This document shows positions 1 through 64,000 of a stretch of DNA of 64,000 nucleotides, piece by piece. The notes under the pieces are model-generated. The model was given only the letters and a program-made list of their open reading frames with translations. It searched no databases and had not been told where the DNA came from. Both the position numbers and the translations under genes were made by a program. Positions within the stretch are counted from its first letter, which is position 1; each line of letters starts with the position of its first letter. The DNA comes from Promethearchaeota archaeon (GTDB taxonomy: Archaea; Asgardarchaeota; Lokiarchaeia; Sigyniarchaeales; SOKP01): the NCBI GenBank assembly GCA_048938445.1, contig JBHLME010000002.1, positions 16,092 to 80,091 of the forward strand, written 5' to 3'.

Positions 1-209
1 TTAATAATTCCTAATACATAATATTCGAAAATAAAACTGTTTTAAGGTGTAATTGATACCGGCAAGTGCCTTCTTAAGATGTCGAGAGAAGAATTATTAA
101 TTTGAGTCGACTCTAAGATTGATCACTTCAATTGATTTTTTTTATAAACATTAAAATTTTTATATTTAGAATTTATATTGGTAATAAGTATTATTTTTAT
201 TAAGTTATC

Positions 210-737
210 ATGACTTTTGAAAGGACCTTTAAGGTCATTATTTTTGGAGATGCTGGTACTGGAAAGACTACTTTAACTCATAGATTTTTGACTAATTTAT
301 TTTTACCAAATGCAGCTTCTACTATTGGAGTTGAATTTCAATTAAAATTGCTCGAAATCGATGAAAAGAAAATTAAACTTCAGATTTGGGATTTTGCGGG
401 AGAAGAAAGATTTCGATTTCTATTACCTTCATATGTTAAGGGAGCAAGTGGAGCCGTCTACATGTATGACATAACAAACTATTCCTCCTTAGCTCATGTG
501 GATGATTGGTTCTCAATAGTTGATAAATACAAAACTGTCCCCAATCTTCCTGTAATTTTTATTGGAGGGAAGACAGATCTTAATCATTATAAAGAAGTAT
601 CAACTAAAAAAGCAATGGAAATTGCAAAGTCTAAAAATGCCCAAGGATTTATTGAATGTAGTAGTAAAACGGGTGAAAATGTCAATATAATATTTGATTT
701 ATTAGCCAGGAAAATTCTTGAAATAGTCGAGAAATAG
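210..737 (+). CDS. Rab-like small GTPase (Ras superfamily)
   Basis: G1 GDAGTGKT, TIGVEF, KLQIWDFAGEERFR, G4 GGKTD, G5 ECSSK; no C-terminal prenylation motif. Confidence 0.93.
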   Translation: MTFERTFKVIIFGDAGTGKTTLTHRFLTNLFLPNAASTIGVEFQLKLLEIDEKKIKLQIWDFAGEERFRFLLPSYVKGASGAVYMYDITNYSSLAHVDDWFSIVDKYKTVPNLPVIFIGGKTDLNHYKEVSTKKAMEIAKSKNAQGFIECSSKTGENVNIIFDLLARKILEIVEK

Positions 738-881
738 ACAAATTTTTATTTTCAATCATATAAAATCAATTTAAAATATTAACAGTTTATTAAATATTTA
801 CATGTTAAATTTAAATTTCACTTAAAAAAGAATATATATGATACATTTTATTATATTATAATAATTTGGTGATTAAGTAAC

Positions 882-1097
882 ATGAGCATAGAAAAATTAG
901 AAGAAGAAATAGATAAACTTCAAGATGAAAGAGAAAGCCTCGAAGAAAATTGTGATACTTTAGATCTATGTAAAGAAGATGATGGATGTAGTAAATGCGA
1001 TATTTTCAAAAAAATTGATGCAATCGACGAAAAAATAGAAGAGTTGGAAGAAAAAATAGAAGATTTAATGGAAGACGATGAAGAAGACGATGAATAA
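882..1097 (+). CDS. Small acidic coiled-coil protein with a central Cys cluster
   Basis: 71-aa ORF with GGTGA SD-like motif upstream; two heptad-rich helices flank C-x5-C-x5-C-x2-C; Asp/Glu tail. Confidence 0.7.
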   Translation: MSIEKLEEEIDKLQDERESLEENCDTLDLCKEDDGCSKCDIFKKIDAIDEKIEELEEKIEDLMEDDEEDDE

Positions 1098-1277
1098 TTC
1101 TATTTCTAGACTATATTTACCTAATTTTAATTTTTTCTTTTACTAATTAATATTAAAACATTCAAAATCCGATTTATATCTAAAATAGACATATAATACT
1201 ATAAGATATGAAATAAAGAAATAAAAAAATAAATATATATAATACTATTTCAATTTAATTGATTCCTACTTACATGA

Positions 1278-2570
1278 TTAGAATTCCATAATTTTATATA
1301 GTTTTCTAAAAGCCATTGCCATGATATATTGTTGAATTTGACGAGAACCACCAACGATTTCTTGAATTCTTGAAATTCCAACATAATCGTGGCTTAGTAG
1401 GTTATCACCTAGTCCCGCACCACCCATTAAGTTAGCTGCTTCATAACAGACTTCAGAAGATAAATTCGTTGCTTGGTATTTAAGTTGACTGGCTGCTGTT
1501 ACCATCGCTTGTTGGATATTTCCAGGAATTGAACCACCATATTTTTCAGTTTTTTCATCAAAAGATTCACAGAATTTTAACATGGCTAATGTTAAATTCG
1601 TTGTTTTTGCCCATAAGTCAGCAAGGGTAAAACCAACACCTTGGAATGATAATATTATTTTATCAAATTGTTTCCTTAAATTAACATAGATTCCTGCATG
1701 TGTAAGAGCACCCCAACATTGAGCAACTGCTCCGAATGCAATTCCAATTCTTTCTGGGACTAAACCTTCAAAAAGATGTTCTCGCCCCTTTCCTACTCCA
1801 CCTAAGACATATTCTTTTGGAACTCTGAGATTTACCAATGTTTCTTTACCAAGATAAAGTTTAGGAACCCATGGAATGTAGGCTCTTTGACAATTCCATC
1901 CATCCCAAGACGTGTCGATTAAAAATTGGGCCATCGTGTTACCGTTGTTTTGTTCTGCCGCAGCATAGCAAACCGCCCATTTTGCTTTAGGTGCATTGGT
2001 ATTGAAAATTTTTTCTCCATTAAGGATAAAACTTCCATCTTCTTGTTCATCACAGGTTGTTAATTGATGTACAGCATCAGAACCCCTTTCAGGTTCAGTT
2101 ATCAAGATACAACCCGGAGCAATACCTGTAACTAAATCTCTCAATGCTTCTACTCTTACTGGAATGTTATCATGATGTTCAGCAATTGGATTAACCGCTA
2201 AGACAGTAGCTCCAGCACCCATGGCAAATTGAGTATCAAAGTTATCGATGGCAAGATATCTCAAGAAATCTGCAACTGAACCATAATAATCATATGTAAT
2301 ATCACATGCTTCAAAATTATGGAATCTTGAGATATATCCTTCAGCACCAAAAGTGGGTATCCAATCGTAAACATCTTCGTCAGGTCCATGAGTAATGTTA
2401 TTTCTTTTTTCAAATTCAAGACAGAAATTTTGAACTTTCTTTAAAAAATCTAGTTGATGAGGTTTCAAGATAGCCATTAAGTTCATATTAACGAAATTAT
2501 ATCGATTTTCCAAGCTTAATTTTCCCATTATTTCGTCGTTTATTGCTTGAGCATATTCAGATTTTGGCAT
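1278..2570 (-). CDS. Acyl-CoA dehydrogenase family protein (copy 1)
   Basis: ITEPERGSDA, LNGEKIFNTNA, RKQF, MGGAG, EIVGGSRQIQ motifs. Confidence 0.93.
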   Translation of the reverse strand: MPKSEYAQAINDEIMGKLSLENRYNFVNMNLMAILKPHQLDFLKKVQNFCLEFEKRNNITHGPDEDVYDWIPTFGAEGYISRFHNFEACDITYDYYGSVADFLRYLAIDNFDTQFAMGAGATVLAVNPIAEHHDNIPVRVEALRDLVTGIAPGCILITEPERGSDAVHQLTTCDEQEDGSFILNGEKIFNTNAPKAKWAVCYAAAEQNNGNTMAQFLIDTSWDGWNCQRAYIPWVPKLYLGKETLVNLRVPKEYVLGGVGKGREHLFEGLVPERIGIAFGAVAQCWGALTHAGIYVNLRKQFDKIILSFQGVGFTLADLWAKTTNLTLAMLKFCESFDEKTEKYGGSIPGNIQQAMVTAASQLKYQATNLSSEVCYEAANLMGGAGLGDNLLSHDYVGISRIQEIVGGSRQIQQYIMAMAFRKLYKIMEF

Positions 2571-2648
2571 ATTTATTACTTCATATTTTTTTTTGCTAAT
2601 TGAAATTTAAAAATATAATTTTACTAAATGTTCATTCATTCAAAAAGG

Positions 2649-2720
2649 TTGTTAACAATGTTAGCTAACATTGTTTTTTTAAAAAAAAGCACTACTAAAC
2701 TTGTTAACAACGTTAACTAA
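2649..2720. promoter_or_regulatory. Putative operator array upstream of acyl-CoA dehydrogenase copy 1
   Basis: 20-bp direct repeat TTGTTAACAAYGTTARCTAA at 2649-2668 and 2701-2720; perfect 22-bp palindrome AACAATGTTAGCTAACATTGTT at 2654-2675. Confidence 0.55.
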
Positions 2721-2763
2721 TAATTAAAAAAAAAAACTTTTTGCTAAATTATTGTAAATAAAC

Positions 2764-4050
2764 TTATAGCATTTTATATAATTTTCTAAAGGCCATGGAC
2801 ATAATATATTGCTGAATTTGACGGGAACCGCCAACTATTTCTTGAATTCTTGAAATTCCAAGATAATCATGAGTTAACAAGTTATCACCTAGGCCAGCAC
2901 CACCCATTAAGTTAGCAGCTTCATAACATACTTCAGAAGATAAATTCGTTGCTTGATATTTAAGTTGACTTGCTGAAGCAACCATGGCTTGTTGGATATT
3001 TGCTGGAATTGAACCACCAAACTTTTCAGTTTTTTCATCAAAAGCTTCGCAGAATTTCAACATTGCTAATGTCAAATTTGTCGTTTTTGCCCATAAATCA
3101 GCAATGGTAAAACCAACACCTTGGAATGTTAATATAACCTTATCAAATTGTTTCCTCAAATTGACATAGATTCCCGCATGTGCAAGAGCACCCCAGCATT
3201 GAGCGATAGCACCAAAAGCAATTCCGATTCTTTCAGGGACCAATCCTTCAAAAAGATGTTCTCGACCCTTTCCTACTCCACCCAAGACATATTCCTTTGG
3301 AACTCTGAGATTTACCAATGTTTCTTTACCAAGATAGAGTTTAGGAACCCAAGGGATATAAGCTCTTTGACAATTCCAACCATCCCAAGACGTGTTAATT
3401 AAAAATTGGGCCATAGTGTTACCGTTATTTTGTTCTGCCGCAGCATAACAAACTGCCCATTTTGATTTAGGTGCATTAGTATTGTAAATTTTTTCACCAT
3501 TAAGGATAAAACTTCCATCTTCTTGTTCATCGCAGGTTGTTAATTGATGTACAGCATCAGAACCCCTTTCAGGTTCAGTTATTAAGATACAACCAGGGGC
3601 AACACCAGTAACTAAATCTCTTAAGGCATCTACTCTTACAGGAATATTTTCATGATGTTCAACGATTGGGTTCACTGCTAAGACAGTAGCTCCAGCACCC
3701 ATGGCAAATTGAGTATCAAAGTTATCAATGGCAAGATATCTCAAGAAATCTGCAACTGAACCATAGTAGTCGTAAGTAACATCACAAGCTTCAAAATTAC
3801 GGAATCTTGAGATATATCCTTCAGCACCAAAAGCTGGTATCCAATCGTAAACATCTTCGTTAGGTCCATGTGTAATGTTATTTTTCTTCTCAAATCTCAA
3901 GCAGAATTTTTGGACTTTCTTTAAAAAATTAAACTGTTCAGGTTTTAAGATAGTCATTAAATTTGTATTGACAAAACTATACCTGTTTTTCAAGCTTAAT
4001 TTTTCCATAATCTCGTCGTTAATTGCTTGAGCATATTCAGATTTTGGCAT
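2764..4050 (-). CDS. Acyl-CoA dehydrogenase family protein (copy 2, tandem paralog)
   Basis: Same motifs as 1278-2570 and collinear with it over the full length, with few substitutions. Confidence 0.93.
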   Translation of the reverse strand: MPKSEYAQAINDEIMEKLSLKNRYSFVNTNLMTILKPEQFNFLKKVQKFCLRFEKKNNITHGPNEDVYDWIPAFGAEGYISRFRNFEACDVTYDYYGSVADFLRYLAIDNFDTQFAMGAGATVLAVNPIVEHHENIPVRVDALRDLVTGVAPGCILITEPERGSDAVHQLTTCDEQEDGSFILNGEKIYNTNAPKSKWAVCYAAAEQNNGNTMAQFLINTSWDGWNCQRAYIPWVPKLYLGKETLVNLRVPKEYVLGGVGKGREHLFEGLVPERIGIAFGAIAQCWGALAHAGIYVNLRKQFDKVILTFQGVGFTIADLWAKTTNLTLAMLKFCEAFDEKTEKFGGSIPANIQQAMVASASQLKYQATNLSSEVCYEAANLMGGAGLGDNLLTHDYLGISRIQEIVGGSRQIQQYIMSMAFRKLYKML

Positions 4051-4291
4051 TTTTAGTATTTCTCATATTTTTTTTTGAATTAAATGATAAATAACTATAA
4101 TTTGCAAAATCAAATTTAACTCAAAAATATTATGAAAAAGGTAAATTTTAGTTTCGATAAATGAACACTTAATATTAACAAATAGTCATCTATTTTTTGA
4201 AATCATCATTAAACATAATGAAAAATTTACAATTTGAAGTATTCTATCAATTATCTTTTAATTTCATAGAATTATAATGAATTAAATGGAA

Positions 4292-5041
4292 TTAACAAAT
4301 TAATTTTCTAAGTCTCTGTGAAAATTTTTTCCCAATTATTAGACCTGTCTCAAATGGACAATTACTTTTGAATTGAACAACGGAAATGAAATTTTCATCA
4401 ATTCCCACTAAATTTAATATACCAAAATCCTCTAAAGAGATAAGTTCGTTAACTTGATAATTTCCTGTGATGAATCTCCCCTCAAGAAGTCTAATTATTT
4501 CAGAAAGAACATGAGGTTGAAGGTATGAAACAATAACCCTACCTGTTTGTGTTAGTAATGCGGAAGAAACTACAAAAGATGAAAAAGTGTGTAATTCTCT
4601 GAAGATCATTATTAGATCTTTTTGAATATCCTCTGATACTAATTTTCTACTTTTTTCCAAGATGTTTTCAATATTCTTTTCAAATTCAGTAAACCTTGAA
4701 ATCTCACCATCAAAATTCTCTATTATGGAAGAATCATACTTTTCAATAAATTGATCCTTGATTTCCATTAATTGATTCCTGAGTTCTACTAAATTATCTG
4801 TTCGATCACTAAACAGAGCAAATAACAATTCATCAGAAGCGATTCTTTCGATTTCAAAAATAAATCTAAATACACCCACTTCTATTTCTGAGATCTCAGA
4901 TGTTTTAAGTGTTTCCTTGACGAATGAAAAAATAGCACTTAGGAAGCTACTTGTTAATTGTACATTAAACACATCTTCATAAGTCTTGTAAAAAATTAGT
5001 TCTCCCGTGTTTGCTTTCATCACGAAAATACTTTTAATCAT
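4292..5041 (-). CDS. Longin-like domain fused to a roadblock-like domain
   Basis: N-half MIKSIFVMKANTGELIF...LTSSFLSAIFSFVKE...FDGEISRF (Asgard longin pattern); C-half VVSSALLTQTGRVIVS (roadblock pattern). Confidence 0.65.
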   Translation of the reverse strand: MIKSIFVMKANTGELIFYKTYEDVFNVQLTSSFLSAIFSFVKETLKTSEISEIEVGVFRFIFEIERIASDELLFALFSDRTDNLVELRNQLMEIKDQFIEKYDSSIIENFDGEISRFTEFEKNIENILEKSRKLVSEDIQKDLIMIFRELHTFSSFVVSSALLTQTGRVIVSYLQPHVLSEIIRLLEGRFITGNYQVNELISLEDFGILNLVGIDENFISVVQFKSNCPFETGLIIGKKFSQRLRKLIC

Positions 5042-5175
5042 TTTTTTATAGAGTTCTCAGTAATTTGTGAATTTGTTATTCAAATGAAAAATGTTTTTTA
5101 ATTGTATAATGTATTTAAGATATTAAAATCTAAGTAATGAATAAAAAAGGATCAATGAAGGAACAAAATTTTTTA

Positions 5176-5907
5176 TTAAAATCCATCAAATTTTGACCAT
5201 TCATCTTCATCATCAAATTCATCATATTCTTCAGCTTCTTCTTCATCACTACCCTCATCCTCAACTTCAGCAGCCTCTTCTTCCTCTACTTCCAATTCAT
5301 CATCAAAACTTATTGCTTGATCTAAATCCGCTATTGTTGCTTCTGGAGCTACGACCTCTGGTATTGGTTCCTTTATATCTCTCTTCTTTTCTACTAATTT
5401 TAAGTAATCACCATGAATTTTAATAGTGATTGGCGTCTCTTCTTGTAAAAGTCTCACGACAACTTCTTCACTACTTGAGGTATCATGTGGCATTCTCATC
5501 ACGATTGCTCTTGAACCTTCAAAAACACCACTAATTATTTCCACGGTATCACCTACGGATATAAATTCTGTCACGCTTCTTGGAAGGAGTACGTGCTTGA
5601 GTTCAGTGAGTTTTATATTTTGGACAATCCTACCTTTAATATGTGGAATGCCTTGAACAGCAATTTGAACGTCTCTTTTTTGAGGAGCTTCAAAAAAGAT
5701 ATAACCGGGCAATAAAGAACTAACAAGCATTGCTTTTATATCTGGAATGGTATCAAGAATACTAAATCTATAGAAAATCTGTTTTAAAATATTTGCCTCT
5801 TGATTAATTGTGGTTCGAACAGCAAATAACGTTGTAAAATCCTCTATATCTTCTGTTGATGTTAAATTTTCTATATTAAACTCATTTTCTCCTTCATCAT
5901 TTTCCAT
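5176..5907 (-). CDS. spt5: Transcription elongation factor Spt5/NusG
   Basis: NGN domain (FAVRTTINQE, LPGYIFFEA) plus KOW (VGDTVEIISGVFEG); acidic N- and C-terminal extensions. Confidence 0.85.
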   Translation of the reverse strand: MENDEGENEFNIENLTSTEDIEDFTTLFAVRTTINQEANILKQIFYRFSILDTIPDIKAMLVSSLLPGYIFFEAPQKRDVQIAVQGIPHIKGRIVQNIKLTELKHVLLPRSVTEFISVGDTVEIISGVFEGSRAIVMRMPHDTSSSEEVVVRLLQEETPITIKIHGDYLKLVEKKRDIKEPIPEVVAPEATIADLDQAISFDDELEVEEEEAAEVEDEGSDEEEAEEYDEFDDEDEWSKFDGF

Positions 5908-6072
5908 TTTTCATCACTTCTTGCTTATTGAATTTGATTATTTTTAATTTTGTTTTTTTATTCATTGGAAAAATAAGAACATGATAATAATGGGATTTCT
6001 ATGTTAAAAATTTTACTTTTTTTTATGAATTCCCTTTTGTCTCAATATAAATTAGCAATTAGAAATTCAAGA

Positions 6073-6462
6073 TTAGAAGGAGATATTATTAATATCTAAA
6101 ATTTGTGGAATTTTATTATTTCTATCAAGCCAAGCTATTTCATGGCGCATGTATCTCCATGTAATTTCACATTTACCGAGGTTATCTTTAGTTTCAGTTT
6201 CCCATTCCCATGGATTAATTATCACTAAGTCACCTACTCTAATCCATACTCTTTTTTTTATTTTTCCTCGAATTCGTCCTATTCTATGCTTTCCATCTTC
6301 ACAAAAAACCTGCATTCTTTCATTTCCATAGATCTCTACCACTCGTCCAAACATCTCTCCCATTTTTTTATTTGGAAATTTAACACGCGTTATTTCAGGA
6401 GTGGCATCTTGAGCACCACGTTTTTGTTTTCCTTTCTTTTCAGTTTTTTTTTTCTTTGCCAT
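6073..6462 (-). CDS. eif1a: Translation initiation factor aIF-1A
   Basis: CEDGKHRIGRIRGKIKKRVWIRVGDLVIINPWE, ITWRY. Confidence 0.95.
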   Translation of the reverse strand: MAKKKKTEKKGKQKRGAQDATPEITRVKFPNKKMGEMFGRVVEIYGNERMQVFCEDGKHRIGRIRGKIKKRVWIRVGDLVIINPWEWETETKDNLGKCEITWRYMRHEIAWLDRNNKIPQILDINNISF

Positions 6463-6504
6463 AATTACTATTCCAATATATATGATTAATTTAATAGTTT
6501 ACCA

Positions 6505-6840
6505 TTATATCTTGTCGTCTGGCTTATAAGCGCTTTTAATGAATACAATTTTAATTGGCTTATCGGAAGGATTTTTTATGTTATGCATCTCTTTTGGTTC
6601 TAATAAAAAAGCACTCCCTTCTGGAGCATCATGTTCTATATCATTGATTATAATGATTCCATCTCCTTCTATGAAATAGAAAGTTTCATCAAGTTCCAGA
6701 TGGCCATGAGCTTTATCTGCCATAAATTCACCAGGTTTGAGGAAAATAACACCCCAATCTATGCTGGGTCCACGCATTAAATATTTTACACCACTTTCTC
6801 CGCCTCTATATTCAAAATCATTTTCATTTACTTTTTTAAT
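6505..6840 (-). CDS. Cupin domain protein; probably starts at ATT 6840 (ORF track start 6777)
   Basis: HGHLELDETFYFIEG...LEPKEMHNI cupin motifs; the frame stays open upstream as IKKVNENDFEYRGGESGVKYL, preceded by AGGTG. Confidence 0.8.
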   Translation of the reverse strand: MKKVNENDFEYRGGESGVKYLMRGPSIDWGVIFLKPGEFMADKAHGHLELDETFYFIEGDGIIIINDIEHDAPEGSAFLLEPKEMHNIKNPSDKPIKIVFIKSAYKPDDKI

Positions 6841-6949
6841 AAATCGACACCTATAATCTATTTTAATTAAGATAAAATTATCTAAACATTAAATAAATAT
6901 AATATTTTAGTATTTAAACCATTTTAATTCTTTTTATTGATAAGAATTA

Positions 6950-8161
6950 TTATAAAGCATTTATAAGAATTTGCATCAATTGTTTTTTATCCGTCTCTCT
7001 TGGATTATTTTCCAATGAACTCCCTGTTGTATCCTTTACAATATCATTAAGATGTTCTTTACTAATTCCAACATCAGATAAATGTAATGGAATGTTGATA
7101 TATTCAAAAATGTCTTTTAATTTTTCAATTGCCCATTCTGCTTGCCCTTTTAATTCTTTAGGTAATACCTTCGAACAACTACCATGATCAGTAAGAATTT
7201 TTTGTTTATGAAACAGTCTTGCAATCCAAGAATAAGCTTTTACAACGGTATCTATTTCAATGTTAAATCTCATTACGTGAGGTAAAAGAAGCCCACATAT
7301 TAGGCCATGAGCAATATCATGTTTTATGCCAATTGGATGGGCAAATCCATGAACTGCTCCAAGTTTACCATTAGCAAATGAAATTGCACCTAATAAACTC
7401 CCAAGCATCATCTTTTCTCTTAAACCTATGTTAGATAAATCATCATATACAAGTGGTAAGTTTTCTCCTAACAATTCTATTGATTTTCTCGCAAAAAAAT
7501 CTGAGATGAAATTTGCACTTTTTGAAACAAGTGATTCTATAGCTTGAACTAACGCATCAGCGCCAGAATATGCAGTGTACTTCTTTGGTAAAGATAAAGT
7601 CAATTCAGGATCTAATAACGCTAAATTTGCCCACAATCCACGAATACTCTTTTTTAATCCAGTTTGTTTATTCTTTATGACGGAATTATTTGTAACTTCT
7701 GAGCCAGTTCCGGAAGTAGTAGGTATTAAAATAAATGGGAGCGCCGGTTGAATAAATTCTTTGCCTGCAAGATATTCTTCCACGATTCCACCATTAGTCG
7801 CGAGCCCTGCGATTCCTTTTGCTGTATCCATGACACTTCCACCACCAATGCCTATTATGATATCACATTTTTTCTCAATAACAATCTCTTTTCCTTGGTT
7901 TATAATATGCGTAGTTGGTTCTCTAATTGCTTTATCATATAGTTCTTTTGATATGTTTTTTTCTTCTAATATTTTAATAATTTGTTCTAAATTACCTGCT
8001 TTTTTCAAAGAGGATCCTCCAGTAACTAAAAATGCTAGGGGATTTTCTATTTTTTTATATTTTAATATACTTTTTATCTCGGATCCCAATTCGTCAATTC
8101 TTCCTGTGCCAAAAATGATTTTGGGTGATATTAAATTAAAATTTATCTCAGTAATTTCCAT
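6950..8161 (-). CDS. Iron-containing alcohol dehydrogenase
   Basis: GIGGGSVMD, IPTTSGTGSEVT, DPELT, HGFAH, HGL. Confidence 0.93.
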   Translation of the reverse strand: MEITEINFNLISPKIIFGTGRIDELGSEIKSILKYKKIENPLAFLVTGGSSLKKAGNLEQIIKILEEKNISKELYDKAIREPTTHIINQGKEIVIEKKCDIIIGIGGGSVMDTAKGIAGLATNGGIVEEYLAGKEFIQPALPFILIPTTSGTGSEVTNNSVIKNKQTGLKKSIRGLWANLALLDPELTLSLPKKYTAYSGADALVQAIESLVSKSANFISDFFARKSIELLGENLPLVYDDLSNIGLREKMMLGSLLGAISFANGKLGAVHGFAHPIGIKHDIAHGLICGLLLPHVMRFNIEIDTVVKAYSWIARLFHKQKILTDHGSCSKVLPKELKGQAEWAIEKLKDIFEYINIPLHLSDVGISKEHLNDIVKDTTGSSLENNPRETDKKQLMQILINAL

Positions 8162-8184
8162 TCTAACTCATTGGAGCAAAATTA

Positions 8185-8640
8185 TTAGCTTCTATCTATA
8201 GATAGATATTTTTTTTGTCTTAAAAAGATTACACCAATTTTCGCATTTCTTGCTTTTTTACGTAAATCTTGATCATTAGATGCCAAAAATATATTCGATC
8301 TTTCTTCTTTAAGTTCAGTAGCCTTACGTAATAAAAACTCATCTGTAGTTTCTATTTGATCCTTTATAGAATCATCAATTTCAATATTATATTGATTTTT
8401 ATTTTTATCAAGATAGATAAGTCCTGACTCTAATTGTTTATAAAATTTAGTAGCTTTTGGTTCTCTCTCTTTTTTTGCTTCTAATTCATCAAAGATTTGT
8501 CTATACACAATAAATTTTGTTCTGCCTTCCAAACGTGAATTAATATTCTCAAGGTAGTTAATTTTGAATTGGAAAGGAAGAAAAATAAAATTAGAATCTA
8601 TTATAACAAGGTTTTCATAATGAATATTTTTAGGGCTCAA
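8185..8640 (-). CDS. PIN-domain ribonuclease, Fcf1/Utp24-like
   Basis: IIDSNF, IFDELE, TDEFLL, LASNDQDLRKKAR, GVIFLRQKKYL; TTG start overlaps the Rab stop. Confidence 0.8.
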   Translation of the reverse strand: MSPKNIHYENLVIIDSNFIFLPFQFKINYLENINSRLEGRTKFIVYRQIFDELEAKKEREPKATKFYKQLESGLIYLDKNKNQYNIEIDDSIKDQIETTDEFLLRKATELKEERSNIFLASNDQDLRKKARNAKIGVIFLRQKKYLSIDRS

Positions 8641-9158
8641 AAAACTTGTCGCTCTAATATTTTTTTAGTTAATTTTTCAAAAGCAAAGTTAACGTTTTCA
8701 CCAGATTTACTTGAAATTTTTATAAAATCAAATAAATTAAAAGCTTCTTGAAAAGATTGAGCATAATCATCATCAACCATTATTTCTTCTGTTAAATCTA
8801 ACTTTGTTCCAACAAATAACACTGGAAGATCAGGATCACCCTTCCGAACTATATTTATCCATTGCTCTAAATTATCTAACGTTATTGGACGAGTGAGATC
8901 AAACATTAAAAGAGCACCTTTAGCCCCCAAAACGTAGCTTTCAAGGAGGAATCTAAACCGCTCTTGACCACCAAAATCCCAAAGTTGTAGGGTTGCGGCA
9001 TTTCCATCCACTTCAGTTTCTTTTAAAAAAAACTCCACTCCAATTGTCATCTTTGTTTCTGCACTGAATTTGCCTTCAACATATCTATGCAGAAGCGTGG
9101 TTTTTCCAACGCCACCTTCCCCCGCTGTTAGAATCTTCAGTATGAACTTTTTCGGCAT
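8637..9158 (-). CDS. Rab-like small GTPase
   Basis: GEGGVGKT, TIGVEF, LQLWDFGGQERFR, GTKLD, ISSK. Confidence 0.93.
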   Translation of the reverse strand: MPKKFILKILTAGEGGVGKTTLLHRYVEGKFSAETKMTIGVEFFLKETEVDGNAATLQLWDFGGQERFRFLLESYVLGAKGALLMFDLTRPITLDNLEQWINIVRKGDPDLPVLFVGTKLDLTEEIMVDDDYAQSFQEAFNLFDFIKISSKSGENVNFAFEKLTKKILERQVF

Positions 9159-9570
9159 CGTGTTCCTATATCATATATGTGTTTTCTTTAAACTGAAATA
9201 TAAGATAATAGATAGTTATTGTTAATATTATTATTAAAATTTTTATATCTTTTATTTCTAGGTATATAATTTCATGTATTTTAATTTATTTTTTTAAAAT
9301 AAATTAATTTTTACATGCTATCGTATTTTATTCACAGTTTATTATTTAATTTAGAAATGATAGAAGTGATAAATAAATATTTGTTAATCAAAAAAAGTGA
9401 GATATAATAACACATATTTTTTAAGGTCAGTTTTATTTAAAAACAAAAACTCAAAAGGATTAGAGTTATTTCACAATTTATTTCTATTGAAGATAAAAAT
9501 TATTTTATGTTTCGAAATCTTATAAGTAATTAAATATATTTACCGTAATGTATTCAAAAGGTGGAAAAAA

Positions 9571-9852
9571 TTGAAAAAGAAAACTCCAACAGATGAAGAA
9601 TTAAATAATTTAAATGTTGAAAGCTGGGGTGTTTGGACTAAAGAACAAAGTGTCTTTCCCTGGTCTTATGATGACGCTACTGAAACATGTTATATTTTAG
9701 AAGGAGAAGTTGAAGTTACCGATTCAGAAACGGGAGAAAAAATGAGTTTTCAGAAAGGAGATCTTGTACAATTTCCCAAAGGATTAAAATGTGAATGGAA
9801 TGTAAAAAAACCTGTTAGGAAGTACTATCATTTTGGAGATTTGGATATTTAA
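9571..9852 (+). CDS. Cupin_3 (DUF861/EutQ-like) protein
   Basis: WGVWTKE, FPWSY, ETCYILEGEV, GDLVQFPKG, W-V-PVRKYY. Confidence 0.85.
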   Translation: MKKKTPTDEELNNLNVESWGVWTKEQSVFPWSYDDATETCYILEGEVEVTDSETGEKMSFQKGDLVQFPKGLKCEWNVKKPVRKYYHFGDLDI

Positions 9853-9897
9853 TTAGAAAATTATTTTCCTTTTTTTTATAATAATTATGAAGTGTTG

Positions 9898-10434
9898 TTA
9901 CTCCGCTTTTTTTCTCTGATTAATCCTATTATGCTTTATTAGAGTTTCTCTAATCGATTTAATTTCTGCTCGTGTTTCTATATCAAAATCTTTTAAACCC
10001 TCAAGAATCTCTTTTTCATTTGAACCCATACTATAGAGTTCATTAAATTTTACTATTACCTCTTTATGATAGTAAATGTAATGTCTTTCTAGAAAAATAA
10101 TCAACCATTCTTTATTTGATTGGTACTGTGTTAAATCATACATTTTTTCTTGAATTTTTTTTAATGGCTCCTTTAATTTTCTGGCAACCATTCTATCGTC
10201 AATTTTATAATGACTTTTTAAAGTTTTATTTAATTTTTTTGTAAAAAAGAGTGAATTAATATATGAAACCAAAAATGAAAATGCCAATAATAAAATCGTA
10301 ATAACACATATCCAAATCGTTGCGACAGGATTAACATTTATGAAAAGTAGTGCTATTAACGCTATGGTTAAAAAGATTATTGTAATTATATGTTGTCTAA
10401 ATTTTTTAATGAGTATTATGTATTTTTTTGGCAT
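9898..10434 (-). CDS. Hypothetical protein with two N-terminal TM helices
   Basis: 178-aa ORF; two hydrophobic segments followed by a basic soluble domain. Confidence 0.6.
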   Translation of the reverse strand: MPKKYIILIKKFRQHIITIIFLTIALIALLFINVNPVATIWICVITILLLAFSFLVSYINSLFFTKKLNKTLKSHYKIDDRMVARKLKEPLKKIQEKMYDLTQYQSNKEWLIIFLERHYIYYHKEVIVKFNELYSMGSNEKEILEGLKDFDIETRAEIKSIRETLIKHNRINQRKKAE

Positions 10435-10520
10435 TTAATTAATCAAGTCCATTATATTTTTTTATGATTAAATGATATTAATTATTAAATAAATAAAAAT
10501 TATTAGATAAGTAAAGTTAA

Positions 10521-10716
10521 TGGTATGCGACCATCTAGCTGCACTATCTATTCTGAGTTCGGATGTTATCAGGTAGATCCTAGCTTACCATGACCGTAAA
10601 CGTATTTACAGTTTGTCATTTCCCACTGATCGCAACAGCAGTACTATTGACAACGTAAGCAAGTTTAACTTCCAGAGATATGGCGATATGCCACAGCATC
10701 ATGGTCATTAATACCA
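10521..10716 (-). other. Pre-5S processing stem with a bulge-helix-bulge-type motif
   Basis: Leader/trailer pairings UGGUAU/AUACCA, GACCAU/AUGGUC, GCUGU/GCAGC, UAUCU/AGAUA, then AAU bulge, 4-bp CUGG/UCAG helix and AAG bulge. Confidence 0.8.
10551..10669 (-). rRNA. rrf: 5S rRNA, circularly permuted gene (3' half 10669-10605, UACG linker 10604-10601, 5' half 10600-10551)
   Basis: Minus strand reads GUUAAACUUGCUUACGUUGUCAAUAGUACUGCUGUUGCGAUCAGUGGGAAAUGACAAACUGUAAA-UACG-UUUACGGUCAUGGUAAGCUAGGAUCUACCUGAUAACAUCCGAACUCAGAA. All five 5S helices pair, with loop C CCGAAC and loop E AGUA/GAA; length 119 nt. Confidence 0.9.
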
Positions 10717-10879
10717 ATTCAAATCCGTTCATAAGATCGGTAATTTGAAATTCGAATTCCTACTTATGTGGATAAATTATAATAACTCTAATTATTTTTA
10801 ATAATTAAATTTTATTATATTTATTCGTCTCGTGAAGTAAACCGTTAAATTTAAATAATATTCAAGTGAATCATTAAGA

Positions 10880-11434
10880 ATGATCTTTCAGATATTGCTA
10901 CGTAATGTACCAGACTTTCAATATATAATCAATGCTATAATTGCAATACTAGGAAGATCATTAGATATAATTAGCACGAGATATGTTTCAAAAGAATTAA
11001 AATTAGAAACAAATAAATTTGCAAGACGTCTTGGATGGCCAGGAGCAATTTTGATTCAGATACCTTTAATCATATTAGGATCACTTGATTTTTATTTAGC
11101 CTTGTTTTTATTCGTTTGGAGTTTCTATCTTTTTGCCAATAACTTAGAGGGAAGTTGGTATGTAAAACAAGTGGGAGAAGAGCAATATAAGAATGAATTG
11201 AAAGATCAATTAAATCAATCAAAAACACTAAAAATAATTTTAGGTGAAATTTCCTCTCTATTAACTTATACCATCTCAGGTATATTAATATTAATCTTTA
11301 TCTTTGTTTTTAATGATTTTATTGGTGTTGTTTTCATATGTAGTGCATTAATTTTTCAAGGAATAGTAGGAACGATTAGATCAATAAAATATCTCTTTGA
11401 ATTAAAAAAAGAAAAAACTTTAGAAGAAAATTAA
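10880..11434 (+). CDS. Hypothetical integral membrane protein
   Basis: 4-5 hydrophobic segments; LDIISTRY...LETN motif. Confidence 0.6.
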   Translation: MIFQILLRNVPDFQYIINAIIAILGRSLDIISTRYVSKELKLETNKFARRLGWPGAILIQIPLIILGSLDFYLALFLFVWSFYLFANNLEGSWYVKQVGEEQYKNELKDQLNQSKTLKIILGEISSLLTYTISGILILIFIFVFNDFIGVVFICSALIFQGIVGTIRSIKYLFELKKEKTLEEN

Positions 11435-11449
11435 TAAAAAAATAAAAGA

Positions 11450-13624
11450 TCATTCTTTTAATCTTTTCAAATTACTAGAATGTTGATTGATACCTCTAAT
11501 AACTATCACTATAGAAAGACCTGTTATAAATGATATAAGAATAGTACCGCCTATCAAGACAATGTAAGTCGAAGGAATAGGGATGAGGAATTCAAATGTC
11601 TGCGAATAAAATTGCGTGTTGTTGGCATAATCTCTAGTGATGATTGTAAATTCATAGAAGCCCGGCATCATTTTATTCAATAAGACTTGCAGCAAGGTGT
11701 TGTTTTCATACAATGTATTTCTTGATATATCATAGGTGTAGGTTCCACTTATTTTATCTTGAATTAAAACAATGGCACTTTCAATTCCCGAGCGGTTATC
11801 TGAGGCAAAAATATCGAAACAAATGTTGTCTAAAGTCGTGGGATTAATTTTATCACAAAACACGCTTGAAATAACGGGCTTGATATTGTCTTCTTTGGTC
11901 GTGAAGTTAAAATGGGAAGGAATTAAATTATGACCTGTAATCGTCACGTTATATTTTTCATTGGCGTTCGGATAGACGCGAAATTTTGCTATGCCATTTA
12001 TATCCGCGTATACAGTGTTATATTTCCCATCTTCCGTCGTTAGATGGATTCTCGCATGAGGAACTATATTGTTTCGTGTATCTCTGATGGTTATTGAGAC
12101 TAACTGACCTTCATAAATGTCCCCTGTAAATGGATTTGAAGCATTTACGGGTTTGTTCGTGTAGATGTCAACTTCGGGATCACCTAAAAGGCAATAGGTC
12201 AAGACATTCTTTCTTTGATATCCTAAACTCATCGATGATATTGTCTGGGCAAAGATATCGGAATTTACGTAATCTAGTTTGGAATCATACAGGGTTTTAC
12301 CTTGTTGGTAAATTTTATCTTCAAAAAATTTCTCCCAGAATAATTTCGCATTAGCTCTATTTAAAAATTCGAAATCAAAATCATCTACAATATACCATGT
12401 AACGCGTAATGCCCCAATATAACCAATAGCACCAGAGTTAGTCGCTTTGATTAATATTTCTCCTATGTTCTGATCAGTATCATCATAAGCTGAAGTTGTA
12501 CAAGCATCAGCATAGATCAATGAAGGCATATCAGCATTAGAACTAGATGATGCTTGAGTATCTGTGTATATACTAAAACCTACACCACGGCTACTATATA
12601 ATCCAGTATCACCATGACCCGCAAACATGATCGTTGAGTAACCACTGTTAAATTCATTGTTAAATTCAGAAGCATCACTAATTTCGTCTACAGTATCTGA
12701 TGGATCTACTGAAGTATTCACTGAAAAATAAGTTGATCTATATAAATGAGTAAAATTCATTTCAGGTTCGACATAATTTTTCCAGATATATTCTGTCAAA
12801 CGAGCCTCATCTTCACCATCGGGACTTGCTTCAATAACAGTATCTGAGATTACTCCTGCTAATAACATGTTATTCATCCAATCATCAATATATGGATCTG
12901 ACTCGTATTTTATGGTCTTATTGACCATCTGTTGTAATTCGATATAATTGCTAGCTGGCAAGCGTCCAACATACACTTCAGGGATCCAATTAATTTCATC
13001 TATTCCAAATGCATTATATATTGGTGATTCACCAAAATTATTGTCATTATCATCATCCCACGTGCCCGTCAAGTCGGCATAATAAAAATCCGTAGGTTTG
13101 TAAACCCTATCACCATGTTCTGGGTGAGGTCCGTTAGGAGCATCGTCAACATCTGGATTATAAACATATCTTATTGGAATGAGACTATTTTCTGCATCTC
13201 CCACTAATAAGACCCATCGAATCCCTTCTTTTTCATAGTATTCCTTTATCATGTTTCGAATTCGTTCTGGATCGTCTCTCCCAGGGTATGATGAGAAATT
13301 GCTCAATATGATGGTCTTAACTCCTTTTTGGTTCTTCCAGTCCCGTAATGGAATGGTTGCATTGATAAAATTCTCATCATCGGGAGTTATGATTATCATT
13401 TCAACATCATGGTCATACCAAGTTTCATTTAAATCAGTAAAATTAAATTCAGGTATTAATGACGGATTTAAATCAGAAATGTAACCTGATGTTTTTAATA
13501 TTTCAGAATTATTAAAGTTCTTAAAAGTTATTGCGTTAAGGTTTATGATTAAAATATAAGTTGGGAAAACAAGGAAAATAATAAATGAGAGATATATAAT
13601 TCTTTTTAAGAGAAGCGACTTCAT
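11450..13624 (-). CDS. Peptidase C25 (gingipain-like) cysteine protease, membrane anchored
   Basis: WKNQKG, WVLLVGD, TDFYYADL, EVYVGRLP, FAGHG (His), ADAC (Cys), LLGDP; N-terminal signal/TM and C-terminal TM. Confidence 0.9.
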   Translation of the reverse strand: MKSLLLKRIIYLSFIIFLVFPTYILIINLNAITFKNFNNSEILKTSGYISDLNPSLIPEFNFTDLNETWYDHDVEMIIITPDDENFINATIPLRDWKNQKGVKTIILSNFSSYPGRDDPERIRNMIKEYYEKEGIRWVLLVGDAENSLIPIRYVYNPDVDDAPNGPHPEHGDRVYKPTDFYYADLTGTWDDDNDNNFGESPIYNAFGIDEINWIPEVYVGRLPASNYIELQQMVNKTIKYESDPYIDDWMNNMLLAGVISDTVIEASPDGEDEARLTEYIWKNYVEPEMNFTHLYRSTYFSVNTSVDPSDTVDEISDASEFNNEFNSGYSTIMFAGHGDTGLYSSRGVGFSIYTDTQASSSSNADMPSLIYADACTTSAYDDTDQNIGEILIKATNSGAIGYIGALRVTWYIVDDFDFEFLNRANAKLFWEKFFEDKIYQQGKTLYDSKLDYVNSDIFAQTISSMSLGYQRKNVLTYCLLGDPEVDIYTNKPVNASNPFTGDIYEGQLVSITIRDTRNNIVPHARIHLTTEDGKYNTVYADINGIAKFRVYPNANEKYNVTITGHNLIPSHFNFTTKEDNIKPVISSVFCDKINPTTLDNICFDIFASDNRSGIESAIVLIQDKISGTYTYDISRNTLYENNTLLQVLLNKMMPGFYEFTIITRDYANNTQFYSQTFEFLIPIPSTYIVLIGGTILISFITGLSIVIVIRGINQHSSNLKRLKE

Positions 13625-13728
13625 GAGAATACCGTAATTTACTTTTAAAATGCTTATTTAATTATGTATTTTATATAAAATTATAAATAAGAATGTAATT
13701 ATTATATAAAAAAACATTTCAAATTTTA

Positions 13729-13965
13729 ATGCCATTACGATATAATACTTGCCCTCATTGTAATAAAAGAATTACTTTTAAAATTGAGAAAGAAGATATT
13801 GACCATTCACTATATCCCGCTCCTTTCTATTTATTTCATAAAGAGGATTCATGTAATAAAATTTCAACTTTTTATGTAGATAGTTTATTACGGGTGTCAT
13901 ATAAAGAGCTTGAGAAAAAAAAATCGAAAGTAGGAAGTAAAATCAAACTAATCGAAACTATTTAA
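13729..13965 (+). CDS. Small putative zinc-binding protein
   Basis: CPHC...H...C; YVDSLLRV. Confidence 0.6.
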   Translation: MPLRYNTCPHCNKRITFKIEKEDIDHSLYPAPFYLFHKEDSCNKISTFYVDSLLRVSYKELEKKKSKVGSKIKLIETI

Positions 13966-14087
13966 AGGATATAATAAATCTTATTATTATTAATTAATTT
14001 AATTAATCAAATTTTCTTAATTTTAAATTAGGAACTTAGTGTAAATCTAAGTACCATCAATGAAAAATTCACATTAATTTTTAGATC

Positions 14088-15683
14088 ATGAAACATAATT
14101 TAGAAGACGTTACTGGTATTGGAAAAGCAACAGCCGAGCGGTTAAAAAAAGCTGGTATTAATTCTGTTGAAAAGTTAGTATCAATAGAATTAGATCAATT
14201 ATTACAAGTAAAAGGTATTGGAGAGTCTACAGCGAAAAGTCTTAAGGAAAAAGCTGAAAATTATTTAAAAGGATTAAGTGAACCTGCTTCTGAAGGTGGT
14301 TCAATTAGCAAACCAAAGGTCGAAAAGCAGAAAGCTACCCTTATAAAAGAAGAAAAAGAAGTTGTTGAAAAAGACCAAGTAAAAAAGGGAGGTGCTGCAA
14401 TTATTAAAGGTTCAACTAAAAAAATAGTTCAGAAACAAGCAGAATGCAATATTGGATTAGTGGGACATGTAGATCATGGAAAAACAACCTTGGTGAAGGC
14501 ATTAACAGGAGATTGGACAGATAGACACTCTGAGGAGCAAGAACGTGGAATATCTATAAAATTAGGATATTCAAACGCAACGATATTATATTGTCCCGAA
14601 TGTGATAGCTACATGACAGCATATATGGTTGAAAAAGAAAGGAATAAGGGTCAACCCAAATATAATTGTCCCATGTGTAAAAAAAATTTGGAATTTAAGC
14701 GAAATATTTCATTTGTAGACGCTCCAGGTCATGAGATATTAATGGCTACCATGTTAAGTGGAGCTTCATTGATGGATGGAGCTTGTTTATTAATTGCCGC
14801 AGATGAAAAATGCCCACAACCTCAAACCAGAGAACATTTAGCAGCTTTAAATATAGCTGGAATTCAAAACATCATTATCATACAAAATAAAATTGACGCC
14901 GTTTCAAAAGAACAAGCATTAGAGAACTATAATCAAATTAAAAAATTTGTTAAAGGAACTGTGGCAGAAAATGCACCAGTTATCCCTATTTCAGCAGTTT
15001 TTAGTGCTAACTTGGATCTAATTGTAAGAGGTTTTGAAGAAATCATAGCGTCTCCTGAATTAAATGAAAATGATGATTTTGAATTTTTAATTGCACGATC
15101 TTTCGATATTAATCGTCCTGGAAAAAAAATTGATGAATTAAAAGGTGGAGTTATTGGAGGTTCAGTTTTAAAGGGGAAAGTTAAAATTGGAGACCAAATC
15201 GAAATTAAACCCGGACTTCACATCAAAAATGAGTATAAACCTATAAATTCAACTGTAGTAAGTATTAATCAAGGAAATATTCAATTAACAGAAGCAAAAC
15301 CTGGTGGACTTATCGGTCTGGGTACACTTCTTGATCCCACTTTAACAAAGGGAGATTCTTTGATTGGTCACTTAGTCGGAAAAGTTGGAACGCTTCCAAA
15401 TATAATTTCAGAAATTGAACTGGAAGTTAATTTACTTGATCGTGTCGTAGGTTCAGAAAATCAAATAAAAATTTATGATCTTAAACATAATGAAAAATTA
15501 CTATTAGTTGTTGGTACAGAAAAAACAGCAGGAACAGTAACCAAGATATTAAAGAATTCATATATCCTAAAATTAAATCCACCAATTTGTCCCGCAGAGA
15601 ATTTCATTTTTGCAATCTCTCGAATCATTAATCGTCGTTATCGTTTAATAGGTTATGGTATAAGAGTTAATCATGAAAGGTAG
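14088..15683 (+). CDS. eif2g: Translation initiation factor aIF-2 gamma with an N-terminal helix-hairpin-helix domain
   Basis: NIGLVGHVDHGKTT, RGISIKLGY, Zn knuckle, DAPGHE, PQPQTREH, NKID, RSFDINRPG, RLIGYG; N-terminal VTGIGKATAERL...VKGIGESTA. Confidence 0.95.
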   Translation: MKHNLEDVTGIGKATAERLKKAGINSVEKLVSIELDQLLQVKGIGESTAKSLKEKAENYLKGLSEPASEGGSISKPKVEKQKATLIKEEKEVVEKDQVKKGGAAIIKGSTKKIVQKQAECNIGLVGHVDHGKTTLVKALTGDWTDRHSEEQERGISIKLGYSNATILYCPECDSYMTAYMVEKERNKGQPKYNCPMCKKNLEFKRNISFVDAPGHEILMATMLSGASLMDGACLLIAADEKCPQPQTREHLAALNIAGIQNIIIIQNKIDAVSKEQALENYNQIKKFVKGTVAENAPVIPISAVFSANLDLIVRGFEEIIASPELNENDDFEFLIARSFDINRPGKKIDELKGGVIGGSVLKGKVKIGDQIEIKPGLHIKNEYKPINSTVVSINQGNIQLTEAKPGGLIGLGTLLDPTLTKGDSLIGHLVGKVGTLPNIISEIELEVNLLDRVVGSENQIKIYDLKHNEKLLLVVGTEKTAGTVTKILKNSYILKLNPPICPAENFIFAISRIINRRYRLIGYGIRVNHER

Positions 15684-15718
15684 ATTTGATGCAATTCATG
15701 ATTTAAATTTAAAAACAT

Positions 15719-16045
15719 CTAAGAAGAATAAGAAAGAAAGATTTCTCGAATTTTTCCTTTGACTAAATTTATACCCCGAGTTTCAAATATTTTTTGTAAT
15801 TCCTGAATGACCTTTTCATCAGAATTACTATTACTTGATTTCATTATTGAAAATTTTGTTTCATACAAGATCAAGAATTCTTCTATTTTTGAGAGGAAAT
15901 GCAAAATTATTTCAATTTCCATCTCGCTTGATAAATCTGTTTGATTTTTTACTTCTTTAAATTCATAAAAAATTTCATTCATTAATCTTTTTTTTTCTAA
16001 AAACTCAATGAAATTTTCCACATTATCAATAAAAATGACTATCAA
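15719..16045 (-). CDS. Hypothetical protein
   Basis: 108-aa ORF 6 bp downstream of the 16052-17785 gene. Confidence 0.6.
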   Translation of the reverse strand: MIVIFIDNVENFIEFLEKKRLMNEIFYEFKEVKNQTDLSSEMEIEIILHFLSKIEEFLILYETKFSIMKSSNSNSDEKVIQELQKIFETRGINLVKGKIREIFLSYSS

Positions 16046-16051
16046 ACGTAA

Positions 16052-17785
16052 TTATTGCCTTTTTTTTTTATTTTTATAAAATTTGTAGCCTAAAGCCAAT
16101 ACAGATAAATTTATCAATCCAAATATGAGAATCCATAGAGGAAAATGAACAATACTCGTTTTGATATAATTAACATCAGCATAAGAATTGATTGTATACT
16201 CTCCTTGATATATTCCGAACATGTAAATTTGAATGAGATATTCACCATTTGGAACGTTGTCTATAATAAATTCTGCGTTAATATCTGTGCTTTGAGTTGA
16301 TATTGGTTGAATTCTATTGTTTGAAATATAGGTACCAAAAGGCTTACCATAATAATTAACTACTACATCTAATCCAACCAATGGCATGCCAATATTATCT
16401 AGGATTCTCACGGTCAAGTTTTCAGTAGCACTGTATTTTATAATGAATGGACAAATTTCATTTTTAATGAGAAAAGGTAGCGTAATATTGATACCCCTAC
16501 TTTCCCGGTCATTATCAGTTAGAAATGTAGGTTCATCCTCCCAATCAGAAACATTGGCATCTGAATATAACAAGTTTCTTTTAAAAGGTGAATCGAATAA
16601 TATTGAAGTTGCTAAAACTTGCTCAGAAGTAATGGTTCTTTCGAAGATTTCAAGATCATAAATACAAATATGCTCAGGTCCAGAAGAGATTGTTGGAAGA
16701 TAAATTCTTTCCCTTATATTATTTCCACCAACAAGTCTATCAATAGCCCAGGTATTTTCAACAGGATTTATGAATTTAACTGTAAAAATGGCAGTAAAAT
16801 TTAATAAAACACGTGTATTGTTTCCTTGTATTAGATCTGTATGGATAGATTTATCCAGATTTAAGTGATCTGCTATATCATTAATTGTTTCTCCTATTTC
16901 GATGGTATGATTACTTAATAATTCTTTATCTGGAAGATTTAATGTCAAATTAGCTTTAATTTTATCATCACCTAATATAATTTGATCTATATTAGCTCCA
17001 AACTTATAACAGAGTAAATTTAGTTTATATTCAAATTTTCTTTCAAAAGATTGTTCCTGTTCAGTTATGGGAATATTACCTTCATAATGACGATCTAAAT
17101 TCCAATTATCAACTGAAATATTGTAGTCCCATATAATATTTATGTAAAAATTGGGAGGCGGACTTCCCATGAAATAATTTTCATAATTAAAATATAGGAA
17201 ATTATTTTCATCTATTGAATAGTTGACTTCATCAACTTTTATGGGAGACCCCGATGCTCCTGCCTCCTTTACATACAATTCAGATAAATGACAAGGTGCT
17301 AAGCGTGGACCATAAATAATATACCCTTCTGAATTGGGGACGCTCGAAACATACGTGATATTCAATGTCTCATTTAATTGAACAGTAATGATCTCTCTTT
17401 TAACAATATCAGGATTGATGTTATCATGAATCGCAGGTTCTAGAGTATTTATGAACTCCATTCCAGTTAATGTCATGTTAAGAGCAGAATTATTATAATC
17501 ATCGAAAAGTAAAGGATATTTGGGATTATAAAGATAAAAACCTAATTCTAAATCAGAAAATTCCATGTCATTTACCGTGATATTCCCAAGTCCATTGTCA
17601 TACGCATAAATAATGGGCTCGTAATCTTTTTTTTGAAATATTTGAGTTTTTGGGAGAATAATCCCACCATTTTCGGGATTTGTATCAAACAATAAAGAAT
17701 TATTAATATTGATGAAAAAAATAGGTAATGATAAATTAATAACTAAGATAATTACAAATATTTTTGCTGATTTTGACCCGGTCAT
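16052..17785 (-). CDS. Exported cell-surface protein with a C-terminal TM anchor
   Basis: Signal peptide, many N-x-S/T sequons, beta-rich, carboxypeptidase-regulatory-like segment (TDINAEFIIDNVPNGEY), TM plus KKKRQ tail. Confidence 0.7.
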   Translation of the reverse strand: MTGSKSAKIFVIILVINLSLPIFFININNSLLFDTNPENGGIILPKTQIFQKKDYEPIIYAYDNGLGNITVNDMEFSDLELGFYLYNPKYPLLFDDYNNSALNMTLTGMEFINTLEPAIHDNINPDIVKREIITVQLNETLNITYVSSVPNSEGYIIYGPRLAPCHLSELYVKEAGASGSPIKVDEVNYSIDENNFLYFNYENYFMGSPPPNFYINIIWDYNISVDNWNLDRHYEGNIPITEQEQSFERKFEYKLNLLCYKFGANIDQIILGDDKIKANLTLNLPDKELLSNHTIEIGETINDIADHLNLDKSIHTDLIQGNNTRVLLNFTAIFTVKFINPVENTWAIDRLVGGNNIRERIYLPTISSGPEHICIYDLEIFERTITSEQVLATSILFDSPFKRNLLYSDANVSDWEDEPTFLTDNDRESRGINITLPFLIKNEICPFIIKYSATENLTVRILDNIGMPLVGLDVVVNYYGKPFGTYISNNRIQPISTQSTDINAEFIIDNVPNGEYLIQIYMFGIYQGEYTINSYADVNYIKTSIVHFPLWILIFGLINLSVLALGYKFYKNKKKRQ

Positions 17786-18009
17786 TTTAGTTTGATAAGT
17801 TTAACTTTAAATGAATGTAGAGCTAATTTAATTAAATAATATTTTTTTAGTTTTATTTTTTATTAATTTATCATTTATCAAGTATTTTTATCTAATTCCT
17901 TTATTATATTTTCACTTATTAAGTAAGGAGAAATAAATTTTTAAGAAATTTATCATTCACTCTTTAATATAAAAACATTATATAGTACTTTTTTTATTAA
18001 TTGATATAA

Positions 18010-19386
18010 ATGACCCAAAACGTAAATCGTGAAAAATTTTTAAAAGATCTTGATAATTCCGTAGATCAATTTATAGACGGTTCATTTAATAAAGTAATTA
18101 CTATTTCTCATAATGATGCTGATGGAATTAGTTGTCTACATCTAATGCAGAACTTGCTATATAAAATGAATATTGATTATGATTATTTTATTTATAATAG
18201 GTCGGTTTCCTGGGCCAATTATCTCAACGGGATCTTATCAAAAAGGCAATCGAATAAGACTGCTTATATATTTACAGATGTAGGATCAAACCTTACTGAA
18301 TTGATTCCAATTATAAATAAAAGAGAAGATCACTTTTTCATTCTTGATCATCATGAATTAGACATTGATATTAATGAGTGTCAAATCCCTGAAAATCTGC
18401 ATTTTGTCAATCCAACTATTTATGGTTTTGATGGTCTTGAACACATAGCAGGTGCCACCATAGCATACATGTTTGCTAAAAAGATATACCCCTCGATGAT
18501 CAAGCAAGGTTGGTTGGCAATAATTGGAATTGCAGGGGACTCACTTACATCAATGAATAATTTAAAATCTTTCAATAAAGAAATATATCAAGAAATCTTG
18601 GATGAAGAGATTTTCGAAAATAGAGAAGGGATAATTTTGTACGGAGCAATGTTTGATTCTATAAAGAATGGTTTGAAATTTAGTATTCTTCCCTATGTTA
18701 AACAACTTGGTGGTGAAGATGATCAAGCCATAAAATTGTTTTTATCAAACCTAAAAATAAATCCACGTAAAAAAGTATATGATCTAGATGATTCTGAAAT
18801 CTTAAAAATACAAGAAGAAACGGAAACTAATAAGGGAGAATATGCATATTTGCATCAAAAACAAGGAATGCTTCAATTTGCATTTGAACATGCCCTCTTA
18901 TTAAATATTCTATGCTTTAAAAATATAAGTGCTGCATTATCAATCATTCAATTGACAAAAGCGACTCGTTATGCTAAGGATTTATATTATGAGTATATTG
19001 GAAACCTTGCAAAAAATATGAAAACACTTTCAACAGAATTACCACGCTATGAAACAAAAAAAGCAATCTTTGTTGATGTAATGGGAAAAATACCTCCAAG
19101 TAGTTGGTCGGATACAGCTAGTTTTAGTTCTGTAAATGAACTTTTAGATCCATATAAAATTTTAATTTTGGGTGGAGAAGAAAAAAAGTCAAGAACTATT
19201 AAGCTGAGTATTCGTTGTTCAAAAAAATATATTGAAAAAAATAATGGTTTTGGCGTTAATTCTATCATAAGTAGAATTAAATCTGAATATGGAGGAATGG
19301 GAGGGGGACATAAACTGGCAGGAGGAATAAGATTATCTAAACCTTCTTATAATCTTCTCAAATCTAATATTGATAATTTATTTTAA
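18010..19386 (+). CDS. DHH-family phosphoesterase, RecJ/Cdc45-like
   Basis: HNDADG, FTDVG, ILDHH, VNP, GIAGD, DHHA1 GGGHKLAGG. Confidence 0.85.
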   Translation: MTQNVNREKFLKDLDNSVDQFIDGSFNKVITISHNDADGISCLHLMQNLLYKMNIDYDYFIYNRSVSWANYLNGILSKRQSNKTAYIFTDVGSNLTELIPIINKREDHFFILDHHELDIDINECQIPENLHFVNPTIYGFDGLEHIAGATIAYMFAKKIYPSMIKQGWLAIIGIAGDSLTSMNNLKSFNKEIYQEILDEEIFENREGIILYGAMFDSIKNGLKFSILPYVKQLGGEDDQAIKLFLSNLKINPRKKVYDLDDSEILKIQEETETNKGEYAYLHQKQGMLQFAFEHALLLNILCFKNISAALSIIQLTKATRYAKDLYYEYIGNLAKNMKTLSTELPRYETKKAIFVDVMGKIPPSSWSDTASFSSVNELLDPYKILILGGEEKKSRTIKLSIRCSKKYIEKNNGFGVNSIISRIKSEYGGMGGGHKLAGGIRLSKPSYNLLKSNIDNLF

Positions 19387-19581
19387 AATTAATGTGAATT
19401 TGAAAAATGAAATGACATTTCAACAAAAAATGAAATGATAAAAAAAATGGTTTGATATTTTTTTTATATGACAAGTCTATCATTAAAAATACTTTTTTTA
19501 AACTTGTTTTATTACTATATAAAATTAAACATTTAAAATAATTCGTTAATTTTTATTTAAAATTGAAAAAGAAATGAAAAG

Positions 19582-20367
19582 ATGCCAATAATAAATGTAA
19601 ACGATATTAATATTTATCATGAAGTGCATGGAGAGGGATTTCCCCTAGTCATGATAATGGGACAATCTGGAAATGTTGATTGGTGGGATCCTAGCTTAAT
19701 AGATATACTATCAAAGAATTTTAAGACAATAATATTTGATAATAGAGGTGTAGGACAAACTAATGATATGGATGAGGATTATACATTTAAAACATTGGCA
19801 GATGACACGATAGGTTTAATGGATGCTTTGAATATTAAACAAGCACATGTATTTGGTCTATCGATGGGTGGACAGATTGCTCAAGAGATTGCTATTAGTT
19901 ATCCAAATAGAGTTAAAAAACTTATTCTCTGCTCGACAATGTGTGGTGGTTATCAAGCAGTTATTCCTTCTAGGGAAGTAATTGAAAAAGTGTTAAAAGG
20001 AGTATCTGATCCGGAGGAAATAGCTTCGCTTGTATTTACCAAGAAATTTATAGAAAATAACCCCATTGAGTTAGAAAAGATTATACAAATAGTAAAGAAA
20101 ACCCCCATTTCTAGAGAATCTGCACTCCGTCAGGATAAAGCGGGAAAAAGGTTTAAATCCTTTAAAAGGCTTAAAATGATTAAAAATACAACATTAATAA
20201 TGCATGGCAAGAAAGATATTTTAGTTGTACCCGAAAATGGAGAACTCTTAGAAAATTCAATACCTAATGCAAAACTTGTTTATTTTAAACATAGTGCCCA
20301 TTCGATATATGCAGAAGAACCTGAATTATTTATAAAAATCCTTCTAGAATTCCTTAAGGAAATTTAG
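19582..20367 (+). CDS. Alpha/beta hydrolase
   Basis: FDNRGVG, GLSMGG nucleophile elbow, HGKKD, SAH. Confidence 0.9.
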   Translation: MPIINVNDINIYHEVHGEGFPLVMIMGQSGNVDWWDPSLIDILSKNFKTIIFDNRGVGQTNDMDEDYTFKTLADDTIGLMDALNIKQAHVFGLSMGGQIAQEIAISYPNRVKKLILCSTMCGGYQAVIPSREVIEKVLKGVSDPEEIASLVFTKKFIENNPIELEKIIQIVKKTPISRESALRQDKAGKRFKSFKRLKMIKNTTLIMHGKKDILVVPENGELLENSIPNAKLVYFKHSAHSIYAEEPELFIKILLEFLKEI

Positions 20368-20432
20368 TCGATAAAATGCATTTAGAAGGATAAATAGAAT
20401 TTCTTTTTTAAAATAGATTTTTTTAAGTTTCT

Positions 20433-20546
20433 CTATTCACTTAAAGGATACATTTTCCTCCGATTGCATACTAAACCTCCAAAATAGCCTGCAACACAGA
20501 AAGTCAGAATAATAAATGGCACAATAAGTAAATGTAATAGTATCAT
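20433..20546 (-). CDS. Putative 37-aa single-pass membrane microprotein (not in ORF track)
   Basis: ATG at 20546: MILLHLLIVPFIILTFCVAGYFGGLVCNRRKMYPLSE*; co-oriented 35 bp downstream of the DUF167 gene. Confidence 0.45.
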   Translation of the reverse strand: MILLHLLIVPFIILTFCVAGYFGGLVCNRRKMYPLSE

Positions 20547-20581
20547 TTCATTAATTAAAACCACAATTAAAACGAAAATTT

Positions 20582-20896
20582 TTACTTTAGAATGTTTAAA
20601 AACTGATTTTCATTTAATTGTTGGGTAAAATTAAACTCAATTATCTTTTTAGAAGTTTTTAAGCCAGAGATGATCTTTATTTGATGTGATGATATTTTGA
20701 ATTTTTTTCTTAGAAAATTTACTAATTCTTTATTAGCTTTATTTTGAATCGCTCTTGAACGAACATAAATAGTAATACTTTCTGATTCTATCATAATATC
20801 TTGCTTTTTAGAATTTGGTTTAACTTGAACATGCAAAATGAATGAATTATCGTCTTTTTTTTCAATATATTTTGGCATCGTTAAAATTATATCCAA
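20582..20896 (-). CDS. DUF167 (UPF0235/YggU) family protein
   Basis: VQVKPNSK, A-x-NKANKELVNFL, IISGLKTSKK. Confidence 0.85.
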   Translation of the reverse strand: MDIILTMPKYIEKKDDNSFILHVQVKPNSKKQDIMIESESITIYVRSRAIQNKANKELVNFLRKKFKISSHQIKIISGLKTSKKIIEFNFTQQLNENQFLNILK

Positions 20897-20908
20897 ATAA
20901 TGTTAATG

Positions 20909-21280
20909 TTAACTACCTATTTTTTTCATCGTTCCACATCGGAGACATATGATGAAATGAGTCATTCCTTCATCAGCTCTTCGTGTTTGTCTTGTTTCTA
21001 ATTGTGCTTTATCATAACCACATTTACGGCATTTAAAATCTTTTATCGTGCTTCTCAGATTTTCTTCTTTCCATTCCATTATCTCAGATGAAGATGTTAT
21101 TTCTTCCATTAATGAATGTTCGATTTTCGTCTTTAATTTATATACATCTTCTTCTTTTTGAAACTCTTTAGTAAAACCACATTTACATTTAAGAACTTTT
21201 GTCTCACATATTCCCTTACCGGACGTAGAAGGAAGCATCATCCCGCCGCATTCGTCGCAAAATTCTACCATTATTTGCAC
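20909..21280 (-). CDS. tfs: Transcription factor S (TFS/RpoM family)
   Basis: FCDECGGMMLP zinc ribbon; C-terminal CRKCG...QTRRADEGMTHFIICLRCG. Confidence 0.9.
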   Translation of the reverse strand: MQIMVEFCDECGGMMLPSTSGKGICETKVLKCKCGFTKEFQKEEDVYKLKTKIEHSLMEEITSSSEIMEWKEENLRSTIKDFKCRKCGYDKAQLETRQTRRADEGMTHFIICLRCGTMKKIGS

Positions 21281-21351
21281 GTTTAAAATAATTTATAAAA
21301 ATAAATTTAGTAAATATAGAAAAAACTCATACAAAAATTTTTGTTTATTAA

Positions 21352-22320
21352 TTAATACCTTAATCCACATAATAATGCACAAAATATTACTCCTGCAACT
21401 AGATCAGCTGTAGTGCCTGGATTTAATTTCCCTTGTCGTTTATGTAATGTTAAATCTAATTTCTTTGTAAGTTCTAATCCCTCTTTAGATATGATCCCGC
21501 CAACATTAATAATTTCACATGCTTTTTCTGAAACCATTATTGCATGATCTAATCCAGATTTTTTAATTATGAGTGTGTCGTGATGCTTTGCCAAGATTTT
21601 TAGGAATGTATTTACCGTAGCAATGTTTATATCACTTGTCTGCTTGAATGTATTAAAATAGTATGGTAATCCTTCATTTAAAATAATATTAAATCCTGTA
21701 GAGTATTCATGACTAATTAAATCAAGGTCTTTTGAAAATTCAAAGATTTTTTTTAAATTCATCCTATCAATTTTGAGATTTTTGATAGAATTCTCATCAT
21801 TAATGTCATACTTATCAACCTTTCCTAATCCTCCTGGATCACATTTTCTAATTGCTTCATATAGATTTATACTATCTTCAATTGTGGTGTTATCAATTAT
21901 GTTTTTTATTGAAATTATAAAAAATTCAAAAGACTTCTTGTTTTTTTTGAGGCAAATCGTTGCTGCTGCTACAAGAGGCGCCAATATTAAAATATGACCA
22001 AGTATCACGTTTCCTCCTTTTTGCCATTTCATGAATTGTTCTGCTGCATCCTTGAAAAAAACTCCTAATTGAATATTTTTATATATTTCATTGTTTAGAT
22101 TATGATCATAAAAAATTCTTTCACACATTTCCTTAAAATTAGGTTGAATTGCTGTTATTCCTGCTAAAAAATGTTCGAATCGCGTATCAACAAAATCTTG
22201 ATTGCGATGTACATTACCAGGTTTTGGATACCCTGATAATTCTAATAAACTTGCTAAATTTGCACACCGTAAAATGTCCTCAATAGAATCGATTAAGAGA
22301 ACCTTATCTTTCAATGTCAC
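21352..22320 (-). CDS. citG: Triphosphoribosyl-dephospho-CoA synthase family (CitG-like)
   Basis: LLELSGYPKPGNVH, NVILG, DTLIIKK, LNPGTTADL. Confidence 0.85.
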   Translation of the reverse strand: MTLKDKVLLIDSIEDILRCANLASLLELSGYPKPGNVHRNQDFVDTRFEHFLAGITAIQPNFKEMCERIFYDHNLNNEIYKNIQLGVFFKDAAEQFMKWQKGGNVILGHILILAPLVAAATICLKKNKKSFEFFIISIKNIIDNTTIEDSINLYEAIRKCDPGGLGKVDKYDINDENSIKNLKIDRMNLKKIFEFSKDLDLISHEYSTGFNIILNEGLPYYFNTFKQTSDINIATVNTFLKILAKHHDTLIIKKSGLDHAIMVSEKACEIINVGGIISKEGLELTKKLDLTLHKRQGKLNPGTTADLVAGVIFCALLCGLRY

Positions 22321-22371
22321 AATTAAATTAAAGGAGATAATATATATAAAAGATTTATTTAAATAAAGAGA

Positions 22372-22695
22372 TTAATAATATGATAATTCAAGCATTTTCT
22401 TCTCTTTGACAATATATCCTTGCTTGTCAGGATTTATGAGCGATATTGCTCTATAGTCACTATCTATACCTTTTTTGTATAAATATTTCTTAATCCTAAG
22501 TTTTATTGCTCTTTTTGATAATTTTTTTGGCATTTGAATTTCGATATTTGTACCATTTAATGTAATTTGAAGTTTTGGTAAAGCTTCTGCTATGAACCTT
22601 GTTAATCCCTCAATTAATTCATTTCCACTAAATCCTTTTTTATAATTTAATTCATTAGCCTCTATAATTATTGTCCTGTTACTTTCATTACTCAT
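22372..22695 (-). CDS. rpl22e: Eukaryote-type ribosomal protein eL22-like
   Basis: LSKRAIKLRIKKYLYKKGIDSDYRAIS resembles eL22 SKRYLKYLTKKYLKK...LRVV; likely start MSNES at 22695 (ORF track 22725). Confidence 0.7.
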   Translation of the reverse strand: MSNESNRTIIIEANELNYKKGFSGNELIEGLTRFIAEALPKLQITLNGTNIEIQMPKKLSKRAIKLRIKKYLYKKGIDSDYRAISLINPDKQGYIVKEKKMLELSYY

Positions 22696-22852
22696 TGTTT
22701 TATCACAAGAAAAAAAATTGTACATGTTATAAATTTTTTATGATTTTATCACGAACTCGCCAACGATTTACAGTCACTCTTATTTTAACATTTTAAGATA
22801 TATTTTTTTTAAATGTATCCTATTATAATTAAAAAATAAATGGTGAATAAAA

Positions 22853-24127
22853 TTGGTTGATTATGTTAATCTGAATTATGAACCAAATGAAAATGATCTC
22901 ATTGCAATGTATTATGTTGAAAAAGCTCCAGAGTGCAAGGATTTAGAGCATGCCTCTGAGGAAATCGCAAAAGAGAGTTCAATTGGTACTTGGACGGATA
23001 TTTCTACGCTTTCAGCAGATATCGCAAAGAAACTTAAACCATCTGTTTTTCATATAAATCCTAAAAATCAAATCATTCAAATTGCCTATACAAAAGATTT
23101 ATTTGAAGCTGATAACATGTCTCAAATATTAAGCGCTATAGCTGGAAATATTTATGGAATGAAAATCATTAATAAATTACGATTGTTAGATATATCTTTT
23201 CCACGAGATATTGTTAATGCTTATAAAGGACCTATATTTGGAATTGATGGTATTAGAAAATTGATAAAAATTAATGATAGACCTCTTCTTGGTACAATCG
23301 TAAAACCAAAAGTTGGACTTAATGAAAATGAGCATGCCAAAGTATGTGGAGATGCTTGGAGTGGTGGTTTAGATATAGTTAAAGATGATGAAAATTTAAC
23401 AAGTATGGCTTTTAATCAATTTGAAAAAAGAATTGAAGAAACACTAAAAGAAAGAAACAAAATTGAAAATGAAACTGGTGATAAAAAGATATATATGCCT
23501 AATATCACTGCTAAATTAAGCGTTATGAAACAAAGAGCAGACTTTGTTGTCAAGCACGGAGGAGAATATGTGATGGTGGATATAGTGACAGTAGGATTTT
23601 CTGCTTTACAAGAAATTCGTGATTATTTAGAAGATAAAAATGTTGTCATTCACGCCCACAGGGCAATGCATGCGGCATTCACCCGAGATAAAACACATGG
23701 GATGACAATGTTAGCTCTAGCAAAGATTATGAGGCTAATTGGAATGGATCAACTGCACACGGGAACTATAATAGGAAAAATGGAAGGTCCAAAGAAAGAA
23801 GTCGTTGAAATGAATGAAGTAATAACTAAAGAAAGAGTCAATGGTAATAATATTTCTACTCTTGATCAAGATTGGGGTGATATTAAACCAATATTACCCG
23901 TGGCTTCAGGTGGATTAAGCCCATTACATGTTCCAGATTTAATTAAAATTCTTGGAAAAGATATTGTCCTTCAATTTGGTGGGGGATGTCATGGTCATCC
24001 TGGTGGAACAATAAAAGGAGCAAAAGCAATAAGACAAGCTGTAGATGCTGTATTGAATGAAACACCTCTCATTGAACATGCTAAATATAACTTAGAACTT
24101 AAACAAGCTATTGAAAAATGGGCTTAA
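22853..24127 (+). CDS. rbcL: Form III ribulose-1,5-bisphosphate carboxylase
   Basis: ESSIGTWT, GTIVKPKVGL, GLDIVKDDENL, HAHRAMH, DQLHTGT, GKMEG, VASGG, QFGGGCHGHP. Confidence 0.97.
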   Translation: MVDYVNLNYEPNENDLIAMYYVEKAPECKDLEHASEEIAKESSIGTWTDISTLSADIAKKLKPSVFHINPKNQIIQIAYTKDLFEADNMSQILSAIAGNIYGMKIINKLRLLDISFPRDIVNAYKGPIFGIDGIRKLIKINDRPLLGTIVKPKVGLNENEHAKVCGDAWSGGLDIVKDDENLTSMAFNQFEKRIEETLKERNKIENETGDKKIYMPNITAKLSVMKQRADFVVKHGGEYVMVDIVTVGFSALQEIRDYLEDKNVVIHAHRAMHAAFTRDKTHGMTMLALAKIMRLIGMDQLHTGTIIGKMEGPKKEVVEMNEVITKERVNGNNISTLDQDWGDIKPILPVASGGLSPLHVPDLIKILGKDIVLQFGGGCHGHPGGTIKGAKAIRQAVDAVLNETPLIEHAKYNLELKQAIEKWA

Positions 24128-24132
24128 ATTAA

Positions 24133-25083
24133 TTAATCCTTTTCTTTTAATTCAGGGTATAACTTTTCAAAATAATTTTGCACGTGACTTGAAGCAAATA
24201 TTCCCGCTTCTGTAATAAGGCCATCTATGTATCGTCTACTTACGGTTTCAAAAGCAGGATTTAAAATTTTCAATTGTTTATGCTTATTATCCCATATCTC
24301 TTCAGCTTCTCTCATTTCTATTCTTTCTAAGATTCCAAAAGATGTTTTTGGATTATATTTTAATAGAGGTGAAGCAACATAAAATGGAACGTGTTCCTCG
24401 TGTGCAACAAGCGCTAATAATCTAGAACCGATTTTATTGAGTACCGTACCTTCTGAAGTAATACTATCAGCACCAATTAGAATTAGATTCACATCCATCG
24501 CATTTACGGCCCATCGCATGGCACTATCGACAACATGAATTACTTCAATACCAGCATCTAATAGTTCATTTGCAGTTTTTCTACCTTGAAATCTTGGTCG
24601 AGTCTCAGTTTGGATTACTTTAAAATTGTTTTTTCCTTGCTTTTTTGCTTCTAAAAGAATAGCTGTAACTAGAGATGAATGACAATGTGTCATGACGACA
24701 AATTCTTTATTTCCCTTTAAATCAGGAATCCTCCTTGCTCCAATTTCTGCAATTTTTTTTCTTGAATTGATTAACATCTCTTGATAAATTGTTTTAAAAT
24801 TCTCAATATTAGTTGGAACATCTTCCACGCAAATGGTATCTAAACATTCTCTTAAGTTATTCATTATAAAAGTCAACCCATTTCTCATAGCAGGTTCAGT
24901 ATCGCGAGTTTTTACCAAAATGTTCTTAGCCTCAATTAGTTTATCATGACAATCATCAACATTTTTACATTTAAGTCGTTTAGCATAATCGCTCAAAAAA
25001 GTTATAGCACTAAGTGCAACATTCATTGCTCCTTGGATTTCAAGTGATATTATTCTCAAAGCATCTTTTTTTAATTGATCCAT
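24133..25083 (-). CDS. Ribose-1,5-bisphosphate isomerase (eIF-2B alpha/beta/delta family)
   Basis: LEIQGA, TRDTEPAMRN, MTHCHSS, TETRPRFQG, GADSIT, NKIGS, NPAFE; adjacent to RuBisCO. Confidence 0.88.
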   Translation of the reverse strand: MDQLKKDALRIISLEIQGAMNVALSAITFLSDYAKRLKCKNVDDCHDKLIEAKNILVKTRDTEPAMRNGLTFIMNNLRECLDTICVEDVPTNIENFKTIYQEMLINSRKKIAEIGARRIPDLKGNKEFVVMTHCHSSLVTAILLEAKKQGKNNFKVIQTETRPRFQGRKTANELLDAGIEVIHVVDSAMRWAVNAMDVNLILIGADSITSEGTVLNKIGSRLLALVAHEEHVPFYVASPLLKYNPKTSFGILERIEMREAEEIWDNKHKQLKILNPAFETVSRRYIDGLITEAGIFASSHVQNYFEKLYPELKEKD

Positions 25084-25154
25084 TATTTAACATACCTTCT
25101 TTTTTTAAAGATATATGAAAATTACTTTATATAAAATTTAATATTATTTGCAAA

Positions 25155-25349
25155 TTATTTTACTTCAAAGTTATCATTGGAACTATTATCATCAATCTTA
25201 TAATCCTTAGAATCAACAATTATATAAAATTGTCCTATATAATTACATTCCTTGCATTCGAACATGTCAGGAGCAAGCCAACCACTAACATTTACTGCTG
25301 GATGTAATGTGGGTTTCTTACATTTTGGACATAGTCTGATTTTGGTCAT
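25155..25349 (-). CDS. Small zinc-ribbon protein
   Basis: CPKC...SGWLAP...CKECNYIG. Confidence 0.7.
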   Translation of the reverse strand: MTKIRLCPKCKKPTLHPAVNVSGWLAPDMFECKECNYIGQFYIIVDSKDYKIDDNSSNDNFEVK

Positions 25350-25534
25350 GGGATTATATCCTACACATTTTTAATCTGAGTTAATTATATGTGATATTTT
25401 ATATTTCACGAGTAAGAATAGAACAAACTTCTCTTTTCAATAAACTTTACCACTATAACAATTAATTATTAATCTCTATAAATATAAAAAATATATAGAA
25501 AGATTCACAAATAAGATACTCCTCTAAAATATCT

Positions 25535-27388
25535 TTGAATATAATGATAGACTTAGATTTGCAAAGAAAAAGCTTACCTGAAGAGCCAGGAGTTTATTTC
25601 TTTAAAGATAAAAATAAGAAAGTAATTTATGTGGGTAAAGCAATAAATTTGAAGAAAAGAGTATCATCTTATTTTGTAAAATCGAGCTATAATGACCCTT
25701 ATTATGAAGAGAAAATTAAATTTTTGGTAGAACAGATTGATTCAATTGAGTATTTTGTTACACAAACCGAAAAAGAAGCAAGCATATTAGAAAATATCCA
25801 AATTAAAAAGAATATGCCTCGATTTAACGTTCGAATGCGAGATTCAAAAACCTATCCATGGATCTGTATTTTTTATTCTGAAGAATATCCCCGAATTCAA
25901 ATTATTCGAGGTCCTGAAAAATACTCCCAAAAAAACATGTTTTTAGGCCCTTATACTGATAAAAAGGAAATTTCAAGGATCTTACGTGATTTACGAAAAA
26001 TTTTTCCTTATTGTTCCTGTAAGAAAAAAGTAAAAAAAAAGAGAAGAGCCTGCCTTTATTACCAGTTAAAATTATGCCCTGGTCCTTGTATAGATGCTAT
26101 CGGTAAAGAAGAATATTTAGAAAACATCTCTCAAATAGTATTATTTTTAAAGGGTGATACTGAAGGACTTAAAAAAGAAATTAAAGAAAAAATGGAAAGG
26201 GCAGCTCAACAACAGAATTATGAAGCAGCAGCATTTTGGAGGGATAAGTTAGAAGCAATTGATCGGTCTACTTCAAATCAAAATGTCTTACTTAATGGAA
26301 ATGATAATAAAGACATTATAGGATTCTTCACTGACAATGAACAAAAATATGTTGCATTAGTAATCATCCATATTCGTGATGGAAAAATCTCAAGTAAGAG
26401 TCCATTCACGTTAGATTTAAGAGAAAAATTAATTCTCAAGGAAGAATTACTATCTTCATTATTGGAACAATATTATCAAGGTAACAAATTGAACTTTCCC
26501 GATATTATTATCATTCCTGAACTATTTAAAGGACTCGATACATTTGAAGAAATTATGAGAGACATCAAACCGACCATTGTAGTGCGAAAACCTTTAGATA
26601 ATGAAGAAGGTCTATTAAAAATAGCCAGTAAAAATGCTAAAGTAATGGTCAATCAGGAAATACAAATGGAAGAAATAAGAAAAAAGGAAGATAATCAAAT
26701 TTTAAAAGCTTTGGAAGCAGCAAAAGAATTGTTAAATTTACCAAAAATCCCCCGTATCATTGAAGGATTTGATATTTCGAATATTGAAGGGGGAGATGCT
26801 ACAGGTTCCATGGTATATTTTCTTGAAGGAAAACCATATACTAAATATTATCGCCACTTTAAAATTAAAACTAAAACTACCCCCGATGATGTGGCCATGA
26901 TGAAAGAAGTCATAAGAAGAAGATATAACATGTTATTAGAAAGAGGTTATGAATTGCCTGATTTGATTTTAATTGATGGTGGAAAGGGTCAATTAAATGG
27001 TAGTGTTTCAGTTTTAAAAGAGTTAGGTCTTGAAATTCCGGTAATTGGCCTAGCAAAAAAATTTGAAGAAATTTTTATTCCGAACAAGAAAGATCCTATA
27101 ATATTGCCTCGAAACTCCCCTTTATTGAGAATATTTCAACGGGTTAGGGATGAGGCTCACAGATTTGCCATTAGATTGCATAAAATTCAAAGAGAAAAAA
27201 GAATAACAGGATCAATTCTAGACGAAATTAAGGGGGTAGGTCCTGCAACCAGAAACAAATTATTAGAGAAATTTGGAGATATTGATGGCATAAAAAATGC
27301 ATCATTAGAACAATTAATTAAAGTTGTCGGGGAAAAATTAGCGCTTATAATTGAGAAAAGCTTAAAAAAAAAACAAATTTCTCGATAA
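25535..27388 (+). CDS. uvrC: Excinuclease ABC subunit C
   Basis: LPEEPGVY, IYVGKAINLKKRV, CPGPC, IEGFDISN, PDLILIDGGKGQL, RDEAHRFA, C-terminal HhH. Confidence 0.97.
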   Translation: MNIMIDLDLQRKSLPEEPGVYFFKDKNKKVIYVGKAINLKKRVSSYFVKSSYNDPYYEEKIKFLVEQIDSIEYFVTQTEKEASILENIQIKKNMPRFNVRMRDSKTYPWICIFYSEEYPRIQIIRGPEKYSQKNMFLGPYTDKKEISRILRDLRKIFPYCSCKKKVKKKRRACLYYQLKLCPGPCIDAIGKEEYLENISQIVLFLKGDTEGLKKEIKEKMERAAQQQNYEAAAFWRDKLEAIDRSTSNQNVLLNGNDNKDIIGFFTDNEQKYVALVIIHIRDGKISSKSPFTLDLREKLILKEELLSSLLEQYYQGNKLNFPDIIIIPELFKGLDTFEEIMRDIKPTIVVRKPLDNEEGLLKIASKNAKVMVNQEIQMEEIRKKEDNQILKALEAAKELLNLPKIPRIIEGFDISNIEGGDATGSMVYFLEGKPYTKYYRHFKIKTKTTPDDVAMMKEVIRRRYNMLLERGYELPDLILIDGGKGQLNGSVSVLKELGLEIPVIGLAKKFEEIFIPNKKDPIILPRNSPLLRIFQRVRDEAHRFAIRLHKIQREKRITGSILDEIKGVGPATRNKLLEKFGDIDGIKNASLEQLIKVVGEKLALIIEKSLKKKQISR

Positions 27389-27397
27389 AATTAAAAA

Positions 27398-27583
27398 TTA
27401 TTCTCCCCAATCTTCATCTACCATTTCAGAAATTTCTGCTTTTGCCACGTCCCCCTCTATTTTTATAATTTCCAGATCTACTCCGCAATCAGAACATGGA
27501 ATGACTTCTCCCTCTATAGTTCCATTTTCTAATTCAAACTCGAAGAAGCAGGAAGGACATTCACACTTGACCATTTTATTCAT
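27398..27583 (-). CDS. lysW: LysW-like amino-group carrier protein
   Basis: Two CxxC pairs and C-terminal EDWGE. Confidence 0.85.
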   Translation of the reverse strand: MNKMVKCECPSCFFEFELENGTIEGEVIPCSDCGVDLEIIKIEGDVAKAEISEMVDEDWGE

Positions 27584-27696
27584 TACCTTCGTTTTATTTA
27601 TTATAAGAATGAATAGAAGAACATTTCATTTAAAATAAAATTTTCGAAATAGATATTTAAGCACTATTTTCAATAATTTATTAAGAAAAAAAAGAA

Positions 27697-28962
27697 TTAA
27701 ATTAAATCTTGGTTCTTGACTCGTGAGAATATTGCAATTAAAATCATGATTAAACCTAATACAATGAAAGCAAGATTTAAACTGGATTCCACGAGAAAAC
27801 CTGCCAAAGGAAATAATATGGCTTTTATAAGAGTCGATATCATATTAATTGTGCTGAGAACAGTTGCTCTATTTTCAGTTTCAATTAGCGTATTTATACT
27901 TTTTGTGTGAATCAAACTTCTTGAAATACCAAATCCAACTATCATCATGAAAAGTATTATCATCATAAAAGATATTTGTAATATTGATAATAGTATGAAA
28001 GATATTCCTGGAATCAACGTAAATATCAAAAGCAATTTTTTTCTATTTCCCACATGATCATATAACTTTGGGACAAGGTTCATGAATACAACTTGCATGA
28101 AAGTTAATAACGTGGTTACAAATCCTAAAAAAGCAACTAATACTCCAAATCCTTCCAAATATGGTTGATATGTCCAAAATACTATGAATATTAGGCCTTC
28201 AGCTAAGACCTGATCGAATGCTAGAGTTCTGAGACTCTTCTTTTTCTTGAGTTCCTTTATTCCAGATTTGATAATCACGATATAGCTATTAGTTCTAGCT
28301 GATTGATTTTTAAATTGGTGATTCGGTTCTTTCATAGTTAATGCAATTATTGCTCCTATGAAGAATGGGATTAACATTGATGCCATAATTAATTCAATCG
28401 GTATCACTAAGGTAAGCATTGAACCTAATGGTGCGGATATACCCATTCCTGCGACATAAAAGCTTACATTTCTAGCAGAAAACTTTGCGATTTTATCTTC
28501 TCGTCCAAGAAGTTTCAAGTTATCATACATTATTGCCGTATTCGTTCCAGAAATCAATGCTTCTCCGAATGCAAATAAAGTTTCACCTAAAACAAATATT
28601 ACTATATTTGGGATACTCGAATAGACTAGTGCTGCTATTGTTAATGATATTCCCCCTAAGAATAATGAAAATTTCCTGCTTATATAATCTGAAATTGCAC
28701 CACAAGGAATTTCGAATACTAAGATCATTACCCAGAAATAACTTTGCAAATACATTATTTCGATGAATGATAACTTTCCCCAAGTCATGAAAAATATTGT
28801 AATTATTCCTGAGATTATATGAGCTCCAACCATTAAATGAAATAAATATGACTTCCAAATATTTGACTTATATTTCATTGCTTCACTATCTATTTTCCTC
28901 TGAATAATCATTTTTGCTTTTTTTTCTTTTTCATTCAATTCTAACATTATTTTTTCACTCAA
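27697..28962 (-). CDS. MFS transporter
   Basis: About 12 TM; FEIPCGAISDYISRK, SGTNTAIMYD, RATVLS. Confidence 0.9.
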   Translation of the reverse strand: MSEKIMLELNEKEKKAKMIIQRKIDSEAMKYKSNIWKSYLFHLMVGAHIISGIITIFFMTWGKLSFIEIMYLQSYFWVMILVFEIPCGAISDYISRKFSLFLGGISLTIAALVYSSIPNIVIFVLGETLFAFGEALISGTNTAIMYDNLKLLGREDKIAKFSARNVSFYVAGMGISAPLGSMLTLVIPIELIMASMLIPFFIGAIIALTMKEPNHQFKNQSARTNSYIVIIKSGIKELKKKKSLRTLAFDQVLAEGLIFIVFWTYQPYLEGFGVLVAFLGFVTTLLTFMQVVFMNLVPKLYDHVGNRKKLLLIFTLIPGISFILLSILQISFMMIILFMMIVGFGISRSLIHTKSINTLIETENRATVLSTINMISTLIKAILFPLAGFLVESSLNLAFIVLGLIMILIAIFSRVKNQDLI

Positions 28963-29452
28963 TATAATATGTTTAAATTCCTAACAATTTCAATTATTTA
29001 CATAAAAAAATTAATCGAGTCATTAAATTGAACAATTTTATATCAAAATATCAAGATATCTTGAAATAGTTGAAGTCTTAAGAGTTAAATGTTATGGAAA
29101 TAAAAGTATAATGCAATTTTAGGGATTCTATAGCATTAATTTACTGAGAATTTAATGATAAAGTAAGGATTAGAAATCGAGTAGTTTGATAATATTGCTC
29201 AACGAGTGGTACGTTATTAATTTATATTCGGTGTACGGATTAACGAATTAAATACACATTTTCTCTTCCGAATATTATTTTTGAGTACCATTTTAATTAT
29301 CAACAAATTTTTTTATTATTATTATATTATCGAGCATTTTTTATAAATATATCTAAAGATAATGGAGAATTGGCAAAATAATGGGAAAATAATGGGAATA
29401 AATCCTTCATTAATATATTTTAAGAGAAAAATATTAAGATAGGAAATTAGGT

Positions 29453-30253
29453 TTAATAATAGTGTATTTCAATCCTCTCATCATTTACAATATTCTTTAG
29501 AATTCCTACGATTTCCTTCTTTCTTTCTTCACTAATGGCAAATACATAATATTGAGCAGGAATCCGGGCAATTGAATAAATCTGAACAATATCCGGCTTA
29601 ATTTTTTTAATGGCAAGTGCTAATTCTTTAATATTTTCATCATTATTATTGGAGATAATATCTTCCCTATAAGAATTGTAAATCAAACATTGAATAGCTA
29701 ATTTATTTTCATTTGGCATTTCATTTTTCAATTTCATTAAAGATTCAATAATAGTTCCAATCTCTGGTGTTTCTTCATGAGGACGATTCGTTGTTAGAAA
29801 ATCTTTTTGAGTGACAGCATCTAATTTTGCTAATACTAATTCAAATTGCTTTACTCTCTCTCTAATCTCATTGAAATGTAAAGTGCTTGAATTTGTGAAT
29901 AAGGTTAAGGTAGGTTTTTTATCTTTCCATTGAATTTTATCCCTTACAACTTTTGAGATTTCTAAAAAATCAATTATATTTTCATTTAAGGTTGTCTCTC
30001 CATTATACCCGAAGGTTATCGAATTGAGATGAGGGACATATTTTAGGATATCAAATAATTCTTTTCTAAAATTATTCGATGGAGGTGCTTTTATCCTGTA
30101 TTCTGGTGATACCAATGCTCTTTTTCCAGTCGGACCAATCTCACAATAAATGCAATCATATGTACATTTTTTACATTTAGGTAATATATCCACTCCTAGC
30201 GATAACTTTAATCTTCTCGATTGAAACGGTCCGTATGTATATTCTCGAGGCAT
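29453..30253 (-). CDS. Radical SAM protein
   Basis: YGPFQSRRLKLSLGVD, CTYDCIYC (CxxxCxxC), GETTL, KLDA. Confidence 0.88.
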   Translation of the reverse strand: MPREYTYGPFQSRRLKLSLGVDILPKCKKCTYDCIYCEIGPTGKRALVSPEYRIKAPPSNNFRKELFDILKYVPHLNSITFGYNGETTLNENIIDFLEISKVVRDKIQWKDKKPTLTLFTNSSTLHFNEIRERVKQFELVLAKLDAVTQKDFLTTNRPHEETPEIGTIIESLMKLKNEMPNENKLAIQCLIYNSYREDIISNNNDENIKELALAIKKIKPDIVQIYSIARIPAQYYVFAISEERKKEIVGILKNIVNDERIEIHYY

Positions 30254-30263
30254 TATCTTTCTT

Positions 30264-31031
30264 TTATAACCTTTTTTGCTTGATAAATTCTTGAATGACC
30301 ATATTTACTTCTTCAGGTTTTTCAAGCATGACCATATGCCCCGCATTTTTTATCAATTTTAATATAGAGTTTTCTATTTTATCCTTAAAGTATTGGGAAT
30401 ACTTAATTGGTGTGAGTTTATCTGCATTTCCACATATTATCAAACAAGGTACTCTTACCCGATTTATTTTATTCAAAACGTCAAACTCATTGCAAATACT
30501 GAAATCCTTATATGCTACTTCTGCTTCTATTTTTGAAACTTCTTCTAAAAAATCATTAATGATTTGTTTAGATGTCTTTCTATAAAATGCTCCTAATGGA
30601 ATTGTTTTTAAATATTCGTTATAATCATCTCGAATCGAATTGAAAATAAAAGGGCTCACTCTCAATCTAACTCCTGTGGCACATAAAATTAATGAGGCTA
30701 TGTCTTCCCTATATTTAAAATAATATGCCTGTGCAATGGCACCACCTAAGGAATGTCCTACTAATATAACTTTTTTTAAATGTAAATGATCTACCAAACC
30801 TTTTATTGATTCAACATATAAATCTAAAGAAAGTTTTTCAAATTCTGCTGATTTAGCATGAGATGGCAAATCTAAAGCAATTAGACTATAGTCAAGATTT
30901 AAATAACTCATTTGATCCTTCCAAACATATGAACTTTCACCCGAACCATGAATAAAGATCAATGCATTTTGGGTGTTTTTTTCAATCAAATGATAATAAA
31001 TTTTTTTTTTTAGAAATTCAAAAAATGGCAT
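30264..31031 (-). CDS. Alpha/beta hydrolase
   Basis: FIHGSG, DLPSH, GHSLGG, DKLTP, AGHMVMLE. Confidence 0.9.
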   Translation of the reverse strand: MPFFEFLKKKIYYHLIEKNTQNALIFIHGSGESSYVWKDQMSYLNLDYSLIALDLPSHAKSAEFEKLSLDLYVESIKGLVDHLHLKKVILVGHSLGGAIAQAYYFKYREDIASLILCATGVRLRVSPFIFNSIRDDYNEYLKTIPLGAFYRKTSKQIINDFLEEVSKIEAEVAYKDFSICNEFDVLNKINRVRVPCLIICGNADKLTPIKYSQYFKDKIENSILKLIKNAGHMVMLEKPEEVNMVIQEFIKQKRL

Positions 31032-31120
31032 TGGTTTTATTGAGATTTATTTAATTAAATGAATCATTCATTCCATTAAAATTCTATATTAATTAAATAA
31101 AATAAAAAAAGTTAGATTTA

Positions 31121-31903
31121 TTAAGTAGCGTCCATTTTATTGAAGGACCACGCTCCCAATAATATAAATATTGCTCCAAATATCACCATTACTGCGAAAT
31201 CAAGCAGGGGTGAAAAGTATGATACTCCAAGTAACACAAAGCGGAATAAGTCAACACAATAGCTGAATGGATCAAATGCTATAATAAATGGAGGGAGGGG
31301 AAATACAGCTCCTGAGAGAAACATCATCGGCATTACGATAAACGTTTGTATCAATCCAAATGACTGCATGTCATTTAATCGGGTACTTATCGTTAATCCC
31401 ATTCCGACTACTCCAAGACTTGCTAAAAATGCAATTGGTATAATTAAAATAACACGAAATATAAAGATTATATCAACAATCCCAAAATATTGTAATATAG
31501 CACCTAATATAATCATTATAATAACTTGTATTAATGTTTGTAATCCAACACCAGCAGTTCTTCCCAGCATCAGAGTTCTTCGACTTACGGGTGCTACTAA
31601 TAACTCCTTCATAAATCCAAACATTTTATCCCTGAATATTGACATTCCCCCAAATATTCCAGTAAATAGAATTACCATAGCTGGAACTCCTGAAGCTATA
31701 AATTTTTGTGGAGAAATAGATATTCCATTAATCATAATATTACCTATATCAATAAACCCAAATACAAAGAGAAATAATACGGCTTGAGCAATTGACGATA
31801 TCACCCTAGATTTATTTCTCCAAAAGCTCCATAGCTCTCTCTTGGCTAATATCCATACTGCGTTATAATTTACTTTTGCTTGTACTAAATTTAAATCAGA
31901 CAT
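31121..31903 (-). CDS. ABC-2 type transporter permease
   Basis: Six TM; GFMKELLVAPVSR, FLSGAVFP, DPFSYCVDLFR. Confidence 0.9.
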   Translation of the reverse strand: MSDLNLVQAKVNYNAVWILAKRELWSFWRNKSRVISSIAQAVLFLFVFGFIDIGNIMINGISISPQKFIASGVPAMVILFTGIFGGMSIFRDKMFGFMKELLVAPVSRRTLMLGRTAGVGLQTLIQVIIMIILGAILQYFGIVDIIFIFRVILIIPIAFLASLGVVGMGLTISTRLNDMQSFGLIQTFIVMPMMFLSGAVFPLPPFIIAFDPFSYCVDLFRFVLLGVSYFSPLLDFAVMVIFGAIFILLGAWSFNKMDAT

Positions 31904-31909
31904 TCATTA

Positions 31910-33253
31910 TCACTTCCTTAATTGCCTTAATTGAATTCTTTCTTTGATATCTTTTGTTCTATTTGAAGTTTCTTCACGAATATGGCTTCCTACATAATGG
32001 AGAAAGACATCTTCTAATGTAGGTTGATGCATGCTCACATTATTGATAGATAAATTATTTTCAGTTATTTTTTGGATGATTAAAGGAAGTTGGTGACCTC
32101 CATTCTCACAGGAAATTGATATGATTGGTTCAAATTCTTCATCATTTTCTTCGTACTCTCCTTTTTTTATTTTAATTAGTTCTTGTTTGATTGCATCAGG
32201 AACTTCTTCTAATAGTTTTTCATCAAACATTTCAGCGATTCTTTTTTTCATCGTTAAGGGAGCATTTAGAAACATCCCCCCAGCCATTGGCATTTTTTTC
32301 CAAGCAGTTATTAATTTCTTGGGATCCGAAAGTGTTTCTCTAATTCGAGCTTGTATCATGGCAGGATCGATATTAGGCATGCCTTTTGGAAGCGGCATTT
32401 CTGGCATCTGAAACTGTTGTTCATTAGCCGAACCCATCGATACATTTTTTATTCCGGGTATTTCTTTAATTTGCCTAATAATTATGGGAAATTTAACCCT
32501 ATCTACAGTTGTCTCGAATTTAATGTCAATTACATCACCTGATAATTGTTTTTTAAGATTTTCAGAAGTGTCCATAGCGATGATTTGACCATGGTCCATG
32601 ATACAAATTCGATCTGCAAGTTCGTCTGCTTCATCCATGTAATGAGTTGTAATTAATATTGTCATTTTCAGTTCGCTTTGATTTAATTGTTTTATTTTGT
32701 CCCATATCTTTCTACGAGTTTGAGGATCTAAACCCAATGTGGGTTCGTCTAAAAAAAGGACTTTTGGTTCGTGTATTAAACCACGTGCAATTTCTAATCG
32801 TCTTTTCATTCCCCCTGAGTAATTTTTTACGAAGGTTTCTGCTCGATCGTCCAAATCTACCAGTTTCAAGACTTCTTTTATTTTAGGTCTTCTCTCTTTT
32901 TTATTCATTCCATAAAGAATGGCATGTAATTCCAAATTTTCCCATGCTTTCATTTCCCCGTCCAGAGAGGGTTCTTGAAACACAATACCGATGCTTTTTC
33001 GGACCTTATCTGGATCTTTTTTAACATCATAATTATTAACAATACATTCACCTTCCGTACCATTTAATAATGTCGCAAGAATGCTTATTGTAGTGGTTTT
33101 CCCCGCCCCATTAGGACCTAGTAATGCTAGAATCTCGCCTTTTTTTATTGAAAAACTGATATCATCAACCGCAAGCACATTACCTTCTTCATATATCTTT
33201 GTTAGGTTTTTTACTTCAATTATACTGTTATTTTCGGTCATTTTCTTACTCAT
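31910..33253 (-). CDS. ABC transporter ATP-binding protein (DrrA-like) with an internal insertion
   Basis: GPNGAGKTT, YSGGMKRRLEIARG, LDEPT, TTHYMDEAD, PTLEDVF. Confidence 0.93.
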   Translation of the reverse strand: MSKKMTENNSIIEVKNLTKIYEEGNVLAVDDISFSIKKGEILALLGPNGAGKTTTISILATLLNGTEGECIVNNYDVKKDPDKVRKSIGIVFQEPSLDGEMKAWENLELHAILYGMNKKERRPKIKEVLKLVDLDDRAETFVKNYSGGMKRRLEIARGLIHEPKVLFLDEPTLGLDPQTRRKIWDKIKQLNQSELKMTILITTHYMDEADELADRICIMDHGQIIAMDTSENLKKQLSGDVIDIKFETTVDRVKFPIIIRQIKEIPGIKNVSMGSANEQQFQMPEMPLPKGMPNIDPAMIQARIRETLSDPKKLITAWKKMPMAGGMFLNAPLTMKKRIAEMFDEKLLEEVPDAIKQELIKIKKGEYEENDEEFEPIISISCENGGHQLPLIIQKITENNLSINNVSMHQPTLEDVFLHYVGSHIREETSNRTKDIKERIQLRQLRK

Positions 33254-33323
33254 TTAAGTTGTTAATTCAAATTATAGTTTTTCCTTTTTTTTTATAAATA
33301 TTCTCATTTTAAGTTTTCTTGAT

Positions 33324-34433
33324 TTAAGTAAAATATTTATCCGCGATTTTATCCGCGGAATCAAAAGCAGATATTTCTCCATCAAAATTGTCTAATTTAT
33401 CTTTATATGTCCTTTCAAATTCTGATGAAAACTTATTTTGTGCCCATTTAGACGCTTGGGTTGAATATTCAACTAAAAGAGCACATATAAATCCTCTACG
33501 AGTTATTAACCTCAATTCTTTTCCTTCTAATAAAATTGCTTTTACTTTCCCTGTAGTATTTGTGCTTTCTTTAATTAGGGAAGACACAGCGGAAAAGGCT
33601 CCAGATAGTAGTACAGCATCATCAGGATTTATCTCTTTGCTAAATAATCTTGAATATAAGTTAATTCCATCATGAGAATATACTATAAGAAAGTATACCT
33701 TCTGACGCTGTAAAAGCCATGGATTTTTACTTACACTAAGAAATGCAATACCAATTATAAGAATACCGATGTTCTGAGTTATTGTTTGAAAGAATTGCAT
33801 CGTGAAATAATTAAATTGTTCCGGTACTGGTGACTGCTCAACGAAGACTGTTGGAATAGATGGAAATAGAACACCAATTATTGATCCTATCAGAAGTGCA
33901 ATAATGAGGATTTTTTGCTTTGATGACCATGCTGATTTTATACTCCTAATAAGCATAATTATTATAAAAGTAGTCGTAAATAAAATATAAATCACCTCAA
34001 GAATCATTAGCAAACTTAATCTTTGAAGACTTACTAAAAAACCAGTTGAAATGGCTTGTGTATTCAATTCCGGGGTTGATATCAATCCCACTATTATGCT
34101 AAAAGCAAGAACAGTTGAAATTGTTTGCCTATAAGAAAATTGGGTATTGCTATAATACATTTCAAATATTAAAATTAAACTTAATAACATTAACAACTTT
34201 GCACATTCTGTTATTTTAAAAAATAACTCTGCTATTTCCTCAGTTTGTGCAAAAAATTGAGATGCCTGTAAAAGATTATTAATTAAGTAAAAAATATAAA
34301 GTACGGTTAAATATGCAAGCATTGTTAGATGTGTTTTTATAAATTTAAACATGAAAACGGCTAGTAAAATAAACGTTGGTATTATTAACAAAACGGCAAA
34401 AATTCCTAATATTGAAATGAATCCAAATTCCAT
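33324..34433 (-). CDS. Seven-TM membrane protein fused to a C-terminal longin-like domain
   Basis: Seven hydrophobic segments, then VYFLIVYSHDGINLY...LLSGAFSAVSSLIKE...FDGEISAF. Confidence 0.7.
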   Translation of the reverse strand: MEFGFISILGIFAVLLIIPTFILLAVFMFKFIKTHLTMLAYLTVLYIFYLINNLLQASQFFAQTEEIAELFFKITECAKLLMLLSLILIFEMYYSNTQFSYRQTISTVLAFSIIVGLISTPELNTQAISTGFLVSLQRLSLLMILEVIYILFTTTFIIIMLIRSIKSAWSSKQKILIIALLIGSIIGVLFPSIPTVFVEQSPVPEQFNYFTMQFFQTITQNIGILIIGIAFLSVSKNPWLLQRQKVYFLIVYSHDGINLYSRLFSKEINPDDAVLLSGAFSAVSSLIKESTNTTGKVKAILLEGKELRLITRRGFICALLVEYSTQASKWAQNKFSSEFERTYKDKLDNFDGEISAFDSADKIADKYFT

Positions 34434-34521
34434 TATCTTTTTCTCATCCTCTTTTTGGTAATTTTAGGAAAATTATAAAATAAAAAAAAATATTATTATT
34501 TTTATTATTACTTGTTCTCTT

Positions 34522-35493
34522 TTAACGATTTAATTTATTGAATCTTCTTTTCTTGTATATTAAAACTACTATCAATATGCTGAAGCAGCTTATAATGACA
34601 CCTGCTATGATATATACCATCAAGTTTGTATCACCAATGCTAATATATTGATATATGATCGTTCCGGTATCATCTTTAATAACAAATGAGGAAATGGTTC
34701 CACGTGTTCCGTAGGTTACTTCAACAGTATAATTAGTTTCTCCTGTTCTTTCAAATATAAGAGTGTTTTCGCTAAATGAGGCATTATCACAAGGTAGGGC
34801 ATTGACAAGTGCTTGTATATATATATTTGATGGAGCTCCTACAGCTAAATTACCCATTATTAACTGCCATAAGAATTCATCTGTTGATATATTCTTAAAC
34901 ACCATTTTAATGTCAAGTGGTATAATGGGATCATCTTGTATGGTATTTGCTAGAGCATTGTAATCGTCTAATATTTTTTCGTAATCTGCCGGATTACTAA
35001 GTATTACTGGCATGTCTGTCGCTGAATTTGATGATTCATTAAATGGTTCAATGGTAAAATACCACTCTGAACGCATTCCTTGAATCAATTGATATTGATT
35101 AGTATAATTATTATTGATCTCTGTTTCATTGTATCCTATTCCTTTAATGCTGTTTAGAGCAAATAAATCAATACTATCTGTTAAAAAGATCGAAGTTAAG
35201 ACATCATACATTGTCCATGTAGCACTAGTCCATCCCAATGTAGTGAATTTACCTTGAGCACCCATTATATGTGCATCTCCTCCAAACCAATCACTAGGCG
35301 TGGAAGATGCATTAACCGTATTCTGCCAAGCAGTTTCATTATAGGCAATAACTTGGAAAAATTCTGTACCTTTATTTAAAGTTGCTTGGTATGTTGTTGC
35401 TGAACCAATCGTTAAACACGTTCCTAACAAAAAAATACTTATTAAAATCAGACTTATTGTCCCTATTTTTACTCTACTTTTACTTTTTAACAT
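34522..35493 (-). CDS. Exported protein with a C-terminal TM anchor
   Basis: Signal peptide, N-glycosylation sequons, C-terminal TM plus KKRR. Confidence 0.7.
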   Translation of the reverse strand: MLKSKSRVKIGTISLILISIFLLGTCLTIGSATTYQATLNKGTEFFQVIAYNETAWQNTVNASSTPSDWFGGDAHIMGAQGKFTTLGWTSATWTMYDVLTSIFLTDSIDLFALNSIKGIGYNETEINNNYTNQYQLIQGMRSEWYFTIEPFNESSNSATDMPVILSNPADYEKILDDYNALANTIQDDPIIPLDIKMVFKNISTDEFLWQLIMGNLAVGAPSNIYIQALVNALPCDNASFSENTLIFERTGETNYTVEVTYGTRGTISSFVIKDDTGTIIYQYISIGDTNLMVYIIAGVIISCFSILIVVLIYKKRRFNKLNR

Positions 35494-35536
35494 TTAGGAT
35501 ACTCCCTTTTTCTTTATTTTTTATACTTAAAATCAT

Positions 35537-36382
35537 TTATAATTGCCTCCGTTTAAATAGGATTGAAGCTGCAATTAAACTTAAGATCATGTAAATCAAC
35601 ATTACAGAAATTCCAACCTCGACTAATGGAGTTTGCCACATTCTAAAACTGAAACCTCTAAATCCTCCTAACTCAGTATACCTGGCTCCTGAAAATGGAT
35701 ACTCTAAAATCGAAGATATGAGATTACTAGCATATTGTATGGAATATATTGGTTCAAAATCTGGTAAAAAAACCGTTATTAGTTGATCTACTATGTTAAA
35801 TCCAATAAACAATATCATAATCGTTGTAATTGTTGTTATATTGACACTCCTCAAAAATGAACTAAAAAAAGTAACAAAACTACTAATAGCAAGAAGATAT
35901 AATATAGATATTCCAAATGATATTAGATATAAAATGTTTAGTGATACGCCATAATAAAACCAACAAAAAAGTCCTAAGGTTACGTAAAAAACAGCAACAA
36001 CACCAATTATAAGTGTGAGATTACCAAAATATTTACCTACTATTAGTTTAAATCTATTTATTTTAGGAAAAATAATATATCCCGTCTTTTTGTCATACTC
36101 TGTACAGATTATACCTGAAAAGAAGAAACATGCTGCAAATATTAACACGAACATAGATAATAATTCAAGACCGTTACTTAAATACGCAATTTGAGTTGTA
36201 GGCAAAAGACTACTAGGTATTACTGAATACATGATGAAACTTTGAAGGAATACTATTAAAATTGAAATAATTGAAAATCCAACGAATTTCTTCCATTGCT
36301 GCTTAAGTTCAAAAACATAAGCATGTGCCATGGGTTTTATTTCTAAATATATCCCATCAATAACATGTCCTATTTGTTGCAT
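35537..36382 (-). CDS. ABC transporter permease
   Basis: Six TM; IICTEYDKKTG...PKINR...GKY, FKRRQL. Confidence 0.85.
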   Translation of the reverse strand: MQQIGHVIDGIYLEIKPMAHAYVFELKQQWKKFVGFSIISILIVFLQSFIMYSVIPSSLLPTTQIAYLSNGLELLSMFVLIFAACFFFSGIICTEYDKKTGYIIFPKINRFKLIVGKYFGNLTLIIGVVAVFYVTLGLFCWFYYGVSLNILYLISFGISILYLLAISSFVTFFSSFLRSVNITTITTIMILFIGFNIVDQLITVFLPDFEPIYSIQYASNLISSILEYPFSGARYTELGGFRGFSFRMWQTPLVEVGISVMLIYMILSLIAASILFKRRQL

Positions 36383-36385
36383 TTT

Positions 36386-37465
36386 TTACATAACCTCTCC
36401 TTTTTTTTTAATTTTTGTTGCTTCATAATCTGTGATCATTTCAGAATAAATCCTCTCTAATTGAGAAGTCTTAGATTTTATGAATGATATTACCGTGAAA
36501 TCAGATTCAAAATCTTTTACTAAGGATTTTAATATATATCCTCTCGCCTCTTCTTTGCCATTGTAGAAAATCTTGAAACTATTCTTGGTAGGGTAATATA
36601 ATATAGGTGATTTAGAAATCTCTGGATCTAATTTATGATCTAAATATAGATCTAATTTTTCTTCAAGTCTTTTTAACAGAGATTCTTGTTTTTCCAATGA
36701 TAGTGGTTCAAGTATTTCACAATTTAATTCTCGAGATTTTAAAGTTTTTTCTAAATTATCAATTGTGTCAAATGCAATAATATGACCATGATTTATGAGA
36801 GCAATTTTATCGCAAACCTCTGATATCTCATATAACATGTGAGAGGCTACAAAAATGGTTTTTCCTTGGTTTTGGATCTCTCTTATGAATTTTCGGATTT
36901 CAATTCTAGCTTTTGGATCTAATCCAGTCTGCGGTTCATCTAAAATGACTATGTCTGGATCATGTATTATTGCTTGAATGATTCCAAGTTTTTGAGACAT
37001 TCCTTTTGAAAATGTACCAATTTTTTCATGTTTCCAATCTTTTAATTTGAATAGTGTTAATAACTCATCAATTCTATCATTAATTTTATCTTTAGGATAA
37101 TTATCTAATAAAGCACAATATTTTAACACTTGATATGCTGTCATCTTTGTATAAAATGCGGGAATATCTATTAAAAACCCCAATTTAATTAAATGTCTAG
37201 AGCTTTCGTTAATATCTTGTAAGTCCCCATGAATATTTTTAAGGAGAATTCTACCTGTTGTGGGTTTCAATAACTTGGCAATCATCTTAATTGTAGTTGT
37301 TTTTCCTGCCCCATTTGGACCAACAAGTCCAATAGTTTCCCCTTTATGGACTTCGAAATTAATCTTATCGACAGCTAAATGATTTCCATAATTTTTACTA
37401 AGGTCCTCAACTTTAAGGATGATACCATCTCTTTTCCAATCACTATTGATTATATTTTTTTCCAT
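36386..37465 (-). CDS. ABC transporter ATP-binding protein
   Basis: GPNGAGKTT, FSKGMSQKLG, LDEPQTGLDP, ASH. Confidence 0.93.
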   Translation of the reverse strand: MEKNIINSDWKRDGIILKVEDLSKNYGNHLAVDKINFEVHKGETIGLVGPNGAGKTTTIKMIAKLLKPTTGRILLKNIHGDLQDINESSRHLIKLGFLIDIPAFYTKMTAYQVLKYCALLDNYPKDKINDRIDELLTLFKLKDWKHEKIGTFSKGMSQKLGIIQAIIHDPDIVILDEPQTGLDPKARIEIRKFIREIQNQGKTIFVASHMLYEISEVCDKIALINHGHIIAFDTIDNLEKTLKSRELNCEILEPLSLEKQESLLKRLEEKLDLYLDHKLDPEISKSPILYYPTKNSFKIFYNGKEEARGYILKSLVKDFESDFTVISFIKSKTSQLERIYSEMITDYEATKIKKKGEVM

Positions 37466-37511
37466 TATATGCTCCTCTTATTTTCATCTTTCTTGATTTT
37501 TTTATATATAT

Positions 37512-38231
37512 TTATGACTCCCATATCTTTTGGGATTCATCTAGCAAATCTTTAACCTGTTCTTTGTCCAAAATATCCATATTTTCAATTTTGGCAATAA
37601 TAACATCTAGAAAATTTTTAGCCTTCTTTAATTTCTCAATATTTTTTTCTATAAGTTTAAATAATTCTTTCGACCAAGATCTTAAACCTCTAAAAAAGTC
37701 AATTGCATCATCTTTCGACTCAAAATTCTCAATTTTATCAAACATCATAACCTTTAATCCTTCACCTGGGTTAAATTCAGACATCATAAAAAATAGATTT
37801 GCCCATTTCAAATTTAATTCTTCAACAAAATTTTTTCCCTGTTCTGTCAAAAAGTAAAATTTATTTGCACGACCTTCTATTATTTCTTCTTTAGTTGTTA
37901 AATAACCCTTATCATCCAAATCTTGAAGTGTTCTTATAAGAGTACCTCTAGGGACCTTATATTTTTCTTGTATTTGATAACCTGTTATGCCTTCTGGATA
38001 TCCTGATATTAATAATAATATAAAATATTCTCTAATTTCTTGAAATGATTCCCTATTCATAGGTAAAGGACCCCTAAAAGGAAATCCTGGGAAAGGGGGT
38101 AATGGTCCAAAAGGAGGAGGACCACCAAATGGTGGATGATGTGGGCGATCTTCATGTCCAGGAGGGTTCTGTCCCATAAATTTATGGAAATCATCTTCGA
38201 ATCCAAATATATCTATTCTTCTTCCAAACAT
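37512..38231 (-). CDS. PadR-family transcriptional regulator with a Pro/Gly/Phe-rich N-terminus
   Basis: ILLLIS...TGYQI...GTLIRTLQDLDDKGYL...GRANKFYFLTEQG winged helix. Confidence 0.85.
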   Translation of the reverse strand: MFGRRIDIFGFEDDFHKFMGQNPPGHEDRPHHPPFGGPPPFGPLPPFPGFPFRGPLPMNRESFQEIREYFILLLISGYPEGITGYQIQEKYKVPRGTLIRTLQDLDDKGYLTTKEEIIEGRANKFYFLTEQGKNFVEELNLKWANLFFMMSEFNPGEGLKVMMFDKIENFESKDDAIDFFRGLRSWSKELFKLIEKNIEKLKKAKNFLDVIIAKIENMDILDKEQVKDLLDESQKIWES

Positions 38232-38307
38232 GTATTATTCATCATTGAAAATGTGAAAATTATAATTTTCTCTCAATATGTTATAGTGAAATTTCATATT
38301 TAAATAT

Positions 38308-38371
38308 TGTCCATTTTGGACATATGTCAGAAAATATTATTATAATATCCCAAATATTTCCAAATTGGACA
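38308..38371. promoter_or_regulatory. Two palindromic operator candidates upstream of the PadR gene
   Basis: TGTCCA-TTT-TGGACA (38308-38322) and TTTCCA-AAT-TGGACA (38357-38371), both followed by TAT. Confidence 0.6.
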
Positions 38372-38499
38372 TATAAATAATATTAATCTAACAATCATTT
38401 GATCTCAATTTCTAATCTAAAGATAAGATAATTCAAACGAAATTTTAGTTTTCTTGTATCATCTCGTTAATAATTTAGATTATTAAAAATTTTTAAAAT

Positions 38500-39852
38500 T
38501 CATTTAGGTTGAGTATAATCTTTTGAGTAATATTTAATATCAATGAGTACTAATATGAGAAGTATTAACATTACCATGGCACTAGTAAAGCCTAATAAGA
38601 AATAAGCATCGACAGTGAATGTAAATATTGTTAATATTCCAATATCTAAATACCAAAATGCAATAACAGGTGCTAAAATCTGACTTATTGATTGCATGTT
38701 CATTCCCCATCCATTTACGATTCCTTGATCATGTTCCTCGGCAGTCCTACTAAGTGTTGTCGTAGTAATTGTCCGTGAAAATACGTTTGAAAAGACAAAT
38801 GGTACCACGAATAGTAAAAGCATCCAAGCCTCTATCATGAGAGGATACATTAGAGCTACAAACGCACCAGATATAATTGCTATTACAAGCACTTTTTTTT
38901 CACCTAATTTTGAAACTAATGGTTTTGTCAAGCGAACACCAAAAATTATCATTAAAATACCTGCAATTGTCGCAAAGATGCCTAAATGAGCAAGAGTTAA
39001 TCCATATCTTGTTTGGATAACCTCAGAAATACTCGTATTAAACATTTGTATGGTAAGACTAACGATAAATAACTGCCCCAATCTTAACCAAACTACCTTA
39101 GTAAGAACTTTATTTTTACCACCTGGATTTTTTTTATTATTCGTCTCTTTAATTTTTTTATTCTCTAATCTACGTTCTTTAGGCATGCTTTCAACCAGAA
39201 ATCTAATTGTAAAAATTATTGAGAGGAAGGATAGAAAAGAGGCTATGAAAGGAGGAATGCTTAAATCTATTATTCCCATAAATCCCCCTATTACAGGACC
39301 AAAAATCATACCAAATGCCATTATTCCAGTAAATTTTCCCATTTCTGTTGACCTTGTTTTCGATTCGGTAATATCAGCAATATAGGCACGTATTACTGGT
39401 ATCTGCCCTCCAAATACACCATCAAAGATTCTTGATAAAAATACTACTTCAAGTGAACTTGAAAATCCTAATAATAAGAATGAACTTAGAGTTCCAACTT
39501 GTGAAACTAATAAAATTGGCTTTCTCCCATATCTATCACTTAATTTCCCCCAAATTGGAGCAAAAAAAAGTGCTGTTGCTGCATTAGATGCTATTGCCAT
39601 ACCTATTATAAATTCCGATGCACCATATATACCCCTAACTATATTAGGCAATAATGGTACAATCATCGAATATCCTAAAACATCCACAAAAATACATAGA
39701 CTAATGGTTATCATTGCTGATCTTTGATTTATGTTGAATCTTTCTAGCCTTTCTTGATGATTTTCCATTATTACCCTAAATAGCATCGAATGTTTTTGAT
39801 ATGAAAAGGTAAATATTACAAGATTATAAAAAAGTATGGATTTAAAATCCAT
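38500..39852 (-). CDS. MFS transporter, TetA/DHA1-like (probable start MENHQ at 39768)
   Basis: FVDVLGYSMIVPLLP, WGKLSDRYGRKP, SRIFDG, AYIADIT, GPVIGG. Confidence 0.9.
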   Translation of the reverse strand: MDFKSILFYNLVIFTFSYQKHSMLFRVIMENHQERLERFNINQRSAMITISLCIFVDVLGYSMIVPLLPNIVRGIYGASEFIIGMAIASNAATALFFAPIWGKLSDRYGRKPILLVSQVGTLSSFLLLGFSSSLEVVFLSRIFDGVFGGQIPVIRAYIADITESKTRSTEMGKFTGIMAFGMIFGPVIGGFMGIIDLSIPPFIASFLSFLSIIFTIRFLVESMPKERRLENKKIKETNNKKNPGGKNKVLTKVVWLRLGQLFIVSLTIQMFNTSISEVIQTRYGLTLAHLGIFATIAGILMIIFGVRLTKPLVSKLGEKKVLVIAIISGAFVALMYPLMIEAWMLLLFVVPFVFSNVFSRTITTTTLSRTAEEHDQGIVNGWGMNMQSISQILAPVIAFWYLDIGILTIFTFTVDAYFLLGFTSAMVMLILLILVLIDIKYYSKDYTQPK

Positions 39853-39923
39853 TTTTTACAAATAAATTAATATATCTTAGGTTGATAATAATATATTAGC
39901 AAATAGTATTAATTCTTAGGAAT

Positions 39924-40868
39924 GTGAGAATAATGGAAAATAAGGATAATGACCCAGATTCCATTAATGAACAAAAGAAAATTGTTGATGCAATATACAA
40001 GAAAGAAAAAGAAGAGAGAGAAGAATATTTAAAATCGTTTGAAGAAGAAAGGAAAAAATCTATTGAAGAGAGTAAAGAACAAATTTCAAGTTCTATTAAT
40101 GAAAAAGCTTTTATGATTGATAGAAAAAAAGAACAAGCTGCGACGCTGAAAGATATTCATCCCGATATACTTACTCCTGCAAAAAAAATTAAATCTACAG
40201 TTGAAGAAAAAGCATTTCGAATTGAAAGGCAAAGAGATATAGATGACCAGCGTAAAAACATTAATCCCGATATTGAAAGTTCTGCAAAAGCAATTGAGGG
40301 GGCCGTAGCAGAAAAAGCATTTGCTCAAGAGAGACAAAAACAAATGGACGAGCAACGTAAACAATTGAAACCCGACATGGAAGGATCCGCAAAAGCCATT
40401 GAGGGGTCCGTAGCGGAAAAGGCATTTGCTCGAGAGAGACAAAAACAAATGGACGAGCAACGTAAACAATTGAAACCCGACATGGAAGGACCTGCAAAAG
40501 CCATTGAAGGGTCCGTAGCGGAAAAAGCATTTGCTCGAGAAAGACAAAAACAAATAGATGAACAACGAATGCAATTAAAGCCCGACATGGAAGGACCTGC
40601 AAAAGCCATTGAGGGGTCCGTAGCGGAAAAGGCATTTGCTCAAGAGAGACAAAAACAAATGGACGAGCAACGTAAACAATTGAAACCCGACATGGAAGGA
40701 CCTGCAAAAGCCATAGAAGGGTCCTTGGCGGAAAAGGCATTTACTCGAGATCGTCAACGTGCAATTGATGAGCAAAAACAAAAAATCCATCCTGATATAA
40801 AGGCTATTGGGGAAAAGATTGAATCTGAAATAGAATCTATTGAAGAATCAAAAAAAGAGAGAGAATAA
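39924..40868 (+). CDS. Charged helical protein built from 35-aa repeats
   Basis: About seven copies of AKAIEGSVAEKAFARERQKQMDEQRKQLKPDMEGP. Confidence 0.8.
   Translation: MRIMENKDNDPDSINEQKKIVDAIYKKEKEEREEYLKSFEEERKKSIEESKEQISSSINEKAFMIDRKKEQAATLKDIHPDILTPAKKIKSTVEEKAFRIERQRDIDDQRKNINPDIESSAKAIEGAVAEKAFAQERQKQMDEQRKQLKPDMEGSAKAIEGSVAEKAFARERQKQMDEQRKQLKPDMEGPAKAIEGSVAEKAFARERQKQIDEQRMQLKPDMEGPAKAIEGSVAEKAFAQERQKQMDEQRKQLKPDMEGPAKAIEGSLAEKAFTRDRQRAIDEQKQKIHPDIKAIGEKIESEIESIEESKKERE
40265..40750 (+). repeat. 105-bp intragenic tandem repeat (more than 4 near-identical units)
   Basis: AAAAGCMATWGARGG recurs at about 40286, 40391, 40496, 40601 and 40706. Confidence 0.9.
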
Positions 40869-40911
40869 TAGGCATTTAATCAGAACCTATTTTTTTTTTT
40901 ATAATTTCATC

Positions 40912-41412
40912 CTAATAATATTCAAATAAATTTCGTGTTGTCCACGAATTGCTCAAATTAAAACTTTTCAATCTCTCCTTATAATCTAACATGGCAGGAT
41001 CTATTAATCCTTTAAATTGAATTATTTTTTGCTCGAAGCGACGATAAAAATCATTTAATATTTCATGAACATAATATTTTTCCATTTCAAGGCTTATTTT
41101 TTTTGTAATGGCAATAACCATCAATCGGCCTCTTTTTTCATAGAGAATCCTCATTTTTTTGAAATTAATTTCTTGGATTTCTTCATCTTGATTTATTTCA
41201 TTTATAAAAAGATTCATTGCATTTAGAAAACTGCTTATTAAATCTTCTGGGGTATCACTAAAGCCTAAGTTATTACTATATTTATTGCTGGCAAATAAGG
41301 CTCCAGTGTGATGATCTAGAATATAAATTGCATGAAATATATTTTCTTTAGGATTGAATCGTTCAATATTAAAACCATATTTCTCTTTTAAAAACTCCAT
41401 CCTTCTATCCAC
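40912..41412 (-). CDS. Longin-like domain protein
   Basis: AIYILDHHTGAL...LISSFLNAMNLFINEI...IQEINFKKMRILYE...FKG. Confidence 0.7.
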   Translation of the reverse strand: MDRRMEFLKEKYGFNIERFNPKENIFHAIYILDHHTGALFASNKYSNNLGFSDTPEDLISSFLNAMNLFINEINQDEEIQEINFKKMRILYEKRGRLMVIAITKKISLEMEKYYVHEILNDFYRRFEQKIIQFKGLIDPAMLDYKERLKSFNLSNSWTTRNLFEYY

Positions 41413-41569
41413 AAGTCATTTTTGTATTATCACTCTAGTAATAGGTGAAGAAATCTTAGTTAATTGGAAACAAATGTGATACAAAAATACGAATAATATC
41501 TAAATATTATCATAATGTCAAAAGGTTTATTTTTAGATTTTCATTTTATTTATTCACTACTTTAAATAT

Positions 41570-42031
41570 TTGATGATCATGGAAAATCAGGATGCTAAAA
41601 ATAAAATCTCTGTAGGATTAATTATTACTAAGGATCAAATGAGTAATAATCAAATTTTTCCAGATGAAGTTAAAAAAGATATATCAGATTCACCATATTA
41701 CTTATTAATTTTCATTTCTCGTGAAGATGTTGTGAAAATCAACTGTTTTCCACTTTATACAGATATGATTAAAAAAGTCTTAATTAAGCTAACTGAATTT
41801 ACTCCTGATATAGTAAATGGTATTTCTCGTGTTTTTAAAGATTTAGAATTGCAGAAAAAAGAAATTATTCATATTACTGGAGTATGTTATGAAATGGAAG
41901 ATTGTTATTATGAAGCATTCATTTCTGGAACTGTTTTTAAACGTGAAGGCATAACCGAAGCTATTAATGATAAATTAACTTCTTTAGCAAATATTTTAAA
42001 TGTTGTAATTGAAGATATACCAAGATTATAA
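41570..42031 (+). CDS. Hypothetical protein, possibly ACT-like at the C-terminus
   Basis: 153-aa ORF; IIHITGVC...CYYEAFI. Confidence 0.55.
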   Translation: MMIMENQDAKNKISVGLIITKDQMSNNQIFPDEVKKDISDSPYYLLIFISREDVVKINCFPLYTDMIKKVLIKLTEFTPDIVNGISRVFKDLELQKKEIIHITGVCYEMEDCYYEAFISGTVFKREGITEAINDKLTSLANILNVVIEDIPRL

Positions 42032-42088
42032 AAAAATTTCCTCCTAAAACCTTTTTAATATAAAAAGACAAGATTCGCTTTTAATAAT

Positions 42089-42463
42089 TTATTCTAATTT
42101 GATTGAACTAAGTGAACGCCAAGCTCTCCAAAAAATTAACCACATGATTATAAATATAAAAAGAGCCGTTGAGAAGATGTATCCCCCAATAAAAATATCA
42201 ATAAAAGTGAATGGAATTCCCGCTATTGAGAATCCAAACATGAAACCATAACCCCAATATCTATTTTTTAAAGCGATTATTATTCCAGGAATACTAGTAG
42301 TGAAGATTACAGACAAATAAGAAGGGATTGTCATTAAATATCGAATAATGAGCATATTAATCCATGAAACAATAAAACCTATGATAAAAAAAACAATTGT
42401 TCCAACATCAAATTTAAGCTCATTATCTTCCCTACCAACGGTCTGACTTTTATGTTTACTCAT
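42089..42463 (-). CDS. Small membrane protein
   Basis: About four hydrophobic segments. Confidence 0.6.
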   Translation of the reverse strand: MSKHKSQTVGREDNELKFDVGTIVFFIIGFIVSWINMLIIRYLMTIPSYLSVIFTTSIPGIIIALKNRYWGYGFMFGFSIAGIPFTFIDIFIGGYIFSTALFIFIIMWLIFWRAWRSLSSIKLE

Positions 42464-42634
42464 GATTAATAATATGTATTTTATTATTTATTAGAAATTA
42501 TTTTAAATACAAAGCTTGATATAAATAGTACAAGATAAAAATTTAAATTAGATATCAAATTTAAGTTTTTGATTCGATTTCAAATTTTATCTTAATAACA
42601 ATGAAATGATAGAAAGGAAACAGAAATAAACCAT

Positions 42635-42753
42635 GACTCCTGCCACGCCCTGGATTTTTGTCTTTTGGTTAGTGTATAGAAGTACACTTTGATTTCGCCC
42701 TCCTTATCCTATTATATTTTATGACCTATCATTTGGTCTTGTTGGCAGGAGTC
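42635..42753. ncRNA. Candidate structured non-coding RNA (unassigned)
   Basis: GC-rich island in an AT-rich intergenic region; perfect 11-bp terminal stem GACTCCTGCCA/TGGCAGGAGTC; internal hairpins AGTGTA/TACACT and GACC/GGTC. Confidence 0.5.
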
Positions 42754-42977
42754 TATACCTAAAAACTAATATTGTAATTCAATAAAATGATACTTATTTG
42801 TCGGTTTTATTAAAAATTCTTTCTTTTTTTAATAAAACAACGGTTAGTACATTATAAAATTTAAATTTACTAAACGATTATTTTATTAAACAAGTATTTA
42901 AATAAAATTTAACATAGATTTTATTTATCTAAAACTAAATTTATACGATAACTAATCGTTTTAACGTGTAATCTTTT

Positions 42978-44681
42978 ATGACAGATGTAGAAATTATTCG
43001 TAGAACTGAGAGTCTATGTCCAGAATGCTTAAAACAAATACCTGCTGAATTTTACGTGGATCCAGAGACAAATTGGGTAATGTTAAGAAAAACATGCAAG
43101 GACCATGGAGAATTCAAGGATAAAATTGCAATTGATGCGGATGAATATAAATGGCAAAAAGAGTTCACTAATGAAATTGGTTCTACCATAGATATTTCCA
43201 CAAAACCAGATTCAACAACATCAGGAATAAAATGTGCAGAGAACGGGTGTCCTTATGATTGTGGAATCTGTGAAAATCATCAGAGTGCGCCTTGCATATG
43301 TCTAATTGACGTGACAAATCGATGCAATTTGACTTGTCCAATTTGTTTCGCCAATGCAAGTGCTAAGGGTTATGTTGTTGAACCTACTTTTGACCAAATA
43401 ATTCAAATAATGGAACATTTTCGGTCAATGAAACCAACACCTGCTGTATTGCTTCAATTTGCAGGAGGGGAGCCTACTCTCAGGGATGATTTACCTGAAA
43501 TCATTCGGAGAGGAAAGCAAATGGGCTTTATTGAAACCATGGTCTCTACTAATGGTGTTAGAATGGGTAAAAGCGTTGAATATTGTAGAGAATTAAAAGA
43601 AGCCGGATTGGATGCTGTTTATCTACAATTTGATGCCACTGATGCTCCAGAGATATGGAAGAAAGTTAGAGGCGTCAATTTATGGCCATTAAAGAAGCGA
43701 GTTATTGAAAATTGCCGAGAAGTAGGATTACATGGCGTTGTTTTAGTACCAGTAATAGCTAAAGGTGTAAATGACAATCAAGTTGGCCCCATACTAGATT
43801 TTGCCCGAGATAATACTGATGTTATTGTAGGAGTGGTATTTCAACCAGTGAGTTTATGTGGACGTATTAACTATGAAGAGTTAATGGATCTGAGATACAC
43901 TACCTCAGATCTTAAGGTTGATATTAACAAACACACGAATGATGCTATTAAACATTTTTATCCAATAGCAACTACGGCAAAATTCACGCAATTATTAGCA
44001 TGGTTTGATGATGTTCCCGCCTTCTCAATGATAAGCCATCATGATTGTGGATTTGCTACAATACTCATTTCTAATGAGAATACTGGTGAATGGGAACCAA
44101 TTGAAAACTATTTTGATGCTGACGGTTTGATAAAATTCGCTAATAAGACATGGGATATGATTACTAAGCGTGAGGCTCCCCGCCCCACAAAGATGTTGAA
44201 CATTGATTTGTCTAAATATGGAAATATTTTATCAACAATTGGTAATTTTGTTGATGATATGACAGAAATCGGATATAGACAGGCAATGAAAGCTTATTTC
44301 ATGGCAGGATTGTTGCGATACATCCGAAATCCCGCGAAAATCGTCACAAGCAAGACGTTTCAGTCTTTTGCCAAGTTAATATTTTCTCCCAGCCTACAAA
44401 CTGCGGGGAATTTCCTGCAAACACGGAATATCTTGATCGCAGCAATGCATTTTCAAGATGCATATAACTTTGACTTACAAAGAGTTAAAAGTTGTCTAGT
44501 GCATTATGGACTCATTGATCCCGATGATCCAAGTAAAGTTTTGGAAGTTCCTTTCTGTGCAATGAATACTGTACACAGGAGTAGATTAGAACGAAAATTA
44601 GCTCTTGTTGGTGTTGAAGCAAAAAAACCAGAAATAATACAAAGCGAAATAGAATCGCTCTTAAGCAATTTGGAAAAATAA
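42978..44681 (+). CDS. tes: Radical SAM enzyme of the tetraether lipid synthase (Tes/MJ0619) family
   Basis: N-terminal SLCPEC...KTCKDHG, GCPYDCGICENH, DVTNRCNLTCPICFANA, YLQFD, FQPVS, MHFQDAYNFD, PFC. Confidence 0.82.
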   Translation: MTDVEIIRRTESLCPECLKQIPAEFYVDPETNWVMLRKTCKDHGEFKDKIAIDADEYKWQKEFTNEIGSTIDISTKPDSTTSGIKCAENGCPYDCGICENHQSAPCICLIDVTNRCNLTCPICFANASAKGYVVEPTFDQIIQIMEHFRSMKPTPAVLLQFAGGEPTLRDDLPEIIRRGKQMGFIETMVSTNGVRMGKSVEYCRELKEAGLDAVYLQFDATDAPEIWKKVRGVNLWPLKKRVIENCREVGLHGVVLVPVIAKGVNDNQVGPILDFARDNTDVIVGVVFQPVSLCGRINYEELMDLRYTTSDLKVDINKHTNDAIKHFYPIATTAKFTQLLAWFDDVPAFSMISHHDCGFATILISNENTGEWEPIENYFDADGLIKFANKTWDMITKREAPRPTKMLNIDLSKYGNILSTIGNFVDDMTEIGYRQAMKAYFMAGLLRYIRNPAKIVTSKTFQSFAKLIFSPSLQTAGNFLQTRNILIAAMHFQDAYNFDLQRVKSCLVHYGLIDPDDPSKVLEVPFCAMNTVHRSRLERKLALVGVEAKKPEIIQSEIESLLSNLEK

Positions 44682-44806
44682 TTTATTATTTTTTTATTTT
44701 CATTTTTTTATTTATGTTATAATTATACTTCTTACTTAATTCAAGTATTAAGAAAAATAATAGAGATCAATATTGATAGGGGAATAAAACTTTAGCAAAT
44801 TTTTTA

Positions 44807-46795
44807 TTAATCATTAAGAAAAATATATTGGGGGGCTATTTTTCTCTTATCTTTTCCCGCTAAAATATGTACATGTTTAATTGTTTTAAGAGATTCTTGA
44901 TTGAAATTATCCAATGGAATATGTACTAATTCTCTATGTTTTACTCCTGCCATTGAATAAAAATATTTTCTTGGAGCTTCAGCAGCCACATACAAAATAA
45001 AACGTTCCTTTGAATGTAATATTCCAGCCTTCAAAAGTCGTTCCGCTTTGTTTTTAGTATCACGGTATTCATAGTCCATATAGTCTTGAAAAACTTCACG
45101 ATGAGGATGTGGTGGAAAAATTGATAACAATCCTCCAATTTCAACGTGAGAAATCCCAGGACCTATTAAATATTTTCCTGGATTAGTTGAATATAAAGAT
45201 AAATTACTTTCTTTATCATGTTCTGCCCACCAATCGAGTTTATAAGGATATTTCTCGACTTCTCCATCATCTTTATCAAATATTACGATTAATGTATCAA
45301 TATTTCCTTGCAGCTGTTGCTCATTTCGGACATATATTTTTTTTTTAAATGCCCAATTCCGAATAGTCTCTTTTATTGCAATTCCATCCATTAAACTAGA
45401 TTTAAACTCTTCAATCTTTATTCTCTGATTTTTCAAGTTTCTTTTAGCTTTTCTACGAATGAAATCAAAGTAATCTTCTTCTTGAACATCTTCAGGGGGA
45501 TAAGAAACAGCTTGCCATTTTCCTTTCTCCCATTCATTCCTCCATTGACCGGGATATTCTTCATTAGGCTTTTTTTTTAAAGGATTTTTATCCTTATCAT
45601 AACTATAAGGAAAACGTCGTTTTAATTTAACATATTTTCCATTAGGATTGAATCCGCCACCAGCACTCAATTTCATGGTTTCATATTTATTACTATCATC
45701 ATCATATGGGTATTTTGCTGCTCTCTCATACACTTTCCATCCAAAATCATCATCAATTATATTTTTAGCAGCTATTAACAAGTGTAATAAATTTGGTAAT
45801 AATCTCTTTTCAGTTAATGATAAATTTCTCGAATATTGAAAAAGTGATTTAAGCTTATGCAGATCTACAAATTCCTTGTATTCTTCTTCATATTCCCTTT
45901 TGGACTTAATAAAAATATTCTTGATGTGATTAATCTTATCGTATGATGCTATTAAATCATTAATTTGCTCGGGTGATTCTATTTTATTAAAAATATCAAT
46001 AAAATTTTTTTCCTTGAATTTCACCCATCTATATGTGTTATAAGGCAATTCTCTTAACAGAAATCTAGCATCAGAACTTTTTATATTATAAATTTGAAGA
46101 TGTTTAAATGGTATGAGATCAATTTCAACATCTTCAATGTTTTCAGGATTATCAAGAAAGTACTTTATATTTTCCCAATGTGCCATGCCTACTATAAATA
46201 ATATCCTATGATATAATGGGATCATCTTTAATAGATGAGTAGCCATGTATTTTTCTCGTAAAACATCTTTGGCTCGATAATCATACTTTTTTTCTAATTC
46301 TTCTTGATTCTCAAAATATTCATCTAAACTTATTGTATCTCTAAATTCTTTTTTAAAATTTATATCTTCTCTATTAAAGATTTCAGAAACTTTTTGGTAA
46401 AATAGGTTTAATCCAATCTTGTTAATAGAATAATCATCAGGTAATTTAAACATTTGAGGGGTATAATCTGTGAGTGATAGGTCTATAAATTCAATTGGGA
46501 CATTATATTCCAAACCTAATTTGATTGATTCGATTATTGAGTCTCCTGGATCTATAGGAACAAAATTTAGTTGTTTAGGATTTAAAGAATCGGCATAACC
46601 TAACAAAGATAAATAAGGTAATCTCTTTACAGCTTCAATTACTTCCTCTCTAATATTATTTGGTAACTCCACAGCAATTAAATCAGGAGATACTTGAAAA
46701 AATGCTTTATTAACTAGTTTAGTAAATTCTAATCTCGAATGAAATGTAGGAACTACATATATATTTTTGTATTTTATATAAGGTTTTAAATCCAT
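44807..46795 (-). CDS. Large conserved hypothetical protein, likely partner of the adjacent AAA+ ATPase
   Basis: PDLIAVELP, DPGDSIIE, REKYMA...IVGMAHW (TraB/ChaN-like N-terminus); co-oriented 34 bp after the ATPase. Confidence 0.65.
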   Translation of the reverse strand: MDLKPYIKYKNIYVVPTFHSRLEFTKLVNKAFFQVSPDLIAVELPNNIREEVIEAVKRLPYLSLLGYADSLNPKQLNFVPIDPGDSIIESIKLGLEYNVPIEFIDLSLTDYTPQMFKLPDDYSINKIGLNLFYQKVSEIFNREDINFKKEFRDTISLDEYFENQEELEKKYDYRAKDVLREKYMATHLLKMIPLYHRILFIVGMAHWENIKYFLDNPENIEDVEIDLIPFKHLQIYNIKSSDARFLLRELPYNTYRWVKFKEKNFIDIFNKIESPEQINDLIASYDKINHIKNIFIKSKREYEEEYKEFVDLHKLKSLFQYSRNLSLTEKRLLPNLLHLLIAAKNIIDDDFGWKVYERAAKYPYDDDSNKYETMKLSAGGGFNPNGKYVKLKRRFPYSYDKDKNPLKKKPNEEYPGQWRNEWEKGKWQAVSYPPEDVQEEDYFDFIRRKAKRNLKNQRIKIEEFKSSLMDGIAIKETIRNWAFKKKIYVRNEQQLQGNIDTLIVIFDKDDGEVEKYPYKLDWWAEHDKESNLSLYSTNPGKYLIGPGISHVEIGGLLSIFPPHPHREVFQDYMDYEYRDTKNKAERLLKAGILHSKERFILYVAAEAPRKYFYSMAGVKHRELVHIPLDNFNQESLKTIKHVHILAGKDKRKIAPQYIFLND

Positions 46796-46829
46796 TTGAA
46801 TTTAGCTTGATTATTTGTTTTTATTTCTA

Positions 46830-47738
46830 TTATTCTTCATCAAAAATTTCATAAAAACTTTTAAGAGTCTCCTCCTTTTCTTTAAGAAACTCTTCATACT
46901 CATCAGAACAATATCTAATTGCTATTTCATCTAGCACGTGGAGGATGGCTTGTTTAAATTGGGTTTTATCTAACTCATCCTTATTTTTATTATTTAATGC
47001 ACGAGTTTTCATGTAATAACGTAGGATATTAATCCCATCTCTCACGGTAGTTGGTTCAACGTGATTATGGCTATTTTGGAGAAAATCAACGCAATATTCT
47101 AAAATTTGATCGGAGGCAAAAGGTAAATTATATTTTAAGATTTTTAACTCATCAATTCTGTTTGGAAATTCAATCATTATTCGAGGATTGAGTCTGCTTG
47201 ATATGTATTCGGGTATTTCATATGTGCTACTATCACTATTCATGGTTACACATAAACGAAATTCTTCATTTGCATAAATCCTAATACCTGCTATGATACT
47301 TTCAACATATCTCCTTTTATCCATTAAAGGAGCTAATGAAGCCCAACTTTTTTCACTCATTCTATTCCCTTCATCTAATAAACAAATACCCCCCTTTATC
47401 ATCGCTGAAACCAAAGAACTTGCTACATATTTTATTTCATTTTTTGAAGAAATTACTGGACTTATTAACAAATCCTCTGGCCTGGTGTCCATTGTACATT
47501 GAAAAATATAAACATCTTTTTCCATTCGTTTACCCGTTGCATAAGCTAACGTTGTCTTTCCAATACCAGGTTTTCCTAAAATTCGTGGATTTAATGGAAT
47601 ATCCTCATCGTCCACTATTAACCATGCTGCTTTTAATTCATCAATAAGATCTTCATTCCCAACCCATTCCATGTTAACTTGAGCAGGTTCTGATAATATT
47701 AATTCCACACCAGAAATAGTAATCCTTTCACTCAACAA
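46830..47738 (-). CDS. MoxR/CbbQ/NirQ-type AAA+ ATPase
   Basis: GKPGIGKT, FQCTMDT, LLDEGNR, FRLCVTMN, SRL. Confidence 0.85.
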   Translation of the reverse strand: MLSERITISGVELILSEPAQVNMEWVGNEDLIDELKAAWLIVDDEDIPLNPRILGKPGIGKTTLAYATGKRMEKDVYIFQCTMDTRPEDLLISPVISSKNEIKYVASSLVSAMIKGGICLLDEGNRMSEKSWASLAPLMDKRRYVESIIAGIRIYANEEFRLCVTMNSDSSTYEIPEYISSRLNPRIMIEFPNRIDELKILKYNLPFASDQILEYCVDFLQNSHNHVEPTTVRDGINILRYYMKTRALNNKNKDELDKTQFKQAILHVLDEIAIRYCSDEYEEFLKEKEETLKSFYEIFDEE

Positions 47739-47887
47739 ATTTCACATCTTCTGTATTTTAATCCTAATTAAATTAAATCCTATCGGAGTAATTAACTTTT
47801 CTTATCAATTTGGAAAGAAAAATAAAAATATTTAAGTTTTAAATATATTATGGTCATATTAAGATACCCGAATAGTAATTCAACAAA

Positions 47888-48433
47888 ATGACTAAACAAT
47901 ACATACTTAAATTAGTTGTGCTTGGTGATGCTGCGGTAGGTAAAACAAGCCTCATAAACCAATACATTGACCATTCGTTTAAAGAAGATTATAAACCAAC
48001 CTTAGGTGTAAATATTTTAACTAAAGACTTATATATAGAAAAATTTAATTTAACCACTCGATTAATTCTATGGGATTTAGCAGCACAGGAGAAATATGCA
48101 TTATCTCGTGCTTTATTCTTTCAAGGATGTTCAGGAGCACTATTCGTCTTTGATCTCACACGACATTTAACATTTACTAATATTAGTTCAATATGGTACG
48201 AAGATTTTCTTAAATTTGCAAATAATACTAGTGGAAGTAATTATTTATTAATCGGAAATAAAAGTGATTTAAAAGAATCTCGAACTGTTAAATTTGAAGA
48301 AGGCGAGACCTTGTCTAATCAATTAAAAAGCATTGAATATATAGAAACTAGTGCAAAATACGGCGCTAATGTAGAAGAAGCATTCAAAAAGCTCGTGTTT
48401 CATATAATAAAAAAGAAGTACAAGGAGGTTTAA
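47888..48433 (+). CDS. Rab-like small GTPase
   Basis: GDAAVGKT, YKPTLG, LWDLAAQE, GNKSD, ETSAK. Confidence 0.93.
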   Translation: MTKQYILKLVVLGDAAVGKTSLINQYIDHSFKEDYKPTLGVNILTKDLYIEKFNLTTRLILWDLAAQEKYALSRALFFQGCSGALFVFDLTRHLTFTNISSIWYEDFLKFANNTSGSNYLLIGNKSDLKESRTVKFEEGETLSNQLKSIEYIETSAKYGANVEEAFKKLVFHIIKKKYKEV

Positions 48434-48551
48434 CCATTTCATACTTTTTATTTAATTGAAATTAAAATAACAACGAAAGTAAAAAAATATAAAAACTTTA
48501 AAGATGATATTTTAAAATATCAAGATTAATAACTAAATTGATTGTTTCAAA

Positions 48552-48980
48552 TTGAATAGTATCATAACTAACGTTGGGCGTGTAATTGTTGGTAAAGTAT
48601 TACCTAATGAGGATATTATTGATGCCATTAGTGAATTGGCAATAGAAAACAATATAACCTCTGGACTTGTTAATATAATCGGAGCCTTAAAGAAAGCCAC
48701 TATAGGCTTCTTTGATCTCAACAAGAAGGAGTATAATTTTAAAACATTTGAAGAGCCATTCGAGATTATTTCTTGTATGGGAAATATTGCTTATAGTATT
48801 AGAGGACCAATCATCCACCTTCATATCTCATTAGGAAGAGAAGACTTTAGTGTTATTGGTGGTCATTTAAGTCAACCTTCAATAATATCCATTACGGGAG
48901 AAGTTTATATATACGAAATCAACACAAAAATAATTCGCTCGGAAGATCTTCAATCTAAGTTATTTCTTTTAGATGTATAA
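48552..48980 (+). CDS. PPC/DUF296 domain protein
   Basis: IIGAL, EIISCMGNI, HLHISLG, GGHL. Confidence 0.88.
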   Translation: MNSIITNVGRVIVGKVLPNEDIIDAISELAIENNITSGLVNIIGALKKATIGFFDLNKKEYNFKTFEEPFEIISCMGNIAYSIRGPIIHLHISLGREDFSVIGGHLSQPSIISITGEVYIYEINTKIIRSEDLQSKLFLLDV

Positions 48981-48995
48981 TTAGTTGGTGGTAAC

Positions 48996-49547
48996 ATGTC
49001 AGAAGGAAGAATTAAGGAATATGTATTAAAAATCGCAATTTTAGGCGATGCAGGTGTTGGAAAAACATCACTAGTTAACCAATATGTAACAAAATCCTTT
49101 AAAACGGATTATCGTAAGACCTTAGGAGTAAATATCGTGCGTAAGGATATCGAAGTAAAAGAAAAAAATGCCAAAGTTCGGCTGCTTTTATGGGATATCG
49201 CAGGTCAACAACAGTATGAAAAAGCAAGAAATAAATACTATGAGGGATGTATTGGGGCACTATTGGTTTATGATATTACCAGGGATTTATCTTTTCTAGA
49301 TATAGAAGCAAAATGGCTTCATGATTTCAATAAATATGTTAGTGATGACATACCATATGTGTTAATTGGTAATAAAAATGATTTAGAAGAGGATAGGACT
49401 GTTAGTAAGGATGCTGCTATAAAATTGGCAAAAGAAATTAACGCTATTGAATTCATTGAAACTTCTGCAAAAAATGGACACAATGTTGAAGATGCATTTA
49501 TAAAACTTGTTTATCACATTTTAAAAATGAGAGATGAGGTTTCTTAA
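48996..49547 (+). CDS. Rab-like small GTPase
   Basis: GDAGVGKT, LWDIAGQ, GNKND, ETSAK. Confidence 0.93.
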   Translation: MSEGRIKEYVLKIAILGDAGVGKTSLVNQYVTKSFKTDYRKTLGVNIVRKDIEVKEKNAKVRLLLWDIAGQQQYEKARNKYYEGCIGALLVYDITRDLSFLDIEAKWLHDFNKYVSDDIPYVLIGNKNDLEEDRTVSKDAAIKLAKEINAIEFIETSAKNGHNVEDAFIKLVYHILKMRDEVS

Positions 49548-49611
49548 AAATAATAATCATTATAGAGGATTCTTAATTTTATAATACAATTGGATTTGAG
49601 TAAATTATAAT

Positions 49612-50172
49612 ATGATTGGAGAATATATAGGAGTAGTAAATAATAAGGTAGTAACGGCTTTATTAACTGCCTATCATGAAGTTCTCGATTATGATGGATT
49701 AAAATCAATTTTGAGAGAAGCTAATATGTTACACCTTAGAGATATTAAAAATATAGATCCAAATAAAACAATGGATTTCTTTTCTTTCAAAAAAATTATT
49801 ACTGCTCAAAATATACTTCTTTATGAATGCAATTCATTACTAGAAACCATAGGAGAAAAGTTTTCATTTTATTTGTTTCCTTTCGGAAAAAATTTTAAAG
49901 AAATAATTAAGGAAATCAATGAATTAATTCAAACTGATTGGAATGTTGAAATAATTGAAAGCACCGCTGAAGAAATACAAGTAAAAGTCCAAAAATGTAT
50001 ATTTTGTTCTGAAGTTGGAGTATCTTGTGATTTTTTCAAAGGTTTTTTAACCCATTCATTAACAAAGACGTTACAATCTGATATGAAAGTTCAAGCGATA
50101 ATAGATAATGAAAATGCATACGATCCTGATCATTACAATTTTATATTAAAATTAAAAATAAATAAAGAATAG
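49612..50172 (+). CDS. V4R/H-NOX/Bet3-like fold protein
   Basis: IGEKF helix, KCIFC...SCDFFKGFL pattern typical of V4R domains. Confidence 0.6.
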   Translation: MIGEYIGVVNNKVVTALLTAYHEVLDYDGLKSILREANMLHLRDIKNIDPNKTMDFFSFKKIITAQNILLYECNSLLETIGEKFSFYLFPFGKNFKEIIKEINELIQTDWNVEIIESTAEEIQVKVQKCIFCSEVGVSCDFFKGFLTHSLTKTLQSDMKVQAIIDNENAYDPDHYNFILKLKINKE

Positions 50173-50183
50173 ATACGATTAAT

Positions 50184-50735
50184 ATGACTTCCAATGATAT
50201 TAAAGAATTTGTATTTAAAATAACGGTCTTAGGCAATTCTGCTGTTGGAAAAACAAGTCTTATAAACCAATATATAGAACACTCCTTTAAAGAGGATTAT
50301 AAACCTACATTAGGGGCTAATATCATACGCAAGGATGTTTTTGTTGACGAGATTAATGCAAAATGCCGTTTGATACTGTGGGATTTAGCTGGGCAAGAAA
50401 AATATAACGTAATCCGCTCGATGTATTTTCAAGGTTGCGTAGGTGCATTATTAGTCTATGATATCACTCGTCATAATACTTTTAATGATATTCAAGAACG
50501 CTGGTTAAAAGATTTTAAAAAGTATGTGAAGAAAGAAGGTACATACATATTAATTGGTAATAAAATTGATTTGGAAGATCAGAGGGTTGTTCCTAAAGAA
50601 GAGGGCAATACATTAGCAGAGGCCATTCAAGCAAGTGATTTTATTGAGACATCAGCAAAACTAAACCAAAATGTAAACATGGCGTTTAAACACTTAGTCC
50701 ATCAGATTTTAAGAAATCATGGAGAAGAAATCTGA
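50184..50735 (+). CDS. Rab-like small GTPase
   Basis: GNSAVGKT, YKPTLG, LWDLAGQEKY, GNKID, ETSAK. Confidence 0.93.
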   Translation: MTSNDIKEFVFKITVLGNSAVGKTSLINQYIEHSFKEDYKPTLGANIIRKDVFVDEINAKCRLILWDLAGQEKYNVIRSMYFQGCVGALLVYDITRHNTFNDIQERWLKDFKKYVKKEGTYILIGNKIDLEDQRVVPKEEGNTLAEAIQASDFIETSAKLNQNVNMAFKHLVHQILRNHGEEI

Positions 50736-50813
50736 ATCTATTCATTTTACTTGTTTTTAAAGATACTCATTAAAAACTAAATTTTTTAACTCATTAAGGT
50801 TATAATCTAAATT

Positions 50814-51965
50814 ATGAAAGAATTATCTCAAAAAGTAGTAAAAGCACCTAAATCAAAGATTAGAGAATTATTTGATTTAGCAGCAGGTAGATCAGATTTA
50901 ATAAGTCTCGGAATTGGACAACCAGACTTTAAAACTCCAAAACCTGCAATTCAAGGAACTATTAATGCATTGAAAAGAAATATTACTACTTATGCCCCAA
51001 CTCGAGGAGTTGCTGAACTATTAGAACTATTAGAGCGAAAATTAAAACGAGACAATGGTCTTAATGCAAATTGGGAAGACAATATTATAACGTGTAATGG
51101 CGGCTCCAATGCAATTACACTAGCTTACGCAGCTCTTTTCAATCCAGGAGATGAGGTAATATTATCATCACCAAATTTTGTATCATATTTTTACTGTGGT
51201 TCCTTTTTTGATGTAAGAGTAACTGAGGTTGAACGTAGAAATGATCTTGGACCAAATATTGAAAAAATTAAACAAGCAATAACAGAAAAAACCAAGGCTA
51301 TTATAATTAATTCACCGAATAATCCAACTGGATATGCTCTAATGAAGAAGGAGTTGGAAGAAATCGCAGATATTGCTATTGAACATGATTTATATTTGAT
51401 AAGTGATGAAGTATATGAAAATTACACTTATGATGGATTAAAACATGTAAGTCCTGCTTCTTTAAATGGAATGTTTGAGCGTACAATTACTCTAAATGCA
51501 ATGTCCAAGTTATATTCTGCTACAGGATTTAGACTTGGATATGTTATTGCTCAAAAAGATGTTATCGATTTAATGGAAAAATATCTCCAATATACCGTAG
51601 CGGGCACAAACCATGCTGCGCAATATGGATTTATAGAGGCATTGAAAATGGATAATTCTTTTTTTAAAAAAATACTTGAAAGTTTTGATGAGCGTAGGAA
51701 ACTAAGTTTTAACAGATTAAAATCAATGGGTTTTGAAGTACAAAAACCTAGTGGTGCTTTTTATATAATGCCTTCTGTGAAACCTTTTAACATGAATGGC
51801 TCAGAATTTTCTAAAAAAATAATTAAAGAAAAAGGTGTAGCAATTGTACCGGGTGATATTTTTGGTTCTTATTCAGATGATAGATTAAGAATATCATATG
51901 CGACCGCAATAGAAAAATTGAAAGATGCAATGGATAGGATAGAAAGTTTCATAGAAGATTTATGA
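50814..51965 (+). CDS. PLP-dependent class I/II (aspartate) aminotransferase
   Basis: LGIGQPDF, NSPNNPTG, SDEVY, SKLYSATGFRLGY, GAFY, LRISYA. Confidence 0.93.
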   Translation: MKELSQKVVKAPKSKIRELFDLAAGRSDLISLGIGQPDFKTPKPAIQGTINALKRNITTYAPTRGVAELLELLERKLKRDNGLNANWEDNIITCNGGSNAITLAYAALFNPGDEVILSSPNFVSYFYCGSFFDVRVTEVERRNDLGPNIEKIKQAITEKTKAIIINSPNNPTGYALMKKELEEIADIAIEHDLYLISDEVYENYTYDGLKHVSPASLNGMFERTITLNAMSKLYSATGFRLGYVIAQKDVIDLMEKYLQYTVAGTNHAAQYGFIEALKMDNSFFKKILESFDERRKLSFNRLKSMGFEVQKPSGAFYIMPSVKPFNMNGSEFSKKIIKEKGVAIVPGDIFGSYSDDRLRISYATAIEKLKDAMDRIESFIEDL

Positions 51966-51966
51966 T

Positions 51967-54228
51967 CTAACGATATAAATCTTCCTTAGATTCTCTAATA
52001 TTTCTAGTCCTTATTAGATCTTGCGTCATGGTATCATATTGTTCAATAATACTTTTTGGTAAAGTAGATGTTATCTTATCTAAAGCTGTTTCAAAGTGCC
52101 TGAGTTCAATTTTTTCTAATTTTTCTCTCTTTTCTCTTATTGCTTGCATGCCTGCTTCTCGACATACATTTTCTAGGTCTGCTCCACTATACCCTTCCGT
52201 GATTTGAGCTATTCTTTTCAATGAAACATCTTCAGCGAGAGGCATGTTTTTCGAGTGCACTTCAAGGATACTAATTCTAGCGTCCAAATCAGGAGCAGTA
52301 ACATATAATAACCTGTCAAATCTTCCTGGTCTTAAAAATGCAGGATCAACTATATCCGGTCTATTAGTGCTTGCTATGACTACAACACCCTTTCTATTTT
52401 CAATACCATCAATTTCTACTAGCATCTGATTAACTATTGATGCATATACTTGAGTACCTTGATAATCTCCCCTCCCAGACGTGATAGCATCAATTTCATC
52501 GAAATAAATAATTGTTGGGGCTGCTTGGCGAGCTTTTCGAAATATTTCTCTTATCGCTTTCTCACTTTCGCCAACCCATTTAGAAAAGATTTCTGGTCCT
52601 TTTATTGATATGAAATTGCTTTGACTTTCTGTTGCAACTGCCTTAGCCAGTAATGTTTTTCCGCAACCAGGAGGACCAAATAGTAAAATACCGTTAAGAG
52701 GACGAATTCCTGCCTTTTCAAACAAATCAGGATACTTCAAAGGCCATTCTACTGCTTCTTTTAATTCATCTTTTATTTCTACCAATCCTCCCACATCATC
52801 CCAAAGAACGTTCGGTATTTCAATCATGACTTCACGCATTGCAGATGGTTCTACCATGTTTATGGCATGCATAAAATCTGCATCTTTAATTACTAATTCT
52901 TGAATGATATCGCTGGGGATTTCTTCATCTAAATTAATCTTAGGTAGAATTCTTCTTAATGAAAATATTGCAGCTTCTCTACATACAGCCATTATATCCG
53001 CTCCTACAAAACCATGGGTTATTTCCGCATAATGGTCCAGTTTAACATCAATATCAAGTGGCATGCCTCTAGTGTGAATTTGAAAAATTTCTTTTCGACC
53101 TTTAACGTTAGGAACGCCAAATTCAATTTCTCTATCAAACCTCCCAGGTCTCCTCAGAGCTTCATCTATTGAATTTACTCTATTAGTTGCACCTATGCAA
53201 ATTACTTCACCTCTCCCTTGTAAACCATCCATTAAGGAAAGTAATTGAGAAACAACTCTTCTTTCGACTTCTCCAGATGCGTCTACTCTTTTAGGTGCAA
53301 TAGAATCGATCTCATCGATAAAAATTATAGTTGGGGCTTCTTGTTCTGCCTCCCTGAAGATATCACGTAATCGTCCTTCACTTGCTCCATAAAATTTACT
53401 CATTATTTCTGGACCATTAATTATTTTAAAGTTTGCATTAGATTCTTGAGAAACGGCTTTTGCCATTAAAGTTTTTCCGGTTCCTGAAGGGCCATAAAAT
53501 AATACGCCTTTAGGGGGGTCAATATTTAAACGATGGAACAATTCAGGATGTTTTAAGGGTAATTCAACCATTTCTCTAATCCTTTGGATTTCATCAGTAA
53601 GTCCTCCAACATCATCATAGGTAACTACTCCACCAGAAACATTTAAAACCGCGACTCTTTTATTTACTTTAATTTTCGTATTGCGAGTGATCTTTACAAC
53701 TTTTCCCGAAGGAGAACAATTTTCAACAATAAGCCTTAATGTTCCTAATGTTGGTCTTTTTTTACTACCAGGCATTAACATTTTCATCATTCCTTCCATT
53801 GGATTATCAGAGTCGTCCTTTTGAATGAATGATCCTAATATATCTACAATATCACCAATAACAACAGGTTTATCTATAAGTTTTCCTTTAATAGCATCGG
53901 ATTGTCTTTTTAAATCTATATCAGGACGAGTTGGAGTTAATACTATTTCACCAGCAGGATATACTTCCGCTTTTTTAATATTAATATATTCTCCTATTGT
54001 GGCTCCTGCGTTTAGTCTTTGCAGACCATCTAATCTAATTATTCTCTTCCCCTTATCTCCTGCACTTGCTACCACGATTGCAGCAGTTTTTTTTTTTCCT
54101 TTGAGTTCAATGATATCTCCCGTGGAAATTCCAATTTCTTCTAATACTTGTTGATCAACATAGCATAAGGAGCGTCCACTTCGGTTTTTTTCTAACCGTT
54201 CAATTCGGAGTTTAATTTCTTCTGACAT
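51967..54228 (-). CDS. cdc48: Cdc48/p97/VAT AAA+ ATPase
   Basis: N domain plus two AAA modules: GPSGTGKT and [26 protein letters not shown]. Confidence 0.96.
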
Positions 54229-54349
54229 TGTATTTTCTATAAAATAAATCTTGTTAATAAATATAATATTATTTTAACTCATGTTATTAAAGTAATTCAT
54301 ACTTAATTTCTTTTTCTTTATTTTTTATAATTAAAAAATAACAAGAACC

Positions 54350-55153
54350 TTAAGTTAGTTTTTGATTTAACGATTTTTCCATGAATTTTATGAAATTATT
54401 GGTTATTTCTGATTCAGTGAGGGATTTATCTAAATTAAGTTTTATGAAATTTTTTCTCAAATAAAGAATTTTTTCTTTTATGTAAAGATTTTTTGGATTT
54501 TTTAAAAAATTTCCAACAGTTTGTCGAGTTATATGCTCTAATCTTTCAATGTTTAAATTAGAACTCATACCTTCCTTATTTTCTTTTTTAGCATGTAATT
54601 TTGATTCCTTGAGATCGATTATGATTTGATTGATAATTTCATCTGCTTTTTTTTTAATATCAATTATTGTGGAAAGATCAACCTCATAAAAGGGTTTATC
54701 CCATTGATATTTGTCAAATTTATCAAATTTCTCATTAACCTTTTTAATGACTTCATTTGGAATCTTTCTACCCCTTATTTCATTCCATTTCAAACAAAAA
54801 TCAATGGGTGTTGATATATGAATTATAAAAAAACTTAAACTTGATATGTCTGAAATTTCTTTCAAATCATGTCTCATGCTTGAATAATAATTCAAATCAT
54901 CGCTTATAACAATATTCCCTTCTTTTAAAGCTTCAGAAATTTTGAGTAAATTGTTTTCACGAACAATTTTTTCTTTTCTATAATCAAAATAATTATTGGT
55001 TAATGATTCTCGAATTATATCGGGATCTACAATTATCACATTTCTACCTTTAATTCTTTCTATTAATCTTTCCTTTAGAATCTTTGCAAATGTCGATTTA
55101 CCTGATGATGGTAATCCTACTAAGCATATTAAAAAATTTAACAAGATACTCAT
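54350..55153 (-). CDS. pstK: L-seryl-tRNA(Sec) kinase PSTK / Kti12 family
   Basis: VGLPSSGKST, DPDIIRES, DDLNYYSSMRHDL, WN-x-RG, KYQWDKP, C-terminal helical domain. Confidence 0.8.
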   Translation of the reverse strand: MSILLNFLICLVGLPSSGKSTFAKILKERLIERIKGRNVIIVDPDIIRESLTNNYFDYRKEKIVRENNLLKISEALKEGNIVISDDLNYYSSMRHDLKEISDISSLSFFIIHISTPIDFCLKWNEIRGRKIPNEVIKKVNEKFDKFDKYQWDKPFYEVDLSTIIDIKKKADEIINQIIIDLKESKLHAKKENKEGMSSNLNIERLEHITRQTVGNFLKNPKNLYIKEKILYLRKNFIKLNLDKSLTESEITNNFIKFMEKSLNQKLT

Positions 55154-55166
55154 TAATTAGTTATAT

Positions 55167-55436
55167 TTAGCTATCAATAAAATTATTGATTAATTCAAGT
55201 TTTTTATCTCGAGATAGAGATTTTATTTCCTTTTCCCGTCTCATTGCATTATTTCTTTTGAAGAATGTCTCGAAATATTTTAATTCAATTTTCAATTTAC
55301 CCCTGCAATACCTTGCTCCTTTTCCTTCTTTATGCTCCTTTATACGTCTTTGAAGATTATTTGTATATCCCGTATAAAGACTACTTTTACCGTTTCTTGC
55401 GGTGGTTTCTAAAATATACACATAATAAATAGACAT
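55167..55436 (-). CDS. GIY-YIG nuclease (UPF0213)
   Basis: YYVYIL, LYTGYTNNLQRRIKEH, GARY, AMRREKEIK. Confidence 0.9.
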   Translation of the reverse strand: MSIYYVYILETTARNGKSSLYTGYTNNLQRRIKEHKEGKGARYCRGKLKIELKYFETFFKRNNAMRREKEIKSLSRDKKLELINNFIDS

Positions 55437-55653
55437 TTAAAATACACTAAAAATATATACGAAAATCTTATATTTATTTTTTCATATGAATGATTTTGGA
55501 ATGCAAGGAAACAATTCCTAGTTTAGCTGTTATTTCTTTTTTTATTATTCTTAATGAGATTATTTAATACATTTTTGATACAAATTTAATAGATTCAAGT
55601 AAAAAAAATAATAATTTTAATAATAAAAAGAAGATGATAATTAAAAAAAAAAA

Positions 55654-56307
55654 TTACATTACAGATTCATGTTTTATTTTTTCTTCTTCTGAAATCGCTT
55701 CAGATAATTCTTTTTTAATCTCAGCTAATTTATTTTCTCTTTTTTTTAGATCTTCAGCTTTTTTTGTATATTCATCTCTCGCATCAGCTAAATCTTTTCT
55801 GAGATCTAAATAAGCTTTTTCAGCTTTATTTAATTTTTCATCTGGTGCTCCATTTTTTCCTAGTTTAACATAAGCAAATTGTTTTTTAGATAGATCATTT
55901 TGAACCTGAGCAATCTTTGATCTTTTTTCAGCTAAATCAATCCTTTCATCTGCAATTTCTTCTTCCATGTTTGATAATTTTTTTCTAATTTCGGCAATTT
56001 TAATTTGAGTCTTAGCTAATTTTTCTTGATAAGTTGCCATATCTAGTTCGATTTTTATTTTAATTTCATCAAGGTTTAGGAGATCTTTTTTTTCTTGTTT
56101 AATTTTTGACAGTTTTCTAGTTTTTTCTGCTAATTCTTCTCTTATTCTTGCTAAGTTTAATTCTTTTTTACTTAAAAGTTCCCTTGCTTTAGCTCTTTCA
56201 CGTTCTGATTTCGCTAATTGTTTAGAGTTATACGCTATTTCTTTTTCTGTTTTTGACATTGAAGAATTTTCACTTGCATATTGCTCAATTTTTTCATATT
56301 TTTCCAT
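55654..56307 (-). CDS. All-helical coiled-coil protein, paralog 1 (BAR-like?)
   Basis: 217 aa; collinear similarity to 58597-59262 and 59796-60446. Confidence 0.7.
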   Translation of the reverse strand: MEKYEKIEQYASENSSMSKTEKEIAYNSKQLAKSERERAKARELLSKKELNLARIREELAEKTRKLSKIKQEKKDLLNLDEIKIKIELDMATYQEKLAKTQIKIAEIRKKLSNMEEEIADERIDLAEKRSKIAQVQNDLSKKQFAYVKLGKNGAPDEKLNKAEKAYLDLRKDLADARDEYTKKAEDLKKRENKLAEIKKELSEAISEEEKIKHESVM

Positions 56308-56613
56308 ATTTATACACCCTCTTTTTTTGAATTAAATTTCAATTCATAAGAATTCTTTATAATTTTATATTTTTAAGATTTTGTCTTCAAAATCAATGAA
56401 GATTTATTTAAATAACTATATTTTAAAAATTTATATCATAAATATTAAGGTTATTTCTGCTGTTCTTTTTCAAATTATAATCTATATTAAATTAATTAAT
56501 TTCCTCAATTTATTGCATATAAGATTTAATTTAATAATTTATATAAATAAATTTTAATAGGATCTAACTCTTAAATTATATTTATTTAATTAAATAATAT
56601 CTAATTTACTCCA

Positions 56614-58059
56614 ATGTTTATTAGCATAATTATCATTGTCTCTTGTTTTTTAATTGTCGTGTTCTTAATTGTCACGGAAAGATTAAATCGAGCTATAGCA
56701 GCTTTAGCAGGAGCAATCATAACCTATTTTGTTTTAATTTTTATTGAAGGCTATGATTTCTTAATAATTGTTGAGCTCTTATTTAGTACTCAATCAGAAG
56801 GATTCGTAAATTTGCATTCTTTGATATTAATATTAGCCATGATGATGATTGTGGCAATATCAAATGAAGCAGGTACCTTTCAATTTATTTCAATTACATT
56901 AATTAAACTTTCTAAGGGAAGACCGGTCATATTATTAACGATACTTTGTTCTTTGACAGTATTATTATCTTCATTGTTAAATAATATTTTAACTGTCATT
57001 ATTCTAATACCTTTAACAATTACTATTTCACGAATTTTAAATATTGATCCTTCTCCATATGTGTTAACTCAAGCCGTATTAGTGAATATAGGGGGAACTG
57101 TATTTTCTATTTCTTCAATTCCAAATATATTAATTGCTACCTATGCAGGGATTTCATTCATTGATTTTTTTATTAATATTGGAACAATATCATTGATAAT
57201 ATTCATATTTACACTCATTTTTTTTATACTTTTATATAAAAAAGAATTGAAAATACCTCAAGAAGGAGTTCAGGTTTTAAGAGAATTTAATGTATGGAAC
57301 TTCATACAGAACAAAAAATTACTATATGAAAGTGTATCAGCATTAATCATTGTATTACTTTTATTTATGATAATACCAACTTCATTTATTACTCCCGATA
57401 TAATTGCTTTATTTGTTGCAATAATTCTTATTTTAGTAAGTAGAATTGATCCAAAAGTAATGTTTTCAAAAATTGATTTTGAATTGTTGGTTTATTTACT
57501 TGGCGTTTTCGTCTTGGCAGGTTCTTTTGAAATCCTTGGAATTGCTGACTTTTTGGGAGCAGTTTTATTTAATATTGGAGGTGGAAATTTATTAATTCAA
57601 TTAATTGTTATTTTATGGATTTCCTCATTCCTAAGTAGTGCAATAGATAATATACCAATCACTAAGGTCTTAATCCCAATAATTGATACAATACCATATG
57701 GTGGATCTTTACTATATCGTAATCAAGCATTTTATAGTCTAGCTATTGGAGCAAATTGGGGCGATAATTTAACACCATTAGGAGATAATATCTTAGTAGT
57801 GAATCTTGCCGAACAAAATAAACGTCCAATCAGTTTTAGACAATTTTTTAAAATAGGATTTGTTACTACTGTCTTTCAATTAGCCATTACTACTATTATA
57901 ATAATAATTTTATTTGATCTTTTTATGGGAATTGTTATTATATTAGTGATCTTTCTTTTTTTAATGAGCTTTTACCTTTTATATAGTTTCAGTCCTAAAC
58001 ACATGAAAATAAAATTAGAAAAAACAATAAATAAAATAAAAATGATAATTATTAAGTGA
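56614..58059 (+). CDS. ArsB/NhaD/SLC13 (ion transporter superfamily) permease
   Basis: LSSLLNNILT, NIGG, SAIDNIP, GANWGDNLTPLG; more than 12 TM. Confidence 0.85.
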   Translation: MFISIIIIVSCFLIVVFLIVTERLNRAIAALAGAIITYFVLIFIEGYDFLIIVELLFSTQSEGFVNLHSLILILAMMMIVAISNEAGTFQFISITLIKLSKGRPVILLTILCSLTVLLSSLLNNILTVIILIPLTITISRILNIDPSPYVLTQAVLVNIGGTVFSISSIPNILIATYAGISFIDFFINIGTISLIIFIFTLIFFILLYKKELKIPQEGVQVLREFNVWNFIQNKKLLYESVSALIIVLLLFMIIPTSFITPDIIALFVAIILILVSRIDPKVMFSKIDFELLVYLLGVFVLAGSFEILGIADFLGAVLFNIGGGNLLIQLIVILWISSFLSSAIDNIPITKVLIPIIDTIPYGGSLLYRNQAFYSLAIGANWGDNLTPLGDNILVVNLAEQNKRPISFRQFFKIGFVTTVFQLAITTIIIIILFDLFMGIVIILVIFLFLMSFYLLYSFSPKHMKIKLEKTINKIKMIIIK

Positions 58060-58065
58060 GTTTAT

Positions 58066-58491
58066 ATGGTTCTTAGAAGCATTAAAAATATTAAAGAAAC
58101 ATTACCTGAAGTTATTCATGTGGTCATGTTTTATAATAACGGAACAGTATTCCAAACTACTTTTGAACAGCACTATAATGTGCCAAAATTGGGAGAACAT
58201 CTTGCAGAGGCGTTGGATAAAATATTTAAGGTATATGAAACATGCAATTTTGATTATAGTGATTATAAAAAGCTAATTTTCGAAACTGATAAAATCTCAG
58301 TTATGATTCTAAAGCTTGGTGAGGATAGTAATATCGCCTTATTCTTCGAAAAGCAGCTTGATATTGATCAAAAATTAAAATCAATTAGGCGTTATATAAA
58401 AAAAATTGAAGAATTAATTGATATGGACTTATCAGAAATAGGTTCCCAAGAGAAAGAAGATAATAAGAATAATTTAGAAAATAAGATTTAA
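58066..58491 (+). CDS. Roadblock/profilin-like fold protein (tentative)
   Basis: LPEVIHVVMFYNNGTVFQT...LIFETDKISVMILKL pattern. Confidence 0.5.
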   Translation: MVLRSIKNIKETLPEVIHVVMFYNNGTVFQTTFEQHYNVPKLGEHLAEALDKIFKVYETCNFDYSDYKKLIFETDKISVMILKLGEDSNIALFFEKQLDIDQKLKSIRRYIKKIEELIDMDLSEIGSQEKEDNKNNLENKI

Positions 58492-58596
58492 TCAATATAG
58501 TCCTCAATAAATTACTTTCTTATACAATAAAAATTTAAATTTTTAATTATCTTAAAATCTAGTTAATAGTTATAAATATAAAAGAGAAGGAATAAA

Positions 58597-59262
58597 ATGG
58601 CGAATATAAACAATATTGAAGAAATGGCAATAAAAAACTCAGATATCGCAAAACAGGAAAAAGAGGTAGCTCTTTTAGAAAAAAAAATGGCAAAAGAGGA
58701 ATTGAATAGAACAAGAGCAAGAGAAAGGTTAGCCTATAGCCAAGAAAAATTAGCAGAATTAACCCTGAAATTAAGAGAAAAAAATTTCGAGTTAATAGAA
58801 AATAAAATAAAAGACATGTCAATTTTAAAATATACCGAGGAACAACTAAATAAAGAGAAGAAAATGGCAGTTTATGATGAAAATATCGCAAAAGCTCAGT
58901 TAAAAATGGCAGAGATTCATAAAAAGATTGCAGAGGTTGAAATAAAAGTTGCTGATTTGAGATTAAAAATCGCTGGTAATAAAATTAAGATTTCAGATGA
59001 AAGAGAAAAACTTGCAAAGAAAATGCTATTATATGTAAAAGCAGCAAGATCAGGTGCAGATGAACAAAAATTAAGTAAATTAGAATCTAATTATGAAAAC
59101 CAAAAAGAAAATTTAAATGATAAAAGAAAAGAGATTATAGAAAAAAAAGAAGCTATCTCAAATAAGCAAATAAAACTTTCTGAATTAAAACGAGAACTAT
59201 CAAATGCAATGAATGAAAGAGCTAAAATAAGACCTACTGGAACTATTGAACAATCTTTTTAA
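58597..59262 (+). CDS. All-helical coiled-coil protein, paralog 2 (BAR-like?)
   Basis: 221 aa; shares IE-x-A-x-NS, AK-E, ARE-L, IAEI and YVK motifs with its paralogs. Confidence 0.7.
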   Translation: MANINNIEEMAIKNSDIAKQEKEVALLEKKMAKEELNRTRARERLAYSQEKLAELTLKLREKNFELIENKIKDMSILKYTEEQLNKEKKMAVYDENIAKAQLKMAEIHKKIAEVEIKVADLRLKIAGNKIKISDEREKLAKKMLLYVKAARSGADEQKLSKLESNYENQKENLNDKRKEIIEKKEAISNKQIKLSELKRELSNAMNERAKIRPTGTIEQSF

Positions 59263-59274
59263 AAATTCAATAAA

Positions 59275-59730
59275 ATGACTGTTATAAAATTTTCTGAAAA
59301 TGAATTAGTTGAAATTAAAAATATTAAAATTGGAAAATGGGATATTATCGCAGAATATCATAGAATTGATTGGATTACAAAAGGACACGATCAGGAAGAG
59401 GCTAAAATTCATGGAATTGTAATAGCAATTGTTGGATATCAATCAAGATTAGGGAAAAAGACAGATAAATATGATTTAGAGAAAAAAAATGGAGAAAAAG
59501 GTGTATCTATTACACATCGAAAACAAGATAAATGGATAACAAGTAAGGAATTTGATAAAATCATTAAAAATTTAGGTAAAAAGTATTATGACCTAATATT
59601 TTCTCCCGCAATACAAAATTTATATGATGCAGGATTTTCTTATGAGGCAGTGAAAAAAAAAGTAGATATTCCCTCTCAAATAGGAGCTAAAATTACATTA
59701 GACAAATTTATTCCCTTTATTATTAAATAA
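59275..59730 (+). CDS. Hypothetical protein
   Basis: 151-aa ORF co-oriented between the coiled-coil paralogs. Confidence 0.6.
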   Translation: MTVIKFSENELVEIKNIKIGKWDIIAEYHRIDWITKGHDQEEAKIHGIVIAIVGYQSRLGKKTDKYDLEKKNGEKGVSITHRKQDKWITSKEFDKIIKNLGKKYYDLIFSPAIQNLYDAGFSYEAVKKKVDIPSQIGAKITLDKFIPFIIK

Positions 59731-59795
59731 AAAAAATAATTTTTTTGATTATATTGAAATTAATCTTATATTAACAAATTCTGAGAATAAATGTC

Positions 59796-60446
59796 ATGGA
59801 AAATATAAATGAAATTGAGTTGAGGGCACATGAAAATTCTATTATAGCAAAAAAAGAAATTGTATTTGCTGATGAATTAAAAAAATTTGCAAAGGAAGAG
59901 TTAAAAAAAGCTCAAGCAAGGGAAGCATTAATAAGAAGAGATTTGAGTCTTGCTCAAATTGGTGAAGAATTAGCAAAAGAAAACAGAAAAATAGCTGAAA
60001 AAAAAACAAAATCAAAACATTTATTAAAAATTCCAGAAATCCTATTAGAACGCGATAAAGAATTCTCTGTTTATAATGAAAAACTATCCCATAATCAGAA
60101 ACAAATCGCAGAAATTAATAAAGAAATCGCTAAATTAGAAAGAAAAATAGGTCAAAAACGAATAGATTTAGCTAAAGAAAAAAAAAAGTTAGCAAAAATA
60201 AGGTTATCTATATCTAAAAAACAATTTGAATATGTTAAAGCAATAAAAGAAAAGCATAAAAAAATTAAAGCTAAAGATATTAAAGCTCAAATTAAAGATG
60301 AACAAAACGAACTGAACAATGCAAGAAATGATGTTTTAGAATTAGAAAATGATATCCGCAAAAAATCAAATAAAATTGCAGACTTAAAAGGAAAGTTATC
60401 AATAAAACTAGCAGATTACGGGAAAATAAGATATAATTATGAATAA
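59796..60446 (+). CDS. All-helical coiled-coil protein, paralog 3 (BAR-like?)
   Basis: 216 aa; same motif order as the other two; very Lys-rich. Confidence 0.7.
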   Translation: MENINEIELRAHENSIIAKKEIVFADELKKFAKEELKKAQAREALIRRDLSLAQIGEELAKENRKIAEKKTKSKHLLKIPEILLERDKEFSVYNEKLSHNQKQIAEINKEIAKLERKIGQKRIDLAKEKKKLAKIRLSISKKQFEYVKAIKEKHKKIKAKDIKAQIKDEQNELNNARNDVLELENDIRKKSNKIADLKGKLSIKLADYGKIRYNYE

Positions 60447-60492
60447 CTCATAATTTTTAGTAATTAAGAAAAGGTAAATAGAGAATAAAAGC

Positions 60493-61134
60493 TTATATTT
60501 TTATCTTACAGAGTTTGATATGACGACATTCTGTCTTACGGAAAGTATAGTTAGGACAGGTACATGACCAAGTACCATTTTCATTTAATTTAACGGTATA
60601 CTTTTTATTTGGATCCTTTGAACTTTCAATTTCCCATTCTCTTACCATACTTTTGAATTTCTGTTTTTGTTTCATATTTATTTTTATTGGATTTTCAGCA
60701 ACTTCTAAATTTAAGAAAAATTTTTCAATATTATCAATCCCATGAGCTTTCGGATTTACTTTTAGTGCAAAATTATCAAATTGAGTAGGTGTATAATTCA
60801 CTTGAACATTTTGATTTTTAAAGAATTTTATATACTTACATCCATAAGGCAATTTTTTTTTTTCTTTTATATAATCTATTAACTTTTGAGCCAAAACTTG
60901 TTTAACAAATTCATTTTTAATTAATTTAGTTCCTTTATCTAAGACTATATGATATCTCACGCTTGGAAATCTCTCACCTTCTTTGATTTCTTTATGGATG
61001 AAGATATCATCTTTATTTGCATCATGATTTTTCAAATTATCTATTTGATTTAAAAATCCAAAATTGGCGGAATGGATGTGCTCCCACCAATTTCCACGCA
61101 AATCATCTTGAATGTTAGTAATATCAATTTTCAT
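60493..61134 (-). CDS. SWIM zinc-finger domain protein
   Basis: C-terminal YTVKL...WSCTCPNY...ECRHI. Confidence 0.8.
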   Translation of the reverse strand: MKIDITNIQDDLRGNWWEHIHSANFGFLNQIDNLKNHDANKDDIFIHKEIKEGERFPSVRYHIVLDKGTKLIKNEFVKQVLAQKLIDYIKEKKKLPYGCKYIKFFKNQNVQVNYTPTQFDNFALKVNPKAHGIDNIEKFFLNLEVAENPIKINMKQKQKFKSMVREWEIESSKDPNKKYTVKLNENGTWSCTCPNYTFRKTECRHIKLCKIKI

Positions 61135-61235
61135 TGGAAAATGGATTATTAGATTTAATTTTAATGTTTTTTTTCGATGAATGTTATATTTAAATTTTTT
61201 AAATATAAAATAATAAAAAAATTGAGATAGAATTA

Positions 61236-61745
61236 TTATTTATCAAGTACCTCCTTAACAACTGTCTTTGTCAATCTTGCCATAATAATTAAAATTCCTT
61301 GAAGAATTAAACAAAGAACTAATATCCCTATTAATATACAAATAAATAAGATAAATAAGGACTGTCCAAAAGTTGGAATTATAACGAATTGGTAAAACAA
61401 GAACAATGCATAGAAAATTGCTGCACTAAAGAATCCTATAGCTGTGATCCATAATATTAAAACTACTTTTTCTGCTAAAGTTTCAGAAGGAAAATCTTCT
61501 TCAGTACCTAAGTAGTCTACAAATTTATCACGAATTCGCATAAAAAGGCCTATTCCAACTAAAGTGACCAAGCAAGAACATCCTAGCGCTATAAGTACAG
61601 TTAATACAATGATTTCCGAAGAAAAGAGATTCAAACTTACAAGCAAAACAATTGATAGAATATAGAATATCAAGAAAAATCCAATAAATATCTCTATTAG
61701 GAATGTGATCGTATAAGCATATTTATAAAATTTATATAAATCCAT
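61236..61745 (-). CDS. Four-TM membrane protein
   Basis: Two hydrophobic hairpins. Confidence 0.6.
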   Translation of the reverse strand: MDLYKFYKYAYTITFLIEIFIGFFLIFYILSIVLLVSLNLFSSEIIVLTVLIALGCSCLVTLVGIGLFMRIRDKFVDYLGTEEDFPSETLAEKVVLILWITAIGFFSAAIFYALFLFYQFVIIPTFGQSLFILFICILIGILVLCLILQGILIIMARLTKTVVKEVLDK

Positions 61746-62173
61746 AAGATATTTTTAGTAAAATTCAATATATATAATTTATATATATAATTTATTAAGG
61801 ACTAGTTTTAACGATAAAAATTTGTTATTAACAAATTTAAATTTTATAAACAAATCAAAAATTTTTTTTTTAAGAAGGAAAAGACTATAGTTCTAAATAA
61901 AATTATATAGGTAGAAATTAAAATAAATTAGAAAATGAAGATGCTAAATCCTAAACTCTGTAAAATGAATACCAAGTAAATTATTAGCATTAAATATGCC
62001 GCCTTTTTATTAATTGTTCTTTTGGTTGTAATTAAATACCATAAGTATAATGTGGAAATTAAAACAAAAAATTGATTTGAAAGAAGATATGATTCATCAA
62101 TTTGCACAGAGTGAAAAATTAAAAAAGTATGGACTAATTAGATTGAGGGCTCCAATTTAATTATAACAAAAAA

Positions 62174-63094
62174 TTAAAGACATGTCTCATTTTTTTTTGA
62201 AACTCTGTAAATAATATCAAAGATTTCTTTAGCAATAACTGGTTGATATTTAAAAATTTTTTCGGAATCAAAAGTTAAGATTCTGAATTTAACAAAGATG
62301 CTCTGAGTAAAATTCACTATATCAAATTTAGGTTTAATTCTGAAGATTCCATTAGATCTATATGATTCACATAATTTTTCTACTTCCTCAATCATTAATT
62401 TAAATCCTCGATAAGGAAATGCCATTCGAAAAGTAAAATTATATAAATTAGGGTAATATCTTGATTTAAAAGTGTCATATGCTTGTTTTAATTCCTTTTC
62501 AATATTTAAGATACTCTCTTCAGATTCTTCAGCTATATCTAATAAATTTTGATCTTGTGGTGCTATGACCTTCCTTTTAAAATCTTCAAAACTTTTTTTT
62601 TTACCAAGTTTAACCGTGTAATTTACTATATTCGTTGAAAGTAATTGTTGATTTGATTTTTCAATAAATACATTGTCAAAGGTTTCAAGTAATATCTTGG
62701 TTAAACCTATTGCCCTAATTATTCCTTTATCTTTTTCTAATTTAACAAGATCACCAACATCAAAGGGTCTAATCAACATCAATACTATTCCAGAGACTAA
62801 ATTTGCAAAAATTCCACTAGATGCGAAAGCAATTGCCGTACTAATTGCTCCTGTAAGAATTGATCTATATTCTTCTGGTATGACTAAAAATAAGGGAAAT
62901 CCTTCAATGATAAAATATATTATCACGAGAACAGTAAGAATTCTAAGAGCAAACGAGGCTAAGATTTTTTGTTTTAAAGGAATTCTTGAACTCTTCTCTA
63001 AAAATCGAAAAACGATTTTGTTTAATAAATATAATATGGCAATAAGGATAATTAAAAAAATTAATGCCTGCCAATCGGTTTCAAAGATTGCCAT
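62174..63094 (-). CDS. MscS-family mechanosensitive channel
   Basis: AIAFASSGIFANLVSGIVLMLIRPFDVGDLV, G-I-I-L-T-D-F-N. Confidence 0.85.
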   Translation of the reverse strand: MAIFETDWQALIFLIILIAILYLLNKIVFRFLEKSSRIPLKQKILASFALRILTVLVIIYFIIEGFPLFLVIPEEYRSILTGAISTAIAFASSGIFANLVSGIVLMLIRPFDVGDLVKLEKDKGIIRAIGLTKILLETFDNVFIEKSNQQLLSTNIVNYTVKLGKKKSFEDFKRKVIAPQDQNLLDIAEESEESILNIEKELKQAYDTFKSRYYPNLYNFTFRMAFPYRGFKLMIEEVEKLCESYRSNGIFRIKPKFDIVNFTQSIFVKFRILTFDSEKIFKYQPVIAKEIFDIIYRVSKKNETCL

Positions 63095-63097
63095 GAG

Positions 63098-63931
63098 TTA
63101 TTTGTTCCCCTCTTTTCTATTTGAACTATTATTATTCCATCCAAAAAAGATCTCGTCCTTGTATATTTCGTAAACTATATCTCTTAAAAACAGATCAGTA
63201 TGACTTAAAATCAATTCGGGTTTTTTGGTAAGAATTTGCAGTGTAATGCTTAATCGAACTCTTGGACCTGTAACCGAATTATTTGCATAATAATATGGTC
63301 TAATCCCAAATATTTCTTCATATTTATCAAAAATAGGAGATAAAATTGAATCTAGTTTATCAACATCGACATTATTCATTAATTCTAATACTTTAACATA
63401 TCGTGTTATCTTCTCTTCTTTAGTTATTATTTTACTAACTTTTTTGAGTGTAGCTTTAAGGTCAATTTTTTTATCTCTCTTCAATGGTCTATGGGTATAC
63501 TTAGTAACCGACGCATTGAATGCGTTTTTATTAGGTATATAGGTAATGGAACCATCAAAAGAAATTAATTTAATATGATTTAAAGTGATTTCTTGTACTC
63601 TTCCTTCAATACCACCTATCTCCAAATAATCACCTGCTTCAAAACCTCCTGACGACAATAACATTATCCCAGATGCTATATTATTAATTATGTTTTGAAA
63701 TGTAAGGGAAATAGCAACCACCAAGAAGGAAATAATTGCTATGAAATAAGTAGGAGATAGGTAAAATATGAGTGAAAAAATAAAGACTAACCAAATAATG
63801 TTTATAATTAGTATTGAAATATACTTAGTTAGGATATTTTTAATAATACTTTCAATGATATCTATAAAAATAGTTCTGGCAATGTATACTAATATATTTA
63901 AAATAATTAGATTTAATAAAATCTGATCCAA
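63098..63931 (-). CDS. MscS-family mechanosensitive channel
   Basis: ISLTFQNIINNIASGIML, FEAGDYLEIGGIEGRVQEITL, YIPN. Confidence 0.85.
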   Translation of the reverse strand: MDQILLNLIILNILVYIARTIFIDIIESIIKNILTKYISILIINIIWLVFIFSLIFYLSPTYFIAIISFLVVAISLTFQNIINNIASGIMLLSSGGFEAGDYLEIGGIEGRVQEITLNHIKLISFDGSITYIPNKNAFNASVTKYTHRPLKRDKKIDLKATLKKVSKIITKEEKITRYVKVLELMNNVDVDKLDSILSPIFDKYEEIFGIRPYYYANNSVTGPRVRLSITLQILTKKPELILSHTDLFLRDIVYEIYKDEIFFGWNNNSSNRKEGNK

Positions 63932-64000
63932 ACCAGGTAAGAAATAGATCGAAATTCCAATTACTATAAGAATTATATATAAAATGGCTTTTATTATTTT

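What the first reader, a model, noticed from the sequence alone, without database searches (positions are those of the whole stretch)
10551..10669. Circularly permuted 5S rRNA gene: 3' half first, canonical ends fused by a UACG tetraloop
Seen in sequence: on the minus strand the 5S 3' half (GUUAAAC...AGUACUG...GGGAAA...CUGUAAA, 10669-10605) comes before the 5' half (UUUACGGUCAU...ACCUGAUAACAUCCGAACUCAGAA, 10600-10551). Re-ordered, every 5S element pairs. Helix I is ACUGUAAA/UUUACGGU. Helix II is GUAAGCUAG/CUUGCUUAC with one U-U. Helix III is ACCUGA/UCAG-AA-GU with the conserved AA bulge and loop C CCGAAC. UUGUCA/UGACAA and CUGCUG/CAGUGG flank a loop E AGUA/GAA. The unit is 119 nt, normal 5S size, and stands alone with no 16S/23S gene nearby. 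Established knowledge: permuted tRNA genes and the permuted SRP RNA of Thermoproteus exist. I do not know of a described permuted 5S rRNA gene. Inference: this is the functional 5S gene, and linear 5S models would miss it or call it partial.
Basis: partly seen in the sequence, partly recalled or inferred. Interest (0 to 1): 0.97.

Follow-up and report, generated by a model that had tools for sequence, protein, structure and literature searches.

The report
Permuted 5S rRNA gene, circularised
This archaeon, like most of its Asgard relatives, encodes its only 5S ribosomal RNA with the two halves in swapped order, flanked by a tRNA-splicing-type motif that should cut the transcript out and join its ends into a ring with the normal 5S sequence.

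Summary
Window 10669-10551 (minus strand) is a 119-nt 5S rRNA gene in the order 3' half, UACG-capped helix I, 5' half. Rfam sees two adjacent half-hits (19.3 and 15.9 bits, cut-off 38). A profile of canonical 5S from the sister family aligns full-length only after re-ordering (35.3 against 20.5 bits). It is the only 5S-like locus in the 96.5%-complete genome.

The permuted fold covaries strongly: 95% of cells pair and 29 of 37 pairs show compensatory change across 54 sequences. A model of the permuted gene hits 120 of 135 genomes of the family, usually once, and many other families of the phylum. Canonical 5S occurs in the complementary families.

Cutting after the second bulge nucleotide and ligating restores the canonical ...CAGAA-GUUAAAC... 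junction. Relatives use other breakpoints that give the same circle.

The genome has two EndA paralogs and RtcB. One metatranscriptome contig from a relative holds both the cap and the ligated junction as a 121-nt cycle.

Whether the mature RNA stays circular is inferred. I found no paper describing this.

The parts
10551..10669 (-). Permuted 5S rRNA unit of 119 nt, the segment predicted to be excised and circularised.
   Evidence: Model R1 scores 139.9 bits at 10538-10681.
10605..10669 (-). 5S 3' half: the 3' strands of helix III (GU) and helix II, helix V, loop E, helix IV, and the 3' strand of helix I.
   Evidence: The Rfam partial alignment covers model positions about 52-120. nhmmer aligns profile positions 49-115. 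Covariation.
10601..10604 (-). UACG tetraloop capping helix I, where a canonical 5S has its two ends.
   Evidence: The three base pairs next to the loop covary. My script found UNCG-type caps in at least 37 of 72 distinct relatives.
10551..10600 (-). 5S 5' half: 5' strand of helix I, loop A, 5' strand of helix II, loop B, helix III and loop C, ending ...CCGAACUCAGAA.
   Evidence: The Rfam partial alignment covers model positions 1 to about 51..
10672..10675 (-). Leader strand (CUGG) of the 4-bp central helix of the BHB-like motif. It pairs with UCAG at 10556-10553.
   Evidence: The leader strand covaries with its partner across relatives: CUGG/CCAG, CCGG/CCGG, UCCG/CGGA, CGUG/CACG, CCGC/GCGG and others.
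10669..10671 (-). Leader-side bulge AAG. The predicted cut lies between 10670 and 10669.
   Evidence: G10669 could instead pair with C10557, leaving a 2-nt bulge.
10676..10680 (-). Leader strand (UAUCU) of the outer BHB helix. It pairs with AGAUA at 10549-10545.
10553..10556 (-). Unit strand (UCAG) of the central BHB helix. In the mature fold the same bases are the 3' strand of helix III.
10550..10552 (-). Trailer-side 3-nt bulge AAU. The predicted cut lies between 10551 and 10550.
10545..10549 (-). Trailer strand (AGAUA) of the outer BHB helix.
10682..10692 (-). Small leader hairpin (GGC-AUAUC-GCC) between the long stem and the BHB. Relatives have GUAGC-N5-GCUAC at the same place.
10693..10716 (-). 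Leader strand of the long leader/trailer processing stem (UGGUAU, UGACCAU, GCUGU).
   Evidence: Present in both the MFE and the constrained fold. The leader/trailer duplex beats shuffles (z below -2) in 45 of 52 distinct relatives.
10521..10542 (-). Trailer strand of the processing stem (GCAGC, AUGGUCG, AUACCA).
10495..10499 (-). Oligo-U run downstream of the stem, a possible archaeal terminator. Tentative.
   Evidence: Read directly from the sequence. Not tested.

Best explanation
Window 10669-10551 (minus strand) is the organism's only 5S rRNA gene, encoded circularly permuted: 3' half, helix I closed by a UACG tetraloop, then 5' half.

It is transcribed with a leader and a trailer. These pair into a long processing stem that ends in a bulge-helix-bulge-like motif. 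The motif has a 5-bp outer helix (UAUCU/AGAUA), a 4-bp central helix (leader CUGG with UCAG of the unit's 3' end), and one bulge on each strand.

The archaeal RNA-splicing endonuclease cuts after the second nucleotide of each bulge, before G10669 and after A10551. RtcB then joins the two new ends. This creates the ...CUCAGAA-GUUAAAC... junction that every normal 5S has between helix III and helix II. The product is a 119-nt covalently closed 5S rRNA with all canonical helices, and I think it most likely stays circular in the ribosome.

Shown here: the permuted order, the conserved covarying fold, the flanking motif and its conservation, the presence of the enzymes, the absence of another 5S gene, and a ligated junction in an RNA contig of a close relative.

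Inferred: that EndA and RtcB do the cutting and joining in this organism, and that the circle is the mature form.
For: 1. Gene identity. See the observation check.

2. Sole 5S gene. In G000 (96.5% complete) the only RF00001 match is this locus, and R1 hits it once. In three single-contig and two 10-contig relatives, the only RF00001 matches are below cut-off (17-29 bits) and lie on the permuted locus, in 5 of 5 genomes.

3. Conservation of the permuted gene.
- Family: R1 hits 120 of 135 genomes, and 33 of 36 high-quality ones.
- Order sample: f1 118/131, f3 1/1, f4 3/4.
- Class sample: f5 2/2, f6 3/3, f7 2/2.
- Phylum sample: 86 of 151 genomes.
- In a phylum sample of the same size, canonical RF00001 passes its cut-off in 49 of 151 genomes, concentrated in families that R1 does not hit: f12 26/26 with a match, f17 17/19, f21 3/5.
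- I confirmed the order 3' half, cap, 5' half by eye in fetched loci of 19 further families.

4. BHB-like motif.
- At the junction expected from homology, a central helix and an outer helix of 2-10 bp are present in 46 of 46 family loci. The central helix has 4 of 4 pairs in 44 of them.
- The motif is also present in 6 of 7 loci of f5-f7.
- It is present with outer helices of 5-15 bp in 12 of 21 loci of other families.
- The cut rule restores the same canonical junction from different breakpoints: type A after ...GAA (36 loci), type B inside loop C (10 loci), type C one nucleotide later, and other families one nucleotide earlier.
- The BHB conformer of the window's precursor costs only 1.5 kcal/mol above the MFE, -53.7 against -55.2.

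5. Processing stem. Leader/trailer duplex z is below -2 in 45 of 52 distinct pairs, with a median of -3.07. Canonical 5S genes of family f2 have no such flanks.

6. Enzymes. The genome has two EndA-family ORFs (107 and 70 bits) and one RtcB (564 bits).

7. The same machinery acts on this RNA in relatives. The 30-nt inserts in the helix IV loop form strict hBHBh' motifs in 5 of 5 loci examined, and their removal gives exactly the insert-free sequence.

8. RNA evidence.
- In metatranscriptome run X20, one 151-nt contig (depth 3.7) lies on 10598-10672 with 4 differences and again on 10585-10627 with 1 difference, with 33 other letters between.
- In RNA sense it runs cap, 5' half, ...CCCAGAA-GUUAAAC..., 3' half, cap. 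That is a 121-nt cycle plus a 30-nt overlap.
- It holds both the cap and the junction, and that junction is absent from DNA.
- No such joint appears in the three DNA runs.

9. The DNA order is real. Contigs of two studies match with 0 differences across 10350-10646 and 10620-10870, and across 10496-10648 and 10619-10747.

10. Caps are mostly stable UNCG tetraloops, and helix I covaries up to the loop. This argues that the cap is kept.
Against: - The RNA evidence is one low-depth contig from a relative in one run. Contigs cannot prove that the cap and the junction sit on one molecule, and DNA in the library cannot be formally excluded.
- There are no expression data for this organism itself.
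- The motif is not a textbook hBHBh'. In the strict register there is no inner helix (0 bp). In the alternative register GUU pairs with AAC and the leader bulge shrinks to 2 nt.
- The unconstrained MFE prefers helix III to the BHB. The precursor's fold z-score is only -1.78.
- My strict scan did not find the expected motif in 5 of 11 loci from outside the family (f3, f4 and one f5 locus), nor in 9 of 21 loci of other families.
- 15 of 135 family genomes have no R1 hit. They are 68-97% complete, so absence is not shown.
- The A3 alignment was fitted to the model, which inflates pair counts somewhat.
- Circularity of the mature RNA rests on inference.
Confidence: 0.8

Rival explanations
1. The gene and its BHB excision and ligation are the same, but the circle is only an intermediate. 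It is re-opened in or near the helix I cap to give a normal linear 5S with canonical ends, as happens with permuted tRNA genes.
For: There is precedent. Permuted tRNA genes are expressed through a circular intermediate that is then cut to the standard form (PMC3978253, search-listing abstract; PMC10085705, passages). [quoted passage not shown] A de Bruijn cycle could be built from precursor reads that hold the cap plus mature reads that hold the junction. Some relatives carry a 30-nt insert in the cap (L025, L078), which might be a processing element.
Against: Caps are mostly UNCG tetraloops, with UUCG alone in 29 of 72, and helix I covaries right up to the loop. That is what one expects of a retained hairpin rather than a cleavage site. 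My scan found no conserved second motif or BHB at the cap. In the low-depth RNA contig the cap is represented at the same depth as the junction.
Confidence: 0.12
2. The transcript is trimmed but never ligated. The ribosome uses a linear, circularly permuted 5S with its ends between helix III and helix II, as in brown-algal mitochondria where the product itself is permuted.
For: Permuted linear 5S exists in brown-algal mitochondria (PMC4267664, passages). The linear permuted unit folds into the same helices. From memory and not from any call, engineered E. coli ribosomes tolerate a circularly permuted 5S.
Against: The RNA contig contains the ligated junction. Several different breakpoints in relatives all reconstruct one and the same circle under the BHB cut rule, which would be needless if the ends stayed open. 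RtcB and EndA are present.
Confidence: 0.06
3. It is an artefact or a dead copy: a misassembled or collapsed tandem 5S repeat, or a rearranged pseudogene, while the working 5S gene is unassembled.
For: The assembly has 256 contigs and 8% contamination. No single DNA contig in the laid runs spans the whole stretch, and unitigs break at 10620-10649.
Against: The same order with unique, non-repeated flanks occurs in 120 of 135 family genomes, including single-contig ones that lack any other 5S. DNA contigs of two studies match both sides without a difference and overlap in the middle. Compensatory changes show purifying selection on the permuted fold.
Confidence: 0.02

Closest known systems
Permuted SRP RNA gene of Thermoproteus tenax (Plagens et al. 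2015, PMC4731332; abstract read)
   Same: A structural RNA gene with its halves swapped. The new termini lie near a functional loop. [quoted passage not shown]
   Different: The RNA here is the ribosomal 5S rather than SRP RNA. The spread is across many families of a phylum rather than a few species. Lineages use several breakpoints, and some relatives carry extra BHB introns. Circularity and enzyme cleavage are not shown experimentally here.
Circularly permuted tRNA genes (Soma 2014 review, PMC3978253; search-listing abstract only)
   Same: The 3' half is encoded upstream of the 5' half. BHB-type processing of leader and trailer gives a circular RNA stage.
   Different: tRNA circles are re-opened at the acceptor-stem junction to give ordinary linear tRNA. 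Here the native ends are replaced by a conserved stable tetraloop, and no opening signal was found.
Permuted mitochondrial 5S rRNA of brown algae (Valach et al. 2014, PMC4267664; passages read)
   Same: A 5S rRNA whose helix I is a closed hairpin and whose ends lie elsewhere. Standard 5S models miss it.
   Different: In the algal case the ends lie at the junction of the alpha and gamma domains and the final product stays permuted and linear. It is organellar and involves no BHB or ligation. Here the break is between helix III and helix II, or in loop C, and ligation restores a continuous canonical sequence.
[quoted passage not shown]
   Same: A leader/trailer processing stem carries a BHB, and EndA cleavage is followed by circularisation of a ribosomal RNA.
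   Different: Those genes are collinear, and circularisation joins the natural ends. PMC12918454 states that this processing applies to 16S and 23S 'but not 5S rRNAs'. Here the gene itself is permuted, and ligation is needed to make the 5S sequence contiguous.
Heterogeneous circular forms of canonical 5S rRNA in Sulfolobus and Halobacterium (PMC12558985; passages read)
   Same: Circular 5S-derived RNAs exist in archaea.
   Different: They come from collinear genes, have variable junctions, and are interpreted there as possibly part of degradation. They do not arise from a defined BHB junction that a permuted gene requires.

Membership tests
5S rRNA (Rfam RF00001) | Three-way junction fold with helices I to V | tested here: met
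   All 37 pairs of the fold were placed on the permuted order. 95.3% of cells pair with 21 of 37 compensatory pairs. 95.1% pair with 29 of 37 compensatory pairs on 54 distinct sequences.
5S rRNA (Rfam RF00001) | Conserved sequence of loop A, loop C, loop E and the helix III to helix II linker | tested here: met
   CAU.G, CCGAAC, AGUAC...GGGAA and AAGUUAA align to the Rfam consensus and to the canonical 5S profile of family f2 at positions 4-114 of 118.
5S rRNA (Rfam RF00001) | Reaches the curated gathering score (38 bits) as one collinear match | tested here: not met
   0 matches at gathering. Two half matches at 19.3 and 15.9 bits. This is the expected result of the permutation and does not count against homology.
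5S rRNA (Rfam RF00001) | Is the 5S of the ribosome (incorporated, binds L5/L18) | not testable with these tools
   Indirect only: it is the sole 5S-like locus in this genome and in closed relatives.
Substrate of the archaeal splicing endonuclease (bulge-helix-bulge motif) | 4-bp central helix flanked by two 3-nt bulges on opposite strands, each 3' of the central helix (geometry recalled from memory) | tested here: inconclusive
   The central helix CUGG/UCAG has 4 of 4 pairs and the trailer bulge AAU is 3 nt. The leader bulge is AAG, or only AA if G10669 pairs with C10557.
Substrate of the archaeal splicing endonuclease (bulge-helix-bulge motif) | Outer helix beyond the bulges | tested here: met
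   5 bp, UAUCU/AGAUA, continued by an 18-bp interrupted leader/trailer stem. Outer helices of 2-10 bp in 46 of 46 family loci.
Substrate of the archaeal splicing endonuclease (bulge-helix-bulge motif) | Inner helix h' on the product side | tested here: not met
   0 bp in the strict register for all type A and type B loci, and 3 bp (GUU/AAC) only in the shifted register for type A. This makes it a relaxed BHB or bulge-helix-loop form. From memory, such forms are cut by broad-specificity EndA types.
Substrate of the archaeal splicing endonuclease (bulge-helix-bulge motif) | Enzymes present in the genome | tested here: met
   Two PF01974 ORFs of 208 and 211 aa, which would fit a two-subunit enzyme, though the enzyme type was not determined. 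One PF01139 RtcB.
Substrate of the archaeal splicing endonuclease (bulge-helix-bulge motif) | Cleavage at the predicted sites | not testable with these tools
   Indirect only: the junction in the RNA contig of a relative equals the predicted ligation product.
Permuted genes expressed as circular RNA (Thermoproteus SRP RNA type) | Junction-spanning RNA reads | tested here: inconclusive
   One 151-nt contig in one metatranscriptome (X20, depth 3.7) from a relative forms a 121-nt cycle with both the cap and the junction. No read-level data were available.
Permuted mitochondrial 5S (brown algae type) | Ends at the junction of the alpha and gamma domains, with a linear permuted product | tested here: not met
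   The ends here lie between helix III and helix II, in the beta domain. No Rfam family other than RF00001 matched the locus with 5S-like alignment.

The most novel reading that the evidence does not exclude
In most Asgard archaea (labelled Promethearchaeota in the public records) the ribosome carries a covalently closed circular 5S rRNA. It can only be made because the tRNA-splicing endonuclease and RtcB excise and ligate the transcript of a circularly permuted gene. The breakpoint has moved repeatedly inside a constant BHB frame, and 30-nt BHB introns have invaded the same gene. The two cultured Lokiarchaeia lineages appear to lie in the canonical family f2. This is my inference from genome sizes and not from any call. 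It would explain why the trait has gone unnoticed.
Probability: 0.55. Interest if true: 0.95.

Novelty: new variant of a known kind. Interest (0 to 1): 0.92.

Why it matters
5S rRNA is treated as the easiest RNA gene to find and as a linear molecule in all cellular ribosomes. Here a whole archaeal lineage, the one closest to eukaryotes, appears to encode it scrambled and to depend on the tRNA-splicing machinery to make it.

The consequences would be these:
- It adds a universal ribosomal RNA to the short list of permuted genes (tRNA, SRP RNA, tmRNA).
- It makes EndA and RtcB essential for ribosome biogenesis in these organisms.
- It probably gives a ribosome with a circular 5S.
- It explains why standard annotation reports 'no 5S rRNA' for most Asgard genomes, which affects MIMAG-style quality calls for their MAGs.
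- The shifting breakpoints and introns offer a natural experiment on how permuted RNA genes arise and drift.

Tried and rejected
Rfam at gathering thresholds on the whole window gave nothing.

I used an nhmmer profile of canonical 5S instead.

The unconstrained MFE of the precursor did not show the BHB. It pairs 10578-10574 with 10550-10546 and keeps helix III. The BHB appears only under constraint, at +1.5 kcal/mol.

My first strict BHB scan required 4 of 4 central pairs and at least 4 outer pairs. It missed many loci whose outer helix is 3 bp, and it returned chance solutions in AU-rich flanks. I replaced it with a scan at the homologous junction.

For families f3 and f4 and one f5 locus I found no motif at the expected place. 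By eye, f3 (L068) seems to break in loop B, but I did not establish this.

The loop C and cap inserts of relatives gave no strict BHB.

The cap-loop script mis-anchored about 8-10 of 72 rows, for example L086, L088, L091 and L093, so the UNCG count is a lower bound.

The genome contigs pattern does not distinguish permuted from canonical genes. Its hits in Bathyarchaeia, Thermoproteota and Nanoarchaeota score only 23-28 bits with R1, and I take them as canonical.

X20 contig 8 (149 nt, depth 18.9) shows a joined ...CCCGGAAGUUAAAC... end. It aligns over only 36 nt and may be an ordinary 5S of another organism, so I did not use it. Parts of the laid stretch without cover in runs X3, X8 and X20 mean nothing.

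The search for BHB flanks around canonical f2 genes found only weak AU-rich solutions.

Supplementary files of papers were not consulted, and supplements of PMC12918454 and PMC12558985 might list 5S circles that I could not see.

Literature searches for an archaeal permuted or circular 5S gene found only the mitochondrial case and the heterogeneous circles of canonical 5S. A 2023 paper's list of known permuted natural RNAs names only the mitochondrial 5S. Papers in subscription journals are outside the library.
Full report
**What is there.** The window has 29.4% G+C. At curated thresholds Rfam finds nothing in the 64 kb: no 5S, no 16S and no 23S. With permissive thresholds RF00001 gives two abutting sub-threshold hits, 10515-10601 (19.3 bits) and 10603-10712 (15.9 bits). 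Their well-aligned parts are the 5' half and the 3' half respectively.

A sequence profile built from nine canonical 5S genes of the sister family aligns over positions 4-114 of 118 to the unit after its halves are swapped in a script (35.3 bits). On the native order it aligns only over positions 49-115 (20.5 bits). I could not score the re-ordered sequence with the Rfam covariance model, because Infernal is not in the script box and joined sequence may not be passed to tools.

**It is the only 5S gene.** In the window's own assembly (4.63 Mb, 256 contigs, 96.5% complete) the only RF00001 match at E up to 10 is this locus. Among 41 relatives, RF00001 passes its cut-off in 9 genomes, all of family f2. 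It passes in none of the 25 genomes of the window's family f1.

In three single-contig genomes and two 10-contig genomes that carry the permuted gene, the only RF00001 matches score 17-29 bits and sit on that gene, in 5 of 5 genomes. DNA contigs from runs of two studies reproduce the order without a difference (10350-10646 and 10620-10870; 10496-10648 and 10619-10747). No single contig spans the conserved middle. A misassembly or collapsed repeat is therefore excluded.

**The permuted fold is under selection.** I aligned 12 units of the same type with 12-nt flanks and wrote the 5S helices onto the permuted order.
- On these 12 sequences, 95.3% of cells form standard pairs, against 77.5% in shuffles (0 of 500 reach the observed value) and 35-44% when partners are slid.
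- 21 of 37 pairs change on both sides.
- With 58 matches (54 distinct) aligned to the covariance model R1, the figures are 95.1% and 29 of 37. This larger alignment is fitted to the model, which flatters the counts.
- Helix I covaries right up to the capping loop.

**Distribution.** R1 finds one strong match per genome in 120 of 135 genomes of family f1. Most score 84-158 bits, and 33 of 36 high-quality genomes are hit.
- Order sample: f3 (1 of 1) and f4 (3 of 4) are hit. Family f2 gives only matches of about 30 bits to its canonical genes.
- Class sample: f5, f6 and f7 are hit in 7 of 7 genomes.
- Phylum sample: 86 of 151 genomes are hit, spread over some 20 families. They include a closed 1.42-Mb genome and a closed 3.58-Mb genome.
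- Canonical RF00001 passes its cut-off in 49 of 151 genomes of a phylum sample of the same size. These are concentrated in families R1 does not hit: f12, f17, f21, f15, f31 and f2.

I read the fetched loci of 19 further families. All showed the order 3' half, capped helix I, 5' half, except the f12 locus, which is collinear as expected.

Public records with the f1-type gene are mostly labelled Promethearchaeota, the Asgard phylum, and include Loki-labelled MAGs. A Ras-family GTPase gene lies 1.4 kb away. From memory, such GTPases are typical of Asgard archaea.

**The flanks give the mechanism.** Upstream and downstream of the unit, leader and trailer pair. In the window UGGUAU/AUACCA, UGACCAU/AUGGUCG and GCUGU/GCAGC form a long stem. 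After a small leader hairpin come a 5-bp helix UAUCU/AGAUA and a 4-bp helix between leader CUGG and UCAG at the unit's 3' end. A bulge follows on each strand, AAG on the leader side and AAU on the trailer side.

This is the layout of a bulge-helix-bulge motif of the kind found in archaeal 16S and 23S processing stems. Applying the usual rule of a cut after the second bulge nucleotide (recalled, not from a call), the product starts at G10669 and ends at A10551. Joining them writes ...CUCAGAA-GUUAAAC..., the normal 5S sequence between helix III and helix II. Forcing this conformer costs 1.5 kcal/mol relative to the MFE.

**The motif is conserved, and it predicts the same product from different breakpoints.**
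- At the homologous junction all 46 family loci examined have the central helix (4 of 4 pairs in 44 loci) and an outer helix of 2-10 bp.
- The leader strand of the central helix covaries with its partner: CUGG/CCAG, CCGG/CCGG, CUGG/UCAG, and in other families UCCG/CGGA, GCCG/CGGU, CGUG/CACG, CAGG/CCUG and CCGC/GCGG.
- Ten family loci (type B) keep the same leader and trailer but carry loop C and the 3' strand of helix III at the 5' end of the unit. Their central helix uses the 5' strand of helix III instead. The same cut rule yields ...ACCCGGUC-CCAUCCGAAC..., again the canonical sequence.
- Families f5-f7 cut one nucleotide later (6 of 7 loci). Several other families cut one nucleotide earlier, with outer helices of 5-15 bp. 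The expected motif is found in 12 of 21 of those loci.
- In 9 of those 21 loci, and in 5 of 11 loci from outside the family (f3, f4 and one f5 locus), my strict scan did not find it.
- Leader/trailer duplexes are more stable than shuffles (z below -2) in 45 of 52 distinct pairs.
- Canonical 5S genes of family f2 have a TATA-like box and an oligo-T run directly at the gene ends and no such stem.

**Machinery and a second use of it.** The genome encodes two EndA-family proteins and one RtcB. In relatives the permuted gene also carries 30-nt inserts. Those in the helix IV loop form strict hBHBh' motifs in 5 of 5 loci, and removing them restores the insert-free sequence exactly. The splicing endonuclease is therefore expected to act on this RNA anyway.

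**RNA evidence.** One public metatranscriptome (X20) holds a 151-nt contig of a close relative. In RNA sense it runs through the cap, the 5' half, the predicted junction ...CCCAGAA-GUUAAAC..., the 3' half and the cap again. This amounts to a 121-nt cycle with a 30-nt overlap. The three DNA runs show no such joint.

The junction is not encoded in any of the genomes read, so it indicates ligation at the predicted place. The evidence is limited to a single contig at depth 3.7. Contigs cannot show that the cap and the junction lie on one molecule.

**Circular or re-opened?** The native ends are replaced mostly by UNCG tetraloops: UUCG in 29 and UACG in 5 of 72 distinct sequences, a lower bound because my script mis-anchored some rows. 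Helix I covaries up to the loop, and I found no second processing motif at the cap. I therefore favour a mature circular 5S, as for the permuted SRP RNA of Thermoproteus (PMC4731332, abstract). I put the chance of a re-opened linear form at about 12% and of a never-ligated linear permuted form at about 6%.

**Comparison with the literature.** The library searches returned the following:
- permuted mitochondrial 5S rRNAs, which are linear products without ligation (PMC4267664, passages)
- permuted tRNA and SRP RNA genes
- circular or permuted 23S
- heterogeneous circles of canonical 5S, thought to be related to degradation (PMC12558985, passages)

A 2026 paper states that circularisation concerns 16S and 23S 'but not 5S rRNAs' (PMC12918454, passages). 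A 2023 list of permuted natural RNAs names only the mitochondrial 5S (PMC10085705, passages). A 2026 preprint on Asgard tRNA introns does not mention rRNA. I found no description of an archaeal permuted 5S gene, though subscription journals and supplements were not searchable.

**Verdict.** The gene is a BHB-framed, circularly permuted 5S rRNA gene. It is the sole 5S gene of this genome, and it is shared by most sampled families of the phylum. The mechanism is of a known kind, a permuted RNA gene rescued by the splicing endonuclease and ligase. It is applied here to a universal ribosomal RNA and on a scale not described in the papers I could search.

Noticed in passing
L080, L077, L024, L076, L079 (relatives of family f1), helix IV loop of the permuted 5S: 30-nt inserts form strict hBHBh' motifs. 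Removing them at the predicted cuts gives exactly the insert-free sequence of other relatives. They look like BHB mini-introns inside a 5S rRNA gene.
   Followed up: partly
L077, L078, L050, L059, L060 (loop C); L025, L078 (helix I cap); L048 (loop C): Further inserts of about 30 nt lie in loop C and in the helix I cap, without a strict BHB in my scan. The L048 insert repeats part of the neighbouring helix II/III sequence.
   Followed up: partly
L013 (G005) against the window and L028 (G004), all genus g1: Breakpoint types A and B both occur within one genus, inside homologous leader and trailer frames. The breakpoint therefore seems to shift easily, possibly through a 16-nt duplication intermediate.
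   Followed up: no
G032:C1:1399892-1400758 (family f2): Three tandem canonical 5S genes lie 374-375 nt apart in a closed genome of the one family of the order that has collinear 5S. Tandem copies are a plausible raw material for permutation or reversion.
   Followed up: no
L104, L105 (G256, family f30): At least four copies of a permuted 5S gene sit at contig ends, with a 9-bp outer BHB helix. It is a multi-copy locus that breaks the assembly. RF00001 just reaches 38.4 bits there although the gene is permuted.
   Followed up: partly
L165, L120, L124, L154, L115, L155, L157, L181, L185 (public MAG contigs): These contigs are labelled Nanopelagicaceae bacterium, Thor-, Odin-, Hermod- or Hodarchaeota, yet they carry the f1-type permuted 5S at 66-148 bits. 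The labels or the binning look doubtful.
   Followed up: no
window 8637-9158 (-), 11450-13624 (-), 6950-8161 (-), 9898-10434 (-): The neighbouring ORFs are a Ras-family small GTPase, a C25-family peptidase with an Ig-like domain, an iron alcohol dehydrogenase, and a 178-aa ORF without a Pfam match directly downstream of the 5S trailer.
   Followed up: no
L002-L010 (canonical 5S of family f2): An A/T-rich TATA-like box lies about 25-30 nt upstream and an oligo-T run directly downstream of the mature ends, with no leader/trailer stem. These genes look like simple transcription units, unlike the permuted genes.
   Followed up: partly

What the first reader, a model, noticed from the sequence alone, without database searches (positions are those of the whole stretch)
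10521..10716. Flanks form a BHB-type splicing substrate whose cut sites exactly regenerate the 5S junction
Seen in sequence: leader and trailer are complementary. The pairs are UGGUAU(10716-10711)/AUACCA(10526-10521), GACCAU/AUGGUC, GCUGU/GCAGC and UAUCU(10680-10676)/AGAUA(10549-10545). These are followed by a 3-nt bulge AAU, a 4-bp helix CUGG(10675-10672)/UCAG(10556-10553) and AAG on the opposite strand. Each bulge lies 3' of the central helix, as in a bulge-helix-bulge motif; the inner flank is relaxed (BHL-like). Established knowledge: archaeal splicing endonuclease EndA cuts after the second bulge nucleotide and RtcB ligates, as for tRNA introns and circular pre-16S/23S. Applying that rule gives UCAGAA|U and CUGGAA|G. 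Ligation then yields ...CCGAACUCAGAA-GUUAAAC..., the canonical 5S sequence with no base gained or lost. Inference: the 5S rRNA matures by tRNA-splicing-type circularization. The unique, non-5S paired flanks also argue against an assembly artefact.
Basis: partly seen in the sequence, partly recalled or inferred. Interest (0 to 1): 0.93.

Follow-up and report, generated by a model that had tools for sequence, protein, structure and literature searches.

The report
Permuted 5S rRNA gene, splice-circularised
This archaeon's only 5S ribosomal RNA gene is written back-to-front, and its flanks form the signal that the tRNA-splicing enzymes would cut and rejoin to restore a normal 5S sequence; the same layout occurs in most Asgard archaeal genomes I sampled.

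Summary
Confirmed and extended. On the minus strand, 10669-10551 holds a circularly permuted 5S rRNA gene. The 3' half comes first, helix I is capped by a UACG loop, and the 5' half comes last.

- **Cutting rule:** cutting after the second bulge base gives a 119-nt RNA whose joined ends read as canonical 5S. It aligns end to end with canonical 5S of a sister family.
- **Conservation:** the motif was in register in 76 of 76 related loci. Covariation beat all controls (0 of 500 shuffles).
- **Break points and inserts:** they sit at four sites in different lineages. Intron-like 30-nt inserts obey the same cutting rule.
- **Enzymes:** the genome has EndA (a catalytic and a non-catalytic paralogue) and RtcB.
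- **DNA:** it holds no canonical 5S gene and no copy of the joined junction.
- **RNA:** one metatranscriptome contig from a relative forms a closed 121-nt cycle through both the helix-I loop and the canonical junction.
- **Spread:** a model of the permuted form hits 97 of 151 Asgard genomes strongly, in 18 of 23 families.

Ten literature searches found no report of this. Whether the mature RNA stays circular is open.

The parts
10732..10743 (-). Possible archaeal promoter element (A/T-rich box, UUUCAAAUUA-like) about 20-25 nt upstream of the first paired leader base
   Evidence: Read. The same box is seen upstream in the same-genus locus L003. This is inference only; no archaeal promoter scan was run.
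10693..10716 (-). Leader, distal stem 5' strands (10716-10711, 10706-10701, 10697-10693)
   Evidence: Pairings read and kept in the minimum-energy fold. Contiguous distal leader/trailer stems of 7-18 bp occur in 76 of 76 related loci (no shuffle control).
10682..10692 (-). Small leader hairpin (GGC / AUAUC loop / GCC) between the distal stem and the BHB helix
   Evidence: Present in the fold. A hairpin at this place is predicted in 61 of 76 related loci, and its stem sequence varies among the loci printed. Its function is unknown.
10676..10680 (-). Outer BHB helix, 5' strand (UAUCU)
   Evidence: Pairs with 10549-10545. The three proximal pairs are paired in 24, 25 and 25 of 25 distinct sequences, with 4-5 pair types each.
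10672..10675 (-). Central 4-bp BHB helix, leader strand (CUGG). It imitates the native 5' strand of 5S helix III.
   Evidence: Pairs with 10556-10553. Paired 4 of 4 in 76 of 76 loci. Column 10/168 reads C-G in 15 and U-A in 10 sequences.
10669..10671 (-). 5' bulge AAG; predicted cut between 10670 and 10669
   Evidence: Geometry read. The cut position is inferred from the EndA rule and from the canonical junction it restores.
10551..10669 (-). Excised 119-nt 5S rRNA in permuted order. The 3' part is 10669-10605, the helix-I closing loop UACG is 10604-10601, and the 5' part is 10600-10551.
   Evidence: Two Rfam half-matches. Once rotated, it aligns end to end with canonical 5S of family f2 (65-70 of 116-117 identical) and folds into the three-way 5S shape. 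The permuted-5S model R1 scores it 116 bits over exactly these coordinates; the window is in the seed of that model.
10593..10612 (-). Helix I closed into a hairpin (10612-10605 with 10600-10593, loop 10604-10601)
   Evidence: All helix-I pairs are paired in 25 of 25 sequences, with compensatory changes. The cap is a tetraloop in 75 of 76 loci, UUCG in 40.
10553..10556 (-). Central BHB helix, 3' strand (UCAG). It is also the 3' strand of native 5S helix III.
10550..10552 (-). 3' bulge AAU; predicted cut between 10551 and 10550
   Evidence: the cut is inferred as above
10521..10549 (-). Trailer: outer helix 3' strand (10549-10545) and distal stem 3' strands (10542-10538, 10534-10529, 10526-10521)
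10495..10499 (-). Run of five U after the trailer, a possible archaeal terminator
   Evidence: Read; inference only

Best explanation
The locus is the genome's single 5S rRNA gene, encoded in circularly permuted order: 3' part, a 4-nt loop capping helix I, then the 5' part.

Proposed pathway:
1. The primary transcript (about 10716 to about 10500, minus strand) folds so that leader and trailer pair.
2. A leader tetramer (CUGG) takes the place of the native 5' strand of helix III. This makes a bulge-helix-bulge motif whose 3' strand is the last part of the 5S sequence.
3. The splicing endonuclease EndA cuts two bases 3' of the 4-bp helix on each strand (after 10670 and after 10551).
4. RtcB joins the 2',3'-cyclic phosphate and 5'-OH ends of the excised 119-nt piece.
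5. The native helix III then forms, and the RNA carries the canonical ...UCAGAA-GUUAAAC... junction.

The product is a covalently closed 5S rRNA. I favour, at about 55:45, that it stays circular in the ribosome rather than being reopened in the helix-I loop.

Shown here by computation:
- the gene order
- conservation and covariation of the motif
- the exact restoration of the junction
- presence of the enzymes
- absence of the junction from the DNA
- one circular RNA contig from a relative

Inferred: the cleavage, the ligation, the order of folding and the final topology.
For: **Only 5S in the genome.** RF00001 finds no other candidate in the 4.63-Mb assembly, which is 96.5% complete. BLAST finds one copy.

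**The product is a 5S rRNA.** Rotated, it aligns end to end with canonical 5S of family f2 and folds as 5S.

**The motif is conserved.**
- The central helix is 4 of 4 in 76 of 76 loci. The outer helix has 3 bp or more in 72 of 76. Predicted products are 119-123 nt, or 150-153 nt with inserts.
- There are 27 outer-helix sequence types. A leader pairs with its own trailer over 3 bp or more in 24 of 27 types. Cross-pairing reaches that in 36% of cases.
- The count of structure pairs: 94.1% paired, 10 pairs with changes on both sides, 0 of 500 shuffles as high, slid controls 22-38%.

**The same cutting rule restores canonical 5S at other break sites.**
- Class B, start of loop C: 24 loci.
- Loop B, in family f3.
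- 30-nt inserts in loop C: 20 loci, 19 with the central helix 4 of 4.
- 30-nt inserts in loop D: 3 loci.

**The enzymes are present.**
- EndA paralogue 1 best matches the chains 3p1z_B and 3ajv_B, both named tRNA-splicing endonuclease (E = 1.8e-35). Their organism (Aeropyrum pernix) and their catalytic-subunit role are recalled. Paralogue 1 has a Lys at the position aligned to residue 44 of 3p1z_B. PMC5829648 names K44 of the A. pernix enzyme as the specific-loop lysine (passages). That 3p1z_B carries that enzyme's numbering is my assumption.
- Paralogue 2 has Ser where the aligned Methanocaldococcus enzyme has His.
- RtcB scores 564 bits.

**DNA and RNA.**
- None of the 11 junction 20-mers occurs in the assembly; control 20-mers occur once each.
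- One 151-nt contig of an RNA library covers 10598-10672, then 33 letters of a relative's 5' half, then 10585-10627. It therefore runs through the helix-I loop twice and the canonical junction once. Its length equals 121 + 30, as expected for a closed cycle at k = 31.

**Helix-I cap.** It is a tetraloop in 75 of 76 loci, and of the UNCG type in 47. That fits a structure that is kept in the mature RNA.
Against: - No RNA from this organism was seen. The single informative contig comes from a relative (4 and 1 differing letters in the two laid pieces), has depth 3.7 and comes from one run. Its source DNA was not found. The k = 31 overlap is my reading of the coordinates, not a tool statement.
- The second contig with a canonical junction is uninformative. 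That stretch is contiguous in the DNA of class B genes.
- The minimum-energy fold prefers native helix III over the leader pairing, so BHB formation needs kinetic or protein help.
- The inner side of the motif has no covarying helix. The substrate is relaxed, and cleavage of such a motif by this EndA is untested.
- One relative (L009) has a 31-nt hairpin inserted in the helix-I loop, with no BHB found. That would be harmless if this loop were removed, which favours the rival that reopens the circle.
- Circular 5S forms made from ordinary genes are reported in other archaea and read as possible degradation products (PMC12558985 passages). A circle is therefore not by itself proof of a maturation pathway.
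Confidence: 0.85

Rival explanations
1. The pathway is the same up to the circle, but the circle is only an intermediate. An unknown nuclease then opens or trims the helix-I loop (10604-10601), giving a linear 5S with ordinary ends. This would resemble permuted tRNA genes, where the circular intermediate is opened at the joining sequence.
For: - Permuted tRNA genes work this way (Soma 2007, seen only as a reference in the passages; otherwise recalled).
- Pre-16S and pre-23S circles are usually described as being re-linearised (PMC12918454 passages).
- L009 tolerates a 31-nt insert in this loop.
Against: - The cap is a 4-nt loop in 75 of 76 loci, mostly UUCG or UACG. That is selection for a stable structure, not for a spacer.
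- No processing signal is apparent.
- The RNA contig contains the intact loop, although an intermediate could also supply it.
Confidence: 0.35
2. The RNA is cut out but never ligated. The ribosome would use a linear permuted 5S with its ends in helix III and a capped helix I. Brown-algal mitochondrial 5S rRNA is permuted in this sense, in the final product as well as in the gene.
For: Permuted 5S molecules that stay permuted exist in stramenopile mitochondria (PMC4267664 passages).
Against: - The cut sites restore the canonical sequence to the base at four different break sites and at the intron-like inserts. That precision would not be needed without ligation.
- The break point moves between close relatives, even within one genus.
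- The RNA contig crosses the junction.
- EndA products are the natural substrates of RtcB, which is present.
Confidence: 0.07
3. The locus is an assembly chimera or a decayed 5S pseudogene, and the real 5S gene is simply missing from the bins.
For: The genome is a 256-contig bin with 8% contamination. rRNA genes are often left unassembled.
Against: - The same arrangement, with unique flanks, occurs in 78 distinct loci.
- It occurs in single-contig genomes such as G159, G169, G179, G182, G192 and G211.
- Covariation preserves both the 5S helices and the flanks.
- Among the 105 genomes of family f1 searched, the only canonical 5S hits over cut-off are two. Both lie next to bacterial 23S rRNA and so look like contaminants.
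Confidence: 0.01

Closest known systems
Circularly permuted tRNA genes (Cyanidioschyzon merolae; a few archaea), expressed through a circular RNA intermediate
   Same: The 3' half is encoded upstream of the 5' half. Leader and trailer form a BHB motif. The splicing endonuclease and a ligase restore the normal order through a circle. Such genes are linked to endonucleases of broad specificity (PMC5829648 passages).
   Different: - The RNA here is 5S rRNA, not tRNA.
- The two natural ends are joined by only a 4-nt tetraloop, not by a spacer that RNase P and tRNase Z remove. The circle may therefore be the final product.
- The trait spans most of a phylum, not a few genes.
[quoted passage not shown]
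   Same: A BHB motif forms from sequence on both sides of an rRNA. The rRNA is excised and circularised. In some lineages a circular or permuted form is reported in the ribosome (PMC12918454 and PMC7758197 passages).
   Different: - Those genes are collinear with the rRNA. Here the gene itself is permuted, and ligation is needed to create an internal 5S sequence.
- One strand of the BHB central helix lies inside the mature RNA.
- PMC12918454 states that the pathway applies to 16S and 23S 'but not 5S rRNAs'.
Permuted mitochondrial 5S rRNA of brown algae (the mtPerm-5S model)
   Same: A 5S rRNA whose helix I is replaced by a hairpin and whose ends lie elsewhere (PMC4267664 passages).
   Different: - It is organellar.
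- The ends lie at the junction of two domains.
- The molecule stays permuted, with no BHB and no ligation.
BHB introns of archaeal tRNA and rRNA genes, including relaxed (HBh', BHL) forms
   Same: A 4-bp helix with 3-nt bulges, cut after the second bulge base. The 30-nt inserts in loops C and D of related 5S genes have this form.
   Different: In the window the excised piece is the functional RNA and the flanks are discarded. My ten searches turned up no report of an intron in 5S rRNA. No search was aimed at that question. Earlier notes of this scan also found none.

Membership tests
5S rRNA (Rfam RF00001) | Reaches the curated gathering score (38 bits) as one collinear match | tested here: not met
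   There are two half-matches of 19.3 and 15.9 bits in swapped order and nothing at gathering. The reason is the permutation, not decay.
5S rRNA (Rfam RF00001) | Three-way junction with helices I-V and conserved loop sequences once the two parts are put in normal order | tested here: met
   The rotated product aligns end to end with four canonical 5S rRNAs (65-70 of 116-117 identical, 5 gap columns). It folds into the three-way shape both as a circle and as a line. Helix I covaries. The rotated sequence could not be given to Infernal.
BHB substrate of archaeal splicing endonuclease (EndA) | 4-bp central helix flanked by two 3-nt bulges on opposite strands, each 3' of its helix strand | tested here: met
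   In register in 76 of 76 loci; 100% of cells paired.
BHB substrate of archaeal splicing endonuclease (EndA) | Helices on both outer sides of the bulges (strict hBHBh') | tested here: inconclusive
   The outer helix is present and covaries. The inner side has only a possible invariant 3-bp GUU/AAC pairing. The motif is therefore relaxed (hBH or BHL-like).
BHB substrate of archaeal splicing endonuclease (EndA) | Actual cleavage after the second bulge base, leaving 2',3'-cyclic phosphate and 5'-OH ends | not testable with these tools
   Only indirect support: the rule restores canonical 5S at every site examined.
BHB substrate of archaeal splicing endonuclease (EndA) | The host encodes an EndA able to cut relaxed motifs, and an RtcB ligase | tested here: met
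   There are two PF01974 proteins. Paralogue 1 has a Lys aligned to residue 44 of 3p1z_B, taken to be the specific-loop Lys. Paralogue 2 has Ser where the aligned Methanocaldococcus enzyme has His. RtcB scores 564 bits. The heterotetramer itself is inferred.
Circularly permuted RNA genes matured through a circular RNA | The 3' part lies upstream of the 5' part in the DNA, and the normal junction is absent from the DNA | tested here: met
   None of the 11 junction 20-mers occurs in the assembly.
Circularly permuted RNA genes matured through a circular RNA | An RNA molecule that carries the restored junction | tested here: inconclusive
   One contig from one RNA run, from a relative and not this organism, forms a closed 121-nt cycle.

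The most novel reading that the evidence does not exclude
Most Asgard archaea build their ribosomes with a covalently closed circular 5S rRNA. They make it from a permuted gene using the tRNA-splicing endonuclease and RtcB. The permutation would be ancient in the phylum, its break point would migrate through intron-like intermediates, and a few lineages would have reverted to a collinear gene.
Probability: 0.4. Interest if true: 0.93.

Novelty: new variant of a known kind. Interest (0 to 1): 0.88.

Why it matters
**Annotation.** 5S rRNA is treated as easy to identify in archaeal genomes (PMC4267664 abstract). Here the standard model fails at 19 bits. These genomes would be scored as lacking 5S, which is one of the criteria for high-quality genome bins (recalled). 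A permuted-5S model finds the gene in 97 of 151 sampled Asgard genomes.

**Mechanism.** It would add 5S rRNA to the substrates of the EndA/RtcB pathway. A 2026 paper says that pathway does not apply to 5S. It also raises the prospect of a circular 5S rRNA inside a ribosome.

**Evolution.** Four break sites and intron-like inserts at two further sites lie in different lineages (class B' shares the loop C site of class B). Some differ within one genus. This gives a natural series for testing the idea that permuted genes and BHB introns convert into one another. That it occurs in the closest archaeal relatives of eukaryotes adds interest.

**Testability.** Everything can be tested directly with RT-PCR, RNase R treatment and in-vitro cleavage.

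Tried and rejected
- **Rfam at gathering thresholds:** no hit in the window. ARAGORN found no tRNA.
- **Folding z-score:** too weak on its own.
- **Source DNA of the informative RNA contig:** not found.
  - The 33 letters between its two laid pieces match none of 131 loci at up to 3 mismatches.
  - They match none of 154 genomes of the order at up to 3 mismatches.
  - They have no exact match in the metagenome contigs.
- **Second RNA contig (149 nt, depth 18.9):** it also shows a canonical junction. Its 30 loose letters match the DNA of a class B gene (G043, 3 mismatches). In that class the stretch is contiguous, so I dropped it as evidence.
- **Sequencing runs:** only one RNA run was offered, and it held 0.12 of the sampled words. 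It says nothing about habitat or about expression of this organism.
- **Generic BHB scan inside the 150-nt products:** it gave many chance hits. I kept only those that restore canonical sequence.
- **31-nt insert in the helix-I loop of L009:** no BHB was found.
- **First alignment with long flanks (A1):** it was out of register in the trailers and was not used for counts. I realigned with 14-nt flanks (A2, A3).
- **Class B alignment (A3):** it has little variation in the outer helix (mostly GCG/CGC), so I ran no covariation count on it.
- **Two f1 genomes with canonical 5S over cut-off:** both hits lie beside bacterial 23S rRNA and look like contaminants.
- **Rows dropped:** of 98 pattern matches in the loci, 78 were distinct. 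L060 (truncated) and L083 (short flank) were dropped before the 76-locus counts.
- **Not used:** structure prediction, complex prediction and protein-database searches were not needed. Supplementary files of papers were closed and not seen; they might list 5S annotations for Asgard genomes.

Full report
**What is in the sequence**

I read the window's minus strand. There are three distal stem segments: 10716-10711 with 10526-10521, 10706-10701 with 10534-10529, and 10697-10693 with 10542-10538. Inside them lie a 5-bp helix (10680-10676 with 10549-10545) and a 4-bp helix (CUGG 10675-10672 with UCAG 10556-10553). The bulges are AAG (10671-10669) and AAU (10552-10550), each 3' of its strand of the 4-bp helix.

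Between the bulges lies 5S rRNA sequence in swapped order. Rfam finds nothing in the window at its curated thresholds. In permissive mode it gives two adjacent half-matches: the 5' half of the model at 10601-10515 (19.3 bits) and the 3' half at 10712-10603 (15.9 bits). Helix I is closed into a hairpin (10612-10605 with 10600-10593) capped by UACG (10604-10601).

**Is the product a 5S rRNA?**

Cutting after the second base of each bulge releases 10669-10551, which is 119 nt. In a script I rotated this piece so that it opens at the helix-I loop.
- The rotated piece aligns end to end with four canonical 5S rRNAs of a sister family. Identity is 65-70 of 116-117 positions, with 5 gap columns.
- It folds into the usual three-way junction, both as a circle (-19.9 kcal/mol) and as a line (-25.5 kcal/mol).
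- The joined ends read ...UCAGAA-GUUAAAC..., which matches the Rfam consensus printed.

The junction falls in the two-adenine internal loop of helix III.

This is the only 5S candidate in the 4.63-Mb, 96.5%-complete assembly. None of the 11 possible 20-mers across the predicted joint occurs in the assembly. Control 20-mers from inside the gene occur exactly once each.

**Is the flanking motif more than chance?**

Energy alone does not say so. The precursor folds with z = -1.72. The minimum-energy structure pairs UCAG with its native partner in helix III, not with the leader. The BHB conformer is only 1.5 kcal/mol less stable, and its pairs have probabilities of 0.16-0.35.

The decisive evidence is comparative.
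- A DNA search found the same permuted arrangement in 20 of 24 other genomes of the family.
- A pattern scan of species-representative genomes found 73 stretches. Nearly all are titled Promethearchaeota or Promethearchaeia, a phylum and class of the kingdom Promethearchaeati. That this kingdom is the Asgard archaea is recalled.
- From these I obtained 78 distinct loci, of which 76 were analysable.

In all 76, the 4-bp helix is fully paired in register with the cut sites. In 72 the adjoining outer helix has at least 3 bp. The predicted products are 119-123 nt, or 150-153 nt where an insert is present. The outer helix comes in 27 sequence types. A leader pairs with its own trailer over 3 bp or more in 24 of 27 types, against 36% for mismatched leader-trailer combinations.

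I also ran a formal count on an alignment of 32 insert-free loci, 25 of them distinct (A2).
- 94.1% of cells pair, against 78.9% in shuffles. None of 500 shuffles reaches the observed value on any measure.
- Only 22-38% pair when partners are slid by 1-3 columns.
- The central helix is 100% paired, with C-G in 15 and U-A in 10 sequences at one position.
- The three proximal outer pairs are paired in 24, 25 and 25 of 25 sequences, with four or five pair types each.
- Helix I, closed by the loop, is also 100% paired, with compensatory changes.

**Break points differ, but the rule holds**

Fifty-two loci break where the window does, after the 3' strand of helix III. I call this class A. Twenty-four break at the start of loop C (class B, including one variant I call B'). 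There the leader again supplies a CYGG tetramer that pairs with the last CCRG of the gene. Cutting after the second bulge base again gives canonical sequence of canonical length.

Both classes occur within the window's own genus: the window and G004 are class A, and G005 is class B'. A genome of another family breaks in loop B (L039). A genome of another order breaks at the class A site, with a 7-bp outer helix (L132). Both give 121-nt products.

Twenty class A loci carry a 30-nt insert in loop C (31 nt in one). It has a BHB-type motif whose removal restores the canonical loop. The central helix is 4 of 4 in 19 of the 20, and the inner helix has 3 bp or more in 18. Three class B loci carry a 30-nt insert in loop D with a strict helix-bulge-helix-bulge-helix motif.

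One cutting rule thus explains four permutation sites and two intron-like sites. This is the strongest internal argument that the endonuclease acts here.

**The enzymes**

The genome encodes two proteins with the tRNA-intron endonuclease domains.
- **Paralogue 1.** Its best matches are the chains 3p1z_B and 3ajv_B, both named tRNA-splicing endonuclease (E = 1.8e-35). I recall that these are the catalytic subunit of the Aeropyrum pernix heterotetramer. The alignment shows a Lys at the position aligned to residue 44 of 3p1z_B. PMC5829648 names K44 of the A. pernix enzyme as the residue of the specific loop that gives broad specificity (passages). That 3p1z_B carries that enzyme's numbering is my assumption.
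- **Paralogue 2.** It most resembles the Methanocaldococcus enzyme, but has Ser where that enzyme has His in the aligned ...EH... motif. That this His is the catalytic one is recalled, so I read this paralogue as a structural subunit.
- **RtcB.** It is present at 564 bits.

[quoted passage not shown] It also states that the L1 loop is conserved in the TACK and Asgard groups. This fits a motif whose inner side is not closed by a covarying helix.

**RNA evidence**

One RNA run was offered and I laid it on the locus. One 151-nt contig (depth 3.7) covers 10598-10672. It then carries 33 letters that read as the 5' half of a related 5S ending just before the junction. It then covers 10585-10627.

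In RNA sense the contig runs through the helix-I loop, the 5' half, the canonical junction and the 3' half, and then the helix-I loop again. Its first and last 30 positions cover the same window bases. Its length equals 121 + 30, as a closed cycle would give in an assembly with 31-letter words. That last step is my inference.

The contig comes from a relative, not from this organism, and I could not find its source DNA. A chimera between a permuted and a collinear gene is unlikely, because the collinear 5S rRNAs of the sister family are only about 56-60% identical to this one.

A second contig with a canonical junction proved uninformative. That stretch is contiguous in class B genes.

**How far the trait reaches**

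I first searched with the standard 5S model.
- **Order and class.** Collinear 5S genes over cut-off appear in one family, f2: 12 of 14 genomes and 7 of 9. They appear in only 2 of the 105 genomes of the window's family searched. Both of those lie beside bacterial 23S rRNA and so look like contaminant contigs.
- **Phylum.** 47 of 151 genomes (85% complete or more) have a hit over cut-off. They are concentrated in five families (f2, f12, f15, f17, f27).

I then built a covariance model of the permuted form from 22 excised regions and searched the phylum again, with the same search settings, again 151 genomes.
- 113 genomes match. In 97 the match is full-length at 50 bits or more, spread over 18 of 23 families.
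- The 16 weak matches are 14 in f12, one in f2 and one in f15, which are collinear families.
- One genome (G226) barely passes the standard cut-off at the same locus as its permuted match.
- Several genomes with the permuted gene are single contigs.

I checked the flanks of representatives.
- 10-bp outer helices in the small-genome family f8 and in f26, an 8-bp helix in f13 read by eye (the scan did not list it; central helix 3 of 4), and a relaxed motif with a leader hairpin in f10.
- 19 representatives of 15 families. The central helix is 4 of 4 in 15, and the outer helix is 6-15 bp in 14.

Almost all of these break at the same internal loop of helix III.

**Most likely mechanism, and what remains open**

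The transcript folds with leader and trailer paired. The leader tetramer stands in for the native 5' strand of helix III. EndA cuts both bulges, RtcB closes the excised piece, and native helix III forms. These steps are inferred. The gene order, the covarying motif, the enzymes, the missing DNA junction and one circular RNA contig are shown.

The final topology is open.
- **For a mature circle.** The helix-I cap is a tetraloop in 75 of 76 loci: UUCG in 40, UACG in 5 and UCCG in 2.
- **For reopening.** One relative has a 31-nt hairpin inserted in that loop. Permuted tRNAs and pre-16S/23S circles set a precedent for reopening.

Break points sit beside intron-like inserts. This suggests that break points move through duplication of an intron-bearing gene, which would turn an intron into a break and the reverse. 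That is speculation.

**Comparison with what is known**

The closest systems are:
- permuted tRNA genes matured through circles
- permuted or circular mature 23S rRNA in some archaea (passages of PMC7758197 and PMC12918454)
- the permuted mitochondrial 5S of brown algae, which stays permuted and is not ligated (PMC4267664)

Minor circular forms of 5S made from ordinary genes are reported in Halobacterium and Sulfolobus and read as possible degradation products (PMC12558985 passages; PMC3326292 seen as a listing only).

All ten searches of the paper library are used. None turned up a permuted 5S gene in archaea or a BHB-dependent 5S pathway. PMC12918454 says circularisation applies to 16S and 23S 'but not 5S rRNAs'. 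Subscription journals and supplementary files were not searchable.

Earlier notes of this scan describe BHB mini-introns in 5S genes of DPANN archaea, but no permuted 5S.

**Verdict**

It is a new variant of a known kind: BHB-resolved permuted RNA genes. It now involves 5S rRNA and most sampled lineages of the Asgard archaea.

Noticed in passing
L006, L008, L010, L059, L067, L070, L080, L084, L086, L094, L098, L111, L113, L116, L118, L120, L122, L126, L127, L128 (coordinates): Each has a 30-nt insert in loop C of the permuted 5S gene (31 nt in one). The insert has a BHB-type motif whose removal restores canonical loop C. It leaves a 7-nt micro-exon between the intron's 3' site and the permutation's 3' cut.
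   Followed up: partly
L022:1475-1653, L042:1450-1627, L055:1450-1628: Each has a 30-nt insert in loop D of a class B permuted 5S gene, with a strict helix-bulge-helix-bulge-helix motif. Splicing restores the canonical loop.
   Followed up: partly
L009:1368-1614 (genome G010): A 31-nt G+C-rich hairpin with a UUCG loop is inserted in the helix-I closing loop. No BHB was found. It is either an expansion or a hint that this loop is removed.
   Followed up: partly
L007 (genome G005) compared with the window and L003 (genome G004): The break point of the permuted gene differs within one genus. It lies at the start of loop C in G005 and after helix III in the window and in G004.
   Followed up: partly
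L140, L141, L142 (family f12): These are collinear 5S genes that score below the Rfam cut-off. They carry an insert of about 30 nt just after the GUUAAA motif, possibly another intron site.
   Followed up: no
L047:1500-1625 (genome G031, family f4): A divergent collinear 5S (28.6 bits) with a possible BHB formed by its own flanks. This would mean circularisation without permutation.
   Followed up: no
L026 (genome G068) and L133 (genome G127): Two genome bins of the window's family hold contigs with bacterial 23S and 5S rRNA. One also carries group I introns. They look like contaminants.
   Followed up: yes
window 8637-9158 (-), 11450-13624 (-), 9898-10434 (-), 10880-11434 (+): Neighbouring genes are a Ras-family small GTPase, a peptidase C25 protein, and two small proteins with only weak Pfam hits (Reticulon-like, EI24/CysZ-like). 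The 5S gene stands alone, with no 16S, 23S or tRNA in the 64-kb window.
   Followed up: partly
window 10682-10692 (-), and the same place in relatives: A small hairpin in the leader lies between the distal stem and the BHB helix. It is predicted in 61 of 76 loci, and its stem sequence varies among the loci printed. Its role is unknown.
   Followed up: partly

Follow-up and report, generated by a model that had tools for sequence, protein, structure and literature searches.

To our knowledge, 5S rRNA is taken to be linear and free-ended in all cellular ribosomes, and the Rfam model RF00001 describes a molecule with free 5' and 3' ends at helix I. In the window, the whole 64-kb stretch of archaeal DNA analysed here, positions 10612–10593 of the minus strand read ACUGUAAA-UACG-UUUACGGU, the helix I sequence of a 5S rRNA gene whose order is circularly permuted. 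In place of free ends, helix I is closed by UACG, both in this DNA and in an RNA-derived contig from a relative. The locus raises the question of whether the 5S rRNA encoded here has any ends, how a circle would be closed, and whether the circle is the form that works in the ribosome.

Gene order and genomic setting

A circularly permuted 5S rRNA gene occupies the locus, standing alone on the minus strand. At a permissive threshold two partial matches to RF00001 are found, and their order shows that the 3' part of the gene precedes the 5' part:

10712–10603, minus strand: partial RF00001 match, 15.9 bits, covering the gamma domain and the 3' strand of helix I
10601–10515, minus strand: partial RF00001 match, 19.3 bits, covering the 5' strand of helix I and the beta domain

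The curated gathering score of this model is 38 bits, and across the 64-kb window no Rfam match reaches the gathering score. The RF00001 score is missed because of the rotated order, each half fitting its own part of the model. This weak permuted locus is the sole 5S candidate in the whole genome assembly, which is 96.5% complete. It lies within a 445-nt gap between open reading frames (9898–10434, minus strand, and 10880–11434, plus strand), and a tRNA scan of the 64-kb window returned no hits. The window is A+T-rich, with about 30% G+C, and encodes aIF2-gamma and a Ras-family small GTPase, a combination consistent with an archaeon of Asgard type.

Along the gene, the 3' strand of helix II comes first, followed by the gamma domain, the 3' strand of helix I and the UACG cap; the 5' strands of helix I and helix II follow, and helix III with loop C ends the series. 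Two elements read from the flanking sequence may delimit the unit:

10728–10735, minus strand: TATA-like box CUUAUGAA, putative promoter of the 5S unit
10495–10499, minus strand: run of five U, likely terminator

Archaeal transcription usually terminates at oligo-U, and the precursor would begin near 10707 and end near 10495. The TATA-like box begins 66 nt upstream of G10669, the predicted first base of the mature RNA. A YUUAWDWA motif is present upstream in 26 of 46 related loci, where its distance to the cleavage site clusters at 66–68 nt (19 occurrences) and at 85–86 nt (8 occurrences).

Fold and covariation

Read in rotated order, the locus supplies the following parts of a 5S rRNA:

10605–10612, minus strand: helix I, 3' strand (ACUGUAAA)
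10601–10604, minus strand: UACG tetraloop capping helix I, unchanged in the relative's RNA contig
10593–10600, minus strand: helix I, 5' strand (UUUACGGU)
10655–10663, minus strand: helix II, 3' strand (CUUGCUUAC), pairing with 10580–10588
10580–10588, minus strand: helix II, 5' strand (GUAAGCUAG), pairing with 10655–10663
10615–10651, minus strand: gamma domain (helix V, loop E, helix IV, loop D), placed by the weak RF00001 match, covariation and the circular fold
10553–10573, minus strand: helix III with loop C (CCUGA-UAACAUCCGAAC-UCAG), whose 3' strand UCAG doubles as strand H of the bulge-helix-bulge

The capped helix I is an 8-bp stem that includes one G-U pair and carries the 4-nt UACG loop on an A-U closing pair. 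A sequence-only reading of this DNA had described just such a capped helix, with a four-nucleotide linker and an A-U closing pair, and the minus-strand sequence from 10612 to 10593 bears it out. On its own, this hairpin is not beyond chance, as hairpins with an 8-bp stem and a 4-nt loop number 90 across the two strands of the window, against a mean of 80.5 in 20 shuffles; two of the 90 have UNCG loops, compared with 0.65 in the shuffles. The case for the capped helix is made by its context and its conservation.

Conservation was assessed in an alignment (A1) of 27 cores, comprising 23 loci of the window's family and four from three other families, on which the 5S fold was imposed in rotated order, with slid partners and shuffles as controls. 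Across the whole structure 88.9% of cells form standard pairs, against 35.8–45.0% when partners are slid. Changes on both sides of a pair occur in 161 cells, against a shuffle mean of 50.2, and none of 500 shuffles reaches this number, although the rows of A1, like the other related genomes, are kin, and both the covariation figures and the counts overstate independence. Helix I is paired in 92.6% of cells and five of its eight pairs are changed on both sides, with the three pairs adjacent to the loop varying most (AU/GC/GU/UA/CG). Double-sided changes also affect seven of the nine pairs of helix II, all four of helix V and four of the six of helix IV.

The characteristic elements of 5S rRNA are all present, including the three-way junction, helices I to V, loop C with ..CAUCCGAAC.. 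and loop E with AGUAC/GGGAA. Folded as a circle from 10669 to 10551, the sequence adopts the textbook 5S structure as its minimum free-energy form, with all five helices and a 12-nt loop C; the energy itself is no better than that of shuffled circles (z -0.46). R1, a covariance model of the rotated 5S core, scores the core of the window's predicted mature 5S at 104.5 bits.

Distribution of the permuted gene

The permuted form is the rule in the window's family and is also found in many other families of the phylum. A DNA search across the cap gave matches in 30 of 36 other genomes of the family and in none of 24 genomes of other families. With model R1, one full-length permuted copy (86–112 bits) is recovered from 113 of 126 genomes of the window's family. 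Matches extend to the other families of the class, in every genome of f3 (1/1), f4 (3/3), f5 (2/2), f6 (3/3) and f7 (2/2). The exception is f2, in which three of 13 genomes give R1 scores of only 32–35 bits, on ordinary genes. Canonical 5S genes (50–69 bits) are present in 12 of 14 f2 genomes, and no other genome of that sample passes the Rfam cut-off; among 36 genomes of the window's family, the number passing is zero.

In a sample of 151 genomes from the whole phylum, the permuted and canonical states are mutually exclusive by family. R1 matches are found in f1 (24/25), f8 (4/4), f13 (4/5), f24 (5/6), f27 (6/7), f18 (3/3), f26 (2/3), f20 (2/4) and others. RF00001 matches above the cut-off belong to f12 (25/26), f17 (17/19), f21 (3/5), f15, f31 and f2 (1/2). 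Family f30 is ambiguous, and neither model matches 12 of 13 genomes of f10, all seven of f25 and all four of f19. Closed one-contig genomes from other families (G153, G187, G163 and G173) carry the permuted gene and no canonical 5S. All 15 loci fetched from outside the window's family match R1 (36.8–73.9 bits), with a capped helix I in each of the 10 alignments shown. A further permuted gene belongs to a Candidatus Jordarchaeia archaeon (locus L136, 59.3 bits with R1). It was the only real gene among 80 listed matches of a loose IUPAC scan, which returned at least 120 stretches, mostly bacterial chance matches, and is uninformative outside the phylum.

Metagenome DNA offers an independent view of the same arrangement. 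A pattern running from the cap to loop C, without the joint of the predicted circle, matches 61 contigs, of which 59 are permuted genes with a trailer and two are ordinary 5S genes matched by chance. Of the permuted genes, 41 are distinct and evaluable, seven are duplicates, five are cut by contig ends and six contain an insertion missed by the anchor.

These counts bear on the simplest dismissal of the locus, namely that it represents a pseudogene that has decayed or been rearranged, or else an artefact of assembly, the working 5S gene being absent from the sequence assembled. Genomes assembled from metagenomes do often lack rRNA genes, and the Rfam scores of the window locus lie far under the cut-off. 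Neither decay nor misassembly fits a gene that is present in one copy in each of those 113 genomes at 86–112 bits, in closed genomes without a canonical 5S and on 59 metagenome contigs, with compensatory changes throughout its fold. On these grounds the pseudogene or artefact reading was rejected, and its probability is negligible.

A bulge-helix-bulge at the new ends

The new ends of the gene lie in helix III of the beta domain, and the sequences around them can be paired as follows, a slash marking each predicted cut:

10701–10707, minus strand: leader, 5' strand of the outer processing stem (UGACCAU), 7 bp with 10528–10534
10528–10534, minus strand: trailer, 3' strand of the outer processing stem (AUGGUCG), pairing with 10701–10707
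10681–10693, minus strand: predicted leader hairpin (UGGC-AUAUC-GCCA) between the outer stem and the bulge-helix-bulge
10676–10680, minus strand: outer helix h of the bulge-helix-bulge, leader strand (UAUCU), 5 bp with AGAUA at 10545–10549
10545–10549, minus strand: outer helix h, trailer strand (AGAUA), pairing with 10676–10680
10672–10675, minus strand: central 4-bp helix H, leader strand (CUGG), pairing at four of four positions with UCAG at 10553–10556
10669–10671, minus strand: leader bulge AA/G, predicted 5' cleavage site, G10669 being the first mature base
10550–10552, minus strand: trailer bulge AA/U, predicted 3' cleavage site, A10551 being the last mature base
10551–10669, minus strand: predicted mature 5S rRNA of 119 nt, a circle closed through A10551–G10669

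The predicted cleavage places follow the canonical rule for the archaeal splicing endonuclease, and the sequence of the product is unchanged whether the cut follows the first or the second bulge base. In the proposed pathway, leader and trailer would pair through the outer stem and a relaxed bulge-helix-bulge (BHB) made of h, the 4-bp H and the 3-nt bulges. Cleavage in both bulges would be followed by ligation, in which RtcB would join A10551 to G10669. This join gives ..CCGAACUCAGAA + GUUAAAC.., the ordinary run of the helix III 3' strand and loop B, which the joint would thus restore. The product would be a covalently closed 5S rRNA of 119 nt, endless, with helix I kept shut by its tetraloop. 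On the predicted pairing, closure of the circle is explained by this BHB; the sequence-only reading had named no means of closing it. The locus combines the features of a permuted BHB gene: the 3' part stands upstream, a 4-bp helix separates two 3-nt bulges, and both EndA and RtcB are encoded in the genome.

The same design recurs in relatives. Their leaders run from an outer stem through a small hairpin, h and H (CUGG or CCGG) to AA/G and UUAAAC, and their trailers from ..CCGAAC through H (CCAG, CCGG or UCAG) and a 3-nt bulge to the partner of h and the outer stem. With cleavage places fixed by homology across 46 distinct loci of the family, 44 have H paired at four of four positions together with an h of at least 3 bp, whereas none of the 46 does so at any slide from -3 to +3. 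The two exceptions are L003, in which h is interrupted, and L064, in which H is paired at three of four positions. In the independent metagenome set, 39 of 41 loci conform, and none when slid. The sequence of h differs among loci yet remains paired (GCG/CGC, AACA/UGUU, UAUCU/AGAUA, CACUAAA/UUUAGUG, GUCGUG/CGCGAC). The second position of H covaries in the 46 loci, a hand tally giving U-A in 15, C-G in 18, U-G in 12 and C-A in none, the mismatch of L064 lying elsewhere in H. The predicted circles measure 119–122 nt in 35 of the 46 loci.

Of the 46 related loci, 43 have an outer stem of at least 8 bp, but so do 23 when their trailers are shuffled, which makes this a weak control. Judged by eye, the leader hairpin of relatives occupies the same place with other sequences (GUAGC..GCUAC, AUAGC..GCUAU, GUGC..GCAC). 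Free-energy folding places H in the minimum free-energy structure of only 11 of 46 precursors, and the window's precursor folds without it. Enforcing the BHB costs a median of 2.5 kcal/mol, and 0.6 kcal/mol for the window. Such folding disfavours the BHB because H competes with the native helix III, and energy calculations by themselves would thus have missed the motif.

The BHB is of the relaxed hBH form, with the outer helix h only and no inner helix h', and for this reason it would need an enzyme of broad specificity. The genome encodes one RtcB (563.7 bits) and two EndA paralogues, one in a frame of 208 amino acids (107.4 bits) and the other in a frame of 211 (69.7 bits). In every archaeal case known to us, the products of EndA are substrates of RtcB. 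Judging from these genes and the predicted pairing, EndA and RtcB would be the enzymes that process the window's 5S precursor. Asgard archaea are described as having an (alpha-beta)2 EndA with an L1 loop, which that account ties to broad specificity and relaxed motifs (PMC5829648).

A break point that wanders among relatives

The place at which the gene is broken is not the same in all loci. The break follows helix III on its 3' side in 36 loci (type A). In 10 others (type B) it separates the 5' strand of helix III from loop C, and a single genome from another family is broken 5' of helix III. The sequence that joining would create is constant. The predicted type B joint (..CCGG-UC + C-CAUCCGAAC) is identical to the contiguous DNA of type A genes, and the predicted type A joint reproduces in turn what type B genes, like the canonical genes in a sister family, carry as contiguous DNA. 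Both types occur within single genera, namely g1, which includes the window's genus-mate G005, g2 and g11. A break that shifts among close relatives while the joined sequence stays constant fits a break that is erased by ligation.

This observation weighs on the idea that the mature RNA is a linear, permuted 5S rRNA, cut at the BHB or trimmed, left unligated and carrying a nick in its beta domain. Base pairing in helix III could keep a nicked 5S together, and linear permuted 5S rRNAs are described from brown-algal mitochondria (PMC4267664). The nick would, however, differ in place among close relatives and would even fall inside loop C in type B loci; such wandering seems hard to reconcile with a nick that persists in a working RNA. 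An unligated form also sits poorly with an encoded RtcB and with EndA products being, as noted above, what RtcB acts on. Together with the RNA contig considered next, which crosses the break places of both type A and type B, these points make an unligated 5S quite unlikely.

A circular path in RNA from a relative

Twenty public runs contain the stretch, and one of them, X20, is RNA, a metatranscriptome available as contigs. One of its contigs, of 151 letters (depth 3.7), covers 10598–10672 of the window, continues with a 33-letter stretch that reads as helix II/III and loop C, in the beta domain, of a relative, and then covers 10585–10627. Its opening 30 letters align to the same place in the window as its closing 30, and 151 equals 121 plus 30; read from this layout, such an overlap signals a circular path in a 31-mer graph. 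The contig holds the unchanged cap and the joint ..CCGAACCCA + GAAGUUAAAC.., and neither leader nor trailer interrupts it at the type A or the type B break. It represents a relative of the window, with five differing letters in addition to the diverged 33-letter stretch. It is a single assembled contig from one run, and as such it comes from a process that is blind to ends and abundance, and from a library type that can hold DNA.

DNA provides the corresponding control. The cap-plus-joint pattern occurs in none of the metagenome DNA contigs. Likewise, runs X1 and X3, which are probably DNA, and X19, whose kind is unrecorded, have no contig with the joint; their loose ends are unjoined leaders.

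The sequence-only reading had proposed that the mature 5S rRNA may stay an endless circle and had named read coverage continuing across the cap as a check. The relative's RNA-derived contig, which reads straight through the cap and rounds a circle of 121 nt, supports this proposal in part. The permuted gene, its 5S fold, the BHB and a circular RNA in a relative are well supported and together considered highly probable.

The cap and the mature form

UNCG loops form a stable tetraloop family, and a C-G closing pair gives its most stable form. The window's cap has the U-N-C-G sequence but not the C-G closing pair, which is replaced by A-U. G+C-rich lineages have C-G or G-C as the closing pair, as in C-UACG-G and C-UUCG-G. 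The position of the cap is invariant among the loci, and its sequence is UNCG in 35 of 56 loci from several classes (UUCG in 31, UACG in three, UCCG in one), after five false hairpins located elsewhere in the loci had been excluded from an initial 61 and L058 had been corrected by eye. The remaining 21 loci have UUUG (eight), UUAG (three), five forms found once each, three loops of other sizes and two long insertions. In the permuted metagenome loci the cap is UNCG in 51 of 59.

The two long insertions, of about 30 nt at the tip of helix I in L010 and L026, lengthen helix I by a further hairpin rather than opening it, and that of L010 has a UUCG loop of its own. A search by hand found no BHB around either of them, and they are read as helix extensions.

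A circle may nevertheless be an intermediate, which a nuclease opens at or near the tetraloop to give a linear 5S rRNA with normal ends at helix I. Precedents for re-opening exist, as permuted tRNA precursors are described as being cut and religated into the normal order (PMC4267664), and re-linearisation is the accepted view of circular 16S and 23S precursors in the account of PMC12918454. The X20 contig is as compatible with an intermediate as with an end product. The cap, on the other hand, is hardly built for removal: there is no spacer, just a 4-nt loop set directly on an 8-bp helix, and UNCG in 35 of 56 and 51 of 59 loci is unexpected for a disposable linker. In addition, two relatives extend the helix by another closed hairpin where an opening would be required. 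We know of no archaeal activity that trims a tetraloop. Re-opening is therefore considered unlikely.

The best explanation of the locus is an endless 5S circle, processed at a BHB, with the circle itself as the ribosomal form; its probability is put at roughly two in three. The conserved and stable cap, the lack of a spacer, the extensions of helix I and the wandering break all point to the circle as the form used by the ribosome. We infer on this basis that the window's organism produces the circle and that its ribosomes contain it closed rather than re-opened, although a later cut at any point of the circle may occur. The view of the cap as permanent rather than as a spacer to be removed, also put forward in the sequence-only reading, gains support from the fixed position, the covarying stem, the UNCG majority, the helix I extensions and the read-through in the relative's RNA. 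The alternatives allowed there, re-opening at the loop and an unligated linear form, have become less likely.

Relation to known systems and implications

The closest precedent is the SRP RNA of Thermoproteus tenax, a universal structured RNA with a permuted gene, whose circular product is described as the functional end product (Plagens et al. 2015, eLife, PMC4731332). The present case differs in that the RNA is 5S rRNA, a component of the ribosome, and in that the break lies in helix III or loop C. It is also spread over many families of a phylum rather than the few species of the Thermoproteus account, while function and enzyme action are here deduced from sequence.

Permuted tRNA genes, described from Cyanidioschyzon merolae and some archaea, resemble the 5S locus in that the 3' half comes first, leader and trailer form a BHB, and a circle arises through endonuclease and ligase (PMC4267664, PMC5829648). 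In the tRNA case the circle contains a spacer and is opened to a linear tRNA, whereas in the permuted 5S the natural ends are fused by a 4-nt tetraloop. Circular 16S and 23S precursors are likewise reported to have a BHB in the processing stem and to be circularised by EndA and RtcB (PMC12918454), and a circular 23S rRNA has been claimed to exist within archaeal ribosomes (PMC12918454; bioRxiv 10.1101/2025.04.27.650855). As described in these sources, the 16S and 23S genes are unpermuted and their joint lies at the natural ends, unlike the permuted 5S. Archaeal 5S rRNA is said in the same account not to be processed by circularisation (PMC12918454).

Brown-algal mitochondrial 5S rRNA shares the closed hairpin at helix I, and both its gene and its RNA are permuted (Valach et al. 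2014, PMC4267664). That mtPerm-5S is organellar, has its ends at the alpha/gamma junction and is described there as a linear product without BHB or ligation (PMC4267664); in the window it is the beta domain that is broken, with a BHB flanking the break. Minor circles containing 5S sequence have been described in Sulfolobus and Halobacterium (PMC12558985), where they are reported to come from canonical genes, to have variable joints and to be thought linked to degradation. Unlike these minor circles, the circle predicted for the window is the sole route to an intact beta domain. In the largely open-access literature searched, no permuted or obligately circular archaeal 5S rRNA was found.

The importance of the arrangement lies in its logic, as a permuted gene cannot yield an intact 5S unless it is ligated, and the ligated product is endless. 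If confirmed, this 5S rRNA would be the second universal RNA, after the Thermoproteus SRP RNA, to work as a circle made by tRNA splicing, and the first small rRNA of this kind. A circular 5S would then also be the normal state across much of the archaeal phylum closest to eukaryotes.

A broader scheme can be offered tentatively, at somewhat less than even odds. Most Asgard lineages may use an endless 5S rRNA made by the tRNA-splicing machinery, with the permuted gene arising at or near the base of the phylum. On this view, the ordinary linear 5S genes of some families, one of which also includes one-contig genomes of 4.4 and 6.0 Mb, would be secondary reversions, possibly by re-copying from an opened circle. 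The beta domain would be a hot spot for BHB motifs, with a sliding break and with introns in loop C and helix IV. Such a sliding break, together with the extra BHB introns, would form a natural series for the origin of split and permuted RNA genes. The arrangement has a practical consequence too, since standard 5S models miss permuted genes and such genomes will consequently be reported without a 5S rRNA; the permuted model R1 recovers the genes that these models overlook.

Distribution of ordinary and permuted 5S genes

The permuted form of the 5S gene, in which the gene order is rotated and helix I is capped by a tetraloop, is found in all families of the class other than the sister family f2. 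f2, by contrast, has ordinary linear 5S genes (loci L033 and L035, genomes G055 and G044), in up to three copies spaced approximately 375 nt apart; among the genomes of this family are some in a single contig, of 4.4 and 6.0 Mb. The coexistence of ordinary genes in f2 and permuted genes in the rest of the class makes the ancestral state a question. In the phylum-wide sample of 151 genomes, most members of families f10, f25, f19 and f22 matched neither the canonical 5S model (RF00001) nor R1, the covariance model of the rotated core, and these families may have yet another 5S arrangement.

Inserts in permuted 5S genes

In nine relatives (L007, L009, L011, L015, L016, L026, L062, L068 and L090), the permuted 5S gene has an insert of roughly 30 nt within loop C (..CAUCCGAA / insert / C-CCGG-AA..); the 5S gene of the window itself lacks it. 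The insert is flanked by a bulge-helix-bulge (BHB)-like motif of its own, with UCCG/CGGG as the 4-bp central helix, and its inner helix keeps its pairing despite sequence change (AACCA/UGGUU versus AAUCAUC/GAUGGUU). If the insert were excised, loop C would be whole again, and a micro-exon of 7 nt would remain ahead of the trailer cut, the predicted 3' cleavage site. The predicted circles at these nine loci measure 150-151 nt because the insert is still counted in. In L063 (G131) the loop C insert repeats the preceding GGAUAAUACCCGGUCCC, and it resembles a duplication of local sequence more than the insert usual at this place.

A second insert, also of about 30 nt, was recognized by eye within helix IV/loop D of five relatives (L031, L247, L260, L263 and L265). 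It carries a palindromic UGCA at either side and an inner hairpin, and on this visual inspection it resembles a BHB intron of the relaxed (HBh') type.

Helix I is itself lengthened in L010 and L026 (genus g6) by an extra hairpin of about 30 nt immediately 5' of the old tetraloop, which in L010 has a UUCG loop of its own. Inspection by hand found no BHB at either hairpin insertion. Within the window organism's own family, 19 R1 matches are 131-133 nt long and, by length alone, therefore appear to carry some such insert.

Protein-coding genes in the window

Protein genes and their domain matches
8185-9158, minus strand: Ras-family small GTPase (143.4 bits), then PIN-like domain protein (PIN_9, 42.4 bits)
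11450-13624, minus strand: protein of 724 aa that matches Peptidase_C25 (gingipain-type domain, 193.5 bits)
14088-15683, plus strand: aIF2-gamma homologue whose GTPase domain is preceded by about 115 additional N-terminal residues

The GTPase and PIN-like genes overlap by 4 bases, with the GTPase first. The Peptidase_C25 gene, whose product has a membrane anchor at the C-terminal end, is located a short distance upstream of the 5S unit. The N-terminal addition of the aIF2-gamma homologue contains a helix-hairpin-helix domain (HHH_5, 50.7 bits).
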